Source of the DNA: Methanocaldococcus sp. 16A | GTDB lineage: Archaea > AGJL01 > Methanococci > Methanococcales > Methanocaldococcaceae | Length of the DNA stretch: 64,000 nucleotides | Assembly (NCBI GenBank): GCA_049860595.1 | Contig: CP187551.1 | Strand: one strand, 5' to 3' | In this document: piece after piece, positions 1 to 64,000 of the stretch | How positions within the stretch are numbered: the first letter of the stretch is position 1 | Layout: each line of letters starts with the position of its first letter | Made by a program: the position numbers and the translations under genes | Notes under the pieces: model-generated | The model's database searches: none | Told to the model about the DNA's origin: nothing | Seen by the model: only the letters and a program-made list of their open reading frames with translations

Positions 1-1
1 T

Positions 2-1060
2 TCAAAAGCTCCATTCTATGAGTTGGAAGATGTAACAAAGGATTTGGTATTCTCTATAGAAGATGCCCTAAAGTTTGGACAGAAATTGCCTTTAATTGTA
101 TTAATTGATAATGGAAGTACTGATGAAGATATTCCAGCTATATCCAAAGCTAAAGCTTATGGTATAGAGGTTATAGTTATAGACCACCACTTCCCTGGAG
201 AAGTTGTAGATGGTAGAGTAGAAGTTGATGACTACGTAGATGCCCATGTCAATCCTTATTTAGTTGGTGGAGATAGCAACTTAACCGCTGGAGTGTTAGG
301 GACTGAAATAGCAAGAATGATAAATCCTGAAGTAGAAGATGAGATAAAACACCTTCCAGGAATAGCGGTTGTTGGAGACCATGCTAAGGGAGAGGAGGCA
401 GAGCAGTATATAAAAATAGCCCTTGATAGATTAAATGAATTAAGTAAAAAATATGGTAAAGGAAGAACCTATGACAGAGAGTATTTAGAGAAAATAGCTC
501 TATGTATGGATTTTGAGGCATTCTACTTAAGATTCATGGATGGTAAGGGGATTGTTGATGATATATTAGCAACAAATATAAAAGAGTTTGGAAGACATGA
601 GAAGTTAATAGATATATTGTATGAGCAGGCAATGAAGATGGTTGAAAGACAGATGAAGGCTGTAATTCCAGCTCTAAAAACAGAGTTCTTAGAGAATGGA
701 ATTATATTAAATACCTTAGATGTTGAAAAATTTGCTCACAAATTTACATTCCCAGCTCCAGGAAAAACCACAGGATTTGCTCATGACTATATTGTCCAAA
801 AATATAGTGAAGATAGGCCAATTATAACTCTTTCCTATGGTCCAGACTTTGGAGTTGTTAGAGCAACAGATGCAGTTCATGAAAAGTATAACTTCAATTT
901 AAACTTAATAGTTGAGCAGTTGATGGAAGAAATTCCTGAGGCATCAATAGATGGAGGAGGGCATGAGTGTGCTGGTAGCTTAAAATTTGTTGAAGGTTTG
1001 AGAGATAGGGTAATAAATAGATTTATAGAAATTATTAAAAGTTTAAAGCCAAAAGAGTAA
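2..1060 (+). CDS. DHH/DHHA1 (RecJ-like) phosphoesterase, 5'-truncated by window edge
   Basis: LIDNGS, IDHH and C-terminal GGGHECAG motifs; frame open to window start. Confidence 0.85.
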   Translation, partial: SKAPFYELEDVTKDLVFSIEDALKFGQKLPLIVLIDNGSTDEDIPAISKAKAYGIEVIVIDHHFPGEVVDGRVEVDDYVDAHVNPYLVGGDSNLTAGVLGTEIARMINPEVEDEIKHLPGIAVVGDHAKGEEAEQYIKIALDRLNELSKKYGKGRTYDREYLEKIALCMDFEAFYLRFMDGKGIVDDILATNIKEFGRHEKLIDILYEQAMKMVERQMKAVIPALKTEFLENGIILNTLDVEKFAHKFTFPAPGKTTGFAHDYIVQKYSEDRPIITLSYGPDFGVVRATDAVHEKYNFNLNLIVEQLMEEIPEASIDGGGHECAGSLKFVEGLRDRVINRFIEIIKSLKPKE

Positions 1061-1089
1061 ATATAGAAAAATAAAAAAATAAAATTTTT

Positions 1090-1521
1090 TTAGATTTTTT
1101 TGCTCATTTCATATAGGAAGATAGCTAAATTACCTAAAGCTCCAATCTCATTTTCAACAATGTATCTTCCTAAACCTTTTTCTAACTCTAATTTTGTAAA
1201 TCCTGTTGAAGCTCCACAGAAAACAACTAAATCATTTTCTCCAACTTCATTAAAATCTAATTTTTCCTCACAAATATTTTTGTTGCCTATTAAAAACACT
1301 TTCTCAGGTCTTAAAACTTCTATAGCATCATCCAACTCTTCAAAGAATAAAACATTTTTTCCTAATTTGTATGCCATTTTATGCAATGTAGGGATTCCAC
1401 TCTGAGCAGCTGATGCTGTTGCTTTTGTAACAACTATTGTATTGATATCAAATCCATAAGCTATTCTTCCAAACTCTTCTACCTGCTTAGCACTGTATGT
1501 ATTATGTAAGCAAATAAACAT
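1090..1521 (-). CDS. Conserved archaeal SPOUT-like protein (DUF2122-type)
   Basis: LHNTYS...GRIAYGF...AAQSGIP and LVVFCGASTGF resemble a SPOUT fold; intact ORF with SD. Confidence 0.55.
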   Translation of the reverse strand: MFICLHNTYSAKQVEEFGRIAYGFDINTIVVTKATASAAQSGIPTLHKMAYKLGKNVLFFEELDDAIEVLRPEKVFLIGNKNICEEKLDFNEVGENDLVVFCGASTGFTKLELEKGLGRYIVENEIGALGNLAIFLYEMSKKI

Positions 1522-1587
1522 AACCTCTCACCTTTTTCTTTTTTAGTTTTTTATTATAAGAAAGATTATTATTTATTTTAAATTGTT

Positions 1588-2688
1588 TTATTTTAAGTTT
1601 TCTTTAACTACCTTGGCTATAGCTCTACTCAAAGCTACAGGAACACTTTCTCCAATCTGATTATAACAGCTTCTTATACCTCCAGCAAATAGATGATAAT
1701 CAGGATAACTCATCAACCTTGCTTGTTCTCTTGGTGTTAATAATCTATCTTCATAGGGATGAATAAAGAACCTCTTACCCATAACTGTCTCAGCTAATTT
1801 TAGAGGATGTAATCTTATGTAGTTTCCTAATCTTCTATTAGCCCCTTTGAAATAGATAAATGCATCTCCCCAACCTAACCTATGGACTCTTTTTCTAAAC
1901 CTTGCAGGTAAAGCGGCAAATTCATGATTTGGGATATCTCTACCTTTATACATTAAATCCCCTATAGCCTCAATAACAGGTTTTGGTTGGGTTTTTTCTG
2001 GATTAATTTCTATGTTTGAGACAAAGACTCTCCTTCTAACAGATGGATTTCCATAATCCTCTGCTTTTAATGTGTTGAAATAGACATCTTCATAACCAAT
2101 TTCTCTAAACTCTTTTATTATTTCTCCTCTAACCTCTTTAATTCCAGGAACATTTTCCATAACAAATATTTTTGGTTGTAAATCCCCAACAATCCTTATA
2201 TACTCTAAAACTAATCTTCCAGTTTCATCTTTATATAATCTATCATAGGGATTTCTCTCTCTTTTTGGATTAGCTCCTGTATATCCTTCACAAGGCGGAC
2301 CTCCAATAATAACATCTACTTTTTTATTTTTGATGAACTTTTCTATCTCAAGTGAATGAATTTCTCTAATATCATCATTAATAACAACTGGATTTAGTTT
2401 TTCAGTTTTTTCATTTAAAGTTCCCAATTTTTTTAACCACTTTATATCTTCCTCTTCAAAAGGAAATTTAAATGAGTATATTCCAACATAACCCTTTAAT
2501 TCTTTTAATTTGAATTCTCCAGGTCTTACTTTTTCATATATTCTACCATTAAAATTTAATGCATAAGAAAAAGCAGCATCTTCATTTAACTCTATAGCCA
2601 CTAATGGCTCAAAACCCTCCTCTACAAACCCTCTTGAAAATCCCCCACATCCACAAAATAAATCAATAAATTTCAACATTATCACCAA
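1588..2688 (-). CDS. Cytosine-C5 methyltransferase (orphan, Dcm family)
   Basis: Motif I DLFCGCGG, motif IV GGPPC, motif VI MENV, motif VIII RRRVF, motif X QIGESVP. Confidence 0.9.
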   Translation of the reverse strand: MVIMLKFIDLFCGCGGFSRGFVEEGFEPLVAIELNEDAAFSYALNFNGRIYEKVRPGEFKLKELKGYVGIYSFKFPFEEEDIKWLKKLGTLNEKTEKLNPVVINDDIREIHSLEIEKFIKNKKVDVIIGGPPCEGYTGANPKRERNPYDRLYKDETGRLVLEYIRIVGDLQPKIFVMENVPGIKEVRGEIIKEFREIGYEDVYFNTLKAEDYGNPSVRRRVFVSNIEINPEKTQPKPVIEAIGDLMYKGRDIPNHEFAALPARFRKRVHRLGWGDAFIYFKGANRRLGNYIRLHPLKLAETVMGKRFFIHPYEDRLLTPREQARLMSYPDYHLFAGGIRSCYNQIGESVPVALSRAIAKVVKENLK

Positions 2689-2760
2689 AAATAAAATGTT
2701 ATTTAAAAAATAAAGTAACGCTTAAAAATTTTTAATTGAATGGTAAAAAAGGTAAATAAC

Positions 2761-2973
2761 TTATTGTGATTCTTGAGCTTTCTTTAACTCTGCTTTCATA
2801 TCTTGATAAACCTTAGTCCATTTTAATTTTCTTGGGTTTCTTCCCATTTTATAGCTCTTCTCACATTTTGATGAGCAGAAATACAATACAGTTCCATCTT
2901 TTTCTACTACCATTTTTCCTTTTCCTGGCTCAATTTCATAACCACAAAAGCTGCAAGTTCTCCATTCTGGCAT
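2761..2973 (-). CDS. rpl24e: 50S ribosomal protein L24e
   Basis: CSFCG...FCSSKC zinc motif, RNPRKLKWT. Confidence 0.97.
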
Positions 2974-3032
2974 AGCTATCCCTCTTTAAATAGTGTTTCA
3001 ATGATTTAAAATAATATTGGGTATTAAATTAT

Positions 3033-3269
3033 TTATCTTCTTCTGTCTAATGGTCTTGCTTCTCTTTCTGTCTCTCTTAACATTATGATGTCTCCAACTT
3101 TAACTGGACCTTTAACGTTTCTAACTAAAACTCTACCTGTATCTTTTCCACCTAAGATTTTACATCTAACTTGTATAATTCCTCCAGTAACTCCTGTTCT
3201 ACCAATAACTTCAATAACCTCAGCAGCTACTGCCTCTTTATAAACAAATTCATCTTCCATCCTCATCAC
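3033..3269 (-). CDS. rps28e: 30S ribosomal protein S28e
   Basis: GRTGVTG..QVRC...RNVKGPV..GD...ETEREAR. Confidence 0.97.
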
Positions 3270-3375
3270 CTAATAATAATGAAAGTTTAAAAATTTATAA
3301 AAAAGTTAGTAATGGATGTTTCGTAATTTATATAATATAATAATATTAAGTTAAATAGATTCAGCTTCTAATAAT

Positions 3376-3729
3376 TTACTGTTTCAAAGCATTTACTTTT
3401 TCAATTAATGCCTTCAACTCTTCAGCATCTCCTTCGTTGATAATTGCAACTGATGATGCTGCAACTTCTAATCCAGCAGCTTTACCTAAATCTTGTTTTG
3501 AAGCTACGTAAGCGTAAGGGATCCCTTTTTCTTCACATAAGTATGGAAGGTGAGCAACAACTTCTTCTGGTTTAACATCTTCAGCAATGATAACTAATTT
3601 TGCTAATCCTCTCTCAACTGCCTTTGTAACTTCGTTAGCTCCTTTCTTGATTTTTTGTGCTTTTGCAACTGCATCTAATAACTCTTTTTGAATTTCTTCT
3701 GGAACTTTAAATTTTACATAAACTGCCAT
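3376..3729 (-). CDS. rpl7ae: Ribosomal protein L7Ae (kink-turn binding)
   Basis: [23 protein letters not shown]; ATG at 3729 downstream of GGAGGT SD. Confidence 0.97.
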
Positions 3730-3737
3730 AGCTTTCA

Positions 3738-3820
3738 ACCTCCTTCATTTATTAAAAAATGGGCAATCCGGAGGGAATTGCCCACTCTTACAGGGCTTTT
3801 GCCCTGTAGTATCATCGTGG
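3738..3820 (-). promoter_or_regulatory. Structured 5' leader of rpl7ae operon (two hairpins between box C/D-like motifs)
   Basis: Stems 3760-3767/3777-3784 and 3789-3796/3801-3808; GATGATA upstream and ATGA next to the SD on the minus strand. Confidence 0.55.
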
Positions 3821-3876
3821 TTTAGAATAGGTATAACAACTTATTGACTTTTAGTATATAAAACTTTTGGATAAAT

Positions 3877-4743
3877 TTATAGAATTCTTTCAATTGGCAC
3901 TACTAATATATCTCTTGCCCCCAAAGCGTGAAGTTTAGGAACTAATGTAAATATCTCATCCTCATTAACAACGGCATGGATAGCAACCATACTGTCATCA
4001 GATAAAACCTCAGAAACTGTTGGACCAGCCATTCCTGGAATCAGCTTTCTAATTTCCTCAACCTTATCTTTTGGAGCATTCATCATAATTAATCTTTTTG
4101 TTTCGGCAAATAAAACACTTTTTATGGCAATAACTATTTGATTTATCTTTTCTCTCTTTTCTTTATCCTTTAAGCTGTTTTTATTGGCAATTAACCTTGT
4201 AGTTGATGAGACAATCTCATCTATAACTTTCAACCTATTTAACTTTAAAGTTGTTCCTGTAGATGTTAAATCACTAATTAAATCAGCTATTCCTATGAAT
4301 GGAGCTATCTCTGTTGCTCCACTAAGTTCAATGATTTCAACTTTCTTATTTAATTTTTCAAAATATTTTTTTGTTAGATTTGGGAACTCTGTAGCTACTC
4401 TCATTCCTTCTTTTATGTCATCAATACTGTTTATCTCTGAACTCTCTGGAGCAGCCAAAACCAATTTTGCAAATCCAAAACCAAAATCTAATAGAAAATC
4501 AACTTTATCTTCAACATTTCTCTCTAAGACCAAATCATAGCCAGTAACTCCAATGTCAGCAACACCATCAGCTACAAATTCAGGAATGTCTCTTGCCCTT
4601 GCAAACATTACTTTAATGTTGTCATCTACAGTATTTGCAAATAAACTTCTACCTTTAATAGTAATCTTTAACCCTGCTTTCTCTAAAACTTTCATTACTG
4701 GCTCTGAAATTCTTCCTTTATTTGGTAGTGCAAACATTATCAT
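3877..4743 (-). CDS. hisG: ATP phosphoribosyltransferase
   Basis: [29 protein letters not shown] and C-terminal regulatory domain. Confidence 0.96.
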
Positions 4744-4760
4744 CCTATCACGTAAAAAAT

Positions 4761-5072
4761 TTATGCATTTATATTTTTTATTTTTCCTCTCTTTCTTAGA
4801 ATTTCCTTTTTTATTTTTTCTCCACTAACTCTAAGTAAATTTGAAACACTTCTAGGAATTTTTCCATTATCAGAAAGTATTTTTGCAATAATGCTTGATA
4901 ATAAAAAGATGGCATATATATGCTCTGCTTTTGTTCTATGTATGTGATGTGGATAAATATTTAACTCATCATACTCTTTAAATTCGTTATTATCGCAATT
5001 ATATTTTTTTTCAATATATTTTCTTAAATAAATAAGGAGTTGATGTAATTGTATAAGTTCATCCTTATGCAT
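4761..5072 (-). CDS. UPF0058 family metal-binding protein
   Basis: [13 protein letters not shown]...[13 protein letters not shown]. Confidence 0.85.
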
Positions 5073-6339
5073 TTAAATCACCAAAAGTTATAACTGCCAA
5101 ATTAACAGGCTTTTTTATAATTTTTGCATCCTTACAGAAAATTAAATTAGTTTTCTCATAAAGTATATCTATAAGCTTTTGATTAACAGTTCCATTAACT
5201 ATAATTGTATCAACGGTTTTATAGTTATCTATATTACTTATTAGTTCTTCAACACCAACAACCTCTTCTTTATCTCCAAAAATTATTAATGCTTCAGAAT
5301 CTTTTAATTTGTTGAACTTTTCATAAAACTTTCGATATTTCCTGAATTTTGGAGGTAGCTGTTCTATATCACTTGAGGACTTGCATTCATTACTAACCTC
5401 TATTTCATTAATGTCATTAGGGATTATGTTTGTTTCTGCCTTTGTTTCTGGTATTATTTGAACCTCTATATTTTTAATATCTTCTTTGCATATAATTTTT
5501 TCATCAACTTTTTGCTTATCTTTTAATATTTGACTTAATATATGTTCAGCAGGGATTTTGCTTCTTAAGCATTTCATTATTTCTTTTTTAGATAACTCTT
5601 CAACTTCTTTTCCTTGAGGAGCTCTTGCTATAAAATCAACATCACAAACTTGCAATAGCTCTTTTAAAATTAGTTCTCCTCCTCTATCACCATCTGTAAA
5701 GACAGTTACTATCTTTTTCTTACTAAGCTCTATAATGGTTTTTGGAACTGAAGTTCCCTCAACAGCTATCACATTTTTAATACCACATCTCAATAAATTG
5801 AGAACATCAGCTCTCCCCTCAACAATTATAATATCGTCTGAGCTATCAACTGCAGGACCTGCAGGAAGTTTTTCAGGTCCATACTCAATAATTTCTCCCA
5901 TCCTTACGCTTTCTTTAACTTCTTCAACAATTGTATTTACATCAATATTGCTCATTAACTGCTTTAATATTTCTTTAGCTCTCTCAACTATGTATTCCCT
6001 CTTTTTCTTCCTGACATCTTCAATATCTATTACTTTAACTGTTGCTACACACGGCCCTACTCTATCTATTGTTTCTAAGGTAGCAGCTAATATTGAGGTT
6101 TCAATTCTATCTAAACTTGATGGGACTGTTATCTTAGCTATTGACTTTCCATTAATATTGGTTAGCTCAACATCTATTCTTCCAACTCTTCCCGTCTTTT
6201 GTAGCTCTCTTAAATCTAATTCATCCCCCAACAGTCCCTCTGTCTGCCCAAATATTGCTCCAATGACATCATGTTTTTCAACGTAACCATCAGCGATGAG
6301 CTCGGCATAAATGATATACTTAGTAGTTCCTAAATCCAT
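5065..6339 (-). CDS. dnaG: Archaeal DnaG (TOPRIM; exosome-associated)
   Basis: [25 protein letters not shown]; start placed at ATG 6339 after GGTGA SD. Confidence 0.95.
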
Positions 6340-6498
6340 GATAATCACCAGTAATAGTTCTACCGGTCTCATGAGTGAGAGTAATCTCACAATATCTAAC
6401 ATATCTAATAGAACAAATCAAAGTATAAAAAATTATTTTTATTTTGGTGCTCTTTCTTATACTTAGAATATTAAATTAAAATATTTAACACAATAAAA

Positions 6499-6514
6499 CC
6501 GAAAAGTATATATA
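6499..6514 (+). promoter_or_regulatory. BRE/TATA promoter of tRNA-Gly pair
   Basis: CCGAAAAG-TATATATA about 45 bp upstream of the first tRNA. Confidence 0.7.
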
Positions 6515-6557
6515 GTAGTTCTACGTATGTTATTCTTGCTTACAACCGCTCAAATGA

Positions 6558-6633
6558 GCGGCCTTGGTGTAGCCTGGTAACACACGGGCCTGCCACGCCC
6601 GGACCCCGGGTTCAAATCCCGGAGGCCGCACCA
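6558..6633 (+). tRNA. tRNA-Gly(GCC)
   Basis: Acceptor GCGGCCT/AGGCCGC, anticodon loop CT-GCC-AC, GGTTCAAATCC T-arm, encoded CCA. Confidence 0.97.
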
Positions 6634-6667
6634 CTGGCTTTAATTAGCCAGGGCTTGATTTGGACAT

Positions 6668-6743
6668 GCGCCGGTGGTGTAGCCTGGTATCACTCTGGCC
6701 TTCCAAGCCAGCGACCCGGGTTCAAATCCCGGCCGGCGCACCA
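6668..6743 (+). tRNA. tRNA-Gly(TCC)
   Basis: Acceptor GCGCCGG/CCGGCGC, anticodon loop CT-TCC-AA, T-arm, encoded CCA, followed by T-rich tract. Confidence 0.97.
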
Positions 6744-6818
6744 TAATTTATTTTTTTATTTTACTTCCATATATTCATAAAATTAAATTAATAAATTTAA
6801 AATTTTTTCCGTGAGATT

Positions 6819-7499
6819 ATGAGGGTTTATTTAAGACTACATTTGGATATTCCAAAAGAAGTTTGTAAAAGCTTAGAGGTTGATAATTACATTAATGAGG
6901 ATATTGAAATTAATTTAAAATGTGAGAAAAAGCCTATATTGTATATTAAAACTCGTTCTATAGGTTCTTTAAAATCAATATTGGATGATTTCTTTAGATG
7001 TTTAAATGCTGGAATGGAAATCTATGGCATAACAAAAAATTATCTAATAAGGAATGTAACTAAGGATGATTTAAATAAGTTTTTAGAGTTATACTATAAG
7101 GCATATAGAGGTTTTGATAAATATTATTATAAAAAGAAAAAATGGGCAAGATGGTATTTTAAATGGTTGATGAGGAGAGATGAAGATGGATTTTTTGTAT
7201 ATGAAATGGAAGGAAAGCCCATTGGTTTTGTAGCCTGTGATTGCAATTGGATTAGTAATATAGAAAAAAGAGAAGTAGCTGAAATTCATGAAATATTTGT
7301 TGCCCCAGATTTTAGAGGAAAAGGAATTGGAACCGCTTTAATAAACAAAGCTATTGAATATGCCAAGAAAAGAGGAAGAAATATTGTAGAGTTGTGGGTT
7401 GGGGTTGAGAATAAAAAGGCAATTGAATTTTATAAAAAGTTGGGATTTGAGGAGAAAGAAGTAGTTAAAGAATGGCTAAGGATGGTAAAGAGGATTTAA
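6819..7499 (+). CDS. GNAT N-acetyltransferase with N-terminal Pcc1/Pcc2-like domain
   Basis: GNAT motif A FRGKGIGTAL and NKKAIEFYKKLGF; first ~70 aa (KSLEVDN...IKTRSIGSLKSILDDFFRCL) resemble KEOPS Pcc1-family. Confidence 0.75.
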   Translation: MRVYLRLHLDIPKEVCKSLEVDNYINEDIEINLKCEKKPILYIKTRSIGSLKSILDDFFRCLNAGMEIYGITKNYLIRNVTKDDLNKFLELYYKAYRGFDKYYYKKKKWARWYFKWLMRRDEDGFFVYEMEGKPIGFVACDCNWISNIEKREVAEIHEIFVAPDFRGKGIGTALINKAIEYAKKRGRNIVELWVGVENKKAIEFYKKLGFEEKEVVKEWLRMVKRI

Positions 7500-7618
7500 T
7501 TAATACTTTTTTAAATTTGTTGTTTTTTAAATTTTTATTTTTAATGGAGGATTAACTTTAAATATAAAAAATTTATTTTATCATTTTTACTATTGATAAT
7601 TAGGACATGGTGATATAG

Positions 7619-8839
7619 ATGAGAAATATAATCGTAAAAAAATTAGATATTGAGCCAATTGAGGAAAGACCTGTTGAAATTGTTGAAAGAAAGGGTTTAG
7701 GACATCCAGATTCAATTTGTGATGGTATAGCTGAGAATGTTAGTAGGGCTTTATGTAAGATGTATATAGAAAAGTTTGGAACTATTTTGCATCACAACAC
7801 AGACCAAGTTGAGCTTGTAGGAGGGCATGCTCATCCTAAATTTGGAGGAGGAGTAATGGTAAGTCCTATTTACATTTTATTATCAGGAAGAGCTACCATG
7901 GAAATTTTAGATAAAGAGAAAAATGAAGTTATAAAGCTCCCAGTAGGGACAACAGCAATCAAAGCAGCTAAGGAATATTTAAAGAAGGTTTTAAGAAATA
8001 TTGATGTTGATAAAGATATAATTATTGACTGTAGAATTGGACAAGGAAGTATGGATTTAGTTGATGTCTTTGAAAGGCAAAAAAATGAAGTTCCTTTAGC
8101 TAACGATACATCATTTGGTGTTGGTTACGCTCCATTATCAACAACAGAGAGGTTAGTTTTAGAAACAGAGAGATTTTTAAATAGTGATGAATTGAAGAAA
8201 GAAATTCCAGCAGTAGGAGAGGATATAAAAGTTATGGGTTTAAGAGAAGGAAAGAAAATAACTTTAACAATTGCTATGGCTGTTGTAGATAAGTATGTTA
8301 AAAATATTGAGGAATATAAAGAGGTTATTAAGAAAGTAAAAGAAAAAGTTGAAGAGTTAGCTAAAAAGATAGCTGATGGATATGAGGTTGAGATAAATAT
8401 AAACACCGCAGATGACTACGAAAGAGAAAGTGTTTATTTAACAGTTACCGGAACCTCTGCAGAAATGGGAGATGATGGTTCAGTAGGAAGAGGGAATAGA
8501 GTTAATGGATTAATAACTCCATTTAGACCTATGAGTATGGAGGCTGCAAGTGGTAAAAACCCAGTAAATCATGTAGGTAAGATTTATAACATCTTAGCTA
8601 ACTTAATAGCAAATGATATAGCTAAGTTGGAAGGAGTTAAGGAGTGTTATGTAAGAATATTGAGTCAAATAGGTAAGCCAATAAATGAGCCAAAGGCATT
8701 AGATATAGAGATTATAACTGAAAATGGTTATGATATAAAAGATATTGAGCCAAAGGCAAAAGAAATTGCTAATAAATGGTTAGATAATATTATGGAAGTT
8801 CAAAAAATGATTGTTGAAGGTAAAGTAACTACATTCTAA
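7619..8839 (+). CDS. mat: Archaeal S-adenosylmethionine synthetase
   Basis: [43 protein letters not shown]. Confidence 0.97.
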
Positions 8840-8876
8840 CTCTAAAAAATAAAAATAATTTTTTTTAATTTTTATT

Positions 8877-9644
8877 TTATCCAATGTATCTTAAATCTTC
8901 TTCACTTGGTGGTTTTGCTTGAGCCGCTTTTAACATTTCTTCTTCAAACTTCTTAATCTTTTCAATAAACTGCTCCATGCCCTTAGCTCTTTTCTCTAAC
9001 TCTGTCATATCAACTTCTATATTTTCAAGTTTGCAGAACTTTTCTAAAACAGCTTTTGCAGCATTTGGGTCTATTAAATAGCCAGGGGTTTCTCCCATTA
9101 GGCAAATTCCTGGAATTCCATTTAAGTCTGCAAACATTAGCATTAAACCAGCAGCTCCAACAATACCTCCTCCATCTGTTCTGAATAAAATTCCATGCTC
9201 TTTAAGTTTTTCAGCAAGCTCTTTTGATGTTGTAGCTCCATAAACTTTAATTTCTTCACATAACTTTCCTACACCAAAACCTCCCAACGTATAGACAAAG
9301 TTAGCCCCATACTCTATGCCTATTTTAACAATCTCCTCAGCTAAGTGGTATTGACCAATTGGAGATAAAGCTTGAGTATTTCCTAAAACAACAATCATTG
9401 GTTTTGGCTCTTTTATTGCATAGAATTCAGCACACATATACTCTATGGTTCCATCATCCTTAACTAAAACTTGTGGTGGAAAGTCATAGCAAAATAACTC
9501 TAAAAATTTCTCACCATTAAATTCATGAACTAAATGCTCAGCAGCCAACCTACCAACGTGTCCAATTCCTGGCAATCCTTCAATTAATAAAGCATCTTTT
9601 AAAGGTTCAATATCTTTTATTTTCCTTGTAATGATTTTGACCAT
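8877..9644 (-). CDS. Proteasome assembly chaperone (PAC2/Pba) family protein
   Basis: EGLPGIGHVG, LMGETPGY..DP, C-terminal HbYX-like YIG. Confidence 0.9.
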   Translation of the reverse strand: MVKIITRKIKDIEPLKDALLIEGLPGIGHVGRLAAEHLVHEFNGEKFLELFCYDFPPQVLVKDDGTIEYMCAEFYAIKEPKPMIVVLGNTQALSPIGQYHLAEEIVKIGIEYGANFVYTLGGFGVGKLCEEIKVYGATTSKELAEKLKEHGILFRTDGGGIVGAAGLMLMFADLNGIPGICLMGETPGYLIDPNAAKAVLEKFCKLENIEVDMTELEKRAKGMEQFIEKIKKFEEEMLKAAQAKPPSEEDLRYIG

Positions 9645-9674
9645 AAGGTATCACCTTTTATTTATTTATTGTCT

Positions 9675-10310
9675 TTAGAGTTTTTTATATGTTTTTGCAA
9701 ATTTCCTTATAAATGTTATTTCATCAATTCCAATATTTAGTTTTTCTCTTATGATTTTTGCAATCCTTCCCTCTCCAAATAATAAAGCTACAGCTCCTGT
9801 GAAGTTTTTTGTAGTTCTTTTTTCCTTAGCTTTATCAAAGTCAATGATGTAAGTTTTTTTATCAGTTACCAAAAAATGCCTCCCCCCTTGTATTTCTTTA
9901 TGTTCAATTCCAAGCATATCAAGTTTTAATGTTATTCTTAAGATATCTTCAACTACTTTTAATAATCTATCATTATCTAATTTATTAACGGCTGATTTTA
10001 GCTCCTCACCATCTATAAACTCCATAATTAAGTAATCATTATCAAACTCATAAACCTTTGGAGCAATATTGTATTTTTCTAAGAGCTTTAAAATTCTTGC
10101 TTCATTTAATATGGTGTTTTTTGGACTGTCTGTTCTTGGAATTTTTATAGCTACTTCTTTATTATTGTAGATTCCTTTTAATACAACCCCTCTATGCCCT
10201 TTTCCTAAAACATCTATAATTTCAACTCCTTTATCTTCTAACTTATTTATTACATTTTTATTTAAAATATTTTCTGGTATTTTTTTAAGGATTTCTTTTT
10301 TAATTGTTAT
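9675..10310 (-). CDS. Ser/Thr protein kinase-like (RIO/Bud32-related), no canonical start codon
   Basis: Frame stays open 95 codons upstream of the listed ATG and encodes LGKGHRGVV, VAIK, EARIL; then MEFIDG, IEHKEI, IIDFD. Confidence 0.8.
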   Translation of the reverse strand: MTIKKEILKKIPENILNKNVINKLEDKGVEIIDVLGKGHRGVVLKGIYNNKEVAIKIPRTDSPKNTILNEARILKLLEKYNIAPKVYEFDNDYLIMEFIDGEELKSAVNKLDNDRLLKVVEDILRITLKLDMLGIEHKEIQGGRHFLVTDKKTYIIDFDKAKEKRTTKNFTGAVALLFGEGRIAKIIREKLNIGIDEITFIRKFAKTYKKL

Positions 10311-10911
10311 CCCCTCCCATATATTTGATTATTCCATACAAAGCATAGATTAAGCATAACAATAAAGCAAAGTGTGGAATGCCAATAATAGCTAAGATTA
10401 AAGAGAAAGCAAATAAACAAATAAATGCCTTCTTAGGATATTTTGGATATCTTATATCACTAATCATCAAAAGTCCTATTAATATAGCCAATATTGAATT
10501 TATTATATGGCTGTTAATTAATTGGCAGAATCCAACGAGCAATAAAGCTCCTGCTGGAATAGGTAAGCCAATAAACCCTTTAACATTTAAAATTCCAAAC
10601 CTTGCCAATCTTAAAGCTCCACAGAGGCAGAATATTATTGCTGATATTAATGTTAAAGTAGATTCAAAGTTATTGTATAATAGATAAGCAGGTGCTACAC
10701 CAAAGCTAACAACATCTGAAATACTGTCAAGCTCAGCCCCAAAGTCAGAAACGGTATTTGTTTTCCTCGCAACAAAACCATCTAAGGAATCAAAGATTAT
10801 TGAAAGGTAGATTAATGAAAAGCTGTTTAATAGTATAGCTAAAAGCCCAGTTATAATATTTAACATTGTTACATAGTCAGATATTGTTATTATCTTCCTT
10901 ATACTAAACAT
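10300..10911 (-). CDS. pssA: Archaetidylserine synthase (CDP-alcohol phosphatidyltransferase)
   Basis: DSLDGFVAR...FGAELDSISD..SFGVAP, RLARF, FIGLPIP. Confidence 0.92.
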   Translation of the reverse strand: MFSIRKIITISDYVTMLNIITGLLAILLNSFSLIYLSIIFDSLDGFVARKTNTVSDFGAELDSISDVVSFGVAPAYLLYNNFESTLTLISAIIFCLCGALRLARFGILNVKGFIGLPIPAGALLLVGFCQLINSHIINSILAILIGLLMISDIRYPKYPKKAFICLFAFSLILAIIGIPHFALLLCLIYALYGIIKYMGGDNN

Positions 10912-10930
10912 ATTTTCCCTTTTTAAAATT

Positions 10931-12937
10931 TTATTTCCTTTCTAATTTCCTTTTTATTGCTATAAATAAACTACCTAACAAAATTAATGAGATGATTCTT
11001 ATAAGCCATTCCCAATAATATAGTAAAGAATCATTATCTTTTATTCCTAATTGGAAAAATGCTCTTAATGTATCAAATAAATATTCAATGTAAGAATGTT
11101 CTAAAAGTCCTTTAGAATTATACTCCCAAACTAAAAATGGTATTGGAAACATGAATATAAAAAATATCATCCACCCAAATGGTCTGAACATTGATTCTCC
11201 ATAATCAGATAATTCTCCATATATGGATATAACAAATTTTTCAAAAATATTTACATTTTCCTTTATTAATTCCATTTCTTTTTTAAATAACTCTGATGCT
11301 TCAATATAAGTTCTATTGTTTTCAAAAGATAGTCTTAAACTTCTATATTCTGCAATGACTATATTATAATTTAAATCTAAATAAGATTCAAGATATTCTA
11401 GTGATTTTTTAATTTCATTTAATAATTCATTTTCGATTATCCCTTTTTCTTTAAATTTTAAAAGTTTATGTGTTAAAGTTTCTTCCGCTTTTTCTGTTAT
11501 TAATATTTCACTAACATCTGTCATTAAAAACGAAGTTTTAGATAGTGGGAAATTTATTATTTTTGAATGTTTATTCCCAAATGCTACTTTATTAAAAATT
11601 GCTATTCCTTTATACGGATTTTTCTTCTTAAAAAAAGTTATTTCTTCAAAAATGGTTTCTGAAAATATTAATAAATCAAATGAAATGTCTGTAAATTTAG
11701 CTATTGAATCAAATGTTAATTTTTCAAATATTGCTATATTAAAAGTTGAATAACTGAAATCAACTTCTTTTTTAAAAACAGAACTTCCAAAATTAACTTC
11801 TCCATTAAATTCAGCATCTTTGAAATAAGCTTCTTTCTCAAAAGTTGCATGAATAAAATGAACTTTTCCGTTAAATGATGCGAAACTAAACTGAACATAG
11901 TTTTTAAATGTAGTATTACTAAAATCAGTTTTTCCATCATTTATATTAAATTCAGCTTCCCTAAAATCTGCTACATCGTTAAATATGGCTTCATCAAAAT
12001 TAACCTTTTTTTTAAATTTAGTTTTGTAGAAGTTAGCTTTCCCTTTAAAAGTAGCTTTCTTAAAATTAGCTTCTTCTTCAAATACGGCATTGTCAAAATT
12101 AACTTCTTTTTCAAATGTAGTATTGCCAAACTCTGCACATCCCCCAAATACTGAATAATAACTAAAATCAACATCTCCTCCAAATGTTGAACCACTAAAA
12201 TAAACTTTCCGTTTAAAATTCAAATTCCGAAAACTAACATTTTTTTCAAATATTGAATTGTTAAAATCCAATACATCTTCAAATATTAAATTCCCAAAAT
12301 GCACAAATCCTCTAAAAGTTGAGTAATTAAAATCAACTTTATTTTTAAATACTATTAAACCTATAAAATAGACATTTTTCTCAAAAATTGAGTCAGTAAA
12401 ATTAATTTTACCTTTAATTATCAAATTATCTTGTGTATTCACTTTTTCAAAATACACATTCTTTTTAAATATTGATTTATAAAAAATGACATCTTTTATA
12501 AATATTGAATCTATAATATTAACTTCTCCATGAATTTCTGAAAATCTGAAATCAACATCTTCTTCAAATGTGGATTCTATGAAATTAACACTCTTAAATG
12601 CTATTTTAATAAATAACACTTCCAGATTTTCTATTTTTTGGTTGTACATTGTAAATTTACCACGGAATTTAACATTATGAAAACTAAGGTCTATATAAAC
12701 ATTTATAGTAATTGTGCTTCTGGGTATAGTTGTATCATTATCTTTTTCTTTGGAAATTAGTTTTTTTAATTTCTCATCGCCCTTAATTCTTTCATAAATA
12801 TCTATAATATCAATATCTCCTTCAACAATACAATTTTTTAACTTAAAAATTTTATTATTACTTTTCAAAGCATCAATAAACATATCATAAAACTCTCCAA
12901 TAATCTCCCCCGTCTCTTTATCAATAACTTTTACCAT
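10931..12937 (-). CDS. Pentapeptide-repeat (11-residue period) membrane protein with C-terminal channel-like module
   Basis: Tandem FxxxxxFxxxx units (FEKEVNFDNAV FEEEANFKKAT FKGKANFYKTK), then SDYGES, TM helix, FFQLGIKD, TM helix. Confidence 0.85.
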   Translation of the reverse strand: MVKVIDKETGEIIGEFYDMFIDALKSNNKIFKLKNCIVEGDIDIIDIYERIKGDEKLKKLISKEKDNDTTIPRSTITINVYIDLSFHNVKFRGKFTMYNQKIENLEVLFIKIAFKSVNFIESTFEEDVDFRFSEIHGEVNIIDSIFIKDVIFYKSIFKKNVYFEKVNTQDNLIIKGKINFTDSIFEKNVYFIGLIVFKNKVDFNYSTFRGFVHFGNLIFEDVLDFNNSIFEKNVSFRNLNFKRKVYFSGSTFGGDVDFSYYSVFGGCAEFGNTTFEKEVNFDNAVFEEEANFKKATFKGKANFYKTKFKKKVNFDEAIFNDVADFREAEFNINDGKTDFSNTTFKNYVQFSFASFNGKVHFIHATFEKEAYFKDAEFNGEVNFGSSVFKKEVDFSYSTFNIAIFEKLTFDSIAKFTDISFDLLIFSETIFEEITFFKKKNPYKGIAIFNKVAFGNKHSKIINFPLSKTSFLMTDVSEILITEKAEETLTHKLLKFKEKGIIENELLNEIKKSLEYLESYLDLNYNIVIAEYRSLRLSFENNRTYIEASELFKKEMELIKENVNIFEKFVISIYGELSDYGESMFRPFGWMIFFIFMFPIPFLVWEYNSKGLLEHSYIEYLFDTLRAFFQLGIKDNDSLLYYWEWLIRIISLILLGSLFIAIKRKLERK

Positions 12938-13046
12938 TCCCCCACCTAATTTTAATAATCTTTATATCCTACATAAAACATAATTTATCTTAAATTTTTA
13001 TTTAATTGTTGTAATATATCAATTTTCCTATTTAATTGGTGGAAAT

Positions 13047-13938
13047 ATGAGATACATGAAAATTATCATTCCAAAAAAAATTTCTAAATACTGTTGAAGA
13101 AATCTTAAAAAAGAATAATGCTTACTCAATATCAATAATTGAGCCATTAAAAACATCAATAGAAGATGGAATTATAATAACATGCAATGCAAAGGCGAAA
13201 GATGCAGAAAAAATAGTCTTAGAGTTAAAAAAATTAGGTTTAGGAGAGAAAGGGCATGGTAGTGTGACAATAATGCCAGCTAATATAACTTTCTCATGTA
13301 GAGAAGAAGGAATGGCTTCAACTACATTATCTCCTTTAGAACTCTACTATAAAGCAAAAACTATGGTTAAAATAACAAAAAATGTTTTAATTAAAGTTGT
13401 GTTGGCAAGTATAATGGGAGTTATTGGGTTGATAGAGCATAACATCCCTACATTAATTGGGGCTATGATTATCGCTCCCTTAGTAGATACTGTTATGGGT
13501 AGTGCAATAGGAACAGTCTTAGGAGATAAAAAGCTATTTATTGATGGAATGAAAAAAGAATTAATTTGTTCTGGTGTTGTTATAATATGTGCATTTATAC
13601 CAAGTTTGTTCTTTGTCTCAAAGGATTTGGTTTTAGAATACCTCTCAGAGACATCAATAATATTAAGTGCAATTGTAGCAATTATTGCTGGGATTTCAGG
13701 GGGAATAAGTATTGCTAGTGGAAAAGAGTATGAAATAATTGGAGTTACCATAGATGTTTCAATATTAATCCCAGCTCTATTAATGGGAATGGCTTTGGCA
13801 ACAATGGATATGAATCTAATTTATATAACCTTCATTCTATTGATTATAAATATAGTGTTGTTAGATATTGGTGGATACATTGGATTAAAATACAAAGTAG
13901 GAAAAGTAGATAAAAAGATGATAAAAACCAGAACCTAA
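13047..13938 (+). pseudogene. DUF389/TIGR00341-type membrane protein, frameshifted in A8 tract
   Basis: ATG 13047 with GGTGG SD; A8 at 13073-13080 leads to an early TGA; removing one A joins it to the 13264-13938 frame (IGAMIIAPL motif). Confidence 0.75.
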
Positions 13939-13948
13939 AAATTTAAAA

Positions 13949-13995
13949 TAGGACTTTTGCACTTTATTTTAATATTTATTCCTGCGAAAGTCTTA
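13949..13995. mobile_element. MITE-like repeat copy 1 (minimal)
   Basis: TAGGACTTTTGCA ... TGCGAAAGTCTTA. Confidence 0.65.
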
Positions 13996-14718
13996 TTAAA
14001 AAATCTTCTGCATAATCAACTTAAATAAAATCTTAAATCCAGTTATTACATTGGTTCCTCTACTCATTGAATATTCAGTATAGATAGTTTTTATTGGCAC
14101 TTCTTTTAATTTTAAATTGTTTTTCTTAGCTAAAATTATAAATTCAGATGAAACCTCATATCTGTCACTTTTCAAATCATCTATTATCTTTTTAGCAGCT
14201 TCATAAGAGAAAGCCCTCAAACCACTTTGGCTGTCTGTTACAAAATAACCTCCCATTAAGTAGGTTATAAAGTTTAATCCAAAATTTCCTATTCTTTTAA
14301 CTAAAGGCATGTTTTTTAACTCATTTTTGTCCATCATTCTACTTCCTACAACAAAATCATAGCCATCTAAGATGGGTTTAACTACCTTCTCAACGTCCTT
14401 AGGATGATGTTGTCCATCGGCATCAAAGGTTACAATAATCTTTGGTTTATAAAGTAGAGCACATTTAATCCCAGTCCCTAAAGCTCCCCCTAATCCTCTA
14501 TTCAAAATATGTCTACATACAATAACATTCTCTTTTTTAGCTATCTCTGAAGTTTTATCCATTGAGCCATCATCGACAACAATTATATTTTTATATCCTT
14601 CTCTTTTTAAATTTCTTAAAGTTTCTCCAATCATCTTTTCTTCATTAAATGCAGGAATGACAATAAATATTTCATCCTTATTAATTTGGCTGTTTTGCTT
14701 TTGATTCATTATTTCCAC
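13996..14718 (-). CDS. GT2 glycosyltransferase (dolichol-phosphate sugar synthase-like)
   Basis: IPAFNEE, VVDDGSMD, NRGLG, FDADGQH, DSQSGLRAF. Confidence 0.92.
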   Translation of the reverse strand: MEIMNQKQNSQINKDEIFIVIPAFNEEKMIGETLRNLKREGYKNIIVVDDGSMDKTSEIAKKENVIVCRHILNRGLGGALGTGIKCALLYKPKIIVTFDADGQHHPKDVEKVVKPILDGYDFVVGSRMMDKNELKNMPLVKRIGNFGLNFITYLMGGYFVTDSQSGLRAFSYEAAKKIIDDLKSDRYEVSSEFIILAKKNNLKLKEVPIKTIYTEYSMSRGTNVITGFKILFKLIMQKIF

Positions 14719-14962
14719 CTATTACCTTACAAAATGCCAAAGCCCCAACAACTCCGCATATAAAGATAGCTAAAGCAATAGTATTCGCAAACGCTATATT
14801 ATATTTTTGTGAAATAACAACAATCAAAGTCCCAATAACAACAGTTAGCAAAGATTCTCCAATTAAAACATTAGAGGTACCTTTTTTAAAAGATAATCTT
14901 AAACCTACCAATGCTGAAAAGCTTAAGGCAATAATTGCAAACAACCAAACCAATGTATTCAT
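14681..14962 (-). CDS. Small 3-TM protein, MrpF/MnhF-like (possible energy-converting hydrogenase membrane subunit)
   Basis: Three hydrophobic helices; C-terminal GVVGALAFCKVIGG like MrpF. Confidence 0.55.
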   Translation of the reverse strand: MNTLVWLFAIIALSFSALVGLRLSFKKGTSNVLIGESLLTVVIGTLIVVISQKYNIAFANTIALAIFICGVVGALAFCKVIGGNNESKAKQPN

Positions 14963-14968
14963 AACTTA

Positions 14969-15139
14969 TCACCAATAATATTTTATCATTAAAATTATAA
15001 ATATTACTGCCCCAATAAACACTGCTAACCAAACCCATATATTTAGAATAAATAAAAATTTAAAAATTTTCTCTCTCTTATCAGGGTCATTTAAAAGCTT
15101 TTTTATTGGGTCTTTTCCATAGTATTTTTTTCTTTTCAT
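14969..15139 (-). CDS. Small single-pass membrane protein (56 aa; absent from the ORF track)
   Basis: MKRKKYYGKDPIKKLLNDPDKREKIFKFLFILNIWVWLAVFIGAVIFIILMIKYYW; fills the operon gap with GTGAT SD. Confidence 0.75.
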   Translation of the reverse strand: MKRKKYYGKDPIKKLLNDPDKREKIFKFLFILNIWVWLAVFIGAVIFIILMIKYYW

Positions 15140-15151
15140 AGCTATCACTTT

Positions 15152-15559
15152 TTAATCATATAAAGATAATTTAAATATAAGTTGTGTTGTTGTTGGTAAT
15201 TCCTTTCTAACAATTTTTAGTTCTGGTTTGTATATATACATTACATCCTTTTCTGAGAAGATATCTATCTCTCTACCCAATATTTTTGAAATAACTCTAA
15301 CCTCTTCTTTTCCACTAACTTTTATTGCTCCTCCCAAAGAGGAATCTACTTCCAAGACAATAGGAAGTTTTAAATCTTCACTTGCAATTTCTTTTAAAAA
15401 CTCAAGCTCTCTTCTTTTTATTCTATGTCTCTTACCATTAATTATTATATGGGGCTTCTCTTCATTTAACAATTCTTTCAATGTTTTTCTTTTAAACCTT
15501 GGATTCATATCTTTTATTATCCCTTTTATAATTTTTTCTACATCTTTCATACGCATCAC
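15152..15559 (-). CDS. DUF61/UPF0216 family protein
   Basis: RKTLKELLNEEKPHI, H.I...ELE.L, LKLPI; family recalled. Confidence 0.7.
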   Translation of the reverse strand: MMRMKDVEKIIKGIIKDMNPRFKRKTLKELLNEEKPHIIINGKRHRIKRRELEFLKEIASEDLKLPIVLEVDSSLGGAIKVSGKEEVRVISKILGREIDIFSEKDVMYIYKPELKIVRKELPTTTQLIFKLSLYD

Positions 15560-15669
15560 AACGTAATTATTTTATACTGTTATTAAGAAATTATATTATT
15601 GTTAGAAAATATTATAAATTAAATTTTAGATTTAAATTTAAATTTTCAAATTGAAAATTCTTTTGGGGG

Positions 15670-16515
15670 ATGTATGTGAAAGTAATGAAAATTGCTCAAA
15701 ATAAAGAAATTATAACCGTTTATCCTACAACCACAATAAGAAAAGCATTAATGACAATGAATGAAAATAGATATAGAAGATTGCCTGTTGTAAATGCTGG
15801 AAATAATAAGGTTGTTGGAATAATTACAAGTATGGATATTGTAGATTTCATGGGTGGGGGTTCAAAATACAACTTAATTAGAGAAAAGCATGAAAGAAAT
15901 TTCTTAGCAGCTATAAATGAGCCAGTTAGAGCTATAATGGAAGAGAATGTTATAACTCTCAAAGAAAATGCTGATATTGATGAAGCAATAGAGACATTCT
16001 TAACAAAGAATGTTGGTGGGGCTCCAATAGTTAATGATGACAATCAATTAATTTCATTAATTACAGAGAGAGATGTAATTAGAGCATTATTAGATAAAAT
16101 AGATGAAAATGAAGTTATAGATGATTATATAACAAGAAAGGTTATTATTGCTACACCAGGAGAGAGATTAAAGGATGTTGCGAGAACCATGGTTAGAAAT
16201 GGGTTTAGAAGATTGCCAGTTGTTAGTGAGGAGAAATTGGTTGGGATTATAACATCAACCGACTTTATAAAACTTTTAGGTAGTGATTGGGCTTTCAACC
16301 ACATGCAAACAGGAAATGTTAGGGAGATAACAAATGTTAGAATGGAAGAAATTATGAAGAGAGATGTTATAACTGCAAAAGAGGGAGATAAATTAAAAGA
16401 AGTAGCTGAGATAATGGTAAATAATGATATTGGAGCTTTACCTGTAGTTGATGATGATTTGAAAGTTAGGGGGATTATTACAGAGAAGGATGTTTTGAAA
16501 TACTTTGCTAAATAA
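15670..16515 (+). CDS. Four-CBS-domain adenylate-binding protein
   Basis: RRLPVV/GAPIV/GALPVV ... GIIT repeats x4. Confidence 0.92.
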   Translation: MYVKVMKIAQNKEIITVYPTTTIRKALMTMNENRYRRLPVVNAGNNKVVGIITSMDIVDFMGGGSKYNLIREKHERNFLAAINEPVRAIMEENVITLKENADIDEAIETFLTKNVGGAPIVNDDNQLISLITERDVIRALLDKIDENEVIDDYITRKVIIATPGERLKDVARTMVRNGFRRLPVVSEEKLVGIITSTDFIKLLGSDWAFNHMQTGNVREITNVRMEEIMKRDVITAKEGDKLKEVAEIMVNNDIGALPVVDDDLKVRGIITEKDVLKYFAK

Positions 16516-16571
16516 TGATTTTATTTTTTATTTTTTTAGTTTTATTATTTTTCCACATATAGGGGATATTT

Positions 16572-18974
16572 ATGGACATTAAAAAAATTGAAGAAAAATA
16601 TAAAACCTCTTTGAAAACTGGATTATCAACAGAAGAGGCAAAAGAAAGATTAAAAATTTATGGTTATAATGAAATTCCAGAAAAGAAAGTTCATCCAATA
16701 ATCAAATTTCTATCATACTTTTGGAATCCTATTGCCTGGATGATTGAGATAGCCGCTATTTTGTCAGCTATAATTAAACACTGGGTAGATTTTGCTATAA
16801 TTTTAATCTTATTAATAGTTAATGGAGTTGTTGGTTTTTGGGAAGAACATAAAGCAGAGAATGTTATAGAATATTTAAAACAAAAAATGGCTTTAAATGC
16901 AAGAGTTTTGAGAGATGGTAATTGGAAGACAGTTTTAGCAAGAGAGTTAGTGCCAGGAGATGTTGTTAGAGTAAGAATTGGAGATATTGTCCCTGCTGAT
17001 ATAATATTAGTCGAAGGAGATTATTTGGTTGTAGATGAATCTGCCTTGACTGGAGAAAGTTTGCCAGTAGAAAAGAAGATAGGAGATGTTGCTTATTCAG
17101 GTTCTATTGTTAAAAAGGGAGAGATGACTGGAGTAGTTAAAGCTACTGGTCTAAACACATACTTTGGAAAAACTGTTAAGTTGGTTGAGAAGGCAGGAAA
17201 AGTTAGTTCTTATCAAAAGATGATTGTTAATATTGGAAACTATTTGATAATTTTGGCAGTAATTTTAATAGCAATAATGGTTGCCGTTGAGTTGTTTAGA
17301 GGAAAGAGCTTAATAGAAACGGCTCAATTTGCCTTAGTATTGGCTGTTTCTGCTATACCTGCAGCAATGCCTGCTGTTCTCTCAATAACAATGGCTATAG
17401 GGGCATTAAATTTAGCAAAGAAAGATGTCATCGTAAAAAAGCTTGTTTCTATTGAGGAGTTGGCAGGAGTTGATATACTCTGCTCAGACAAAACAGGGAC
17501 ATTGACGAAAAATCAACTCGTATGTGGAGATATAATAGCTCTAAATAATTTTACTAAGGAGGATGTTATTTTATTTGCAGCTTTAGCATCAAGAGAGGAA
17601 GATGCTGATGCAATAGATACTGCAATTTTAAATGAAGCTAAAAAATTGGGGTTAGATGAAAAAATAAAAAAATATAAAATAAAAAAATTCATTCCATTTG
17701 ACCCAGTTATTAAAAGGACAGAAGCAGATGTTACAAATGGAGAGAAGTTTAAAGTTTCAAAAGGGGCTCCTCATGTTATATTAGATTTATGCAATGCAGA
17801 TGAAAATTTAAGAAAGAAAGTAAATGAAATAGTTAATAAACTTGCTGAAAATGGTTATAGAGCTTTAGGAGTAGCTGTATATAAAAATAATGAATGGCAC
17901 TTTGTTGGAATAATTCCACTATACGATCCACCAAGAGAAGATGCTCCTTTGGCTGTTAAGAAGATTAAAGAGTTAGGAGTTAAAATAAAGATGGTTACTG
18001 GTGACCATATAGCAATAGCAAAAAATATTGCAAAGATGCTTGGAATTGGAGACAAAATTATATCTATGAGTGAATTGTTGAAAAAACTAAAAAGAGGAGA
18101 AATTAAAGAAGAGAAATTTGATGATATTATTGAAGAATCAGATGGATTTGCTGAGGTATTTCCAGAGCATAAATATAAGATTGTTGATTCATTGCAAAAG
18201 AAAAACCATATGGTAGCAATGACAGGAGATGGAGTTAATGACGCTCCAGCTTTAAAAAAAGCAGATTGTGGGATTGCAGTTTCTAATGCAACAGATGCCG
18301 CAAGAGCTGCTGCTGATATTGTTTTATTATCTCCAGGAATCTCTGTTATTGTTGATGCCATTCAAGAGGCGAGAAGAATATTTCAAAGAATGGAAAGCTA
18401 TGTTATTTATAGAATTACTGAGACAATAAGAATCTTATTTTTTGTTGAGCTCTGTATATTAATCTTAGGAATATATCCAATAACTGCTTTGATGATTGTG
18501 CTTTTAGCAATCTTAAATGACATTCCGATATTAGCAATAGCTTATGACAATGTTATTGAGCCAAAATATCCTGTAAAATGGAAAATGAAAGAGATTTTAA
18601 TTATCTCTACTATATTGGGATTTAGTGGGGTTGTAAGTTCGTTCTTAATATTCTACATATCTGATGTTTTCTTACATTTAACAATTGCGGAGTTGCAGAG
18701 CTTTGTATTTTTAAAGTTGATATTAGCAGGACATGCAACTATATTTGTTACAAGGATTAGAGATAGGTTTTATAAAAAGCCATATCCAAGTAGATGGCTA
18801 TTTTGGGGAGTTATGGGAACAAATATAATAGGAACTATAGTGGCTGCTGAAGGAATATTTATGGCACCAATTGGATGGAATTTAGCTTTATTCATGTGGC
18901 TCTATGCCCATGCTTGGATGTTAATTAACGATGAAATTAAGATTCTTCTATTAAAAAGATTAAAGATTGATTAG
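16572..18974 (+). CDS. P-type (P3A) plasma-membrane proton ATPase
   Basis: TGES, IPAAMP, CSDKTGTLT, KGAP, DPPR, TGDGVNDAPAL, ILNDIP. Confidence 0.93.
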   Translation: MDIKKIEEKYKTSLKTGLSTEEAKERLKIYGYNEIPEKKVHPIIKFLSYFWNPIAWMIEIAAILSAIIKHWVDFAIILILLIVNGVVGFWEEHKAENVIEYLKQKMALNARVLRDGNWKTVLARELVPGDVVRVRIGDIVPADIILVEGDYLVVDESALTGESLPVEKKIGDVAYSGSIVKKGEMTGVVKATGLNTYFGKTVKLVEKAGKVSSYQKMIVNIGNYLIILAVILIAIMVAVELFRGKSLIETAQFALVLAVSAIPAAMPAVLSITMAIGALNLAKKDVIVKKLVSIEELAGVDILCSDKTGTLTKNQLVCGDIIALNNFTKEDVILFAALASREEDADAIDTAILNEAKKLGLDEKIKKYKIKKFIPFDPVIKRTEADVTNGEKFKVSKGAPHVILDLCNADENLRKKVNEIVNKLAENGYRALGVAVYKNNEWHFVGIIPLYDPPREDAPLAVKKIKELGVKIKMVTGDHIAIAKNIAKMLGIGDKIISMSELLKKLKRGEIKEEKFDDIIEESDGFAEVFPEHKYKIVDSLQKKNHMVAMTGDGVNDAPALKKADCGIAVSNATDAARAAADIVLLSPGISVIVDAIQEARRIFQRMESYVIYRITETIRILFFVELCILILGIYPITALMIVLLAILNDIPILAIAYDNVIEPKYPVKWKMKEILIISTILGFSGVVSSFLIFYISDVFLHLTIAELQSFVFLKLILAGHATIFVTRIRDRFYKKPYPSRWLFWGVMGTNIIGTIVAAEGIFMAPIGWNLALFMWLYAHAWMLINDEIKILLLKRLKID

Positions 18975-19706
18975 GTGATAAAAATGAAAGTTCTTGTTTC
19001 AGGAATAGTAGATTTTTCAACAATTGATTATCCAAAAAAATGCTCTGCAGTAATTTTTTTACATGGATGTAATATGAGATGCCCTTACTGTCACAATTTA
19101 AAACATATTTTAGAGCATAAGAAGGAAATGACAGTTGAAGAGCTTTTTAATAATATTGACTTTTTCTTTGCTGATGCTATTGTTATAAGTGGAGGAGAAC
19201 CAACTTTGCAAAAAGATGCTTTAATAGAGATAGCAAGATATGCAAAAGAAAAAAATTTTCCAGTAAAAATTGATACAAATGGCACAAATCCAGAAATAAT
19301 TGAAGAACTCGTAAAAAATAATTTAATTAATTATGTAGCAGTTGATGTAAAATGCAGATTTGACAAATACAAAGATTTTACAAAGTGTAAAGAAGAGGGA
19401 GAAGAAATTAAAAAGAAAATATTAAAGATTATCGATTTATGCAAAAATAATAACGTCTTTGTTGAGTGTAGAACAACTTATGTTCCAAAAGTTATGGATG
19501 AAAGTGATATAGAGGAGATAGCAAAAACAGTCAAAGATTGCGATTTATATGCAATCCAACAGTTTGAGCCAAAAGACGCTTATGATGAAGAATTTAGAAA
19601 AATAAATCCTCCAAAAAAAGAGGAATTAATAAAATTAGGAAAAATAGCAAAAAAATATATTAACAATGTTATTATAAGAACTGTAAATGGTGTTTTTGAA
19701 ATTTAA
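18975..19706 (+). CDS. Radical SAM activating enzyme (NrdG/PFL-AE family)
   Basis: GCNMRCPYCHN, SGGEPT, DTNG, ECRTT. Confidence 0.88.
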   Translation: MIKMKVLVSGIVDFSTIDYPKKCSAVIFLHGCNMRCPYCHNLKHILEHKKEMTVEELFNNIDFFFADAIVISGGEPTLQKDALIEIARYAKEKNFPVKIDTNGTNPEIIEELVKNNLINYVAVDVKCRFDKYKDFTKCKEEGEEIKKKILKIIDLCKNNNVFVECRTTYVPKVMDESDIEEIAKTVKDCDLYAIQQFEPKDAYDEEFRKINPPKKEELIKLGKIAKKYINNVIIRTVNGVFEI

Positions 19707-19722
19707 TTTAAAATTTAAAGAT

Positions 19723-20130
19723 TTATTTTTCACCAATTACTCTTGTTATTTTGTACTGTCCAACAGCTTCAATGTATTCTACTTCTCTTCCAGGCTCTAA
19801 TCCTTCAATACCTTCTGGAATTGGTAACTCTAATGTTTCATAAGTTTGTAAGTCCATAATTTGAACCATATCTCCCATTAAAGCTAAAACTTGTCCTTTT
19901 CTTCTGTCAATTATTGGAACTTCTACTTTGCTTGATGTTGGAGCAACAAACTCCTTCTTAACCTTTTCAAATATTCCAATTCCTACGACTCTTGCCTTAG
20001 CTCCTCCGTGTTTTCCTGGCTTTGAAACACTGATATCTACAATCTCACATGGAACTCCATCAATCATAACATACTGTCCAACTTTTAAAGAACCGACATT
20101 AACTTGCTTAGTTCCTGGCATTATTATCAC
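19723..20130 (-). CDS. eif5a: Translation factor aIF-5A
   Basis: Hypusination motif SKPGKHGGAK. Confidence 0.97.
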   Translation of the reverse strand: MIIMPGTKQVNVGSLKVGQYVMIDGVPCEIVDISVSKPGKHGGAKARVVGIGIFEKVKKEFVAPTSSKVEVPIIDRRKGQVLALMGDMVQIMDLQTYETLELPIPEGIEGLEPGREVEYIEAVGQYKITRVIGEK

Positions 20131-20209
20131 CTTTTATTTAATTTCATTGAAAAGAAGCTTTTAATAACTATTGCCTTATATTATATAAATATTACTGTTA
20201 TAAGATATT

Positions 20210-21715
20210 TTACTGTTTCTTTTCATTTTTTTCGTTTTCTTTCATAATTTGGGAGATATACATTGTTAAACCACCAACTACAGCAGCAATCTTTTTGTTC
20301 TTTTCAAATACCTTCTCTGATACAACACTGTATAAATCTCTTGATTCTAGGGTATATTGGACCATTTTCTTTTTCAATTTTTCCATATTTTGCTCAACAT
20401 AGTGAGTTGAGATATTTCCTTTCAAAAAGTTCTCTTCCTCTAAAACAGCCCTGTGGAATGGGATGTTTGTTGTTACTCCAACAATAACATACTCTTTTAA
20501 AGCTCTTCTCATCCTTGCTATAGCCTCTTCCCTACTATTTCCATAAGTTATTAATTTAGCTATCATAGGGTCATAGTATGGAGGAATCTCTGCCCCTCCG
20601 CAGACACCACTATCTATCCTAACTCCCGGCCCTCCTGGAGACCTATATAACTTTATTTTTCCAGGACATGGGACGAAGTCATTTAATGGGTCTTCTGCAT
20701 TTATTCTACATTCAATAGCATGCCCTCTTATCTTAACATCTTCTTGCTTTATACTTAGCTCTTCTCCTGCTGCTATTTTAATCATTGCCTTAACTAAATC
20801 AATTCCAGTAACTTGCTCTGTAACTGTATGCTCAACTTGAATCCTTGTGTTCATCTCTAAGAAGTAGAAATTACCGTTTTCATATAAAAACTCAACAGTT
20901 CCTGCGCTATCATAATTTATTGCCTTACCTGCTTTGATTGCAGCCTCCCCCATCCTTTCTCTTAACTCTTCAGTCATTATTGGGGATGGAGCTTCTTCAA
21001 TTAATTTTTGATGTCTTCTTTGAATAGAACACTCTCTATCTCCTAAATGAATAATATTTCCATGCTTATCCCCCAATAACTGAATTTCAATGTGTCTAGG
21101 ATTCTCTAAGTATTTTTCAATAAACACTGTTGGGTCGCCAAATGCACTCTTTGCTATATTTCTTGCGGATTCCATAACTTCTTTTAACTCTTCTTTGTTA
21201 TAGGCGACACTCATTCCCATTCCGCCACCGCCAGCAGATGCTTTAACAACAACAGGAAATCCTATCTCTTCAGCAATTTCTATTGCCTCATCTACATCTT
21301 CAACAGCACCCTCACTACCAGGAATTAAAGGCACACCAGCTTTTTTCATAATTTTTTTAGCATTAATCTTACTTCCCATAGCCTCTATAGCATCAGGATT
21401 AGGTCCAATAAATTCAAAACCTGCCTTTTTAACAGCCCTAGCAAATTCAGCATTTTCAGCTAAAAATCCATATCCAGGATGAATAGCATCAACTTTTGCC
21501 TTTTCAGCAACATTTAGAATAGCATCGATATTTAAATAGCTTTTAGCTGCTGGAGCTTTTCCTATACAATAAGCTTCATCGGCTAAAGAAACATGTAAAG
21601 CTCTTTTATCTGCCTCAGAATAAACAGCTACAGTTTTTATTCCAAGCTCCCAACATGCCCTTATAATTCTAATAGCTATCTCTCCCCTATTTGCAATTAA
21701 AACTTTATTGAACAT
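20210..21715 (-). CDS. pycA: Pyruvate carboxylase subunit A (biotin carboxylase)
   Basis: [39 protein letters not shown]. Confidence 0.96.
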
Positions 21716-21789
21716 GTTTTCACCACAAAACGAGTTTATATTTTAAAATTATTTAATAAAATCTAAGAGACAAAAAAGTTTGTTTAATG

Positions 21790-23493
21790 TTATTTAATAA
21801 TCATAATTACATCCCCAACATTCACAGCATCTCCTTCATCAATTAATATCTTCTCAACAGTTCCTTCAACAGGGCTTTCTATTGGATGTTCCATCTTCAT
21901 AGCTTCCAATACAACAATTATATCTCCTTTCTTAACTTTATCCCCTTCTTTAACTTTAATCTTGGTCACCATTCCTCTAAATGGTGAGGTTACAGCCCCT
22001 TCTATTTCTGCAGTTACAATCTCTTTCTTTCTCTTTAATTCAGTACCAATCTTTGGTTCTACCTTAACTTCAAACTTCTCTCCATCAACTTCTACAATAT
22101 ACTCTGTTGGAATCTCTAAAATCTTTCCAATATCTTTCTCTTTTGGTATTGGCTCAGGTTTTAACTCTCCTCTTAAGAACTTAACGGCTATTTGTGGATA
22201 TAATGCATAGGTTAATATATCCTCTTCCTTCTTTACAATTCCCTTTTCTTCTGCTTCTTTCTTAACCTTTTCCCACTCTGGTTCTAACAAATCAGCAGGT
22301 CTGCATGTTATTGGTTTTTCTCCTTCATCTAAAACTCTCTTCAACAACTCTGGGTTTATTGGGGCAGGAGGCTTTCCATAAAAGCCTTTCACATAATTAA
22401 CTACTTCGTTTGTTATAATCTTATATCTCTCTTCAGTTAAAACATTCAAGACAGCCTGAGTTCCGACAATTTGGGATGTTGGTGTAACTAATGGTGGATA
22501 TCCTAAATCCTTTCTAACTCTTGGAATTTCTTTTAAAACATCTTCAAGCTTATCCAAAGCTCCTTGTTCTTTAAGCTGTGAAACTAAGTTTGATAACATC
22601 CCTCCAGGGACTTGATATACCAAAACTCTCGCATCTACTATCTGAGATATTGGAGAAAATAGCATCTTATATTTCTCTCTAACTTTCATGAAGTAATCTC
22701 TAATCTCATTCAACAACTTTAAGTCTAAGCCAGTATCATATTTAGTTCCTTTTAAAGCAACAACAATACTTTCTGTTGGAGGTTGTGATGTTCCCATAGC
22801 AAATGGTGATATGGCACAATCTACCATATCAGCTCCAGCTTCTATAACCTTTAAATAAGTCATTGGTGCCAAACCACTTGTGCAATGACTGTGAACACCT
22901 ACAGGAACTGAAACCTCTTCCTTCAATCTTTTGACTAATTCATATCCTTCATAAGGTGTTAAAAGTCCAGCCATATCTTTAATGTATATTGTATCACAAC
23001 CCATTTCTTCCAATTTTTTTGCTAACTCTACATACTGGTCAATTGTATGGACAGGACTTATTGTATAGCTTATAGCTCCCTGAACTTCAGCCCCAACTTT
23101 CTTAGCTGTTTTTATTGCAGTTTCCATATTTCTTACATCGTTTAAAGCATCAAAAATCCTAAAAATGTCAATCCCATTCTCATGAGCTTTTATAACAAAC
23201 TTCTCTACAATATCATCTGGGTAATGTCTATAACCAACTAAGTTTTGCCCCCTTAAAAGCATCTGTAATGGAGTGTTTTGTATTCTCTTTTTTAAAGCCC
23301 TTAACCTCTCCCAAGGGTCTTCATTTAAATATCTTATACATGCATCAAAAGTAGCTCCTCCCCAAACTTCCATAGAATAAAAGCCCACTTCATCCATCTT
23401 TTCTGCTATAGGAAGCATATCCTCAGTTCTCATTCTTGTAGCTATCAATGATTGTTGTGCATCTCTAAAAGTAGTGTCTATAATCTTAACCAT
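21790..23493 (-). CDS. pycB: Pyruvate carboxylase subunit B (carboxyltransferase + biotin carrier)
   Basis: RDAQQSL, EVWGGATFD, HSH, VTPTSQIVG, EAMKM biotinylation site. Confidence 0.96.
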   Translation of the reverse strand: MVKIIDTTFRDAQQSLIATRMRTEDMLPIAEKMDEVGFYSMEVWGGATFDACIRYLNEDPWERLRALKKRIQNTPLQMLLRGQNLVGYRHYPDDIVEKFVIKAHENGIDIFRIFDALNDVRNMETAIKTAKKVGAEVQGAISYTISPVHTIDQYVELAKKLEEMGCDTIYIKDMAGLLTPYEGYELVKRLKEEVSVPVGVHSHCTSGLAPMTYLKVIEAGADMVDCAISPFAMGTSQPPTESIVVALKGTKYDTGLDLKLLNEIRDYFMKVREKYKMLFSPISQIVDARVLVYQVPGGMLSNLVSQLKEQGALDKLEDVLKEIPRVRKDLGYPPLVTPTSQIVGTQAVLNVLTEERYKIITNEVVNYVKGFYGKPPAPINPELLKRVLDEGEKPITCRPADLLEPEWEKVKKEAEEKGIVKKEEDILTYALYPQIAVKFLRGELKPEPIPKEKDIGKILEIPTEYIVEVDGEKFEVKVEPKIGTELKRKKEIVTAEIEGAVTSPFRGMVTKIKVKEGDKVKKGDIIVVLEAMKMEHPIESPVEGTVEKILIDEGDAVNVGDVIMIIK

Positions 23494-23708
23494 GGTTATC
23501 CCTCACAAGTATTTATTTTAGTTTTTAAAATAGGCACTGCCAAATAAAAACATGGCAGTGCATGTCCCATATCAATAAGAGGATTATTAATTTTATAATT
23601 TAACCATAGTCATCCCTCATCAAAAATTATATTGTATAAAATCTAAAGATTTAAAGATAACATTAAGTTTAAATTAATTGATACAAAAAATCTTTACTTA
23701 ACCATAGT
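23486..23708 (-). promoter_or_regulatory. pycB leader with repeated start-site motifs and a 9-bp hairpin
   Basis: TTAACCATRGT at 23486, 23600, 23698; GCACTGCCA/TGGCAGTGC at 23534-23561. Confidence 0.55.
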
Positions 23709-23751
23709 GTGGTATTGATTGAAATAATATATATGTTTTACTTATGTGTTA

Positions 23752-24642
23752 TTAGATATGAAAATTTTCTGGAAATTTTCCGCTGATAATCTTTAATATA
23801 TCTGTTCTTGTTATAATACCAACAATTTTATTGTTATCATCAACTATAACCAACCTACCAACGTTATTTTTATTCATAATTTTTAATGCTTCGTATATTT
23901 TTTCATCTTTATGTATTGTTAAAACATTTTTACTCATAACCTCTCCAACTTTTTTATCAATATTTTCTATATTTTCAGCAATATCATGTAAGCTAATTAT
24001 TCCAACTAAATTATCGTTATCAACAACTGGAGCCCCACTAATATTTTTTTCAGCAAGTAACTTAGCCGTTTCTTTTAAAGTATTATTTGGACTTACGGTA
24101 TAAACTTTTTTAATTCCAACGTCTCCAACTTTTATATTTGGAATACTTGAAACACCCAAAACATCTATTAATAAAATTCTATGTATATCGTCTCTTCCAA
24201 TAACCTTTCCATTGATGATAATTTTGTTATGATAAGTAGGTCCAACTCTAATAATATCTCCAATATTGAAATGCTTAGTATCCCCTTCAATGTGTATCTT
24301 TGAGGAGCAGTATTTTTCATGTGAAACTGTGTCAAACTCTATTTTTACAACCTTAACTCCTTCAATTTTTATTCCATCTTTATAGATTGGCACTATTATT
24401 TCCCCTTCATCCCCCAATCCTAAAGCTCTATATGCCTTACTTGTTGGAACATATCCTCCTTTAGGTCCAGGAACACCATCAACTAAATCTAATGCTCTTA
24501 AAGCTTGCATTTGGTTTCTTATGGTTCCAGGATTTCTATTTAATCTTAAAGCAATTTCAGTACCTTTTATTGGGCGATTTTTTTCTCTGTAGAGGTTTAT
24601 GAGTTCTTGCAATATTTCCCTTTGCACAACCGTTAGTTCCAT
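23752..24642 (-). CDS. Winged-HTH + CBS-pair transcriptional regulator
   Basis: N-terminal EIA..LNRNPGTIRNQMQAL..L.LV.G.PGPKGGY; two C-terminal CBS repeats. Confidence 0.88.
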   Translation of the reverse strand: MELTVVQREILQELINLYREKNRPIKGTEIALRLNRNPGTIRNQMQALRALDLVDGVPGPKGGYVPTSKAYRALGLGDEGEIIVPIYKDGIKIEGVKVVKIEFDTVSHEKYCSSKIHIEGDTKHFNIGDIIRVGPTYHNKIIINGKVIGRDDIHRILLIDVLGVSSIPNIKVGDVGIKKVYTVSPNNTLKETAKLLAEKNISGAPVVDNDNLVGIISLHDIAENIENIDKKVGEVMSKNVLTIHKDEKIYEALKIMNKNNVGRLVIVDDNNKIVGIITRTDILKIISGKFPENFHI

Positions 24643-24753
24643 AAAAACCCCCTTATTAGAAATACTAATGATTATAAATTATAATAGATTATTGACATCC
24701 ATGATAAATATTTATGGCAATAAAATAAATATATAGTTATCGATTTAATTCAA

Positions 24754-24886
24754 TAGAACTTTTGCATAAATAGATATTAAAAAGACATAATTGTCTAAAT
24801 GCATTTATTATATTTAATATTAAGGAAGTTTTGGAGCCTTAGGCATCATTTTTTCCTTATTAAGTATATAAACTGCGAAAGTCCCA
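24754..24886. mobile_element. MITE-like repeat copy 2
   Basis: TAGAACTTTTGCA ... TGCGAAAGTCCCA; internal GCCTTAGGCATC. Confidence 0.6.
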
Positions 24887-24909
24887 TTCAAAATATATAG
24901 GTAGAGATT

Positions 24910-25749
24910 ATGAACTACATAACATCAAAAATAGCTAAGGAGATTTTGAACTCAAAATCTAATGAGATTTTTTTGAATTTAGATTTAAATAAAACAGAAA
25001 AGAAAGAAAAAATAATAATAGATAGAGATAATAATATAGTCAAATTTCCTGAGGGAGATGTTAGCTTTGAGATTTTAAAGAAGATTGCTAAGGATGAGGG
25101 GCACATATATTTTATAAAAGATGGGGAAGTTTTTAAAGCTGCAATATCAAATAGCGGCTATTACAAATTAGTTCCAACAATTCCACCAACTATTGAGATA
25201 AATGGAATAAGGATGCACAGAACTAAGGAAGTTAATCCATATGAAGATACACAAAATAAGATAAACTCTGTAAAAGTAAAAAAAGGAGAGAAAGTTTTAG
25301 ATACTTGCATGGGTTTAGGATATACTGCTATAGAGGCATATAAAAGAGGGGCTGAAGTTATAACAATAGAAAAAAATCCAAATGTATTAGAGTTGGCTAA
25401 GATAAACCCATATAGTGAAGAGCTGTTTAAAGGAAATATTAAGATTATTTTAGGAGATGCTTATGAAGTTATAAAAACTTTTAAAGATGAAGAGTTTGAT
25501 GTTGTTATTCACGACCCTCCAAGGTTTAGCTTGGCAGGGCATCTATATAGTGAAGAGTTTTATAAAGAGATTTTTAGAGTCTTAAAGCCTGGAGGAAGAT
25601 TATTTCATTATGTAGGTAATCCAGGAAAGAAGTATAAAGGAAAGGATTTACAAAAAGGAGTAATGGAAAGGTTGAGGAAAGTTGGATTTGTAAATGTTAG
25701 AAGAGTGGAAAAAGCATTGGGCGTTGTAGCTATAAAACCAAAAGAATAA
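24910..25749 (+). CDS. Class I SAM-dependent methyltransferase (archaeal, COG2521-like)
   Basis: VLDTCMGLGYTA, IEKN, GDA, HDPPRF, LKPGG. Confidence 0.85.
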   Translation: MNYITSKIAKEILNSKSNEIFLNLDLNKTEKKEKIIIDRDNNIVKFPEGDVSFEILKKIAKDEGHIYFIKDGEVFKAAISNSGYYKLVPTIPPTIEINGIRMHRTKEVNPYEDTQNKINSVKVKKGEKVLDTCMGLGYTAIEAYKRGAEVITIEKNPNVLELAKINPYSEELFKGNIKIILGDAYEVIKTFKDEEFDVVIHDPPRFSLAGHLYSEEFYKEIFRVLKPGGRLFHYVGNPGKKYKGKDLQKGVMERLRKVGFVNVRRVEKALGVVAIKPKE

Positions 25750-25753
25750 TTAT

Positions 25754-27046
25754 TTATTTCCAATGTTCTAAAGCCTTTTTTAATTCTGCAACTTCTTCTG
25801 CTTTTTCTTCTAAAGATTTTTTCTCCATAACTGCCTCAATAGCAGCTCTCATTGCCTTAGCTCCAGCTGTAGTTCCATCTGGATGTCCGTGAATCCCTCC
25901 CCCTGCTTGAATAATTAAATCTGTGCCTAAAATCTCAACTATTTGTGGTACTAATCTTGGATGAACCCCTCCAGAAGATACTGGGAATACTGGTTTAATA
26001 TCAAACCACATCTGATTAAAGAACTTATGCTCATTATCTGCCTCAACTTTTTCATAAACAATCTCATCTCTAATTGCTTTAACCTCTTTTTCTTCACCTT
26101 CCATTTTTCCAACAACTGTTCCTATATGCAATTGGTCAACTCCCAACAACCTATAAATTTTAGCTAATACAAGCATAGATATTCCAAAATCTTTACTTCT
26201 TGTCATTGCTGCATGCATAGCTCTATGAGCGTGGATTATAAATTTGAAATCCTCTTCTCTAAATGATTGAACTGCTGAGAATCCACAAACAACGACATCT
26301 ATCATCACGTACTCACTTCCAGCATCTTCAGCAATTTCAGCCCTCTTTATCATCTCCCTATATGGAGCTGTTATATTTGGCATATATGCCTTTCTTTCTC
26401 CTGTTTCCTCTTCAGCTTTATCTCTCATCTCTAAGGTTTTATAAATTCTATCTTCAAATTTGTTGAATTCTTGAGAGGTTAAATTCTCATCATCTTTAAC
26501 AATATCTACCCCTCCAACCCACGCTTCATAAGCTACCTTTGCATGCTCTTCTGTCTTTAAACCAACCTTTGGCTTAACTATGGTTCCTAATAAAGGTCTC
26601 TCCTTAATTTTTAAAGTTTCTCTAACCCCATCAATTCCAAATCTTGGACCTTTATAGGCTTTGACAAACTCTTCTGGAAATCTAAAGTCCAATATCCTTA
26701 AACCTTTAGCTATCTTCATTCCAAATATGTTTCCTGCAATTCCTGCCAAAACTCCTGGCATGTTGTTTATTTCAAAATCATACAATGGATATGCAATTTT
26801 TATTAATCCAACTTTGTATTCCCCCTCTTTGTCAATCTCTTTAATTTCATATACTTTTGGTCTTAATTTTTCATAAATATCGCTTTTCATTGTTTGAACT
26901 TTTGTCCATGTTCCAATAGAACTTTCACCAGCAATTTCATTTGCCAATTTTTCTAAGTTTTCACCTTTAATTATCATACAAGACAATAAGTCATTTTCAT
27001 TTGGTGTGTAGTTTAAATTTATATAGTCCATAATATAACCCCCCAC
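25754..27046 (-). CDS. rbcL: Form III RuBisCO large subunit
   Basis: GESSIGTW, GTIVKPKVGL, catalytic GVDIVKDDE, HAHRAMH, GKMEG, GGGIHGHP. Confidence 0.96.
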   Translation of the reverse strand: MGGYIMDYINLNYTPNENDLLSCMIIKGENLEKLANEIAGESSIGTWTKVQTMKSDIYEKLRPKVYEIKEIDKEGEYKVGLIKIAYPLYDFEINNMPGVLAGIAGNIFGMKIAKGLRILDFRFPEEFVKAYKGPRFGIDGVRETLKIKERPLLGTIVKPKVGLKTEEHAKVAYEAWVGGVDIVKDDENLTSQEFNKFEDRIYKTLEMRDKAEEETGERKAYMPNITAPYREMIKRAEIAEDAGSEYVMIDVVVCGFSAVQSFREEDFKFIIHAHRAMHAAMTRSKDFGISMLVLAKIYRLLGVDQLHIGTVVGKMEGEEKEVKAIRDEIVYEKVEADNEHKFFNQMWFDIKPVFPVSSGGVHPRLVPQIVEILGTDLIIQAGGGIHGHPDGTTAGAKAMRAAIEAVMEKKSLEEKAEEVAELKKALEHWK

Positions 27047-27214
27047 ATTGTTATCAATTATTTCATAATATTATTTTATTGACAACATTATATAAATACA
27101 TAGAGGCTGAAAACATTTAAAATGAAAGAAACAAATGTATAGTTAAGATAATATTCAAACTTTAAAATATCTTTTTATTTTTGTAGTGATTAAGATTTTT
27201 CAGCAGGTGAGATT

Positions 27215-28609
27215 ATGTTTATCAATGGGAAGTGGATAGACAGGGAAGATATAGATGTTATTAACCCATATTCATTAGAAGTTATTAAAAAAATCCCTGC
27301 TTTAAGTAGAGAGGAGGTTAAAGAAGCTATAGATACAGCTGAGGAATATAAAGAAGTTATGAAAAACCTCTCCATAACCAAAAGATATAACATCTTAATG
27401 AATATTGCCAAACAAATTAAAGAAAAGAAAGAGGAACTTGCTAAAATATTGGCTATAGATGCAGGAAAACCAATAAAACAGGCAAGAGTAGAGGTTGAAA
27501 GAAGTATTGGAACATTTAAATTAGCCGCTTTTTATGTTAAAGAGTTTAGAGATGAGGTAATCCCATCAGATGATAAATTAATTTTTACAAAGAGAGAGCC
27601 AGTTGGTATAGTGGGGGCTATAACACCATTCAATTTCCCTCTAAATTTATCAGCTCACAAGATAGCTCCAGCTATAGCTACTGGGAATGTTATTGTTCAT
27701 CATCCATCATCAAAATCTCCTCTTGTTTGCATAGAGTTAGCTAAAATTATAGAAAATGCTTTAAAGAAATATAACGTCCCATTGGGTGTTTATAATTTGC
27801 TAACAGGGGCTGGGGAGGTTGTTGGAGATGAAATAGTTGTTAATGAGAAGGTTAATATGATATCTTTTACTGGAAGTGTTAAAGTTGGAGAGATGATAAC
27901 TAAAAAAGCAGCTGGGTTTAAAAAAATTACCTTAGAATTGGGAGGGGTTAATCCAAATATTGTATTAAAAGATGCTAATTTAGAAAGAGCTGTTAATTCT
28001 TTAATAAAAGGAAGCTTTATTTACGCTGGGCAGGTTTGCATCTCTGTGGGGATGATTTTAGTTGATGAGAGTATAGTAGATAAGTTTATAGAGATGTTTG
28101 TAAATAAAGCCAAAGAACTTAATGTAGGAAATCCATTGGATGAGAAAACTGATGTTGGGCCATTAATAAGTGTTGAACATGCGGAATGGGTAGAAAAAAT
28201 TGTAGAAAAAGCAATTGATGAAGGAGGAAAATTGCTTTTAGGAGGAAAAAGAGATAAAGCTCTCTTTTATCCAACAATATTGGAAGTTGATAGAGACAAC
28301 ATTCTATGCAAAACTGAAACTTTTGCTCCAGTAATTCCAATAATTAGAGCTACTGAAGAGGAAATGATTGATATAGCCAACAGCACAGAATATGGGTTGC
28401 ATTCAGCAGTATTTACCAATGATATTAATAAAGCTTTAAAATTTGCTGAGCATTTGGAATTTGGAGGAGTAGTTATAAATGATTCATCATTATTTAGGCA
28501 AGATAATATGCCATTTGGAGGAGTTAAAAAAAGTGGGTTAGGAAGAGAAGGAATTAAATATGCAATAGAAGAGATGAGCGAAATAAAAACAATTATAATT
28601 TCAAAATAA
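27215..28609 (+). CDS. NAD-dependent aldehyde dehydrogenase (lactaldehyde dehydrogenase-like)
   Basis: ITPFNFP, FTGS, LELGG, AGQVCIS, ETFAP, PFGGVKKSG. Confidence 0.9.
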   Translation: MFINGKWIDREDIDVINPYSLEVIKKIPALSREEVKEAIDTAEEYKEVMKNLSITKRYNILMNIAKQIKEKKEELAKILAIDAGKPIKQARVEVERSIGTFKLAAFYVKEFRDEVIPSDDKLIFTKREPVGIVGAITPFNFPLNLSAHKIAPAIATGNVIVHHPSSKSPLVCIELAKIIENALKKYNVPLGVYNLLTGAGEVVGDEIVVNEKVNMISFTGSVKVGEMITKKAAGFKKITLELGGVNPNIVLKDANLERAVNSLIKGSFIYAGQVCISVGMILVDESIVDKFIEMFVNKAKELNVGNPLDEKTDVGPLISVEHAEWVEKIVEKAIDEGGKLLLGGKRDKALFYPTILEVDRDNILCKTETFAPVIPIIRATEEEMIDIANSTEYGLHSAVFTNDINKALKFAEHLEFGGVVINDSSLFRQDNMPFGGVKKSGLGREGIKYAIEEMSEIKTIIISK

Positions 28610-28627
28610 GTTTAATTTGGTGAGACT

Positions 28628-30124
28628 ATGGCTAAGGTAATTGTAAATGGAAAAGAAAAGGTTGGAGAAACTTTAAGAGATGTAATAAAGGATGAATATT
28701 ATAAAGAGGGAACAAATATTGTTATTATAAAAGGAATTAAAAGAGAAGCTGAAAAAATTCCAAAGAAATTTTTAATTAAAACAACTAAGGGGAATATAAC
28801 AATAGCAATAACTGAAGATAATGAAACAGCGAAATTTTTCATAAATAATTACAAAGATTTTGTGAAAAAGCTTAGATGGGTTAGTGGAATAGATTTGGCT
28901 TTTGGTTCAACAACAATTGACTTAGACATTTCAACTGAGCCAAAGGAGTTTAAAAAATGGGATGTTGTTTTAAGTATATCTGGTTTAGATAAAGATGAGG
29001 GGCATATTGTATTTATTAAGAAAAAAACTGAAGGAGTTTATGGATTAAAAGAGCCAAAAATTGGAATTATTGTTGGAGGTAAGTGGGTTATCGATAGATT
29101 GGAAGTTGGAGATAAAATTATTGATATAGAGCCAATTAGAGAGGAGAAAGAGGCCGTTGATTACTTAGTAACTACTGATTTAGATTTAAAATTAGAAGAT
29201 GGCTGGAAGATTTACACTTACTTTACAGTTGAGTTTGATGGAACTCCTTCAGCAGTAGAGCATTGTTTAGCTTTAATGGAGGAAGGAATATTTGAGATTT
29301 CTGAAAATACAAATACTTATGTTGCAGATTGTAGATTACAAACATTAAAAATTGAGGAAGGGAATTTAATTGATAGGGAGAGAGGCTTTATAACAGTAAG
29401 AAATTACGGAGTTGGAGAAGGTAAAGTTTATATCTATAGAGAGAGCAGAAGCTCCTCTCTATCTCATACAGTTGTTGGAAGAGTTAAGGAAGGAATAGAG
29501 CTTATTGATTTCTCTGACTCTGGAATTTTGTCAGTAAAGACAATTCCTGAGAGGTTGTGTGCTATTGGTTTAACTATAGAAGAAGCTGAGGAGATGTTTA
29601 AAAAATACAATATAGAGGTAGAGAAAGAGGGGGATATAGAAAATGCAATTGTTGTTGAGCAAGAGCCAGAATACACCTTAGATGTGTTAAAAGAAAAGAA
29701 AGTTAAAATTAGAGGATTGGATAAGAGTAAAATAGTTGTTATAGAGTTATATGAGGATAAAGCCCCAATAACAACATGGTATTTCAGAAAAACTACTGGA
29801 TTAACAACAAAAAGAGTAGGAAAATTACATGTTTATTTCAAACATAAAGATGTTATAATGTTTAAAGGAAATCCTGAATATGCTAAAGGTTTATTGCCTG
29901 AAAACACACCAACAGATAAAGTTGAACAATGTGTTATTGGAGTAACAAACATGGTTAGTAGGTATAAAGGGATGATTGGCGTTAGATTGGGAGAGAGTGA
30001 GAAATTTGGTCCTACAGGAGAGAGCTTTGAAAAAACAAACATTGTTGGGAAAATAGTTGAAAATGCTGAATATTTAAAAAATGTTAAAAGTGGGGAAGAT
30101 GTTTATTTATTGCTAAAAAAATAA
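28628..30124 (+). CDS. Methanogenesis marker protein 3 (cyclophilin-like domains)
   Basis: [34 protein letters not shown]....FGPTGE.F..TN. Confidence 0.9.
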
Positions 30125-30162
30125 AAATAATTTTTTCTTTTTATACTTTTAATTATTAAATA

Positions 30163-30252
30163 TAGGACTTTCACAAGAATGAATTTTTTATTATTAGTTT
30201 ATAAACTGCTTTAATATATAAAAAGTTGATATATAAACAGTCAAAGTTTCTA
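30163..30252. mobile_element. MITE-like repeat copy 3 (right end degenerate)
   Basis: TAGGACTTTCACA ... TATAAACAGTCAAAGTTTCTA. Confidence 0.5.
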
Positions 30253-30256
30253 AAAG

Positions 30257-31369
30257 GTGAAATTGATGGAATTAACTCCATGGGAAACACCGGCAGTTAT
30301 TGATTATAAAAAAACAATGGAACAATTTGGAGTTAAGCCAATAGCTGATGTTTTGGATAATTTGAAAGAGGAGCATCATTTCTTTAGGAGAAATATTATA
30401 TTGGGGCATAGAGATTTTGGGAGAATAGTTGATGCTATAAAGAATAATAAAGAGTTTGCAGTAGTTAGTGGAATGATGCCTTCTGGAAAAATGCACTTTG
30501 GGCATAAGATGGTGGTAGATTTATTAAAGTTTTATCAAAAATACACTGACAATATAAATATCCCTATAGCTGATTTAGAGGCCTATTGGGCAAGAAACAT
30601 GAGCTTTGAAACAACAAAAGAACTTGCTTTAAATGAATATATAACCAACTACATAGCTTTAGGGTTGGAACCAGAAAAAATTAATGTTTATTTACAGTCA
30701 AAATATCAGAAAGTTAAAGATTTGGCTTTAATTTTATCTAAAAGAACAAATTGGAGTGAAATGAAGGCAATTTATGGATTTAAAGGAGAAACAAATATTG
30801 GACATGTCTTTGCCCCAATAGTTCAAGTTGCAGATATTTTACATCCTCAACTTGATGAAAATTTAAATCCAGAACCAAAACCCGTTGTTGTTCCCGTTGG
30901 AATAGACCAAGACCCGCATATAAGATTAACAAGGGATATCGCAAATAGGGCTAAGGAATTTAACTTCATCCCTCCTTCTTCAACCTATCATAGATTTATG
31001 ACTGGATTGTTAGGAGGAAAAATGAGCTCTTCAAAGCCAGAGACAGCAATTTTTTTAACTGATGATGAAAAAACTGTTAAAAAGAAGATATTCTCAGCTA
31101 AAACTGGAGGAAGGGAAACTTTAGAAGAGCATAAAAAATATGGAGGAATTCCAGAAGAATGTGTAGTTTATGAACTATTCTTATATCACTTAATCTTAGA
31201 TGATAAAGAACTTGCTGATATATATCAAAAATGTAAAAATGGAGAGCTAACTTGTGGTAAATGTAAAAAAATGGCTTATGAAATGGTTGTAGAGTTTTTA
31301 AAAGATTTGAAAGAGAAGAGAGAGCAGGCAAAGGAAATTGCCGTAAAAATCTTAGAAGGAAAGTGTTAA
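30257..31369 (+). CDS. trpS: Tryptophanyl-tRNA synthetase
   Basis: PSGKMHFGH (HIGH), GIDQDPH, KMSSS, TGGR. Confidence 0.96.
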   Translation: MKLMELTPWETPAVIDYKKTMEQFGVKPIADVLDNLKEEHHFFRRNIILGHRDFGRIVDAIKNNKEFAVVSGMMPSGKMHFGHKMVVDLLKFYQKYTDNINIPIADLEAYWARNMSFETTKELALNEYITNYIALGLEPEKINVYLQSKYQKVKDLALILSKRTNWSEMKAIYGFKGETNIGHVFAPIVQVADILHPQLDENLNPEPKPVVVPVGIDQDPHIRLTRDIANRAKEFNFIPPSSTYHRFMTGLLGGKMSSSKPETAIFLTDDEKTVKKKIFSAKTGGRETLEEHKKYGGIPEECVVYELFLYHLILDDKELADIYQKCKNGELTCGKCKKMAYEMVVEFLKDLKEKREQAKEIAVKILEGKC

Positions 31370-31378
31370 AATTTTATT

Positions 31379-32731
31379 TTAATTATCCTTCCTCTTTTTT
31401 AATAATTCAACTACAAAATCTTTCTTTTTAATTGCTTCATCACATGCTTTTTTAACCTTTTCTTTCATCTCCTCAAAGTTCTCAGGTTTTTTCTCACCAA
31501 CAACCTTTTTAACTGGTGTGTAGGCAGATTCTCTAAACATTGGTTTTAGTGGGATTTTTTTGTTTCCATCAACTAAATAACTCTCATTACCTTCTTCAAC
31601 ATATCCAACTTCTATAGCTCCAGTAACTTTTTTTATCTCTTTAGCATATTCTTCGGGACAAATAATCATTAGAGAGTCTGTAGAAACTCCAAGAGGGTCT
31701 ATGTTCAATGCCTCAAGCATTTCTAAAACCTTTGGATTAATTGTTTTATAAACCTTCTCTTTATCAAATATTAATGAAACTTTGGCTGTTTTTGAAATTT
31801 CATAAGCATCTCCTCTTAAACCACCATTTGTAACATCAGTCATTGCATGAATATTTTTAATTAAACCACTTCTAATCAAGTTTTGGCAAGCTTTTATAAA
31901 ATCTACATTTAAAGTTTCATAAATCACATCAAACCATCCGTAATATAGGGCAGTTGTCGTTATTGTCCCTCCTCCACTACCCTCTGTCATCAATATGATA
32001 TCTCCAACCTCAGCATTTCTTCTTGCTGTTGGTTCTCCTTCTTTAATAACTCCTATAGCCCCTACAGCACTAACCAACCTGTCTCCAATTACCATATCTC
32101 CTCCAACTCTTAAAGTGCTTCCCCCTATTAAAGGGACATTAACCGCCTCAGAAACTGCACATATTCCTGCTGTGAAATCAAATATTTTTCCAATATCTCC
32201 ATCATCAGCTAAATGCACATCACTAATTAAAGCAACAGCCTCAGCTCCCATAACATAAATATCTCTTAAAGCAGCTCTTGCTACATGAAAACCTCCTAAG
32301 AATGGGAAATCACTAAGCCTTGAATGAGTACCATCTATTGCTGCCACTATATATTTGGCATCAGCCTTAACAATTCCAGCATCATCTTGCTCTTCAGCTG
32401 AAACATAGGCTTTAACTTTAGTGCTTTTAACTATCCTTGCTATCTCTCTATGAACAAAGAAATCTCCTTCTCCTCTACTTCCAACTCCCATTTTTCCCAT
32501 TGTAACTTTTGATTCTGGATATTTCAACAGGTTTTTTAAATTCTCATCATCAATTTCTTTAAATTTTTCAGTAGTTTTTACCTCTTCCAATATTGCTTTT
32601 ATAAACTTTTTGGCAAATTTCTCATCCACATCTTCTTTAATCTCTAATATTCTCTTAAATCCATCTTCAATAATCTTATTTTCTGGAATTTTTTTTCTTA
32701 GACATCTTCTAACATATCCTTCTAAGTCCAT
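31379..32731 (-). CDS. AIR synthase-related (PurM/HypE/ThiL superfamily) protein
   Basis: DDAGIV, DGTHSRL, GGSTL, AMTDVTNGGL. Confidence 0.85.
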   Translation of the reverse strand: MDLEGYVRRCLRKKIPENKIIEDGFKRILEIKEDVDEKFAKKFIKAILEEVKTTEKFKEIDDENLKNLLKYPESKVTMGKMGVGSRGEGDFFVHREIARIVKSTKVKAYVSAEEQDDAGIVKADAKYIVAAIDGTHSRLSDFPFLGGFHVARAALRDIYVMGAEAVALISDVHLADDGDIGKIFDFTAGICAVSEAVNVPLIGGSTLRVGGDMVIGDRLVSAVGAIGVIKEGEPTARRNAEVGDIILMTEGSGGGTITTTALYYGWFDVIYETLNVDFIKACQNLIRSGLIKNIHAMTDVTNGGLRGDAYEISKTAKVSLIFDKEKVYKTINPKVLEMLEALNIDPLGVSTDSLMIICPEEYAKEIKKVTGAIEVGYVEEGNESYLVDGNKKIPLKPMFRESAYTPVKKVVGEKKPENFEEMKEKVKKACDEAIKKKDFVVELLKKRKDN

Positions 32732-32892
32732 TTTTTCACCAAATAAAAACTTATAAATATTAGCTTCTGTATTTTCAATATTAGTTTTACTATAATTATA
32801 GATTATGAGATTATAAAAATTATTTATTTAGATATTTTATAAAAATTTACAGTAAAAAAATAAATTTTTAACTAAGTTTAAGGTGTAGAGTC

Positions 32893-34851
32893 ATGTTTTC
32901 AATAAAATTTAAAACCACTGAAGAACTGCCTGAACCTTCTCCAAGATTGATTGACCAGGTTATTGGGCAAGATGAGGCTGTAAAAATTGTTTTATCAGCT
33001 GTAAAAAATAAAAGAAATGTTATTTTATTAGGGGACCCTGGAGTAGGAAAGTCAATGATAGTTAAAGCAATTGGAGAAATTTTACAAGATTTTGGAGAAT
33101 TTAAACCTTATTATGTAATTGCAAAACCAAATTTAAAGAATATGGAGAGACCAATAGTTGAGGTTATTGATGGAGAATATAAAGAGGATTCAAAAGACGT
33201 GGCAAAATTAGACTTTAAAACTCCAAATTCAACAACCTTACTTTTAATAATGATTATGGCAATTTTATTATCAGAGTTTCTTTTAAGAGATATGCCTAAA
33301 GAATATCTACTCGCCGCTGTAACTATAACATCTCTTATAGTTTTAATTTTTGGATTTGTAATTATATTAACTACTATAATGGGAGCTTCAAGGGCATCTA
33401 TGTCAAATAATTTAAACCCAATGGATTTAAAGCCAGTATTACTGTACGAATGCAAAAAAAGACCTCTTGTAAGAGCAAGTGCTTACAACGTAACAAGGTT
33501 GTTAGGAGATATAAAGCATTGTCCATTAGGAGGAAGACCTCCATTAGGAACTCCTCCACATAAGAGGATAATTTTAGGAGCGATTCATGAAGCACACAGA
33601 GGAATTTTGTATGTAGATGAAATAAAGACAATGCCATTGGAAGTGCAAGATTATATCTTAACAGCATTACAAGATAAAAAGCTCCCAATTAGTGGAAGAA
33701 ATCCAAATTCAAGTGGGGCTACTGTAGAAACAAATCCAATACCTTGCGATTTCATCTTAATAATGTCTGGAAACATGGATGATGTTTATAATTTAAGGGC
33801 CCCATTGTTAGATAGAATTGACTATAAAATAGTTTTAAAGAACAAGATGGATAATACTTTGGAGAATAGAGATAAGTTATTGCAGTTTATAGTTCAAGAA
33901 ATTAAAAATAATAACTTAAACCCAATGACTTATGATGGATGTTGTGAAGTTGTAAAAATTGCTCAATACTTAGCTGGTTCTAAGGATAAATTAACCTTAA
34001 GACTAAGATTGTTAGCTAATATAATAAAAATGGCTAATGATGTAGCAATGGGTAAAGATATTGAGGAATTATTGGGTAATTTTGATGATGAAGGTAACTA
34101 TAAACCTGAAACTCAAAAAGATAAAAATAACGAAGTGTATATAACAGCTGAGCACATAAGAAAGGTATTTGAATCTGGAATCTACAGTATGGAGAAACAA
34201 GTGGCATTAAACTACATTAAAAACTTCAAGAGATACAAGCATATAGTGCCAAACGATAAGCCAAAGGTTGGAGTAATTCACGGCTTAGCAGTTTTAGGAG
34301 CTGGAGGGATTGGAGATGTAACAAAGATTATAGTTCAAATATTGGATTCAAAAAATCCTGGAACTCATCTACTAAATATTTCTGGAGATATTGCAAAGCA
34401 CTCAATAACTTTAGCTTCAGCATTATCAAAAAAACTTGTTAGTGAGGGTAAATTGCCACTACCTAAGAAGGATATTGACCTAAATAACAAAGAGATATAT
34501 ATCCAATTCAGCCAGTCATATTCAAAGATTGATGGAGATAGTGCTACAGCTGCAGTTTGTTTAGCAATAATCTCAGCTTTATTAGATATTCCATTAAAAC
34601 AGGACTTCGCTATAACTGGAAGCTTAGATTTAAGTGGAAATGTTTTAGCAATTGGTGGAGTTAATGAAAAAATAGAGGCAGCAAAGAGATATGGGTTTAA
34701 GAGGGTTATTATTCCAGAGGCAAACATGGTAGATGTTATTGAGACAGAAGGAATAGAGATTATTCCTGTAAAAACTTTAGATGAAATAATTCCTCTCGTA
34801 TTTGATTTAGATTCTATAAAAGATAAAAAAGAAGATATCAAAACAAATTAA
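32893..34851 (+). CDS. lonB: Membrane-anchored Lon protease (LonB)
   Basis: GDPGVGKS, two TM helices within AAA, AHRGILYVDE, DGDSA, IGGVNEK. Confidence 0.95.
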   Translation: MFSIKFKTTEELPEPSPRLIDQVIGQDEAVKIVLSAVKNKRNVILLGDPGVGKSMIVKAIGEILQDFGEFKPYYVIAKPNLKNMERPIVEVIDGEYKEDSKDVAKLDFKTPNSTTLLLIMIMAILLSEFLLRDMPKEYLLAAVTITSLIVLIFGFVIILTTIMGASRASMSNNLNPMDLKPVLLYECKKRPLVRASAYNVTRLLGDIKHCPLGGRPPLGTPPHKRIILGAIHEAHRGILYVDEIKTMPLEVQDYILTALQDKKLPISGRNPNSSGATVETNPIPCDFILIMSGNMDDVYNLRAPLLDRIDYKIVLKNKMDNTLENRDKLLQFIVQEIKNNNLNPMTYDGCCEVVKIAQYLAGSKDKLTLRLRLLANIIKMANDVAMGKDIEELLGNFDDEGNYKPETQKDKNNEVYITAEHIRKVFESGIYSMEKQVALNYIKNFKRYKHIVPNDKPKVGVIHGLAVLGAGGIGDVTKIIVQILDSKNPGTHLLNISGDIAKHSITLASALSKKLVSEGKLPLPKKDIDLNNKEIYIQFSQSYSKIDGDSATAAVCLAIISALLDIPLKQDFAITGSLDLSGNVLAIGGVNEKIEAAKRYGFKRVIIPEANMVDVIETEGIEIIPVKTLDEIIPLVFDLDSIKDKKEDIKTN

Positions 34852-34875
34852 TAGTTAATAAAAAGAAGGGCTACT

Positions 34876-35169
34876 ATGGATGATAAGGAAATTGAAGAGA
34901 GATTGGAGGTATTGAGTAAAAAGATTTTAGAAATTGAGAAAAGGGTGGATGCAAAACTAAAGGAAAATGATAAAAGATTGGTGGAGAAAGCTGAGAAATT
35001 ATTAAAACCAGAAGTGTTATTGGCTTTAGGGATATGTTTAAAAACTATGGATGATATAAAGAAAATTTTAGCAATAATTCGTGTAAGTATTTTGGTTTTA
35101 GGAATATTGATGGTATTTTTATATTTCCTTGTCATTGCTCTAATGTTAAAAATAGCAAAAATATTTTAA
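34876..35169 (+). CDS. Hypothetical coiled-coil protein with C-terminal TM anchor
   Basis: Charged heptads then ~25-aa hydrophobic tail; same strand as flanking genes with short gaps. Confidence 0.65.
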
Positions 35170-35177
35170 GTGAGATT

Positions 35178-35738
35178 ATGGATAAAAGCCAGTTTATTGA
35201 AATCTGTAAAAGATTGTATGACAGGAAGTATGTTGTAGGTAGTGGGGGAAATGTATCAGTTAGAGAAAAAGATAAAGTATATCTAACTCCAACAGGCTCA
35301 ATCTTAGGATTTTTAAAAGAAGATGACATAGCTGAAGTTGATTTAGATGGTAATGTTATAAAAGGAAAACCTACATCAGAAAAAAATCTCCACTTAATGA
35401 TTTATAAAAAAAGAAAAGATATAAATGCAATAATTCATACTCATTCACTTATTTCAACTTTTTTATCAACAATAAATAAGGAAATTGAGCTTTTAACACC
35501 GGAGGGAGAGATATTTTTAAAAAAGATTGGTTATGTAGATTATTTTGAAGCAGGTAGTTTGAAATTGGCTGAAGAAACTGCAAAAAGAGATGAGGATGTA
35601 ATTATATTAAAAAATCATGGTGTTGTGTGCTTAGGAAAAGATTTGATGGATGCGTATGTAAAGGTAGAAGTTTTAGAAGAACAGGCAAAGCTCACACTTT
35701 TAAAGTATTTATCAAATAAATTATTTAACCCTCTCTAA
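35178..35738 (+). CDS. fucA: Class II aldolase (L-fuculose-phosphate aldolase family)
   Basis: GGNVS, TPTG, PTSE..LH, IHTHS, LKNHG. Confidence 0.88.
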
Positions 35739-36026
35739 TTCACTAACAATGCTCCATATTTGAGTTCTTGTGTGAAGTGGCATGTTTGGGTCGTTACTAA
35801 TCTCATCCAATATATGGATTGCTGTTGCACTTCTAACAATTGGTTCCTCCCCCTCTTTTAAAACAGCTTCCTTAGCTTTTTCTGCAGCAGCTCTAATGTT
35901 TCTTGGAACTGTTGTATCATTAATTATCTCATCCAACATTAAAGCTACTCCTTTTAATATTTCTTCAGGTGTTTTCTCTCTCGCTGCACTACCAAATACC
36001 ATAACTCTCACCTCCAAACAAAGCAT
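35721..36026 (-). CDS. UPF0147 family protein
   Basis: DTTVPRNIR...[17 protein letters not shown]. Confidence 0.9.
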
Positions 36027-36127
36027 TATGATATTTAAAAGAGAAAAAGTTAATAGTTAATATTATTGTTTAGTAGGCTTTAACTATTTATTACTTTAGG
36101 AAATATTTAGGTTTATCGGTGGAATAT

Positions 36128-37930
36128 ATGTGTGGTATTATTGGGTATATAGGTGATGATAAGGCTTCAAAAATCTTATTAAATGGTTTAAGAAGGCTAG
36201 AATATAGAGGATATGACAGCTGTGGAATTGGGGTTATTAATGAGGACAGATTAATTATCAAAAAAAATGTGGGAAAAGTTGAAGAGGTTGCCGAAAAAGA
36301 AGATTTTTTAAGCGTTTGTGGGAATATAGGAATAGGACACTCCAGATGGGCCACTCACGGTAATGTAAGCAAAGAAAACGCTCATCCTCACACTGACTGT
36401 AAAGAAAATATTGCGGTAGTTCATAATGGAATTATAAGCAATTATAAAGATCTAAAAGAAGAATTAACAAAGAAAGGTCACAAATTTAAATCAGAAACAG
36501 ATACTGAAGTTATTCCACATTTAATTGAAGAAGAATTAAAAAAATTTGAAGAAATTAATGAAGAAAATTACATAAAAGCTGTTAAAAATGCAATTAAAAG
36601 ACTAAAAGGAACTTATGCATTGGCAATAATAAATAAAAACTTTCCAAACCTATTAATTGGAGCAAGAAATGAAAGTCCATTAATATTAGGTGTTGGAGAT
36701 AACTGCTATTTTTTGGGTAGTGATATAACTGCATTCTTAGATTACACAAATAAAGCAATTCCTTTAGAGGATGGAGATATTGTTATAATTAAAAAGAAAG
36801 ATAACGGCTATGATGTAGTTATAGAAAACAATGGAAATGTTGTAGAAAGAAAAATAATTGAAATTAATTGGGATATTACTTCAGCTGAAAAGATGGGATA
36901 TCCTCACTTCATGCTAAAAGAAATTATGGAACAACCAGAGGTTTTAAAGGTCTCTGCCAAGATATCTGCTGAAGAAATTAAAAAATTGGCTGAATGCATT
37001 AAAGATTATGATAGGGTTTATCTTGTAGCTATGGGAACTTCTTTACATGCAGCAATGGTTGCAGAATACTTATTTGCAAAGCTTGGGAAGTTAGTTATTG
37101 CATGTGATGCCTCTGAATTTTTAAATAAAGGGGTTGTTGATGAAAAAACATTAGTTATTGGTATTACACAAAGTGGAGAAACTTATGATACATTAAAAGC
37201 TTTGAGATTTGCTAAAAGTAAAAAAGCTAAAACTGCAGTTATAGTAAATGTTTTAGGGAGTACAGCTACAAGAGAGACAGATATAACTATAATGATGGGG
37301 GCAGGAATAGAGATAGCAGTTTGTGCAACTAAAACATATACCTCACAGTTAATGATACTCTACAGATTGTTTATTGAGTATGGAAAGCTTTTAGGCAGAG
37401 ATATGAGCAAGTATGAAAAAGAGATTGAGAAGATTCCAGACTATATAAAACAAGTTTTAGATGAAAAAGATATTATTAGGGATATAGCCAATAATTTAAA
37501 GGTAAATAACTATATATTCATCTCTAAAGGGATAAATATTGCAAGTGCTATGGAAGGAGCGTTAAAATTTAAAGAAATAACTTATTTACATGCAGAGGGA
37601 ATGAGTGGAGGAATGTTAAAGCATGGAACTATATCTTTAATTGATGAAAACATGGATACTGTAGCAATAGTTCCTCCAAGAGATTCTGCTGTATTTAACT
37701 CAATACTGTCAAATATAGAGGAGGTTAGAGCGAGAGGAGGGAAGGTAATTGCTATAACTCCAATTGAAATAGATGGAGCTGAAAATATCTTAGTTCCAGA
37801 AGTTATTGAGGAGATTTCTCCAATTGTTTATGCTCCAGCTTTCCAGTTATTGGCTTATTATAAAGCTGTTGAACTTGGGAGAGATGTAGATAAGCCAAGA
37901 GGTTTAGCTAAGAGTGTTACTGTTGAATAA
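36128..37930 (+). CDS. glmS: Glutamine-fructose-6-phosphate aminotransferase (intein-free)
   Basis: MCGIIG, EYRGYDS, GHSRWATHG, QSGET, LKHG, PRGLAKSVTVE. Confidence 0.97.
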   Translation: MCGIIGYIGDDKASKILLNGLRRLEYRGYDSCGIGVINEDRLIIKKNVGKVEEVAEKEDFLSVCGNIGIGHSRWATHGNVSKENAHPHTDCKENIAVVHNGIISNYKDLKEELTKKGHKFKSETDTEVIPHLIEEELKKFEEINEENYIKAVKNAIKRLKGTYALAIINKNFPNLLIGARNESPLILGVGDNCYFLGSDITAFLDYTNKAIPLEDGDIVIIKKKDNGYDVVIENNGNVVERKIIEINWDITSAEKMGYPHFMLKEIMEQPEVLKVSAKISAEEIKKLAECIKDYDRVYLVAMGTSLHAAMVAEYLFAKLGKLVIACDASEFLNKGVVDEKTLVIGITQSGETYDTLKALRFAKSKKAKTAVIVNVLGSTATRETDITIMMGAGIEIAVCATKTYTSQLMILYRLFIEYGKLLGRDMSKYEKEIEKIPDYIKQVLDEKDIIRDIANNLKVNNYIFISKGINIASAMEGALKFKEITYLHAEGMSGGMLKHGTISLIDENMDTVAIVPPRDSAVFNSILSNIEEVRARGGKVIAITPIEIDGAENILVPEVIEEISPIVYAPAFQLLAYYKAVELGRDVDKPRGLAKSVTVE

Positions 37931-37989
37931 GTTAAATTTATATAATATAGTATAAAATAACATTTTAAAATTTGGAAGAGGGAAGAGTT

Positions 37990-38472
37990 ATGGTTATTAA
38001 AAAAATTATAAAGAAGATTAGAGGAAATAAGGACATACCAAAACCTGTTGAAGTTCCTGATGATGAATATATAGTTATTGGGGAAGAAAAACCTGCTTAC
38101 ATCTTAGAGAATGAGACAGAAGTTGAGTCAGAAGTTTTAGAACCTAAAGAATCTAAAGAAGAAGTAAAAGAAATAGAAGAAGTGGTTAGAGTAGAAAAAA
38201 TTCTACCAAAATTGTATGTTGTTAGGATTAAACATCCTTTGGACTTTGAAAATATAAAAGATAGGGTTTCAGAATACGATGTTGTGATAGTAAATTTTGA
38301 GGAAGTGCCATTTGAATCTATTTTAAAAGAACTTAATGAGTTTAGGGATTATATGAATGTTTTAAATTATAAATTGGGATTTGTTGCTGAAAATGTGTTG
38401 TTAGCTTATAGGGATGACGTAATGTTGGATAAATATATTTCAGAGATTACTGATGATGCTGAAAATGTATAA
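37990..38472 (+). CDS. Divergent SepF-like protein
   Basis: Amphipathic N-terminus, DDEYIVI, acidic linker, C-terminal LYVVRIK...DVVIVNF core like SepF. Confidence 0.55.
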   Translation: MVIKKIIKKIRGNKDIPKPVEVPDDEYIVIGEEKPAYILENETEVESEVLEPKESKEEVKEIEEVVRVEKILPKLYVVRIKHPLDFENIKDRVSEYDVVIVNFEEVPFESILKELNEFRDYMNVLNYKLGFVAENVLLAYRDDVMLDKYISEITDDAENV

Positions 38473-38497
38473 TTCTTTATTTTATTTTGGTGGTTAA

Positions 38498-39028
38498 ATG
38501 AGAATAGCAATAACTGGAACTCCAGGAGTTGGGAAGACTACAGTTTCAAAAGTTTTAGGGGACAAATTGGGACTAAAAGTTATTGATATTACAGAAGTTG
38601 TAAAAAAATATAAACTATATACTGAAAAAGATGAGGATATGGACTCTTATGTTATTGATTTTGAGAAATTGGAAAAATTTATTGATGAGATTGAGGAAAA
38701 AGAAAAAACCATAATATTAGATGGTCATGTATCCCATCTTTTAAATTCTGATTATACAATAGTGCTTAGATGCAATCCTGAAATTATTAAAGAAAGATTA
38801 GAAAAGAGAGGTTATAAGCCAAAAAAGGTTTTAGAGAATGTTCAAGCAGAGATATTGGATGTCTGTTTATGTGAAAGTAAAGGTAGAGTTTATGAGATAG
38901 ATACAACAAATAGAAGTGTAGAGAGTATAGTTAATGAGATTATTGAAGCAATAAAAAATAAAAAAGAAAGAAAGGGGATTGTAAATTGGATGGAGGAATA
39001 TTTTGATTATTTAACTACAACCTTTTAA
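38498..39028 (+). CDS. AK6/Fap7-type adenylate kinase
   Basis: ITGTPGVGKTT, ILDGH, RLEKRGY...KV.ENV.AEI. Confidence 0.92.
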   Translation: MRIAITGTPGVGKTTVSKVLGDKLGLKVIDITEVVKKYKLYTEKDEDMDSYVIDFEKLEKFIDEIEEKEKTIILDGHVSHLLNSDYTIVLRCNPEIIKERLEKRGYKPKKVLENVQAEILDVCLCESKGRVYEIDTTNRSVESIVNEIIEAIKNKKERKGIVNWMEEYFDYLTTTF

Positions 39029-39080
39029 GAAAAGGTTGATCAAAATGGATGCATTGCCTCGCTTCGCTCAGCAATGCCTC
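39018..39080. repeat. Two-hairpin intergenic module (second copy at 53395-53457)
   Basis: CAACCTTTT-AAG-AAAAGGTTG, ATCAAAATGGATGCATTGC-N13-GCAATGCCTC. Confidence 0.75.
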
Positions 39081-39105
39081 TTAGATTATTAAAATTAAAA
39101 GAGTA

Positions 39106-40656
39106 TTAAAAAGTTCGATTTTGTTTAGTTATTAAATAATTTCCTAACAACAAAGCATCAAAATCTGCCTTTAAAAAGCTTTTTATAGCATCTTTTTCAT
39201 CACAAACTATTGGCTCGCCATGTAAATTAAAAGAAGTATTTAAAACAACTGGAATGCCTATAGAATCATGGATATATTTTATTGTTTCGTAGTATGTTTC
39301 ATTTGCTTCTCTTTTTAATGTTTGTGGTCTTGTTGTCTTATCTACATGGATAACTCCCTCTATTTCTTTTATCTTATCCTCTTTAACCTTAAATATTTGA
39401 GTCATAAATGGAGAGTATCTTGGGCTTATTAAATAATCTTCAATAAACTCATATAGTATTGTTGGAGCAAATGGCATAAACCAACTTCTTTTTAACTTTT
39501 TATTTATTTTTTCTTTATTTTCTTTTGTTGGTAATGCTATAACGCTCCTATTCCCCAAAGCTCTCGGTCCAAACTCCATTTTTCCTCTTGATAGACAAAC
39601 AATTTTATTCTCTAAGATTAGATTTCCAACGACTTCTGGAATATCCTTTTCTTCAATGAAATTTATTTTATAGCCATTAAGTTTGTTTTTTAGTTCTTCC
39701 AAAATTTTTTCAGCTTTTTCATTCTCTATTTCATATCCAAAGTATGTATTGTTTATATTTATTCTATTTATTCTTTTATCGGCCAAACTTGCTCCTAAAC
39801 AAAGGCCTTCATCTCCCATAAAAGGTGGGACAAATAAATTATATTTTTCAGCAATTTTTGAGTTCAACTTAACATTTTGAGCTACTCCACCAACAAATAC
39901 AACGTTATTTATATCATATTCATAAGCTAAATCGTTAATTGCCTTTAAAACAACATCCTCCAAAGTTCTTTGAGCAAATTTTGATATCTTAACTTTATCT
40001 TCAAAAGATAATTGGCTTTTATTCTTAATTAATAATTTTTTTAATGCTTTGGTAGCTTCATAACCAATAACTCCAAGATAGTTTTTAAATGATTTTAATT
40101 CTTTTACATAGTCAATAGTTGTTAATGTTATATCGTCTTCTCCATCATAAGATGAGAGAGACATAACTTTACCTTCATCTTCCATTGGTTTAAAACCTAA
40201 AAGTTCAGTTATTGATGCATAAAAATCTCCAACAGAGTCGATTAAATCACTTTGAGCTATAATCTCTAAATTATTTTTGTTTGCTATAGATGCTAAAAAA
40301 GATAATCCATCCCCTCCCCCATCTATTGAAATAACTAAAGCTTCTTTAAATTCTGACAACTTAAATAAATACGAATGGGCTATATGGTGATAAAAATAGA
40401 GAAATTTTTTATTTATCTTGCTTTGAAATTCTTTTATTTTTTTTATTCTTTCTCCTCTTCTAAAAACTCCACCAATAGAAATATATTCAATTTCATCAGC
40501 TTTAACTCTACTTAAAATATAATTTATTGAGTTTTCTGGAAAACCTCTTTGATTCTTTTTCCTTGTAAATCTCTCTTCACTCATTGCAAATAAAATTTTA
40601 TCTTTATCTATTAATGAGGAGCTTGCATTATGCCCATCACAAATACCTAAAATCAT
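39106..40656 (-). CDS. Carbamoyltransferase (NodU/CmcH/TobZ family)
   Basis: MILGI.DGHN, EERFTRKK, HHIAH, DGGGD, EFGPRALGNRS, HVDKTTRPQ, LNTSFNLHGEP. Confidence 0.92.
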   Translation of the reverse strand: MILGICDGHNASSSLIDKDKILFAMSEERFTRKKNQRGFPENSINYILSRVKADEIEYISIGGVFRRGERIKKIKEFQSKINKKFLYFYHHIAHSYLFKLSEFKEALVISIDGGGDGLSFLASIANKNNLEIIAQSDLIDSVGDFYASITELLGFKPMEDEGKVMSLSSYDGEDDITLTTIDYVKELKSFKNYLGVIGYEATKALKKLLIKNKSQLSFEDKVKISKFAQRTLEDVVLKAINDLAYEYDINNVVFVGGVAQNVKLNSKIAEKYNLFVPPFMGDEGLCLGASLADKRINRININNTYFGYEIENEKAEKILEELKNKLNGYKINFIEEKDIPEVVGNLILENKIVCLSRGKMEFGPRALGNRSVIALPTKENKEKINKKLKRSWFMPFAPTILYEFIEDYLISPRYSPFMTQIFKVKEDKIKEIEGVIHVDKTTRPQTLKREANETYYETIKYIHDSIGIPVVLNTSFNLHGEPIVCDEKDAIKSFLKADFDALLLGNYLITKQNRTF

Positions 40657-40675
40657 ATAAACACCAAATACATAT

Positions 40676-40978
40676 TTATAGCTCTCCAATTGCCTTTAAT
40701 TTTCTTTCAATTGTATTTTCTTTATCCTTCCTTTCATCAATTTTTAATTGACTTACCACTCTATCAACATCATTTAAAACTGTTGAATGAGCTTCTTTAA
40801 AAGCTTTTAGAATTTCATCTAAATCTCCTTCCAACACAGTTCCCATAGCGTTTGTCTCAACTTTTAAGTTAAATTTTTTAAAAACTTCAATTGCTTTTTT
40901 AACATATTTTGAGACGCTTGCTCCTTTTCCTAATGGGATTATAGAAACTTCAGCTACTACTTTTCTCATTTTAACCAC
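40676..40978 (-). CDS. MTH1187/UPF0045 thiamine-binding family protein
   Basis: SIIPLG..SVSKYV, AMGTVLEG, KIDERKDK. Confidence 0.9.
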   Translation of the reverse strand: MVKMRKVVAEVSIIPLGKGASVSKYVKKAIEVFKKFNLKVETNAMGTVLEGDLDEILKAFKEAHSTVLNDVDRVVSQLKIDERKDKENTIERKLKAIGEL

Positions 40979-41029
40979 CTAAAAATATATAAAAATGACA
41001 AAATGAAGATAAAATAGAAAGTTTATCTA

Positions 41030-41536
41030 TTATTCTAAATCACTTAATAATTCTTTTAATTTCTCTTTAACTTTTTCTAACTTGTTAGCTAATTGTTCAT
41101 TTTCTTTCTTAAGTTTTTCAATCTCTTCTTCTAACTTCTTAATATCAGCCAACTTTTTCTCTAAGTCTTCTTTTCTAACAACAGCTTCTAAGAATTTTTC
41201 TACCTCTTCAATATTTAATTCTCCTTTCTTTATCATCTCATAGGTTTCTCTAACGAGCTTTCCAGCCTTAGTTTCTCCTTTTAAGTGCTTTCTAATAGTT
41301 TGTTCAGTTCTTCCCAACTCATCCGCAATTTCTCTTATTGTATATCCTGCTTTCTCTCTTGCCAAAGCTCCTGAAGCAATAGCTAAGGAATCTACCCATG
41401 TAACTTTCTCTACTGGGTCTTTTATTAACTCTAAGATTTCTGGTCTGAATAATGTTCCTAAAATTAAAACATGCTCTAATTTGTCTATTTCTGTCTTTGA
41501 GGTTGGAACTAATGGTATCATACTCATCCCCCACAT
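41030..41536 (-). CDS. KaiC-associated HTH regulator with C-terminal coiled coil
   Basis: TWVDSLAIASGALAREKAG..I.EIA.ELGRTEQTIR.HL.G.TKAG. Confidence 0.85.
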   Translation of the reverse strand: MWGMSMIPLVPTSKTEIDKLEHVLILGTLFRPEILELIKDPVEKVTWVDSLAIASGALAREKAGYTIREIADELGRTEQTIRKHLKGETKAGKLVRETYEMIKKGELNIEEVEKFLEAVVRKEDLEKKLADIKKLEEEIEKLKKENEQLANKLEKVKEKLKELLSDLE

Positions 41537-41587
41537 AAACTATTATTTTTATTTTTTCTAATATTATTTTATAATTTACTTAGTATT

Positions 41588-41711
41588 TAAAGTTTTTGCG
41601 AGTTTCATAAAAAATATTCGCAATTAAAATGAAGCTATAGGCTTCAAAATATTCTTAATACATATAAAAAGTGCATTCAAACAGTTATTATTTATTCCTG
41701 CAAAAGTCCTA
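41588..41711. mobile_element. MITE-like repeat copy 4 (left end degenerate)
   Basis: Right end ATTTATTCCTGCAAAAGTCCTA; internal GAAGCTATAGGCTTCAAA and GCATTCAAACAGTTAT shared with copy 6. Confidence 0.55.
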
Positions 41712-41789
41712 TATTAAATACAGTCCAAAAATAATTATTTCAAAAAATAATAAAATTAAGATAAATGACTTATCTTATCCATTAAAATT

Positions 41790-42518
41790 TTATCTAAGCT
41801 TTAACACTTTATCTGAATATACAATAATTCCTTCATCAGTTATATCAAATGGATGTCTCTTTAATGAGTGGCTTGTTCCTCTCATCTTCCACACAATTAA
41901 GCTTCTCTTTAACTCTCCATTAATCTCATCTAAATCTAATCTTATAATCCCATCTACTGCATGCTCGACTCCTGGCCCTCCAAATCCTCTCTCTCCAACA
42001 GATATTTGAGATGTAAAGATGGCAGTGCATCCTAAGCCAGAGATAACCCTCTTTAATAAAAATACTGTTCTCCTTGCCATCATTGGCTTGTTTATATATA
42101 ATGTTGTTACTGAATCAATCCCTATTCTTTTAGCTCCAATATCATTTATTGCAGTTTTTAAAACATCTATTAATTCTCTTTCATCATTTGGGTCATTTAC
42201 AACATACTTCTCTCTTTTTGCAGCACTACCAATTCCATAAGTGAAGGCATCAATTATGGCAAATTTTCCTTCTTCTTCTAACTTTTTAACATCCCATCCA
42301 AATTGTTTCATATTCTCTCTAATTTGTACTGGATGTTCTTCTAAAGCTACTAAAACACTAGGTTCATTGTATTCTACAGCCCCTTTGTATAAAAATTGCT
42401 GGCAGAATATAGATTTTCCAGTACCAGGACCTCCAGATAATAGAACAACGTTTCTTTCAGGTATTCCTCCATGTAGTATATCATCCATTCCAGGAATTCC
42501 GGTTTTTACTTTTTTCAA
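41790..42518 (-). CDS. Single-domain KaiC-like ATPase
   Basis: [39 protein letters not shown]. Confidence 0.93.
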
Positions 42519-42541
42519 GTTATCACCTTTTTTATCCTACT

Positions 42542-42618
42542 TAGGACTTTATCAGTTTATAGTATTATAAGATTTGGTATTTTTAATAAATAAAATATTT
42601 ACTCTTGCGAAAGTCCTA
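42542..42618. mobile_element. MITE-like repeat copy 5
   Basis: TAGGACTTTATCA ... TGCGAAAGTCCTA. Confidence 0.65.
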
Positions 42619-42619
42619 A

Positions 42620-42919
42620 TTAATCTCTCTCACTAAATGACCTCATTTCTAATTTCTTTTCAGGAATATCATCTAAGAATATTAATGAACCTTGTATCTC
42701 TACAGCACAAACTTTTGATGGGTCAATAATGGCAAATGATTTACTATCCATATTCCAAATAATTATTGGGTCTTTTTTTCCTGTCCATAGGTATTTTAAT
42801 ATGCCATTTTTTAAATGAGTAACTGCGTCAAAATCAAACTCGCCTTCTATTGTATTACCTTCGAAATAGACTTTTATATATAGTTTATCTACCTTCCTTC
42901 TTGGCATACTCCCCCACAT
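42620..42919 (-). CDS. Hypothetical protein upstream of KaiC-like gene
   Basis: Intact 99-aa ORF, same strand as KaiC gene. Confidence 0.7.
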   Translation of the reverse strand: MWGSMPRRKVDKLYIKVYFEGNTIEGEFDFDAVTHLKNGILKYLWTGKKDPIIIWNMDSKSFAIIDPSKVCAVEIQGSLIFLDDIPEKKLEMRSFSERD

Positions 42920-43032
42920 ACTTATTTTAATTTTATTCTAACAGAATAATACTTTGTCAATTAGGTATATTTATAAATATCCTCTCCAATTCAATATATC
43001 TAAGACAAAATGCTATTACAATATGTGATAGT

Positions 43033-43935
43033 ATGAAAGCTTATCCTATTAGAACAAAATACATAAAAAGAGGGGAAAATTTTATTCCAATTGTCGTTGA
43101 AGCAATAAAAAATAGTGGAATTAAATTGGAGGATGGTGATTTTGTTGTATTAAGTGAAAAGATGGTTTCAACTGCTGAGGGAAATTTTGTTGATGAAGGC
43201 AAATTTAAACCTGGAGTTTTAGCTTATTTTTGTTACTATTGGTCAAAATATATTTGGGGCTATATTCTTGGAAAGTTGTTGAAAGTTAAAGAAGATAAAA
43301 TAAAAAATTTAAGAAATATACCAAAAGAAGAAACTTTAAGGCATAAACAAACAATTATAGAAACTGTTGGGTTGAGATATGCTTTAAAACCTTATGCTGA
43401 GGGAGGAATAGATTTAACAAACGTTCCCGGAACTTATGCTTGCCCTTTACCAAAAAATCCAAAAAAATGGGCTGAAATACTATATAAAGAGATAAAAAAG
43501 GAATTGGGTGTTGATATAGTTGTTATGGTTGCAGATACTGATGCCACATATAAAGTTTTAAATTTTTATGTTACTGCTCTTCCCTATGCAATAGATGGAA
43601 TAATAAGCGGAATTGGTGTTTTTGGTTTTATTCTTGGGAGATTGGCTGATGTTTTAAAGATTGGTGGGTTTGCTGGATGCACACCATTAGCAATAGCTGG
43701 AAATGAAATTTATAAAAAATATACAATAGGTGAGCTTGTTAGAATAGCTTTTATCTGTGATAGAGTACATAAAACAATAAAAAACATCAATGAAGTTTTA
43801 GAAAAATATAACTCCTATATAATAACTGAAGAAATTTTAGAAAAGTTAGAGCATACACCAGTAGTTGTTGTTAAGATGAATGAGGAGTATTTACCACCCA
43901 AGCAAAGCAAAGATAAATCCAACAACTCCAATTAG
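43033..43935 (+). CDS. CofE-like (F420:gamma-glutamyl ligase fold) protein
   Basis: PIRTKYI, DGD.VVLSEK.VS.AEG, GGIDLTNV, V.VADTD, HTPVVVV. Confidence 0.8.
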   Translation: MKAYPIRTKYIKRGENFIPIVVEAIKNSGIKLEDGDFVVLSEKMVSTAEGNFVDEGKFKPGVLAYFCYYWSKYIWGYILGKLLKVKEDKIKNLRNIPKEETLRHKQTIIETVGLRYALKPYAEGGIDLTNVPGTYACPLPKNPKKWAEILYKEIKKELGVDIVVMVADTDATYKVLNFYVTALPYAIDGIISGIGVFGFILGRLADVLKIGGFAGCTPLAIAGNEIYKKYTIGELVRIAFICDRVHKTIKNINEVLEKYNSYIITEEILEKLEHTPVVVVKMNEEYLPPKQSKDKSNNSN

Positions 43936-44859
43936 TGTTGCTACAAATGAGATAGGATATATTTGTTTAAATAAAAGCACTGGAGAGAAAGTTCTAACAA
44001 ATGTGGCTAATATTGGAAATATTACAGCTATAGCAAAGTTCTCAATGATAGTTATTGGATTATTTATGTCAGGAGCTATTCCTAAATATAGAGTGGCAAA
44101 TAAACTTCCCAAAGCTATTAATAAAAGCTCCTTACTTGCTAAATATAAAGCTCTATACTTAGCCATCAACTCCATTGTAGGTCCTTCAATAACATCCGCC
44201 TTTGTGTGAGTTATTGAGAATGGATATTCTTTAATCATTATAACATAGCCAATGAAATAGCATATAGCTCCAAATATCCCAGCCAATGAGAATAAAAATG
44301 GCTCTCCAACAATATCTTTTAAGAATATACTCTTTTTTTGAACAAATGGAAGGAAAATTGCCAAATAAAATGGAAATGAACCAATTGTTATCATTTTAAA
44401 ACTTCTTATAGCTCCCAACTGCTCCAATGAAAGCTTTAAAGTCCCTAAAAAATTAGTTCCTTTACATTCATCTATGTAAGGCATTCTCCAACCCATAATT
44501 GAAAATGCTAAAGAGCCTAAAATTACATACATCATCTCTTCTAATTTTAGCAAACCTACAATACCAATTACATTAGATAAAATATAAAAAGATGTCATTG
44601 ATGTTATAGCCAATATAGCCCATAAAACAGCTATAGAAAGGAGAGGCAACAAATTATATAATTTTGGTAAGTTTGCATCTGGCGTTTTTGTTTCTTTAAA
44701 TAAAAACTTAAAAAATGCCCAAAATCCTGGGGCTAATATACTCGGCCCTATTCTTTGTTGTATTCTTGCCTCTATCTTTCTCTGAATTCCAGGAATGTAA
44801 GTGGAGATAGCAAAAGCTAATGCCGGAATGCCAATTATTGAAATTATTTTGTCAATCAT
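43891..44859 (-). CDS. ehbO: Energy-converting hydrogenase B membrane subunit (NuoH-like)
   Basis: GIQRKIEARIQQRIGP, PFS...ADVIEGPTME, multiple TM helices. Confidence 0.8.
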   Translation of the reverse strand: MIDKIISIIGIPALAFAISTYIPGIQRKIEARIQQRIGPSILAPGFWAFFKFLFKETKTPDANLPKLYNLLPLLSIAVLWAILAITSMTSFYILSNVIGIVGLLKLEEMMYVILGSLAFSIMGWRMPYIDECKGTNFLGTLKLSLEQLGAIRSFKMITIGSFPFYLAIFLPFVQKKSIFLKDIVGEPFLFSLAGIFGAICYFIGYVIMIKEYPFSITHTKADVIEGPTMELMAKYRALYLASKELLLIALGSLFATLYLGIAPDINNPITIIENFAIAVIFPILATFVRTFSPVLLFKQIYPISFVATLIGVVGFIFALLGW

Positions 44860-44890
44860 AACATATCCCTCAGAAAGATTTTAACGTTAA

Positions 44891-45337
44891 TTATCTACAT
44901 TCAACAACCTTAGGAATTGCTTTAACTATCCCAGCTATAATATCTTCAGGTCTTGGAGCACAGCCAGGCACTTTAACATCAACTGGGATTATATTTTCAA
45001 CAGGTCCAGCTATAAAATCTGAAGTTCCTAAGTCTCCTCCTATATTTTTATAAACTCCTCCCATTAACGCACAAGCCCCTACAGCAACAACAGCTTTTGG
45101 CTCAGGAATCTTTTCATAAATCTTTCTTAAAGATTCAGCAACAACTTTAGTAACACATCCAGTAACAACTAAAATATCCGCCTCTCTTGGATTAAATGTT
45201 AAAAAAACATTGTACTGCTCGGCATCATAAAATGGAGAAAAGATAGCATTAACAACCTCAATATCACATGCATTACATCCACCAGTATAAACAAGCATAA
45301 CATGAATACACTTCTTCCTTGCCATTTTTTTAATCAT
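44891..45337 (-). CDS. ehbM: Energy-converting hydrogenase B small subunit (NuoB-like)
   Basis: [35 protein letters not shown]. Confidence 0.82.
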
Positions 45338-45470
45338 AATGCCACCAATAATCTATCATTATTGTTAATGACAAATTGATATAATTAAAATATAAATAAG
45401 TTATGCTTCTTTAGATTTTATTAAATTTTTTAATATATTTATTAAGATTTTTTATTGGATATACCAAAAC

Positions 45471-46586
45471 TTATTCATTAACTTTTTTCCCAACAGCTAT
45501 GTAGATGTTGTTAGCTCCAATTTTATCTCCAAACTTAGAAAAAATCTCTATATTTTCCTCTTTACATAGATTCTCTACTTTCTTTCTACAAGCATCTCTT
45601 GTTTTCTCTCCAAAAGATATAACAACTATATTTCCGTCTATCTCTTCAAGACCTAAGACAGGTTTTTTTATTTTTTTGTATAACTCATCAAGGTCCTTTA
45701 AGTGGTTGATAATCATTTTAGCATCTTCAATAAATGGAAAATCCTTTAAATTTTTAGTTATAAATGAGATATCTCTATCTCTATCCTGTCCATATTTCTT
45801 TAAATCCACTTTATAATAATTGAGCTTTCCATCTTGATACTCTTTTATAATTGCCTTAGCTGTTCTAATTAAATCAACCTCCCCACCTTTAGTTAAATAC
45901 CCTCTTTTATTACCAATCCTCTTTAGCAACTCTTCATCAACTTTCTCATAATCAACACCAAAATACTCTTTTATTATTGTGTTATCAAAATTGTCTATCC
46001 TATTTAAAATTTTTAGAGCTGGGGGAATGGGATTTTCTACTTTTTCTAATCTCAAAGCTCCACTTATAACCAAATCATCCTCATCTCTCATCTCCAAAAC
46101 TCCTGGGGTGTCCATAAGCTTAATATTTTTTGTTAATTTAACCCATTGCTCTCCTTTAGTTAAACCAGCTACACTTCCAGTCAATGCTTTTCTCTTTCCA
46201 GTTAATGCGTTAATAATGGAAGATTTTCCAACGTTTGGATAACCAACAATCCCTACTTTTCCCTCTTTTTTACCCATCTCTTTTAAAGATTTTTTTATCA
46301 TCTCTCTTAAAATTTTTGTTCCTAATCTTCTTTTAGCAGATACAAACACAGTATTTTCTCCAAAAATTTTTTTCCATCTTTCCAAAATATCTTTTGGTAC
46401 TAAATCAGCTTTATTCAAAACATAAATTAGTTTTTTTCCTTTACCTTTAATTTTTTTCTCTAATTCTTTGTTTCTCGTCATTTCAGGGTCTCTCGCATCT
46501 AAAACTAATAAAATTACATCACATTCATCAATAATCTTATTGACTATCTTTTTAACGGGCACTTTCTTGTATCTCATAACCATCAC
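45471..46586 (-). CDS. Circularly permuted GTPase (RbgA/YlqF family)
   Basis: DARDP, NKAD, then GYPNVGKSS and DTPG (G4-G1-G3 order). Confidence 0.92.
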   Translation of the reverse strand: MMVMRYKKVPVKKIVNKIIDECDVILLVLDARDPEMTRNKELEKKIKGKGKKLIYVLNKADLVPKDILERWKKIFGENTVFVSAKRRLGTKILREMIKKSLKEMGKKEGKVGIVGYPNVGKSSIINALTGKRKALTGSVAGLTKGEQWVKLTKNIKLMDTPGVLEMRDEDDLVISGALRLEKVENPIPPALKILNRIDNFDNTIIKEYFGVDYEKVDEELLKRIGNKRGYLTKGGEVDLIRTAKAIIKEYQDGKLNYYKVDLKKYGQDRDRDISFITKNLKDFPFIEDAKMIINHLKDLDELYKKIKKPVLGLEEIDGNIVVISFGEKTRDACRKKVENLCKEENIEIFSKFGDKIGANNIYIAVGKKVNE

Positions 46587-46753
46587 CTAAAGAATGTTAT
46601 TATGTTATTTTCATTTATATTTTTTATCTATAAATATAACTAAATAAATTTATAAATTTACAAATTATAGAAAAGTATTTATAGAACTTCAAACACATTA
46701 TTATACCGTAAAACAAAAATTTAAAAAATATTAATTGAACAAAAGGTGATATT

Positions 46754-47455
46754 TTGGTTGTAGATGCAAAAGAAGTAGAAATAGTAAATACTTTAGTTTT
46801 TGAAACATTAGGAAATCCAGAAAAAGAAAGAGAATTCAAATTAAAATCATTAAAAAAGTGGGGGTTTGATTTAATATTTGGTAAAATAGATGGAAAGGAA
46901 ACATACTTTACTGTTGAGTTAGATGAAAGAAAAGCTGGGGATAAATTTTCAAAAGATGGAAAAGAGTATGAAGTAATAGAAGTTCTTGAGGAGTTACCAA
47001 AGAATACTGAATTATATGCACACATAGAAATGGAAATGGGTAGAGCGTATATTGTTTGTCAATTGAGAGATGAAGATGGACAAAATCTTGAAGTTTTGAG
47101 AGTTCCAGCCGCTGCTTTATTATTGGCTTTCTTTAAAAAGAATAAATTAGGAAATTTAATCAAAGCTATAAAAAATGTTGGAATTAGCTCAGAACTTTCT
47201 TTACAAAATGGTGTTGGAGGAAAACCACTATCTTATGAAGAACTTCCAAATGTTGCAAGAAGATTTTTAAGAAGTGTAAGAAAGGTTGAAAAAGAGACAG
47301 GTTTTGGAAGGTTGTCATTTGCTTACTATGGTGAAACAAAGGATGGAGAGCCAAGATTTTACTTTACTTGGTTACTTCCAACAATAGCATTATTTGACTT
47401 AGATATTGCTAAAAAAGCTAACGATACAATTGGAATCTTAAAAGTTTCTGAATAA
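46754..47455 (+). CDS. Conserved hypothetical protein
   Basis: 233-aa ORF, GGTGA SD, TTG start; no recognised motif. Confidence 0.75.
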
Positions 47456-47485
47456 ATAAATTACAAAATAAAAAATTGAGGTGGA

Positions 47486-47737
47486 ATGATGATTTATGGT
47501 GTTCTGTTAAATATTCCTGAAAAACATGCTACAAAGTATGAAGATTTAATTAGAAGAATTATTGGGGAGGGAATAGCAAGAGGAGATATATTGTCATTTA
47601 CAGAAGCAAGATACAGTGGGGATGTTGCTTTTGTTATGCTTGCAAGGTCAAGAAGAGCAGCTGAAAAAGTTTATCAACAATTAAAAGAACATCCAATCTA
47701 TGTAAAAGTTATTGAGATTGAGGGTAAAGGTGATTAA
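47486..47737 (+). CDS. Small hypothetical protein (probable ferredoxin-like fold)
   Basis: GAGGTG SD, beta-alpha-beta-beta-alpha-beta pattern. Confidence 0.7.
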
Positions 47738-49401
47738 ATAAATAAATCTACCAACTCCATATTTTTAACTAAACCTTTATCTGTTATTTTTAGTTCTGGA
47801 ATCACGGGGAGGGAAAAGAAGCTCATACTTAAAAATGGATTCTCAAAAGAACTCCAATTTTCTATTTTTTTATACAAAGCGTTAATCTTATCAAATACGT
47901 ATTTTCCATTATCTCCCATTATTCCTCCAACTGGTAAAGGGAGATATTCAACAACTTCTCCATCTTTAACAGCTATAAATCCTCCACCAATATCTTTTAA
48001 TTTATTTACAGCTAATGCCAAATCTTTTTCATTATTTCCTATGGCAATTACATTATGGGAATCGTGGGCATAGGAAGATGCTAAAACACCTTCCTCCAAA
48101 AAGTTGTATATAAATCCTTTTCCAATGTTTCCAGTGTTTTTATGTCTCTCTATAACAAATATTTTATTTATTGCATTTTCATTCAGCAATATTTTTATTT
48201 CATCAGTGCTAAATATTAGCTCCTCAGTTATTAAAGAATCTTTTAATGGTTTTATTACTCTAACAAATCCATCTCTCTCTTTGTAATCAATTCCTTTAAT
48301 TAAAAAGTCACTTTCGTTTTTATATGAATATCTTAAAGTATTCATGAGTTTTTCAGGAATATTTCTTTTTTTATTTTTATTTAACTCATTTAAGACATCA
48401 TCTAAGAATCTTCCTTTTATAACAATATTACAAACTTTAAAATTATCTAAATCATCAAAAATTACAAAACTTGACTCATTTCCAGCTTTAATTCCTACAT
48501 CAAGCCCAAAATAATTTGCAGGATTGATAGTAACCATTTGTATAGCTTCAATTGGAGAAATATACTTTGTCGCTTTTTTTAAAATATTCAGCATATAACC
48601 ATCTAAATCTCTAACACAAACATCATCACTAACTAACATTATATTTCTAAAATCTTTTATCTTTTTGCATATATTAAGCAAATAAATATTTTTTGATGCA
48701 GTTCCTTCCCGAATCATTAATTTTAATCCTAACCTAAGCTTTTCTAAGGCTTCATCTTCATCAACACTTTCGTGGTCGCTCATTATTCCATGAGATATGT
48801 ATTTGTTTAACTCAAAACCTCTCAATTTTGGACAATGCCCATCTATCAATTTATTGTATTTTTTAGCTACTTCTATCTTTTTTAACATCTCTTCATCTTC
48901 ATTTATCACAGCGGGATAGTTCATAACCTCTCCTAAACCTAAGACATTGTCTAAAAGGATAAGTTCTTCAATATTCTCTGCTGTAATCTCAGCTCCACTT
49001 GTTTCTAAATCTGTGGCAGGAACGCAAGAAGGAAGCATAACATAAACATCTAAAATTTTGGCATCACTCAGCATAAACAAAATTCCTTCTTTTCCAGAGA
49101 CATTGGCTATTTCATGCGGGTCTATAACTACCTTTGTTACTCCACTCTTTAATACAAATTTTTCAAACTCTGATGGAATTAGATGGGACGATTCTATATG
49201 TATATGTCCATCTATAAATGTTGGGGATAAATATTTTCCTTTTAAGTCAATAATTTTAGCATTTTTTATTTTTTCAATTATTTTATCAATTTCATCATTT
49301 AAATCTACAAATAATATTTTATCATCTTCAAATCCAACATTTCCCTCTACGATTTCTCCAGTATATACATCAATAATCTTTGCATTTTTGAAAATAATCA
49401 T
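47734..49401 (-). CDS. ade: Adenine deaminase
   Basis: [40 protein letters not shown]. Confidence 0.95.
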
Positions 49402-49523
49402 AGAACTCTTCCCCTTAATTTATTTATTGTCAATCCAATAGGAAAAAACATTATTGAAATATTCCAAATATCTGCTTTATGCTTTAAAGATATGGGCATC
49501 TATAATACTTATCTATACTTAAT

Positions 49524-50180
49524 TTATAAAACCCTCCCTTTAACTTTATTTATGTCAAATTTTGCTGTTTCTGCAATAGCCATAACTGCTAAAACTCCTG
49601 CTTGTAATGGGTCCCCAACAACTAAATCAGCTACTTTTGGAACAGAGCCAAACATCTTTAAACTTATTACTGGAATACCTGTCTTTTCTTTCAACTCTTT
49701 AACTGCTTCAGTTATTTTTCCTCCCATTAGAGAGCCAGCTAAAACTAAAATCCCTACTCTTGGTAAGGTTGCTACAGCTTTAACAGCTTCATATAAATTT
49801 TCTTCACCTACAATTGGGAGAGTATCTACGCTAATCCTCTCCCCTCTTATATTATGCCTATCTGCCTCACTTATAGCCCCTCTTGCAACTTCAGCAACTT
49901 GAGCTCCTCCACCTATAATAATAACTCTCTTACCATAAATCTTTTTTAATGAGCTGTGAATCTCAAAGCTTTTTACATATTCACAGCTTTCCATTCTTCT
50001 TTTTAATTCATTAATATCTTTAATTCCTTCGACTTCCATATAAATAAATCCAATTTTGCCATCATCTTTAATAAATTGTTGAGTATAAGTTATATTTCCT
50101 CCCAATTCAGATAAAATGCCAGTAAGTTTATGCAAAACTCCAACTTTATTCTCAGCCTCTATGCTTATCCCTATCTCCAT
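49524..50180 (-). CDS. ACT-domain protein (methanogen-conserved)
   Basis: N-terminal ACT ENKVGVL..LT, C-terminal GGGAQVAEVA.GAI.EADRHNIRGERISVDT. Confidence 0.85.
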   Translation of the reverse strand: MEIGISIEAENKVGVLHKLTGILSELGGNITYTQQFIKDDGKIGFIYMEVEGIKDINELKRRMESCEYVKSFEIHSSLKKIYGKRVIIIGGGAQVAEVARGAISEADRHNIRGERISVDTLPIVGEENLYEAVKAVATLPRVGILVLAGSLMGGKITEAVKELKEKTGIPVISLKMFGSVPKVADLVVGDPLQAGVLAVMAIAETAKFDINKVKGRVL

Positions 50181-50189
50181 ACTCTCACA

Positions 50190-51473
50190 TTAAATTTTTC
50201 TAATTCTTCTTCTAACAGCTTCAGCATGCCCTAACAATCCTTCAGCTTCAGCTAATGTAATAACAATATCGGCAATATTTTTTAAACTCTCCTTATCTAA
50301 TTTTTGGAATGTTATTTTCTTTAAAAATGTCTCTACATTTAAACCAGAACTCATTCTTGCAAATTGTGATGTTGGCAAAACATGGTTTGTTCCAGAAGCA
50401 TAATCACCAACTGGAACTGGGCTATACTCACCTAAAAACACACTTCCAGCATGTTTAATTTTATTTAAAACTTCTTCTGGATTTTTAGTTAATATCTCCA
50501 AATGCTCTGGGGCATATTTATTTGAGAACTCAATACACTCTTCTAAATCACCAATCAATATGGCGGAGTTTTCCAAAGCTTTTAATATAATCTCTTTTCT
50601 TTCAGCTTTTTCTACCTCTTCAAATATTTTATTTTTAATTTCTTCTGCCTTCTTTTCAGATGTTGTTGTTATTATGCAAGAGGCATTAGGGTCGTGCTCA
50701 GCTTGGGCTATGAAATCTAAAGCAACAAACTCTGCATTAGCAGTTTCATCAGCCATAATTAAAACTTCTGAAGGACCTGCTAAAAAATCAATTGCTACAT
50801 CACCATAAACCATTTTTTTGGCTGTTGTTACATATATATTTCCAGGTCCTACAATAATATCAACTTTTGGAATAGTTTCTGTTCCATAAGCTAAAGCTCC
50901 TATAGCCTGAACTCCTCCAACTTTAAAAATGGCATCAACTCCCACAATGTCTCCAGCTATCAATGTAGCTGGATTTCCCTTCCCTTCTTTTGTTGGTGGG
51001 GAAGTTATATAAATCTCCTTACAACCAGCAACCTTTGCAGGAATTGTTGTCATTAAAACAGTTGAAGGATAAAATGCCCTTCCTCCAGGAACATAGCATC
51101 CAACTTTTTCTATTGCTCTAACAACCTGTCCTAAAATTATTCCGTTATTTTTAACCTCTAAGTCTTTAATTTGCTCCATTTGCTTTTTGTGGAAGAAGTA
51201 AATGTTTTCCTTAGCTTTTTCTATTGCCTCAATAATTTTGTAATCTACTAAATTATATGCCTCTTCTATCTCCTCTTCACTAACTTTAAAATCTTCTATT
51301 TCAACACCATCAAACTTTTTTGTGTAATATTTTAAAGCTTCATCTCCCTTCTTTTTAACATCCTTCAAAATCTCCATTACTGTTGGTAAAATTTCTTCAA
51401 AGTTTGTTTTATTTCTATTAATTATTTTTTCCTCCTCTTCCTTAGATAAATTCCTAATCTTTTTAATTATCAT
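50190..51473 (-). CDS. hisD: Histidinol dehydrogenase
   Basis: YVPGG, VGPGN, AGPSE, QAEHD, APEHL, GDYASGTNHVLPT. Confidence 0.97.
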   Translation of the reverse strand: MIIKKIRNLSKEEEEKIINRNKTNFEEILPTVMEILKDVKKKGDEALKYYTKKFDGVEIEDFKVSEEEIEEAYNLVDYKIIEAIEKAKENIYFFHKKQMEQIKDLEVKNNGIILGQVVRAIEKVGCYVPGGRAFYPSTVLMTTIPAKVAGCKEIYITSPPTKEGKGNPATLIAGDIVGVDAIFKVGGVQAIGALAYGTETIPKVDIIVGPGNIYVTTAKKMVYGDVAIDFLAGPSEVLIMADETANAEFVALDFIAQAEHDPNASCIITTTSEKKAEEIKNKIFEEVEKAERKEIILKALENSAILIGDLEECIEFSNKYAPEHLEILTKNPEEVLNKIKHAGSVFLGEYSPVPVGDYASGTNHVLPTSQFARMSSGLNVETFLKKITFQKLDKESLKNIADIVITLAEAEGLLGHAEAVRRRIRKI

Positions 51474-51509
51474 AATTTATCACCAAAATTTTGACTAACA
51501 AACTTTAAA

Positions 51510-51674
51510 TAGGACTTTTACACTTTATATAATAATAAGGAGAATATAATGCCAAAGGCATCAATAACTGTTCGAATGCAAGAGAACCGATTGAGGCTAT
51601 AGGCTTCAAAGTTATAGATATTTAAAATGCATTCAGACCGTTATACCTTTCAATATTTATTAGCAAAAGTCCTA
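51510..51674. mobile_element. MITE-like repeat copy 6 (longest)
   Basis: TAGGACTTTTACA ... AGCAAAAGTCCTA; internal GCCAAAGGCATC, GAGGCTATAGGCTTCAAA, GCATTCAGACCGTTAT. Confidence 0.65.
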
Positions 51675-51731
51675 TTTATATATAGTTAGTGCTTATAATA
51701 TTTACTATTAAGAAAAATTTAAGGTGAGAAA

Positions 51732-52646
51732 ATGATACTCTTTGAGTGGGGGACATATAACGCTTTATCAACATTAAAACAGGCAGCATTATTAGGGACA
51801 AGAATTACAGAAATTCCACCAGCAGTGTTATCAAGAAGATTACCTTCTGGATACTATGAGAGTTATAAAAAGTTAAGTAATGAGTATTTTACATCTATCT
51901 TGGCTCATGGTCCATATTACAGCTTAACATCAGAGAAAGGGTTAAATGCTCATCTTTCAGCCATAGAAAAAGCTACATTATGTGGGGCTGAAATTTATAA
52001 TTATCATCTTGGTAAAAGAGTAGGGGATGATTTGAACTACCACATAGATGTCTTAAAAAAATTCAGTGAAGTTAATAGTGAGATGATTTACTCTCCAGAG
52101 CCAGCGACAAATATTGGCGAGTTTGGAACATTGGATGAACTTGAAGAGTTAGTAAAAGCAGCTAAAGAGGAAGATATAAAAGTCATTCCTTCTCTGCAGT
52201 TGGAAAACATCTTCTTAAATGAATTAGAGGTTTATGAAAAGGATGATTTAGATGAAGCAGCAGAAAAGGCTGATGTTGATTGGTGGCTAAATATTTTCAA
52301 GAGAATGGATAAAATATCAGATTATATAATGCATTTCAGATTTTCACAGGTTATAGGATTGAAATATGGAAAGAGATTTTATAAGAAAAGAGTTCCGTTA
52401 GGAAAAGGTTATCCTCCAATTGAACCACTAACTGAAGCTTTATCTATATATTTAGTTGAGAACGCAACAAGAGGGGGCTTTAAGAAAGTTCTATTTGTCT
52501 ATACTGGATTGCCAGAGGTTAAGTATAGAGATTTAATTGACTTATACGCAATGATTATGAAGAAATCAGTTGATAAGTTAATGAGCAAAGAGAGTCAAGT
52601 AGAATATGGAGAGTTCTATAAGATTATGAGTTCAGAGGAAGAATAA
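51732..52646 (+). CDS. TIM-barrel protein, endonuclease IV/xylose isomerase-like
   Basis: AHGPYYSL, YNYHLG, PEPAT..GEFGTLDE, HFRFS. Confidence 0.65.
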   Translation: MILFEWGTYNALSTLKQAALLGTRITEIPPAVLSRRLPSGYYESYKKLSNEYFTSILAHGPYYSLTSEKGLNAHLSAIEKATLCGAEIYNYHLGKRVGDDLNYHIDVLKKFSEVNSEMIYSPEPATNIGEFGTLDELEELVKAAKEEDIKVIPSLQLENIFLNELEVYEKDDLDEAAEKADVDWWLNIFKRMDKISDYIMHFRFSQVIGLKYGKRFYKKRVPLGKGYPPIEPLTEALSIYLVENATRGGFKKVLFVYTGLPEVKYRDLIDLYAMIMKKSVDKLMSKESQVEYGEFYKIMSSEEE

Positions 52647-52724
52647 ATTTTATCTATTTTTTATTTTTACACTTTATATTGGTTCTGTCCTTATTTTTTT
52701 AATAAAACAAAAAAGGTAGAGAAT

Positions 52725-53387
52725 ATGATATGTTTGCCAGTAGTTGAAAATAATGTGGAAGATGCAATAAAAACAGCTGAAAAGTATTTGGAAATAGCAG
52801 ATATTGTTGAATTTAGAATAGATATGCTTAAAGAAGTTAGTGAAGATGATATGGAAAAATTTACTAAATATCCTTGTATAATAACAGTTAGAGCAGATTG
52901 GGAAGGTGGCTATTGGAAAAAATCTAATGAAGAAAGATTAAATCTAATAAAAAAGGCAATTGAATGTAATGCTAAATTTGTAGATATTGAGTTAAAAGAA
53001 GAGAAGAATAAAGAACTTGTAAAATTTAGAGATGAGATTGGTTCAAAAACAAAAATTATAATTTCATATCATGATTTTGAAAAAACTCCTTCAAAAGATA
53101 CATTAATTGATATAGTTGAAAAATCTCTTAGCATTGGAGATATAGCAAAATTTGCAACCATGGCAAATAGTAAAGAAGATATTATCAATATTTTGGATGT
53201 GATAAACAAATATCCGGGAAAAATTATTGGCATTGGAATGGGAGAAAAAGGAAAACTAACAAGAATCTTAGGGGTTTATTTTGGTTCAATATTAACCTTT
53301 GCCTCTTATAAAGGGAAGAGTTCAGCTCCTGGACAAGTTGATATAGACACTCTAAAAGAGATTTGGAGACTTATGGATTTAAAGTAA
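52725..53387 (+). CDS. aroD: Type I 3-dehydroquinate dehydratase
   Basis: EFRID, T.R...EGG, ISYHDF, IAKFA, MGE.G..TR, APGQ. Confidence 0.95.
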
Positions 53388-53394
53388 TCCTAAA

Positions 53395-53677
53395 TGAAAC
53401 TTTTAGAAAAAGTTTCATCAAAACGGATGCATTGCATCCTAAAGAAAGCAATGCCTCATAATGGACATTAATTGCCCCTTTTAGGGGTAACTTAATGGAC
53501 GAGGAGTATCCCGAACCATAGGGCTTCGCCCTATTGGTATACCCATACATGGGGAGTATAGCAATAGAGGGGCTACGCCCCTCTATGCGAGTAGAGCAAT
53601 AGAGGGTTTCCCTCTATGCTTAGAAAAAGGTTCATCAAAAATTTTGGGGTATACCAATAGGGGCGTAGCCCCTATGG
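53395..53677. repeat. REP/BIME-like mosaic of GC-rich hairpins
   Basis: Four GTA(T/G)A-SCAATAG..CTATGS units (53516-53542 minus; 53556-53588, 53591-53619, 53649-53677 plus) and additional hairpins. Confidence 0.85.
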
Positions 53678-54247
53678 TCCTAAATTTTTAAGCATAGTTT
53701 CAGCCAATTTTTTATGCTCTTTATTGCCAACTTTTTTAATTATTGAAAAATATTTTTTCATCTCTTCCTTCATATTTTTTTTCTCATTTTCATCAATTTT
53801 TATACTTTTATTTATTAATCTTGAGTAAATAACTGCCATCTCAACCAACAAGCCATCTGCTCTATTATATGGCTTTGGAATATTGTTTAAATATATTCTT
53901 TTTATCTCTTCCCCTTCTATAATCATCAATCTGTTTTTTCCAAATTTATCTTCTCTATCAACAAACTCTCTTTTGATAACTTTGTAAAATATAACATAAT
54001 AAGAATTTTTTAAATAGGGGATGTTGTTGTAATAAAGATATTCGTCATTATCATCTAAAACTGCCTTCGCTATCTCTATTGGTGGAACTACATTAACTGA
54101 AAAATAATCTTCAGTTAAAAGATTTTCATAAGTATGAGAGCCAGAAAAAAGATGCATAATAACTTTTTTATCTTTAAAATAAACACCAATTGGAGCTTTG
54201 TTATCATTATCATTTTTTCTTGTTGCTACAACCACTTCATTTATCAT
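53672..54247 (-). CDS. DUF447 family protein
   Basis: EVVVAT...N.APIGV, GSHTYENL, YNRADG.LVE.AV..SR. Confidence 0.82.
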   Translation of the reverse strand: MINEVVVATRKNDNDNKAPIGVYFKDKKVIMHLFSGSHTYENLLTEDYFSVNVVPPIEIAKAVLDDNDEYLYYNNIPYLKNSYYVIFYKVIKREFVDREDKFGKNRLMIIEGEEIKRIYLNNIPKPYNRADGLLVEMAVIYSRLINKSIKIDENEKKNMKEEMKKYFSIIKKVGNKEHKKLAETMLKNLGP

Positions 54248-55029
54248 AGGTATCCCAAATTCACTTTTATACTTTCTAAATCTTTTCCTCTTCCATAAGA
54301 TAAATTTATCTTAACTTTTCCTTTATTTGCCTTTTTGTTTAATGGAATTACTAATGGAGGGTTTAACATTGGCGTCTGTCCAGCTACATGTTTATCATCT
54401 AATATTGTATATGTTCTCAATTTTATTCCCAAGTTTTCACAGCTTTTTTCAAGCTCTAACTCTATATTATAGCTTACTTCAATAGGATTTATCTTATAGA
54501 AATTAACTTCCTCATAAATAATCTCTTCAGAAACTTCCTCTGATTTAATATCTTCATCATAATAGATATGGCTCATCTTTGCCTCTACAAGTTGTATGGT
54601 AGAGATTGCCTTAGCTGGAATAATCTTAGCATCTTCTTTTAAAAAACCTCTCTCTATTATTGAGTTCATAACCTTAACTTGTGGTTCAGTAATTAAAGCA
54701 GTGTCTAAAAGCTCGGCTATAACTACATCAGCTTTTTCTTTAAATTTGTATGTTGTAGCATCTCCTTCAATAATCTCAATGTTATTGAATCCATTAACTT
54801 TTATATTTTCCTTTGCATAATCATATGTAAAACTATCTAACTCAATAGCATAAACCTTCTTAGCCTTTTTTGCCGCAATCATTGCTAATATTGCTGAACC
54901 AGTCCCTAAATCAAAGACTATATCATCCTCATCTACAGCATTTTCTATAGCATTTTTAAAGATTGCTAATCTTTCATAATCTGTTAATAAAGAATAGTGC
55001 CACTGTGGAACTTTCAATTTTAGCTTCAT
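54244..55029 (-). CDS. SAM-dependent methyltransferase with PRMT-like features
   Basis: HYSLLTDYERL..F..AI, DLGTGSAIL, VYAIE, DVVIAELLDTALITE, IIP. Confidence 0.85.
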   Translation of the reverse strand: MKLKLKVPQWHYSLLTDYERLAIFKNAIENAVDEDDIVFDLGTGSAILAMIAAKKAKKVYAIELDSFTYDYAKENIKVNGFNNIEIIEGDATTYKFKEKADVVIAELLDTALITEPQVKVMNSIIERGFLKEDAKIIPAKAISTIQLVEAKMSHIYYDEDIKSEEVSEEIIYEEVNFYKINPIEVSYNIELELEKSCENLGIKLRTYTILDDKHVAGQTPMLNPPLVIPLNKKANKGKVKINLSYGRGKDLESIKVNLGYL

Positions 55030-55324
55030 GTTATCACTTAATTTATATATTTACATATAATTTATAATATTTAATTTATTGAAAATTGTGTAATTTATGA
55101 ATGTTAATTTTTCACATCTTTCGAAAATGAAAAAATATATATAGGGGTTTGGTTAATAATATTACTACGTGGGGGCATTAAAATATCTATTTTTAATTTA
55201 AATGTTCGATATTGGGGATATTTCATATAATAATGGGGGAGGGGTTTTACGCCCAAACAACCTTTAACTTTTTACAGAACAAATTTTCAGAATATAAAAA
55301 TTAAAGACAAATTAATTTTATCTG

Positions 55325-56821
55325 TTAATCCCTTATCATCCCCCTTTCTTTTTGCCATTTCCTTCTTAAACCTAATATACATCCTCCTCCTCTAACGCCC
55401 CCAATAGGTACTTGTGGAGTACCTAAACAGTTCATACATCTAGCCATAACTGAGGCTCCTAAAGCTAAACCATCCTCGACAAACACAACATTCTCCTCAA
55501 CTTTATCCCAAATTTCTAAGGTTTTAAGTTTTTCTATAATTAACTCTGGTTTTTTTCCAGTAATTCCTGCTCTTCCAGTGATTCCAATAGCTGATTTTTC
55601 ACAAATTAATCCTTTCTCATAAGCTAACTCTACCAATCTTCTAACTACCTCACTCATAACATAATCTAAGCAACACATCAATGTTGGAATATCACTTTTT
55701 TCAACTAATTCTCCCCCCAATTCCTCCAATTTTATTAAGTCACTACCATTTTTACCAACATCACATCCAAGTAATGTTGTGCCAGCTTTTTCAGCAGATT
55801 TTGGGTCTACTGGGACCGTTCCAAATCTTTCCACATTTTTTGGAACTTCTTTAATTATTATATATTTGTGAATCTCTTCGGCATATTCTCTTGCTAATTC
55901 TTCATTTGGTTTTCCTTTAATATTTGATAAATCTAAAGCCGCTCCAGTCTTTTTATTTATTTTTCCAGAACCTCTTGCAATTGCATCCGCTATACCCCCT
56001 GCTAACCCACATAAATTACCAATAACCTTTGCATAAGGTAGAGTATCATTAGTTATTCTTCCCGCTAAGGTAGTTCCAAAGTCAATACTCATACATGGGT
56101 TTCTGAAATCAACATCAGTCCATTTACTTCCAACTTTTATTCCCGCAGTTACAAGCTCTCCTTCCATCTCGTTAGCTACAACTTCTTTTCCTGTAGGAGG
56201 AAGAACTCCAGTAACCGCCCCATCAAAGATAATTTTATCTAAGAAAGAATATTTGTCAAATGGTTTTGGTAGTTGCTCTTTACTCATTGCTGGTGTCATC
56301 TTTGCTGGTGGAACTCCTGCTTTCATACAACCTTGTGCTAAAGCTATAATCATCTCTCCAACTTCTTCTGGAGATGCAAAACCAGCAGTAACTCCAGTAC
56401 TTCTAACTACAAAGTGTAAATCATCAACAGTTAGCCCAGCTTTCTTTAAACTTTCCAATAACACATCTTTAACCATATCTGCAACGGCATCTCTTGTTAA
56501 TTTAACACCCCACAAGGTTTCTCCAAAAACTTCCTCTCCTTTTTTAGGTTTTCTAACATCTCTTGTCATTTTTACAGCTTTGCTAATAATATAGGTTTTT
56601 CCAGTATCCATATTTGTTGCTGTAATAATAGATTTTGTCGTTGTATTTCCTAACTCAACTGATGCTACTATATAATATGGCTGCTTCTTTAGCTCAATTA
56701 AATCAACACTCTGTGATTTTGCATAAGCTATTTTTGGCTTCTTTTTAAATATCCCTGAAATGACATCAAAAATTCCCATGTTATCCCCACCTATGAAAAT
56801 ATATAGATTATATGTATTCAA
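55325..56821 (-). CDS. Methanogenesis marker protein 14 (ASKHA/actin-like fold)
   Basis: SVELGNTTTK, VRSTGV, NEMEGEL, DFGTTLAG, ARCMN; true start probably MGIFD. Confidence 0.88.
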   Translation of the reverse strand: MNTYNLYIFIGGDNMGIFDVISGIFKKKPKIAYAKSQSVDLIELKKQPYYIVASVELGNTTTKSIITATNMDTGKTYIISKAVKMTRDVRKPKKGEEVFGETLWGVKLTRDAVADMVKDVLLESLKKAGLTVDDLHFVVRSTGVTAGFASPEEVGEMIIALAQGCMKAGVPPAKMTPAMSKEQLPKPFDKYSFLDKIIFDGAVTGVLPPTGKEVVANEMEGELVTAGIKVGSKWTDVDFRNPCMSIDFGTTLAGRITNDTLPYAKVIGNLCGLAGGIADAIARGSGKINKKTGAALDLSNIKGKPNEELAREYAEEIHKYIIIKEVPKNVERFGTVPVDPKSAEKAGTTLLGCDVGKNGSDLIKLEELGGELVEKSDIPTLMCCLDYVMSEVVRRLVELAYEKGLICEKSAIGITGRAGITGKKPELIIEKLKTLEIWDKVEENVVFVEDGLALGASVMARCMNCLGTPQVPIGGVRGGGCILGLRRKWQKERGMIRD

Positions 56822-56834
56822 TGTATTGTATCAT

Positions 56835-57950
56835 TTATAAAATTTCTCTTGCGAATTTCTTAGCTAATGCGATAATAGAAATTATAGGTGGAACTCCTAA
56901 GGCTTCCTTGAATATAGAAGCGTCGCAAACATACAGCCCTTCTTTAACTTCAAATTCATCAACAACTAAACTTAAACTTCCTCCAGGATGTGAGCCTCTT
57001 GGTATAGTTGTGAATATATCATCAACACCTAACTTATATAAATATTTTGTTGCTTTGCCTATTCCCTTAGAAAGAGTTTTAAAATCTTCTTTGGTTATCT
57101 CTTTTTTAACCTCTTTATCTAAAACTTCTCCATTATTTTCATCCTTAATCTTTATCATAATCCCTACAATATCTTTCTCTTTCACATCTTTATAATCTTT
57201 TTTTATTTCATTATAGAGGAGTTTTGAATAATGAGTGGCCAATATAAAATTTTTGTATCTTTTATAAACAAGCATAGAAACGTCTTTATTTAAATAACTA
57301 TCTTCTAAAATCCCTCCAACAGTAACAAAAGTATCAACAAAAAGATTTTTTCCAATATTTTCATCATCAATTAATTTTTTTAAAATCCTTGGGCTATTTA
57401 TTCCACCAGCAGAGATTATTATATTTCTACTTTTAATTTTTCTACCATTTTCATCTAAAATTTCATAATTCCCATCATAATTTATTGCTTTTATATTAAA
57501 TTCAGTAATTATATCTACTTTTGACTCTTTTAGGTAATTTAGAGGAGTCCATTTTGCATCACATATCTTCCTTGCACAGTTTCCACACTTATTACATTTA
57601 TTGAAATCAATAAACTTTTCCATCTTTTTAAACCCTAATTCAATAAATTTTTTGTCAATATCATTTAAGAAATCATCATCTGGGGCTTTAATATTTAACT
57701 CATCCCAAATTTCTTTATATATTTCTTTATCTATTTTGTATCCCTTAATATCTATCTTCATAGCATTTCCTAAGGAATAAACTGCACTTCCCCCTAATCC
57801 ATAGGCATAATTTATTTCTATATTTTTACCTTCTGAAGCATAAATTGGATTTTTTCCCTTTTCTATTACTGCCACTTTATACTTTTCACTTAATTCTTTA
57901 GCTACTGTAGAACCAGCAACTCCTGAACCAATAATTGCAAAATCATACAT
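56835..57950 (-). CDS. GMC-family FAD oxidoreductase with Cys cluster
   Basis: IIGSGVAG, GLGG, CNKCGNC, SAGGINSP, SHPGG, DASIF. Confidence 0.82.
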   Translation of the reverse strand: MYDFAIIGSGVAGSTVAKELSEKYKVAVIEKGKNPIYASEGKNIEINYAYGLGGSAVYSLGNAMKIDIKGYKIDKEIYKEIWDELNIKAPDDDFLNDIDKKFIELGFKKMEKFIDFNKCNKCGNCARKICDAKWTPLNYLKESKVDIITEFNIKAINYDGNYEILDENGRKIKSRNIIISAGGINSPRILKKLIDDENIGKNLFVDTFVTVGGILEDSYLNKDVSMLVYKRYKNFILATHYSKLLYNEIKKDYKDVKEKDIVGIMIKIKDENNGEVLDKEVKKEITKEDFKTLSKGIGKATKYLYKLGVDDIFTTIPRGSHPGGSLSLVVDEFEVKEGLYVCDASIFKEALGVPPIISIIALAKKFAREIL

Positions 57951-57958
57951 AGTTATCC

Positions 57959-59074
57959 CTATTTTTGAATATGTTTATTGTATAGTTCTAATATCTTCAA
58001 TTTCCTGTTTTCGTTATATTTATTATTGTTAAACATTGAATTATTAATTAGTCTTTCAAAAGTTCTTCTATCCTTTGGATGTAATTTTAATGTGCTCATT
58101 TCTTTTACCGCTTTAGCACATTTAATTTCAGAATATAGATTCCACTCTTGAAGAATTTCAATATATTTTTTGAATTTTTCTTCATCAATGGCTTCTTTAG
58201 TATATAATTTATCTTGATTAATGAATGGAAATGTATTTATAAAATCAAACTTCTCTTTAAAATCAGGTTTTGCTATAGAATTAATAATTTCCAATATTTT
58301 TTTCATAGTATTTTTCTCTTCAGATAAAAAACTCCATAATTCTTCTGCAATTAAAACTTCTTTTCTGTCAAAATACTTAGAAAATTCTATCAAACTTTTC
58401 ATAAATCTTTCTTTGTCATATCCACAAGGATTTTTTGGATTTTCTGTTGGGTCATAAGGAAAGCCAATAAAATAATACACTTCCTTATTTGGATTTCTTT
58501 GCATCATAAGGGCTTTTCCATAAAGAATTTTCTGTTTTTCTCCTCTTGCCACACCAGAATTTGGTTTAACTGTCTTTAATTCAACCATAACTATTTTATC
58601 TTTGTCTTCAAAATAAACATCTGCCGTAAATTCTAAACCAATCACATATTCAGAATCTTCTAAAATCGCCTCTTTTAATTCTTTATTTTCTTCTTCTACA
58701 TTTGGTAATCTATCACCACTTTTTAAATCATTTATAATTTCTGATATTTTATCTCTAACATTTTTTTTAATCTTATAATTTTTAAATGTCTTTTTTTCAC
58801 CGTTAGATAAAATATGTGCAATATTTTCGAAATAACTTTGCCCTAACGTTGTGCTTAGACCATGAAACCACTGTGATAGAGTTAAAAACTTTAATGCTTC
58901 ATCGTCATCATTTATATTAAGTTTTCCATAAAATGCTCTTAAAAAAGCAATGTGGAAGGGCATATTTCTTATTTTTATATCTTCATCAGGGATTGTTTCA
59001 AATCTTGATATCAATACTCTTATTGTCTCAATACTAATTTTTTCTATAATTTCTATACTTAGTGTCATAATCAT
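57959..59074 (-). CDS. Type II restriction endonuclease (MjaII/TdeIII-like)
   Basis: GLSTTLGQSYFE and AD...VELKTVKPN PD-(D/E)xK-type core; overlaps methylase stop. Confidence 0.8.
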   Translation of the reverse strand: MIMTLSIEIIEKISIETIRVLISRFETIPDEDIKIRNMPFHIAFLRAFYGKLNINDDDEALKFLTLSQWFHGLSTTLGQSYFENIAHILSNGEKKTFKNYKIKKNVRDKISEIINDLKSGDRLPNVEEENKELKEAILEDSEYVIGLEFTADVYFEDKDKIVMVELKTVKPNSGVARGEKQKILYGKALMMQRNPNKEVYYFIGFPYDPTENPKNPCGYDKERFMKSLIEFSKYFDRKEVLIAEELWSFLSEEKNTMKKILEIINSIAKPDFKEKFDFINTFPFINQDKLYTKEAIDEEKFKKYIEILQEWNLYSEIKCAKAVKEMSTLKLHPKDRRTFERLINNSMFNNNKYNENRKLKILELYNKHIQK

Positions 59075-60663
59075 TCCCCCATTTTTAATTCAAAGATACT
59101 CTCATAGTATGGGTTTCTATCTCTCTCTGTTCTATTTAGGACAGGTCTTTTAAACTCTTTAACTAAAATAAGATTGCTTTTTTCAAAAATCTCTTTATAC
59201 AAGTTCTTTTTATCATTAACAACAATAAAAATCTTTGCATCTTCTTTTAAAAATCTCTTCATATTTATTAAAACTTCTGACATACTCTCAATATATTCTT
59301 TCTGAGCCTTCTTTGAACTACCTTTAAATTTAGGTCCTATTTCTAATTCATCTAATCTTGGAATATCAAAAAGCTCATAGGCATAGGCGTGCTGTTCATG
59401 ATAGTCAATCTGCCCTAAGTAGGGGGGTGACGTAAAAATACCATCAATTTTCTTTTTTTTATAAAGTTCATAAAAGTTTTTGTGTTTTTTTAACTCTTCT
59501 TCAACATCAACGGTTCTTGAATCCCCATTGATGATTAAATAATAAGCCTCTTTTCTAATCTTTGAAAATTCTTCTATTCTATTAATCACATCCTTTGTAT
59601 ATTCCTCCAAGTGTCTTAAAATTGTATGAACAGGTTTGCAAATTTTTTTATGCTTATAGCAATAGTATGGGTCAAATACCGGCTCTTTTAGTGTAGCCAA
59701 ATCAAAGTGTGTAGTTCCTCTAACAGACCTTGCTGTTCTACTTAAAATTATCATTGCTACTTTTTTTATAGTTTCATCATTGCAATCTTTAATTAAATTT
59801 AGATAAAAGTTTAATTCTGCCCTAATTCTTGGAGAATACCATTTATATAAAAACGGTTTATCTTCAAAAATGTTATCGAACTTATAATCATTTTTGCAGT
59901 ATTTTTCTTTAAGTTCTTTATACTCTAAATAGAACATCTCCATAATGTCTTCAGAATATCTTTCTTCATCAATCTCCTTTTTTGATAATTTTCTTCTATA
60001 TTCTAAGGTGAAGTATTTTTTGTTGTATTTTTCAATTAACTTATCCACTTCATTAATAAATTTATCATTTCCTAAATTTTTAGAAAATTCCTTTGTTTTA
60101 TTTAGCATATTTAGCAATTCTTCCTTTAATTTTTGAATATCATATTTTTGTAATTTTACTTCAGCAATTAAGCAGTTAAATGGAGAAATATCTATTCCTA
60201 TAGAATGAATTCCCATTTCAAGACACTGAACTAATGTTGTTCCAGAGCCCATAAATGGGTCTATTATAATATCCCCTGCATTAAAATGCTTCTTTAAAAA
60301 ATATTCTACCAATTGTGGAATAAATTTTCCTTTATATGGATGTATTCCATGGACATGCTTAGTTCTTTCCTTTTCAGATAATAAATCAAATGCTAAATCC
60401 CAATCTAATTTAAATCCTAACTTTTCTTCCCATTCTTTCCTTTTTTCAAAAAATAGTTTTTTGTAATAGTTTTCAATCTCATCAATATCCACATAAACTC
60501 TATTTTTGATTTTATACTTTGTAACTCTTCCATATTGCACTAAATAGGAAATATTATGCTCTTTAATTTCCTTACCAAACTTTTTTGTTAATATCCTTGA
60601 AGCCTCTTTTATTGTGTAAAGTCTTTTTGTTGGTTGAATATTTAGCCATACATCTAAATTCAT
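59071..60663 (-). CDS. N4-cytosine DNA methyltransferase with N-terminal HTH
   Basis: HGIHPYKGKF, motif I DPFMGSGTT before motif IV TSPPY; N-terminal YTIKEAS...YLVQYGRV. Confidence 0.9.
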   Translation of the reverse strand: MNLDVWLNIQPTKRLYTIKEASRILTKKFGKEIKEHNISYLVQYGRVTKYKIKNRVYVDIDEIENYYKKLFFEKRKEWEEKLGFKLDWDLAFDLLSEKERTKHVHGIHPYKGKFIPQLVEYFLKKHFNAGDIIIDPFMGSGTTLVQCLEMGIHSIGIDISPFNCLIAEVKLQKYDIQKLKEELLNMLNKTKEFSKNLGNDKFINEVDKLIEKYNKKYFTLEYRRKLSKKEIDEERYSEDIMEMFYLEYKELKEKYCKNDYKFDNIFEDKPFLYKWYSPRIRAELNFYLNLIKDCNDETIKKVAMIILSRTARSVRGTTHFDLATLKEPVFDPYYCYKHKKICKPVHTILRHLEEYTKDVINRIEEFSKIRKEAYYLIINGDSRTVDVEEELKKHKNFYELYKKKKIDGIFTSPPYLGQIDYHEQHAYAYELFDIPRLDELEIGPKFKGSSKKAQKEYIESMSEVLINMKRFLKEDAKIFIVVNDKKNLYKEIFEKSNLILVKEFKRPVLNRTERDRNPYYESIFELKMGE

Positions 60664-61805
60664 AATTCCTCCCCTACATCTTCATCTTCATCAAAATAAA
60701 GCCGATAAGTGTCTATATCATAGCCCATCTTATTTATAAACATTCTAATTACTCTTCCAGGGTCTCTTGATTTTGTAATTGCTCTACCAACAATTAATAT
60801 TTGATATTCTTTCAATAGCTCTTCAACATTTTCTACACCAACTCCTCCAGCAATTGCCAATAAGCAATCTCCTTTAAACCTCCACTCTTTTTTAATTCCA
60901 AAAGTCTCCTCATCAATCCCTCTATGTAAAATAACAACATCTGGCTTTAATTTTAATGACTCAAATAATTTTTGAGGTTCAGAGACATTCATCATATCTA
61001 AATAGCTAATTAAACCACATTTTTGGCATTCGTGAATAGCTTTAATTATTGTTGATTTTGGTGCTACTCCACTTATTGCTACAGCATTAGCAGTTGCTTC
61101 AAAAGCCAATCTAACCTCAACCCTTCCAGTATCTAATGTTTTTAAATCAGCAACAATAAAGCCATCAAAATAATCTCTCATTATCTCAATAACTTCCAAG
61201 CCAAATTTTTTAATTAATGGAGTTCCTGCCTCTAAGATAATGTGGTCGCTCTTTGGAATTGTTTGTAATAAAAACTCCAAATTCTCCATTGTTGGAACAT
61301 CCAAAGCAATTTGTAGATATGGAGGATACTCTAATCTAACATCTCTAAACCCAACTAATGGATGCAAAGCCCTATACTTCTCTTTCTTTACCTTTTCTTT
61401 TGATGGATATTCATTTAAAGCTCTGTTTATAGCTAACTTTGTTGAAGCATAAAAGTATTGGAAGAGCTTTCTTTTTGTTAAATTTGTTATTGGAAGCTCT
61501 GGAACATTGACAGAAACAACAACCTTTAAATCCTCATCTAAATCTAAATCAGCAATAGCCTTAGCAACGGCATATTGAATAACTCCTTGAAATAGCTCAT
61601 CTTGTATATTGCTCTCAATATTATGCCTTGGAACTACTAAGGTTAATGGCTTAACTATTAAATTAGGTCTTAAGTTTGCAAAAACACAGTTACCTCTTGT
61701 TAGGGCATTTGTGAAAACACTCTCTATTTCTTTATCTTTTCCTAATGCAACATTAACGATTGCTTTAACTTCATTTCCCAAAACTGCTTCACCAAATTTT
61801 ATCAT
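60660..61805 (-). CDS. fae-hps: Bifunctional formaldehyde-activating enzyme / 3-hexulose-6-phosphate synthase
   Basis: GEA.LG, NL.VKP.TL.VP, Q.AVAKA.AD; then LQIALD, EAGTPLIK, DLKTLD, VGRAIT. Confidence 0.9.
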   Translation of the reverse strand: MIKFGEAVLGNEVKAIVNVALGKDKEIESVFTNALTRGNCVFANLRPNLIVKPLTLVVPRHNIESNIQDELFQGVIQYAVAKAIADLDLDEDLKVVVSVNVPELPITNLTKRKLFQYFYASTKLAINRALNEYPSKEKVKKEKYRALHPLVGFRDVRLEYPPYLQIALDVPTMENLEFLLQTIPKSDHIILEAGTPLIKKFGLEVIEIMRDYFDGFIVADLKTLDTGRVEVRLAFEATANAVAISGVAPKSTIIKAIHECQKCGLISYLDMMNVSEPQKLFESLKLKPDVVILHRGIDEETFGIKKEWRFKGDCLLAIAGGVGVENVEELLKEYQILIVGRAITKSRDPGRVIRMFINKMGYDIDTYRLYFDEDEDVGEEL

Positions 61806-61842
61806 GTCAATCCCTTTAATTTATTAATTTATTATTATAAAA

Positions 61843-62616
61843 TTAAAATTTAACAATTTTTCCACTTGCATCCCTCTTATATTTCCCAAATTCTTTAATA
61901 AATCTCAACTTATCTCCCCAAAATACCGGCCCATCCTTACAAACACAAAGCCCTTCATCATCTACACAACACTGCCCACAGATGCCAATACCACACTTCA
62001 TATATCTTTCCATTGAAACTTGAACTGGAATATTATATTCATTGGCAATATCAACAACCTTCTTCATCATTATTTCTGGCCCGCAAGTAATGATTAAATC
62101 AAATTTCTCTTCTTTAAGAACTTCTTTCATTTTTTCAGTTGTAAAGCCTTTAAATCCAAAACTACCATCATCTGTACAAATCTCTAATCTCCCAGATTTT
62201 TCAAATCTATCTAAAAATAACAATTCTTCTTTAGTCCTTGCTCCCAATATAGTTGTTATTTCAATCCCTTGCTTTGAAAATTCTTCAACTGCTGTTATAA
62301 TTGGTGCAGCTCCAATACCTCCAGCAACAGCTAAGATTTTATCTCCCAACGGCTCAAAATATGTTCCATAAGGCCCTCTAACTCCTATTATATCTCCTTC
62401 TTTTAATTCATGCATTTTTTTAGTAAATTCTCCAACTCTCGCAACGCTAAAACTGTTTTTGGAAGAGAAACCAAATGGTTTCTCATCAACTCCTGGAATC
62501 CAAAGCATTGCAAACTGTCCTGGCTTAAAATCAAAATCTCTATCTATTACAAATGTTTTTACTGTAGGACTTTCTACTATTATCTCCTCTATTCTACAAA
62601 TAATTGGTTTTTCCAT
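61843..62616 (-). CDS. pyrK: Dihydroorotate dehydrogenase electron-transfer subunit
   Basis: PGQF, GPYG, AGGIG, CGPE.MM, ERYMKCGIGICGQC...VCKDGPVF. Confidence 0.94.
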   Translation of the reverse strand: MEKPIICRIEEIIVESPTVKTFVIDRDFDFKPGQFAMLWIPGVDEKPFGFSSKNSFSVARVGEFTKKMHELKEGDIIGVRGPYGTYFEPLGDKILAVAGGIGAAPIITAVEEFSKQGIEITTILGARTKEELLFLDRFEKSGRLEICTDDGSFGFKGFTTEKMKEVLKEEKFDLIITCGPEIMMKKVVDIANEYNIPVQVSMERYMKCGIGICGQCCVDDEGLCVCKDGPVFWGDKLRFIKEFGKYKRDASGKIVKF

Positions 62617-62661
62617 TATATCACCTATATTTTAAAATAATAAAATATAATAATTTAAATT

Positions 62662-63186
62662 TTACAAATCATTTATTGTTCTAACAACTTTTCCTTTCTC
62701 TATCAACTTTATAATCAAATCCAAACTAACTGGCTTATAACCTAAAACCTCAACAGAAACATTAACTCTATTTCTTTTAGGATTTATAAATGGATATTCA
62801 TCTAAGTGATTTGCGTGGTGATGCCCATGAATAACCCAACCTTCGAAGTTTAAAGCATAAGAGCTATCTGGATTATGAACTAACATGAATTTATAGCCAT
62901 CATATTCAATTATTTTAAATTTTTCACCAAATTTGTCATGATTTCCTTTTATAAAGATTATTTCACCATTTAGTAATTCCATAAGCTCTTTAGCTCTTTT
63001 AGCTTTATTTTTACTTAAAATAAAATCACCTAAGAAATAAACAACATCTTTATCTCTAACAATATTATTCCAATTTTTTATTAGAGCTTTGTCCATTTCT
63101 TCAACACTTGAAAATGGTCTATTGCAGTATTTTATAATGTTTGCATGGTTAAAATGTGTATCAGAGATTAGATAAATTTTTCTCAT
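62662..63186 (-). CDS. Calcineurin-like metallophosphoesterase
   Basis: SDTHF, LGDF, GNHD, HGHHH, NVSVE. Confidence 0.9.
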   Translation of the reverse strand: MRKIYLISDTHFNHANIIKYCNRPFSSVEEMDKALIKNWNNIVRDKDVVYFLGDFILSKNKAKRAKELMELLNGEIIFIKGNHDKFGEKFKIIEYDGYKFMLVHNPDSSYALNFEGWVIHGHHHANHLDEYPFINPKRNRVNVSVEVLGYKPVSLDLIIKLIEKGKVVRTINDL

Positions 63187-63207
63187 AATTATCCCAAAAG
63201 TATAAAA

Positions 63208-63999
63208 TTATTTAAACCATGCATCTAATGTTTTCTGCTTTGTTTTATTTGTAATTAAATTATAGAGTTTATCAACATGCTTTTTAACTCTCTCATAGTT
63301 AAAATCATTTTCATCAACTAAAAATTTAATTATTCCTTCTTTATTAGGCAATTTTAAATTTAATGAATAATCATCAGTAACATTTGGTTTTTTAAATATC
63401 TCTCTAATTTTTTCATAGTTTTCAACTTCTTTTTTCAAAACATCTTTAGCTACTCCACTTCTAACGAGCTCGTAAGCTCTTTTAAATCCAATCCCCTTAA
63501 CACCTCCTGGATTGTAATCAGTTCCCATAAATATGGCTATATCAATCAAATCATCTAAAGAGATACTTAAATCTTCTAAAACCTCATTTAATTCAATGAG
63601 TTCTGGCATCTCCTTTGTTGTTGTTAAATTTCTAACAACCCTTGGTGAACCATACAACAAAGCATCATAATCTTGGCTTACAACTGCCCAAACGTCTCCT
63701 TTCTTTGCCATGTAGCTTGCTTGTGCCTCTCCCTCAGAAGGAGCTTCAACATAAGGGATCCCCATTAAACTTAATAAATATTTGCAATTCTCAACAATTT
63801 TTGGAGTTAAATAACTAACTCTCTTTGCATATTTAGCCGCTTCTTCAAAATTTTCTTTTTTAATTGCCTCTTTCATCTTACTCTCAGCTTTCTCCTTCAT
63901 CTCTCTTCTAAATTTTCTTGTTTTTTCCTTTAACTTTGGTGGCTCGCCATCAAAAACCCAGATTGGTGTTATATCATTTTCTAACAAATGGATAGTTTT
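63208..63999 (-). CDS. fen: Flap endonuclease 1, 5'-truncated by window edge
   Basis: VFDGEPP, APSEGEAQA, SQDYD, GTDYN, GIG.K.A, C-terminal PIP box QKTLDAWF. Confidence 0.97.
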   Translation of the reverse strand, partial: KTIHLLENDITPIWVFDGEPPKLKEKTRKFRREMKEKAESKMKEAIKKENFEEAAKYAKRVSYLTPKIVENCKYLLSLMGIPYVEAPSEGEAQASYMAKKGDVWAVVSQDYDALLYGSPRVVRNLTTTKEMPELIELNEVLEDLSISLDDLIDIAIFMGTDYNPGGVKGIGFKRAYELVRSGVAKDVLKKEVENYEKIREIFKKPNVTDDYSLNLKLPNKEGIIKFLVDENDFNYERVKKHVDKLYNLITNKTKQKTLDAWFK

Positions 64000-64000
64000 A

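Follow-up and report, generated by a model that had tools for sequence, protein, structure and literature searches.

In the archaeon Methanocaldococcus sp. 16A, the convergent genes for type I 3-dehydroquinase (aroD) and for a DUF447 protein are separated by an intergenic block of about 282 bp (53396-53677) made up of at least eight hairpin modules. What this block is, and how it came to lie between two genes, is the question addressed here. The window, a 64,000-nucleotide stretch of DNA, belongs to a 1.62-Mb genome (G000) that is 99.98% complete and whose chromosome is denoted C1. A sequence-only reading of the window had described an array of four hairpins at 53460..53677, likened it to the REP and BIME repeats of bacteria, and supposed that an HUH-family nuclease serving it is encoded elsewhere.

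Table 1. Features of the aroD-DUF447 locus in window coordinates, with the evidence for each
Feature	Position	Strand	Evidence
aroD (type I 3-dehydroquinase), upstream flank	52725..53387	+	ORF; Pfam DHquinase_I E 4.8e-61
Target duplication TCCTAAAT, 8 bp, left copy	53388..53395		7/8 nt aligned at both borders; rest by reading
H5 module, AT-rich hairpin GAAACTTTT-AGA-AAAAGTTTC + ATCAAAA tail	53396..53423	+	inverted repeat; recurs at other loci
H3 module, reversed, apical stem partly decayed	53424..53459	-	inverted repeat; by-eye comparison with H3 copies elsewhere
H2 module, reversed, long hairpin, GCCCC-TTTT-GGGGT apex	53461..53500	-	fold
Unit A, H1 long form (core 53516-53542)	53506..53544	-	covariance model 43.5 bits
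Unit B, H1, G-C closing pair, 8-bp apical stem, TAC loop	53556..53588	+	pattern match
Unit C, H1, GTAG tag, TTT loop	53591..53619	+	covariance model 49.1 bits
H5 half, second copy, 21 nt (TTAGAAAAAGGTTCATCAAAA)	53620..53640	+	direct repeat of 53403-53423, 95% identity
Unit D, H1, C-G closing pair, GTA loop	53649..53677	+	covariance model 47.4 bits
DUF447 stop codon TAG (CTA inside unit D 3' arm)	53672..53674	-	ORF
Target duplication TCCTAAAT, right copy	53678..53685		reading + alignment
DUF447, downstream flank, convergent with aroD	53672..54247	-	Pfam DUF447_N E 7.4e-25, DUF447_C E 9.8e-14

Reading of the sequence, together with a search using the pattern from the earlier description, recovers its four units where they had been placed, A on the minus strand and B to D on the plus strand, and the layout GTA(T/G)-A-S-CAATAG-stem-3-nt loop-stem-CTATG-S' is seen in all of them. 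The proposed extent of the array requires revision: units A-D do lie inside it, but the repeat block begins at 53396, and 53461-53500 is occupied by a different module, H2, copies of which are found at C1:23427, 219776, 627683 and 1191638. The aroD stop codon is at 53385-53387, and where the left TCCTAAAT copy stands in this genome, relatives have a single short spacer. On the far side, the 3' base of unit D touches the right copy. The ends of the block are not mutual inverted repeats, one being the H5 hairpin and the other the 3' base of an H1 hairpin. Within the block, the two 21-nt copies of half of H5 (53403-53423 and 53620-53640) flank an inner block, 53424-53619, with the module order H3-H2-A-B-C. 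In unit A the GTAT tag is paired with a downstream ATAC, with a TTCGGG loop between them; further copies of this long form of H1 are located at C1:1064472 and 1191638.

The H1 module, which accounts for all four units, is defined by a GGRGTATA-S-CAATAG / CTATG-S' base, an extra A, a G+C apical stem of 3-8 bp and a 3-4-nt loop, giving a length of about 27-35 nt. A covariance model, R1, was built from 19 H1 copies. Units A, C and D match the model, and unit B, which falls under the cut-off of E 0.01 because of its longer stem, matches the pattern. Conservation was assessed on 63 model matches, 61 of them distinct, in an alignment fitted to the model, which favours the result: standard pairs occupy 99.1% of the pair cells, and the covariation score is equalled in 0 of 500 shuffles. 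The closing pair covaries, as the earlier description had it, being C-G in 42 and G-C in 15 of the 63 matches, and the next variable pair, the first of the apical stem, is G-C in 35 and A-U in 24. Both A's of CAATAG are kept in 63/63 matches, and the tag letters G, T, A and T in 60, 60, 63 and 61, respectively. The tetranucleotide tag is conserved as claimed, but its two forms are far from equivalent, GTAT being dominant (61/63 matches) and GTAG rare (1/63). Judged from this alignment, the H1 fold and its invariant base, comprising the GTAT tag and the extra A, clearly appear to be under selection.

The loops are biased as well. On the tag strand, GNA-type triloops are present in 21 of 44 copies and the complementary TNC type in 0/44, in a count whose script overlooked unit B (TAC); TNC loops number about three among the 63 model matches. 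DNA mini-hairpins of the GCGAAGC type are unusually stable and nuclease-resistant. By analogy with these, the GNA bias may mean that the tag strand works in the form of folded single-stranded DNA, and shared ancestry of the copies could produce it as well. Stem mismatches, with two GT and one AC in 169 pairs, are too few for any G.U versus A.C asymmetry to be read. Overall, action of H1 as single-stranded DNA is plausible.

A scan of the 1.62-Mb genome with the strict pattern, a check put forward in the sequence-only reading, gave 20 exact matches at about 14 loci and established that the motif is not confined to this locus. With the tag omitted from the pattern, there are 28 matches, of which 24 are G+C-stem hairpins by reading, and 23 of these 24 carry GTAT or GTAG. 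With the covariance model, 24 H1 copies were found here, and 14 of 16 congeneric genomes have matches (range 0-55), the richest being G010 (55), G015 (50), G016 (46) and G006 (39). Modules H1-H5, of which H1-H4 are G+C-rich hairpins and H5 is A+T-rich, recur at about 23 loci in this genome, 2.4 kb in all, either singly or as mosaics of mixed order and orientation. Among 23 sister-family genomes, a single one has a model match, and that match is weak (E 1e-4); outside the genus, the strict pattern has no match in 24 genomes; a reversed-pattern control gave no match in all 41 genomes searched. A public scan covering one genome per prokaryote species returned at least 114 stretches, most of them single chance matches that do not fold, and among the matches listed, G+C-stem hairpins occur solely in records of Methanocaldococcus, Methanocaldococcaceae or Methanococci. 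Plasmid and phage collections contain no pattern match, and none of 11 pattern matches in viral contigs is a proper hairpin. We conclude that each of the four hairpins is an H1 copy and that H1 is one module of a dispersed family of mosaic repeats, which is nearly restricted to Methanocaldococcus-type archaea.

A small second member of the family is present in the window at 39022-39080 (G000 C1:1383022-1383080), where an H5-like hairpin is followed by a reversed H3; a long flanking duplication is absent there.

The block is strongly structured. A 261-nt region of it folds at -57.6 kcal/mol, versus -28.8 +/- 3.5 kcal/mol for shuffled sequences (n=200; z -8.2; 0/200 as good), and the minimum-energy fold pairs unit A with unit D over 16 nt that are 100% complementary. 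These values speak for a single structured non-coding RNA gene in which A-D pairing closes a multi-hairpin fold. We nevertheless regard such a gene as extremely unlikely. The A-D complementarity is trivial, since A is D copied in inverted orientation. Relatives lack the locus, and its parts are repeats dispersed over the genome, grounds on which the reading of units A-D as a local RNA gene was rejected. The Rfam search that had been suggested as a route to an RNA identity yielded, at the gathering score, two tRNAs only in the window. With E values up to 10 allowed, the sole match in 53300-53800 is HCV_5BSL1 (E 1.3), and this search places the block in no Rfam family, the Hgc RNAs of AT-rich hyperthermophiles included. 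The case bears on annotation, as an island of G+C-rich hairpins in the A+T-rich genome of a hyperthermophile is easily mistaken for a small-RNA gene.

Comparison of the aroD-DUF447 gap among strains, also advised in the sequence-only reading, bears on the history of the locus. The block is absent in 8/8 relatives that have the two genes adjacent. The spacer measures 6-11 nt in G011, G015, G001, G010, G008 and G006, and 22-35 nt, A+T-rich, in G012 and G016; the flanks of the locus in G011 are 95-96% identical to those in the window genome. The insertion point corresponds to the 11-nt zone in which the convergent aroD and DUF447 genes overlap. The DUF447 product ends in MLKNLGP here versus MLRNLNLL in relatives, where the end of its gene overlaps that of aroD, and the last codons and the stop codon here derive from unit D, which the earlier description had already recognised as the source of the stop. 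The insertion has replaced the final DUF447 residues. On either side of the block stands a copy of the 8-bp TCCTAAAT duplication, three positions of which differ from the spacer of most relatives, so that we infer the ancestral state. A composite with the same module order is found at C1:1191613-1191861 (77% identity), and similar ones occur in G016 and G005. Taken together, these observations make it very probable that the block is a mobile mosaic repeat that was inserted here; the aroD-DUF447 island is, on this reading, mobile repeat DNA that rewrote the end of a protein gene.

The arrival of the block was probably a two-step, nested event, as one internal repeat suggests. In the first step, an H5-D unit would have arrived with the 8-bp target duplication; in the second, a block of about 196 nt (H3-H2-A-B-C) would have entered the tail of H5 with a 21-nt duplication. 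We favour the nested order because the inner 21-nt repeat equals the target duplication of a polymorphic three-hairpin insertion at C1:1064465, a site that is empty in G011, and because the H5-D unit (53620-53678) is 98% identical to C1:1064444-1064502. Alternatively, the full composite may have landed beside a pre-existing H5-D unit.

A separate array occupies the same junction in G007 (L008; G007:C199, last 260 bases). It consists of a reversed H1, an unclassified hairpin, H3 and H5, lies 19 nt upstream of the aroD stop with a duplication of about 6-7 nt, and has replaced the aroD C-terminus. Because this array differs from that in the window and arose independently, the aroD-DUF447 junction has been struck at least twice.

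The position of the hairpins relative to genes raises the possibility that the block is kept for a host function at the RNA level, in which it would protect or terminate the 3' ends of the aroD and DUF447 transcripts, as bacterial REPs do. Among 44 H1 copies, array copies being non-independent, 35 lie between tandem genes, eight between convergent genes and none between divergent genes, so that the hairpins are found downstream of genes; one lies inside an ORF, leaving 43/44 outside long ORFs. T-runs are present in H5. PMC3733652 likewise places REPs mostly 3' of coding regions, where they are plausibly transcribed. Against such a role, the block is missing in all eight relatives with the gene pair and is therefore not needed there, and a stabilising function leaves the invariant single-stranded tag unexplained. 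Between tandem genes, 21 copies are in the sense and 14 in the antisense orientation; because there is no clear bias, a strictly strand-specific RNA role of the hairpins is unlikely. We consider retention of the block for its effect on RNA improbable, and hairpins in 3' regions may affect transcripts. A by-eye view of match positions revealed no pattern with respect to the replication strand.

Hairpin arrays are also found directly behind tRNA-Val and tRNA-Arg (C1:627551-627860 and 1191528-1191861). In the array at C1:627551-627860, the tRNA 3' end is partly duplicated on the far side.

Insertion polymorphism and target duplications are also observed at other loci of the family. At 8 of 23 loci, the flanks contain long imperfect direct repeats above the 99th percentile of 1000 random controls, and empty alleles in G001 prove that these are true duplications at C1:290838 (about 48 nt) and C1:877824 (about 28 nt). 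The chromosomes of G000 and its closest relative, G011, which share 94.5% identity, were then compared, and 48 indels with overlapping flanks were found, only those with an overlap of at least 6 nt being counted. Eleven of them, inserts composed of hairpin modules, overlap by 12-58 nt with a median of 39; in the same pair, the 18 MITEs that are A+T-rich and have terminal inverted repeats overlap by 6-34 nt with a median of 8 (Mann-Whitney p 4e-5). About 11 further hairpin-bearing indels, the window's included, are replacements or have no clear duplication; by reading, these make up about half of some 22. The two copies of the duplication are identical at 42/42 positions in one case and 85-95% identical in others. 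In 9 of 11 events, the duplicated segment runs across a start or stop codon or lies no more than 41 nt from a gene end, and the first copy keeps the end of one gene while the second keeps the signals of its neighbour. At nine or ten sites, the insert stops exactly at the H1 3' base, where the second target copy begins; the other end is variable. Over the whole family, duplications are 6-58 nt long, with 8 bp for the window block.

These data bear on a further alternative, that the block is a classical MITE moved in trans by a DDE-type transposase acting on terminal inverted repeats, with a short target duplication of fixed length. The 8-bp duplication of the window block and the 6-7 bp or so of the G007 insertion would suit such an element, and two active-looking families of A+T-rich MITEs reside in the same genomes. 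However, the block has no terminal inverted repeats, its module order is that of a mosaic and is not fixed, and the range of 6-58 nt is at odds with the median of 8 nt among true MITEs in the same pair of genomes. A classical MITE is therefore very unlikely. Compared with the classical MITEs of these genomes, the hairpin family makes target duplications that are much longer and vary more in length.

Several features of the comparison with G011 are recorded here for their own sake. A possible hot region is C1:10000-26000, where a single 15-kb stretch holds five of the eleven events with long duplications. The insert at G011 C1:36108-36443 is 336 nt long and has duplicated 53 nt of target; besides reversed H1 and H3 modules, it contains about 200 nt of further sequence that is G+C-rich and probably structured. 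A 213-nt G+C-rich segment at G011 C1:65926-66140, absent here (window position ~36078, G000 C1:1380078), does not resemble the H modules; it may represent some other element or a gene for a small RNA.

Not every difference between close relatives is a gain. An H3+H1 insertion at C1:11578 with a duplication of about 46 nt is common to G000, where H3 has since been deleted, G015 and G010, and is missing in G011, the closest relative, and in G001; as judged by flank overlap, it is also missing in G006 and G016. Because of this distribution, some of the differences between close relatives represent precise losses or allele replacements, and many pairwise "insertions" may have arisen by precise loss or by allele replacement through recombination. 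At a second site, different module sets stand between the same duplicated flanks in G010 and G011. For most polymorphic inserts, a donor of more than 95% identity was not found in the search; for the insert with a perfect 42-nt duplication, the best donor is 94% identical over 54 nt. Because near-identical donors were not found, copy-and-paste within a genome is at most a candidate route. In G006, at least four copies of a composite of about 250 bp are 94-98% identical to one another, from which it follows that whole mosaics can multiply.

We turn to the enzyme. According to PMC3733652, REPs carry GTAG or CGTC tags, RAYT genes are flanked by GTAG repeats, and single-stranded REP DNA is cut at the tag. 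The family resembles this system, as described in PMC3733652, in its short tagged imperfect palindromes with a required unpaired feature, its many dispersed extragenic copies and its head-to-head or mixed arrays. A true REP/REPIN system would demand a Y1 HUH enzyme that cuts and pastes single-stranded H1 and either escapes the Pfam model through divergence or was once active and has since been lost. In favour of such a system, H1 is a 27-35-nt imperfect palindrome whose 5' tag is invariant and separated from the stem by a single base, and it has an invariant extrahelical A; the copy number is high and the orientations are mixed; and the predominance of GNA over complementary loops suggests that one strand matters. 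Furthermore, CGTC-tagged REPs without a dedicated transposase are reported in PMC3733652.

The search for the enzyme itself was negative. Pfam Y1_Tnp (PF01797) has no match in this genome, the same search being positive in 6 of 14 control genomes, so that neither the HUH nuclease supposed to be encoded elsewhere nor a Y1 gene flanked by hairpin units was found here. Across the genus, Y1_Tnp is present in 3 of 17 genomes, as two intact copies and one with stop codons, and it has no match in the four hairpin-richest genomes G015, G006, G016 and G010 (39-55 hairpins). The two intact loci (L059, at G011 C1:829396-832749, and L060, in G001) have no H1-like hairpin in the 3.3 kb examined; their G+C islands and end hairpins are unrelated to H1, and at L059 the Y1 gene adjoins a 392-aa ORF, as in ordinary IS200/IS605 elements. 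The single-strand chemistry of IS200/IS605-type elements inserts DNA without target duplication, whereas the hairpin family makes target duplications on insertion. The tag, moreover, is GTAT, not GTAG, and the host is an archaeon. A true REP/REPIN system is thus decidedly improbable. What survives of the original comparison is the dispersed, tagged and bulged palindrome arranged in mosaics of mixed orientation; the REP/RAYT engine does not. The family works like REPs and BIMEs in its architecture, perhaps also as a folded single strand, and fails to match them in tag, enzyme and insertion footprint. REP-like tagged hairpins thus exist in an archaeal genus without the enzyme credited with driving bacterial REPs.

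Other enzymes fared no better. The reverse transcriptase family RVT_1 is absent in this genome, as is the Y1 HUH enzyme, and classical retroposition is for that reason unsupported. One ordinary copy of Cas1 is present; a spacer-integrase route through Cas1, prompted by duplications close to CRISPR-repeat length, was dropped because the lengths vary from 12 to 58 nt. No parent element of the block was found among the enzyme families searched (Y1_Tnp, RVT_1 and Cas1), and the recurrent neighbour genes of the hairpins are paralogue pairs only, for example P-loop ATPase-like genes, with no nuclease-like neighbour. Two such paralogues, P-loop ATPase-like by reading and 71% identical (G000 C1:165388-166437 and 662473-663510), have an H1 or H3+H1 unit just upstream of the start codon, and a similar pair exists in G011.

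The best explanation of the locus, which we hold with considerable confidence, is that the block belongs to a genus-restricted, non-autonomous, non-coding family of mobile hairpins and was inserted in this lineage only. Insertions that end precisely at the hairpin foot and loosely on the other side, that duplicate 6-58 nt of target and that go with neither a transposase nor a reverse transcriptase leave a footprint suggestive of capture at staggered breaks or template switching by host enzymes, or of an unrecognised factor that reads the invariant base. The choice of any single insertion chemistry is at best tentative. In outline, H1 would act as a folded single strand whose invariant base is read by a putative factor, and copies would be pasted into staggered breaks whose width varies (6-58 nt). 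Of these insertions, selection would keep those whose duplication spares the ends of both neighbours, and the long direct repeats would later permit precise loss. Selection for gene-sparing duplications probably shapes the lengths that are seen.

A more radical proposal, and in our estimation a rather unlikely one, is that the family spreads by an undescribed route without a transposase of its own: a single strand that ends in a hairpin, resists nucleases and has its 3' end exactly at the H1 foot would be captured at staggered breaks, with duplication of 6-58 nt. Were this true, the duplications would let the element settle in the tight gene junctions of a compact hyperthermophile genome and leave without a scar, and the family would represent a new class of prokaryotic mobile DNA, with a retroposition-like footprint made without reverse transcriptase. 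How transposase-less palindromic repeats move is made a testable question by these data, as the genus has a genetically tractable member, and the sharply defined invariant base of H1 is a possible bait for a binding protein.

The mobile hairpin family may be compared with several known systems. The BIMEs of enterobacteria are intergenic mosaics in which short motifs of several types follow one another in variable order and orientation. The H modules are likewise mixed in order and orientation between genes; unlike in BIMEs, whose motifs are unrelated to them, H mosaics insert whole with duplications and differ between close relatives. BIMEs are named in PMC2229807. The CGTC REPs and the palindromic elements of Rickettsia are, in the accessible parts of PMC3733652 and PMC2996958, tagged palindromes, apparently without a dedicated transposase, that enter genes or gene ends, as the H1 family does; they differ in tag and sequence, and those parts of the two papers do not mention long variable duplications. 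In a limited literature search, no report of these hairpins or of long duplications in the genus was found, and absence from print is not claimed. The attC sites of integrons, which are read as folded single strands, conserve both their fold, with its extrahelical bases, and their base, and vary in the apical stem. By analogy, H1 may share this logic of recognition and nothing more, the family being without cassettes, ORFs or the context of an integron integrase.

Closest in host are MJRE1-3, palindromic repetitive elements of Methanocaldococcus jannaschii (Suyama, Lathe and Bork, FEBS Lett 2005), which are cited in PMC2229807 and PMC2996958. Like the H family, they belong to this genus and are palindromic, mostly extragenic and at times inside coding regions. 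In 2005, Suyama, Lathe and Bork reportedly distinguished 141 such elements in three groups, about 100 bp each. By description, the only basis of the comparison, the H1-H5 family may presumably be MJRE1-3; alternatively, the MJREs would be the A+T-rich MITEs with terminal inverted repeats.

Two polymorphic families of such A+T-rich MITEs, about 87-110 bp long and with a median overlap of 8 nt, were seen between G000 and G011. The first has the terminal repeats AGGACTTTCGCAG...CTGCGAAAGTCCT; the second has TGTGCAAAA...TTTTGCACA and a central hairpin, GAATGCCTTCC...GGAAGGCATTC. Examples of these MITEs are found at G011:257442-257549, 1149227-1149315 and 1384676-1384776, and at G000 C1:294763-294863.
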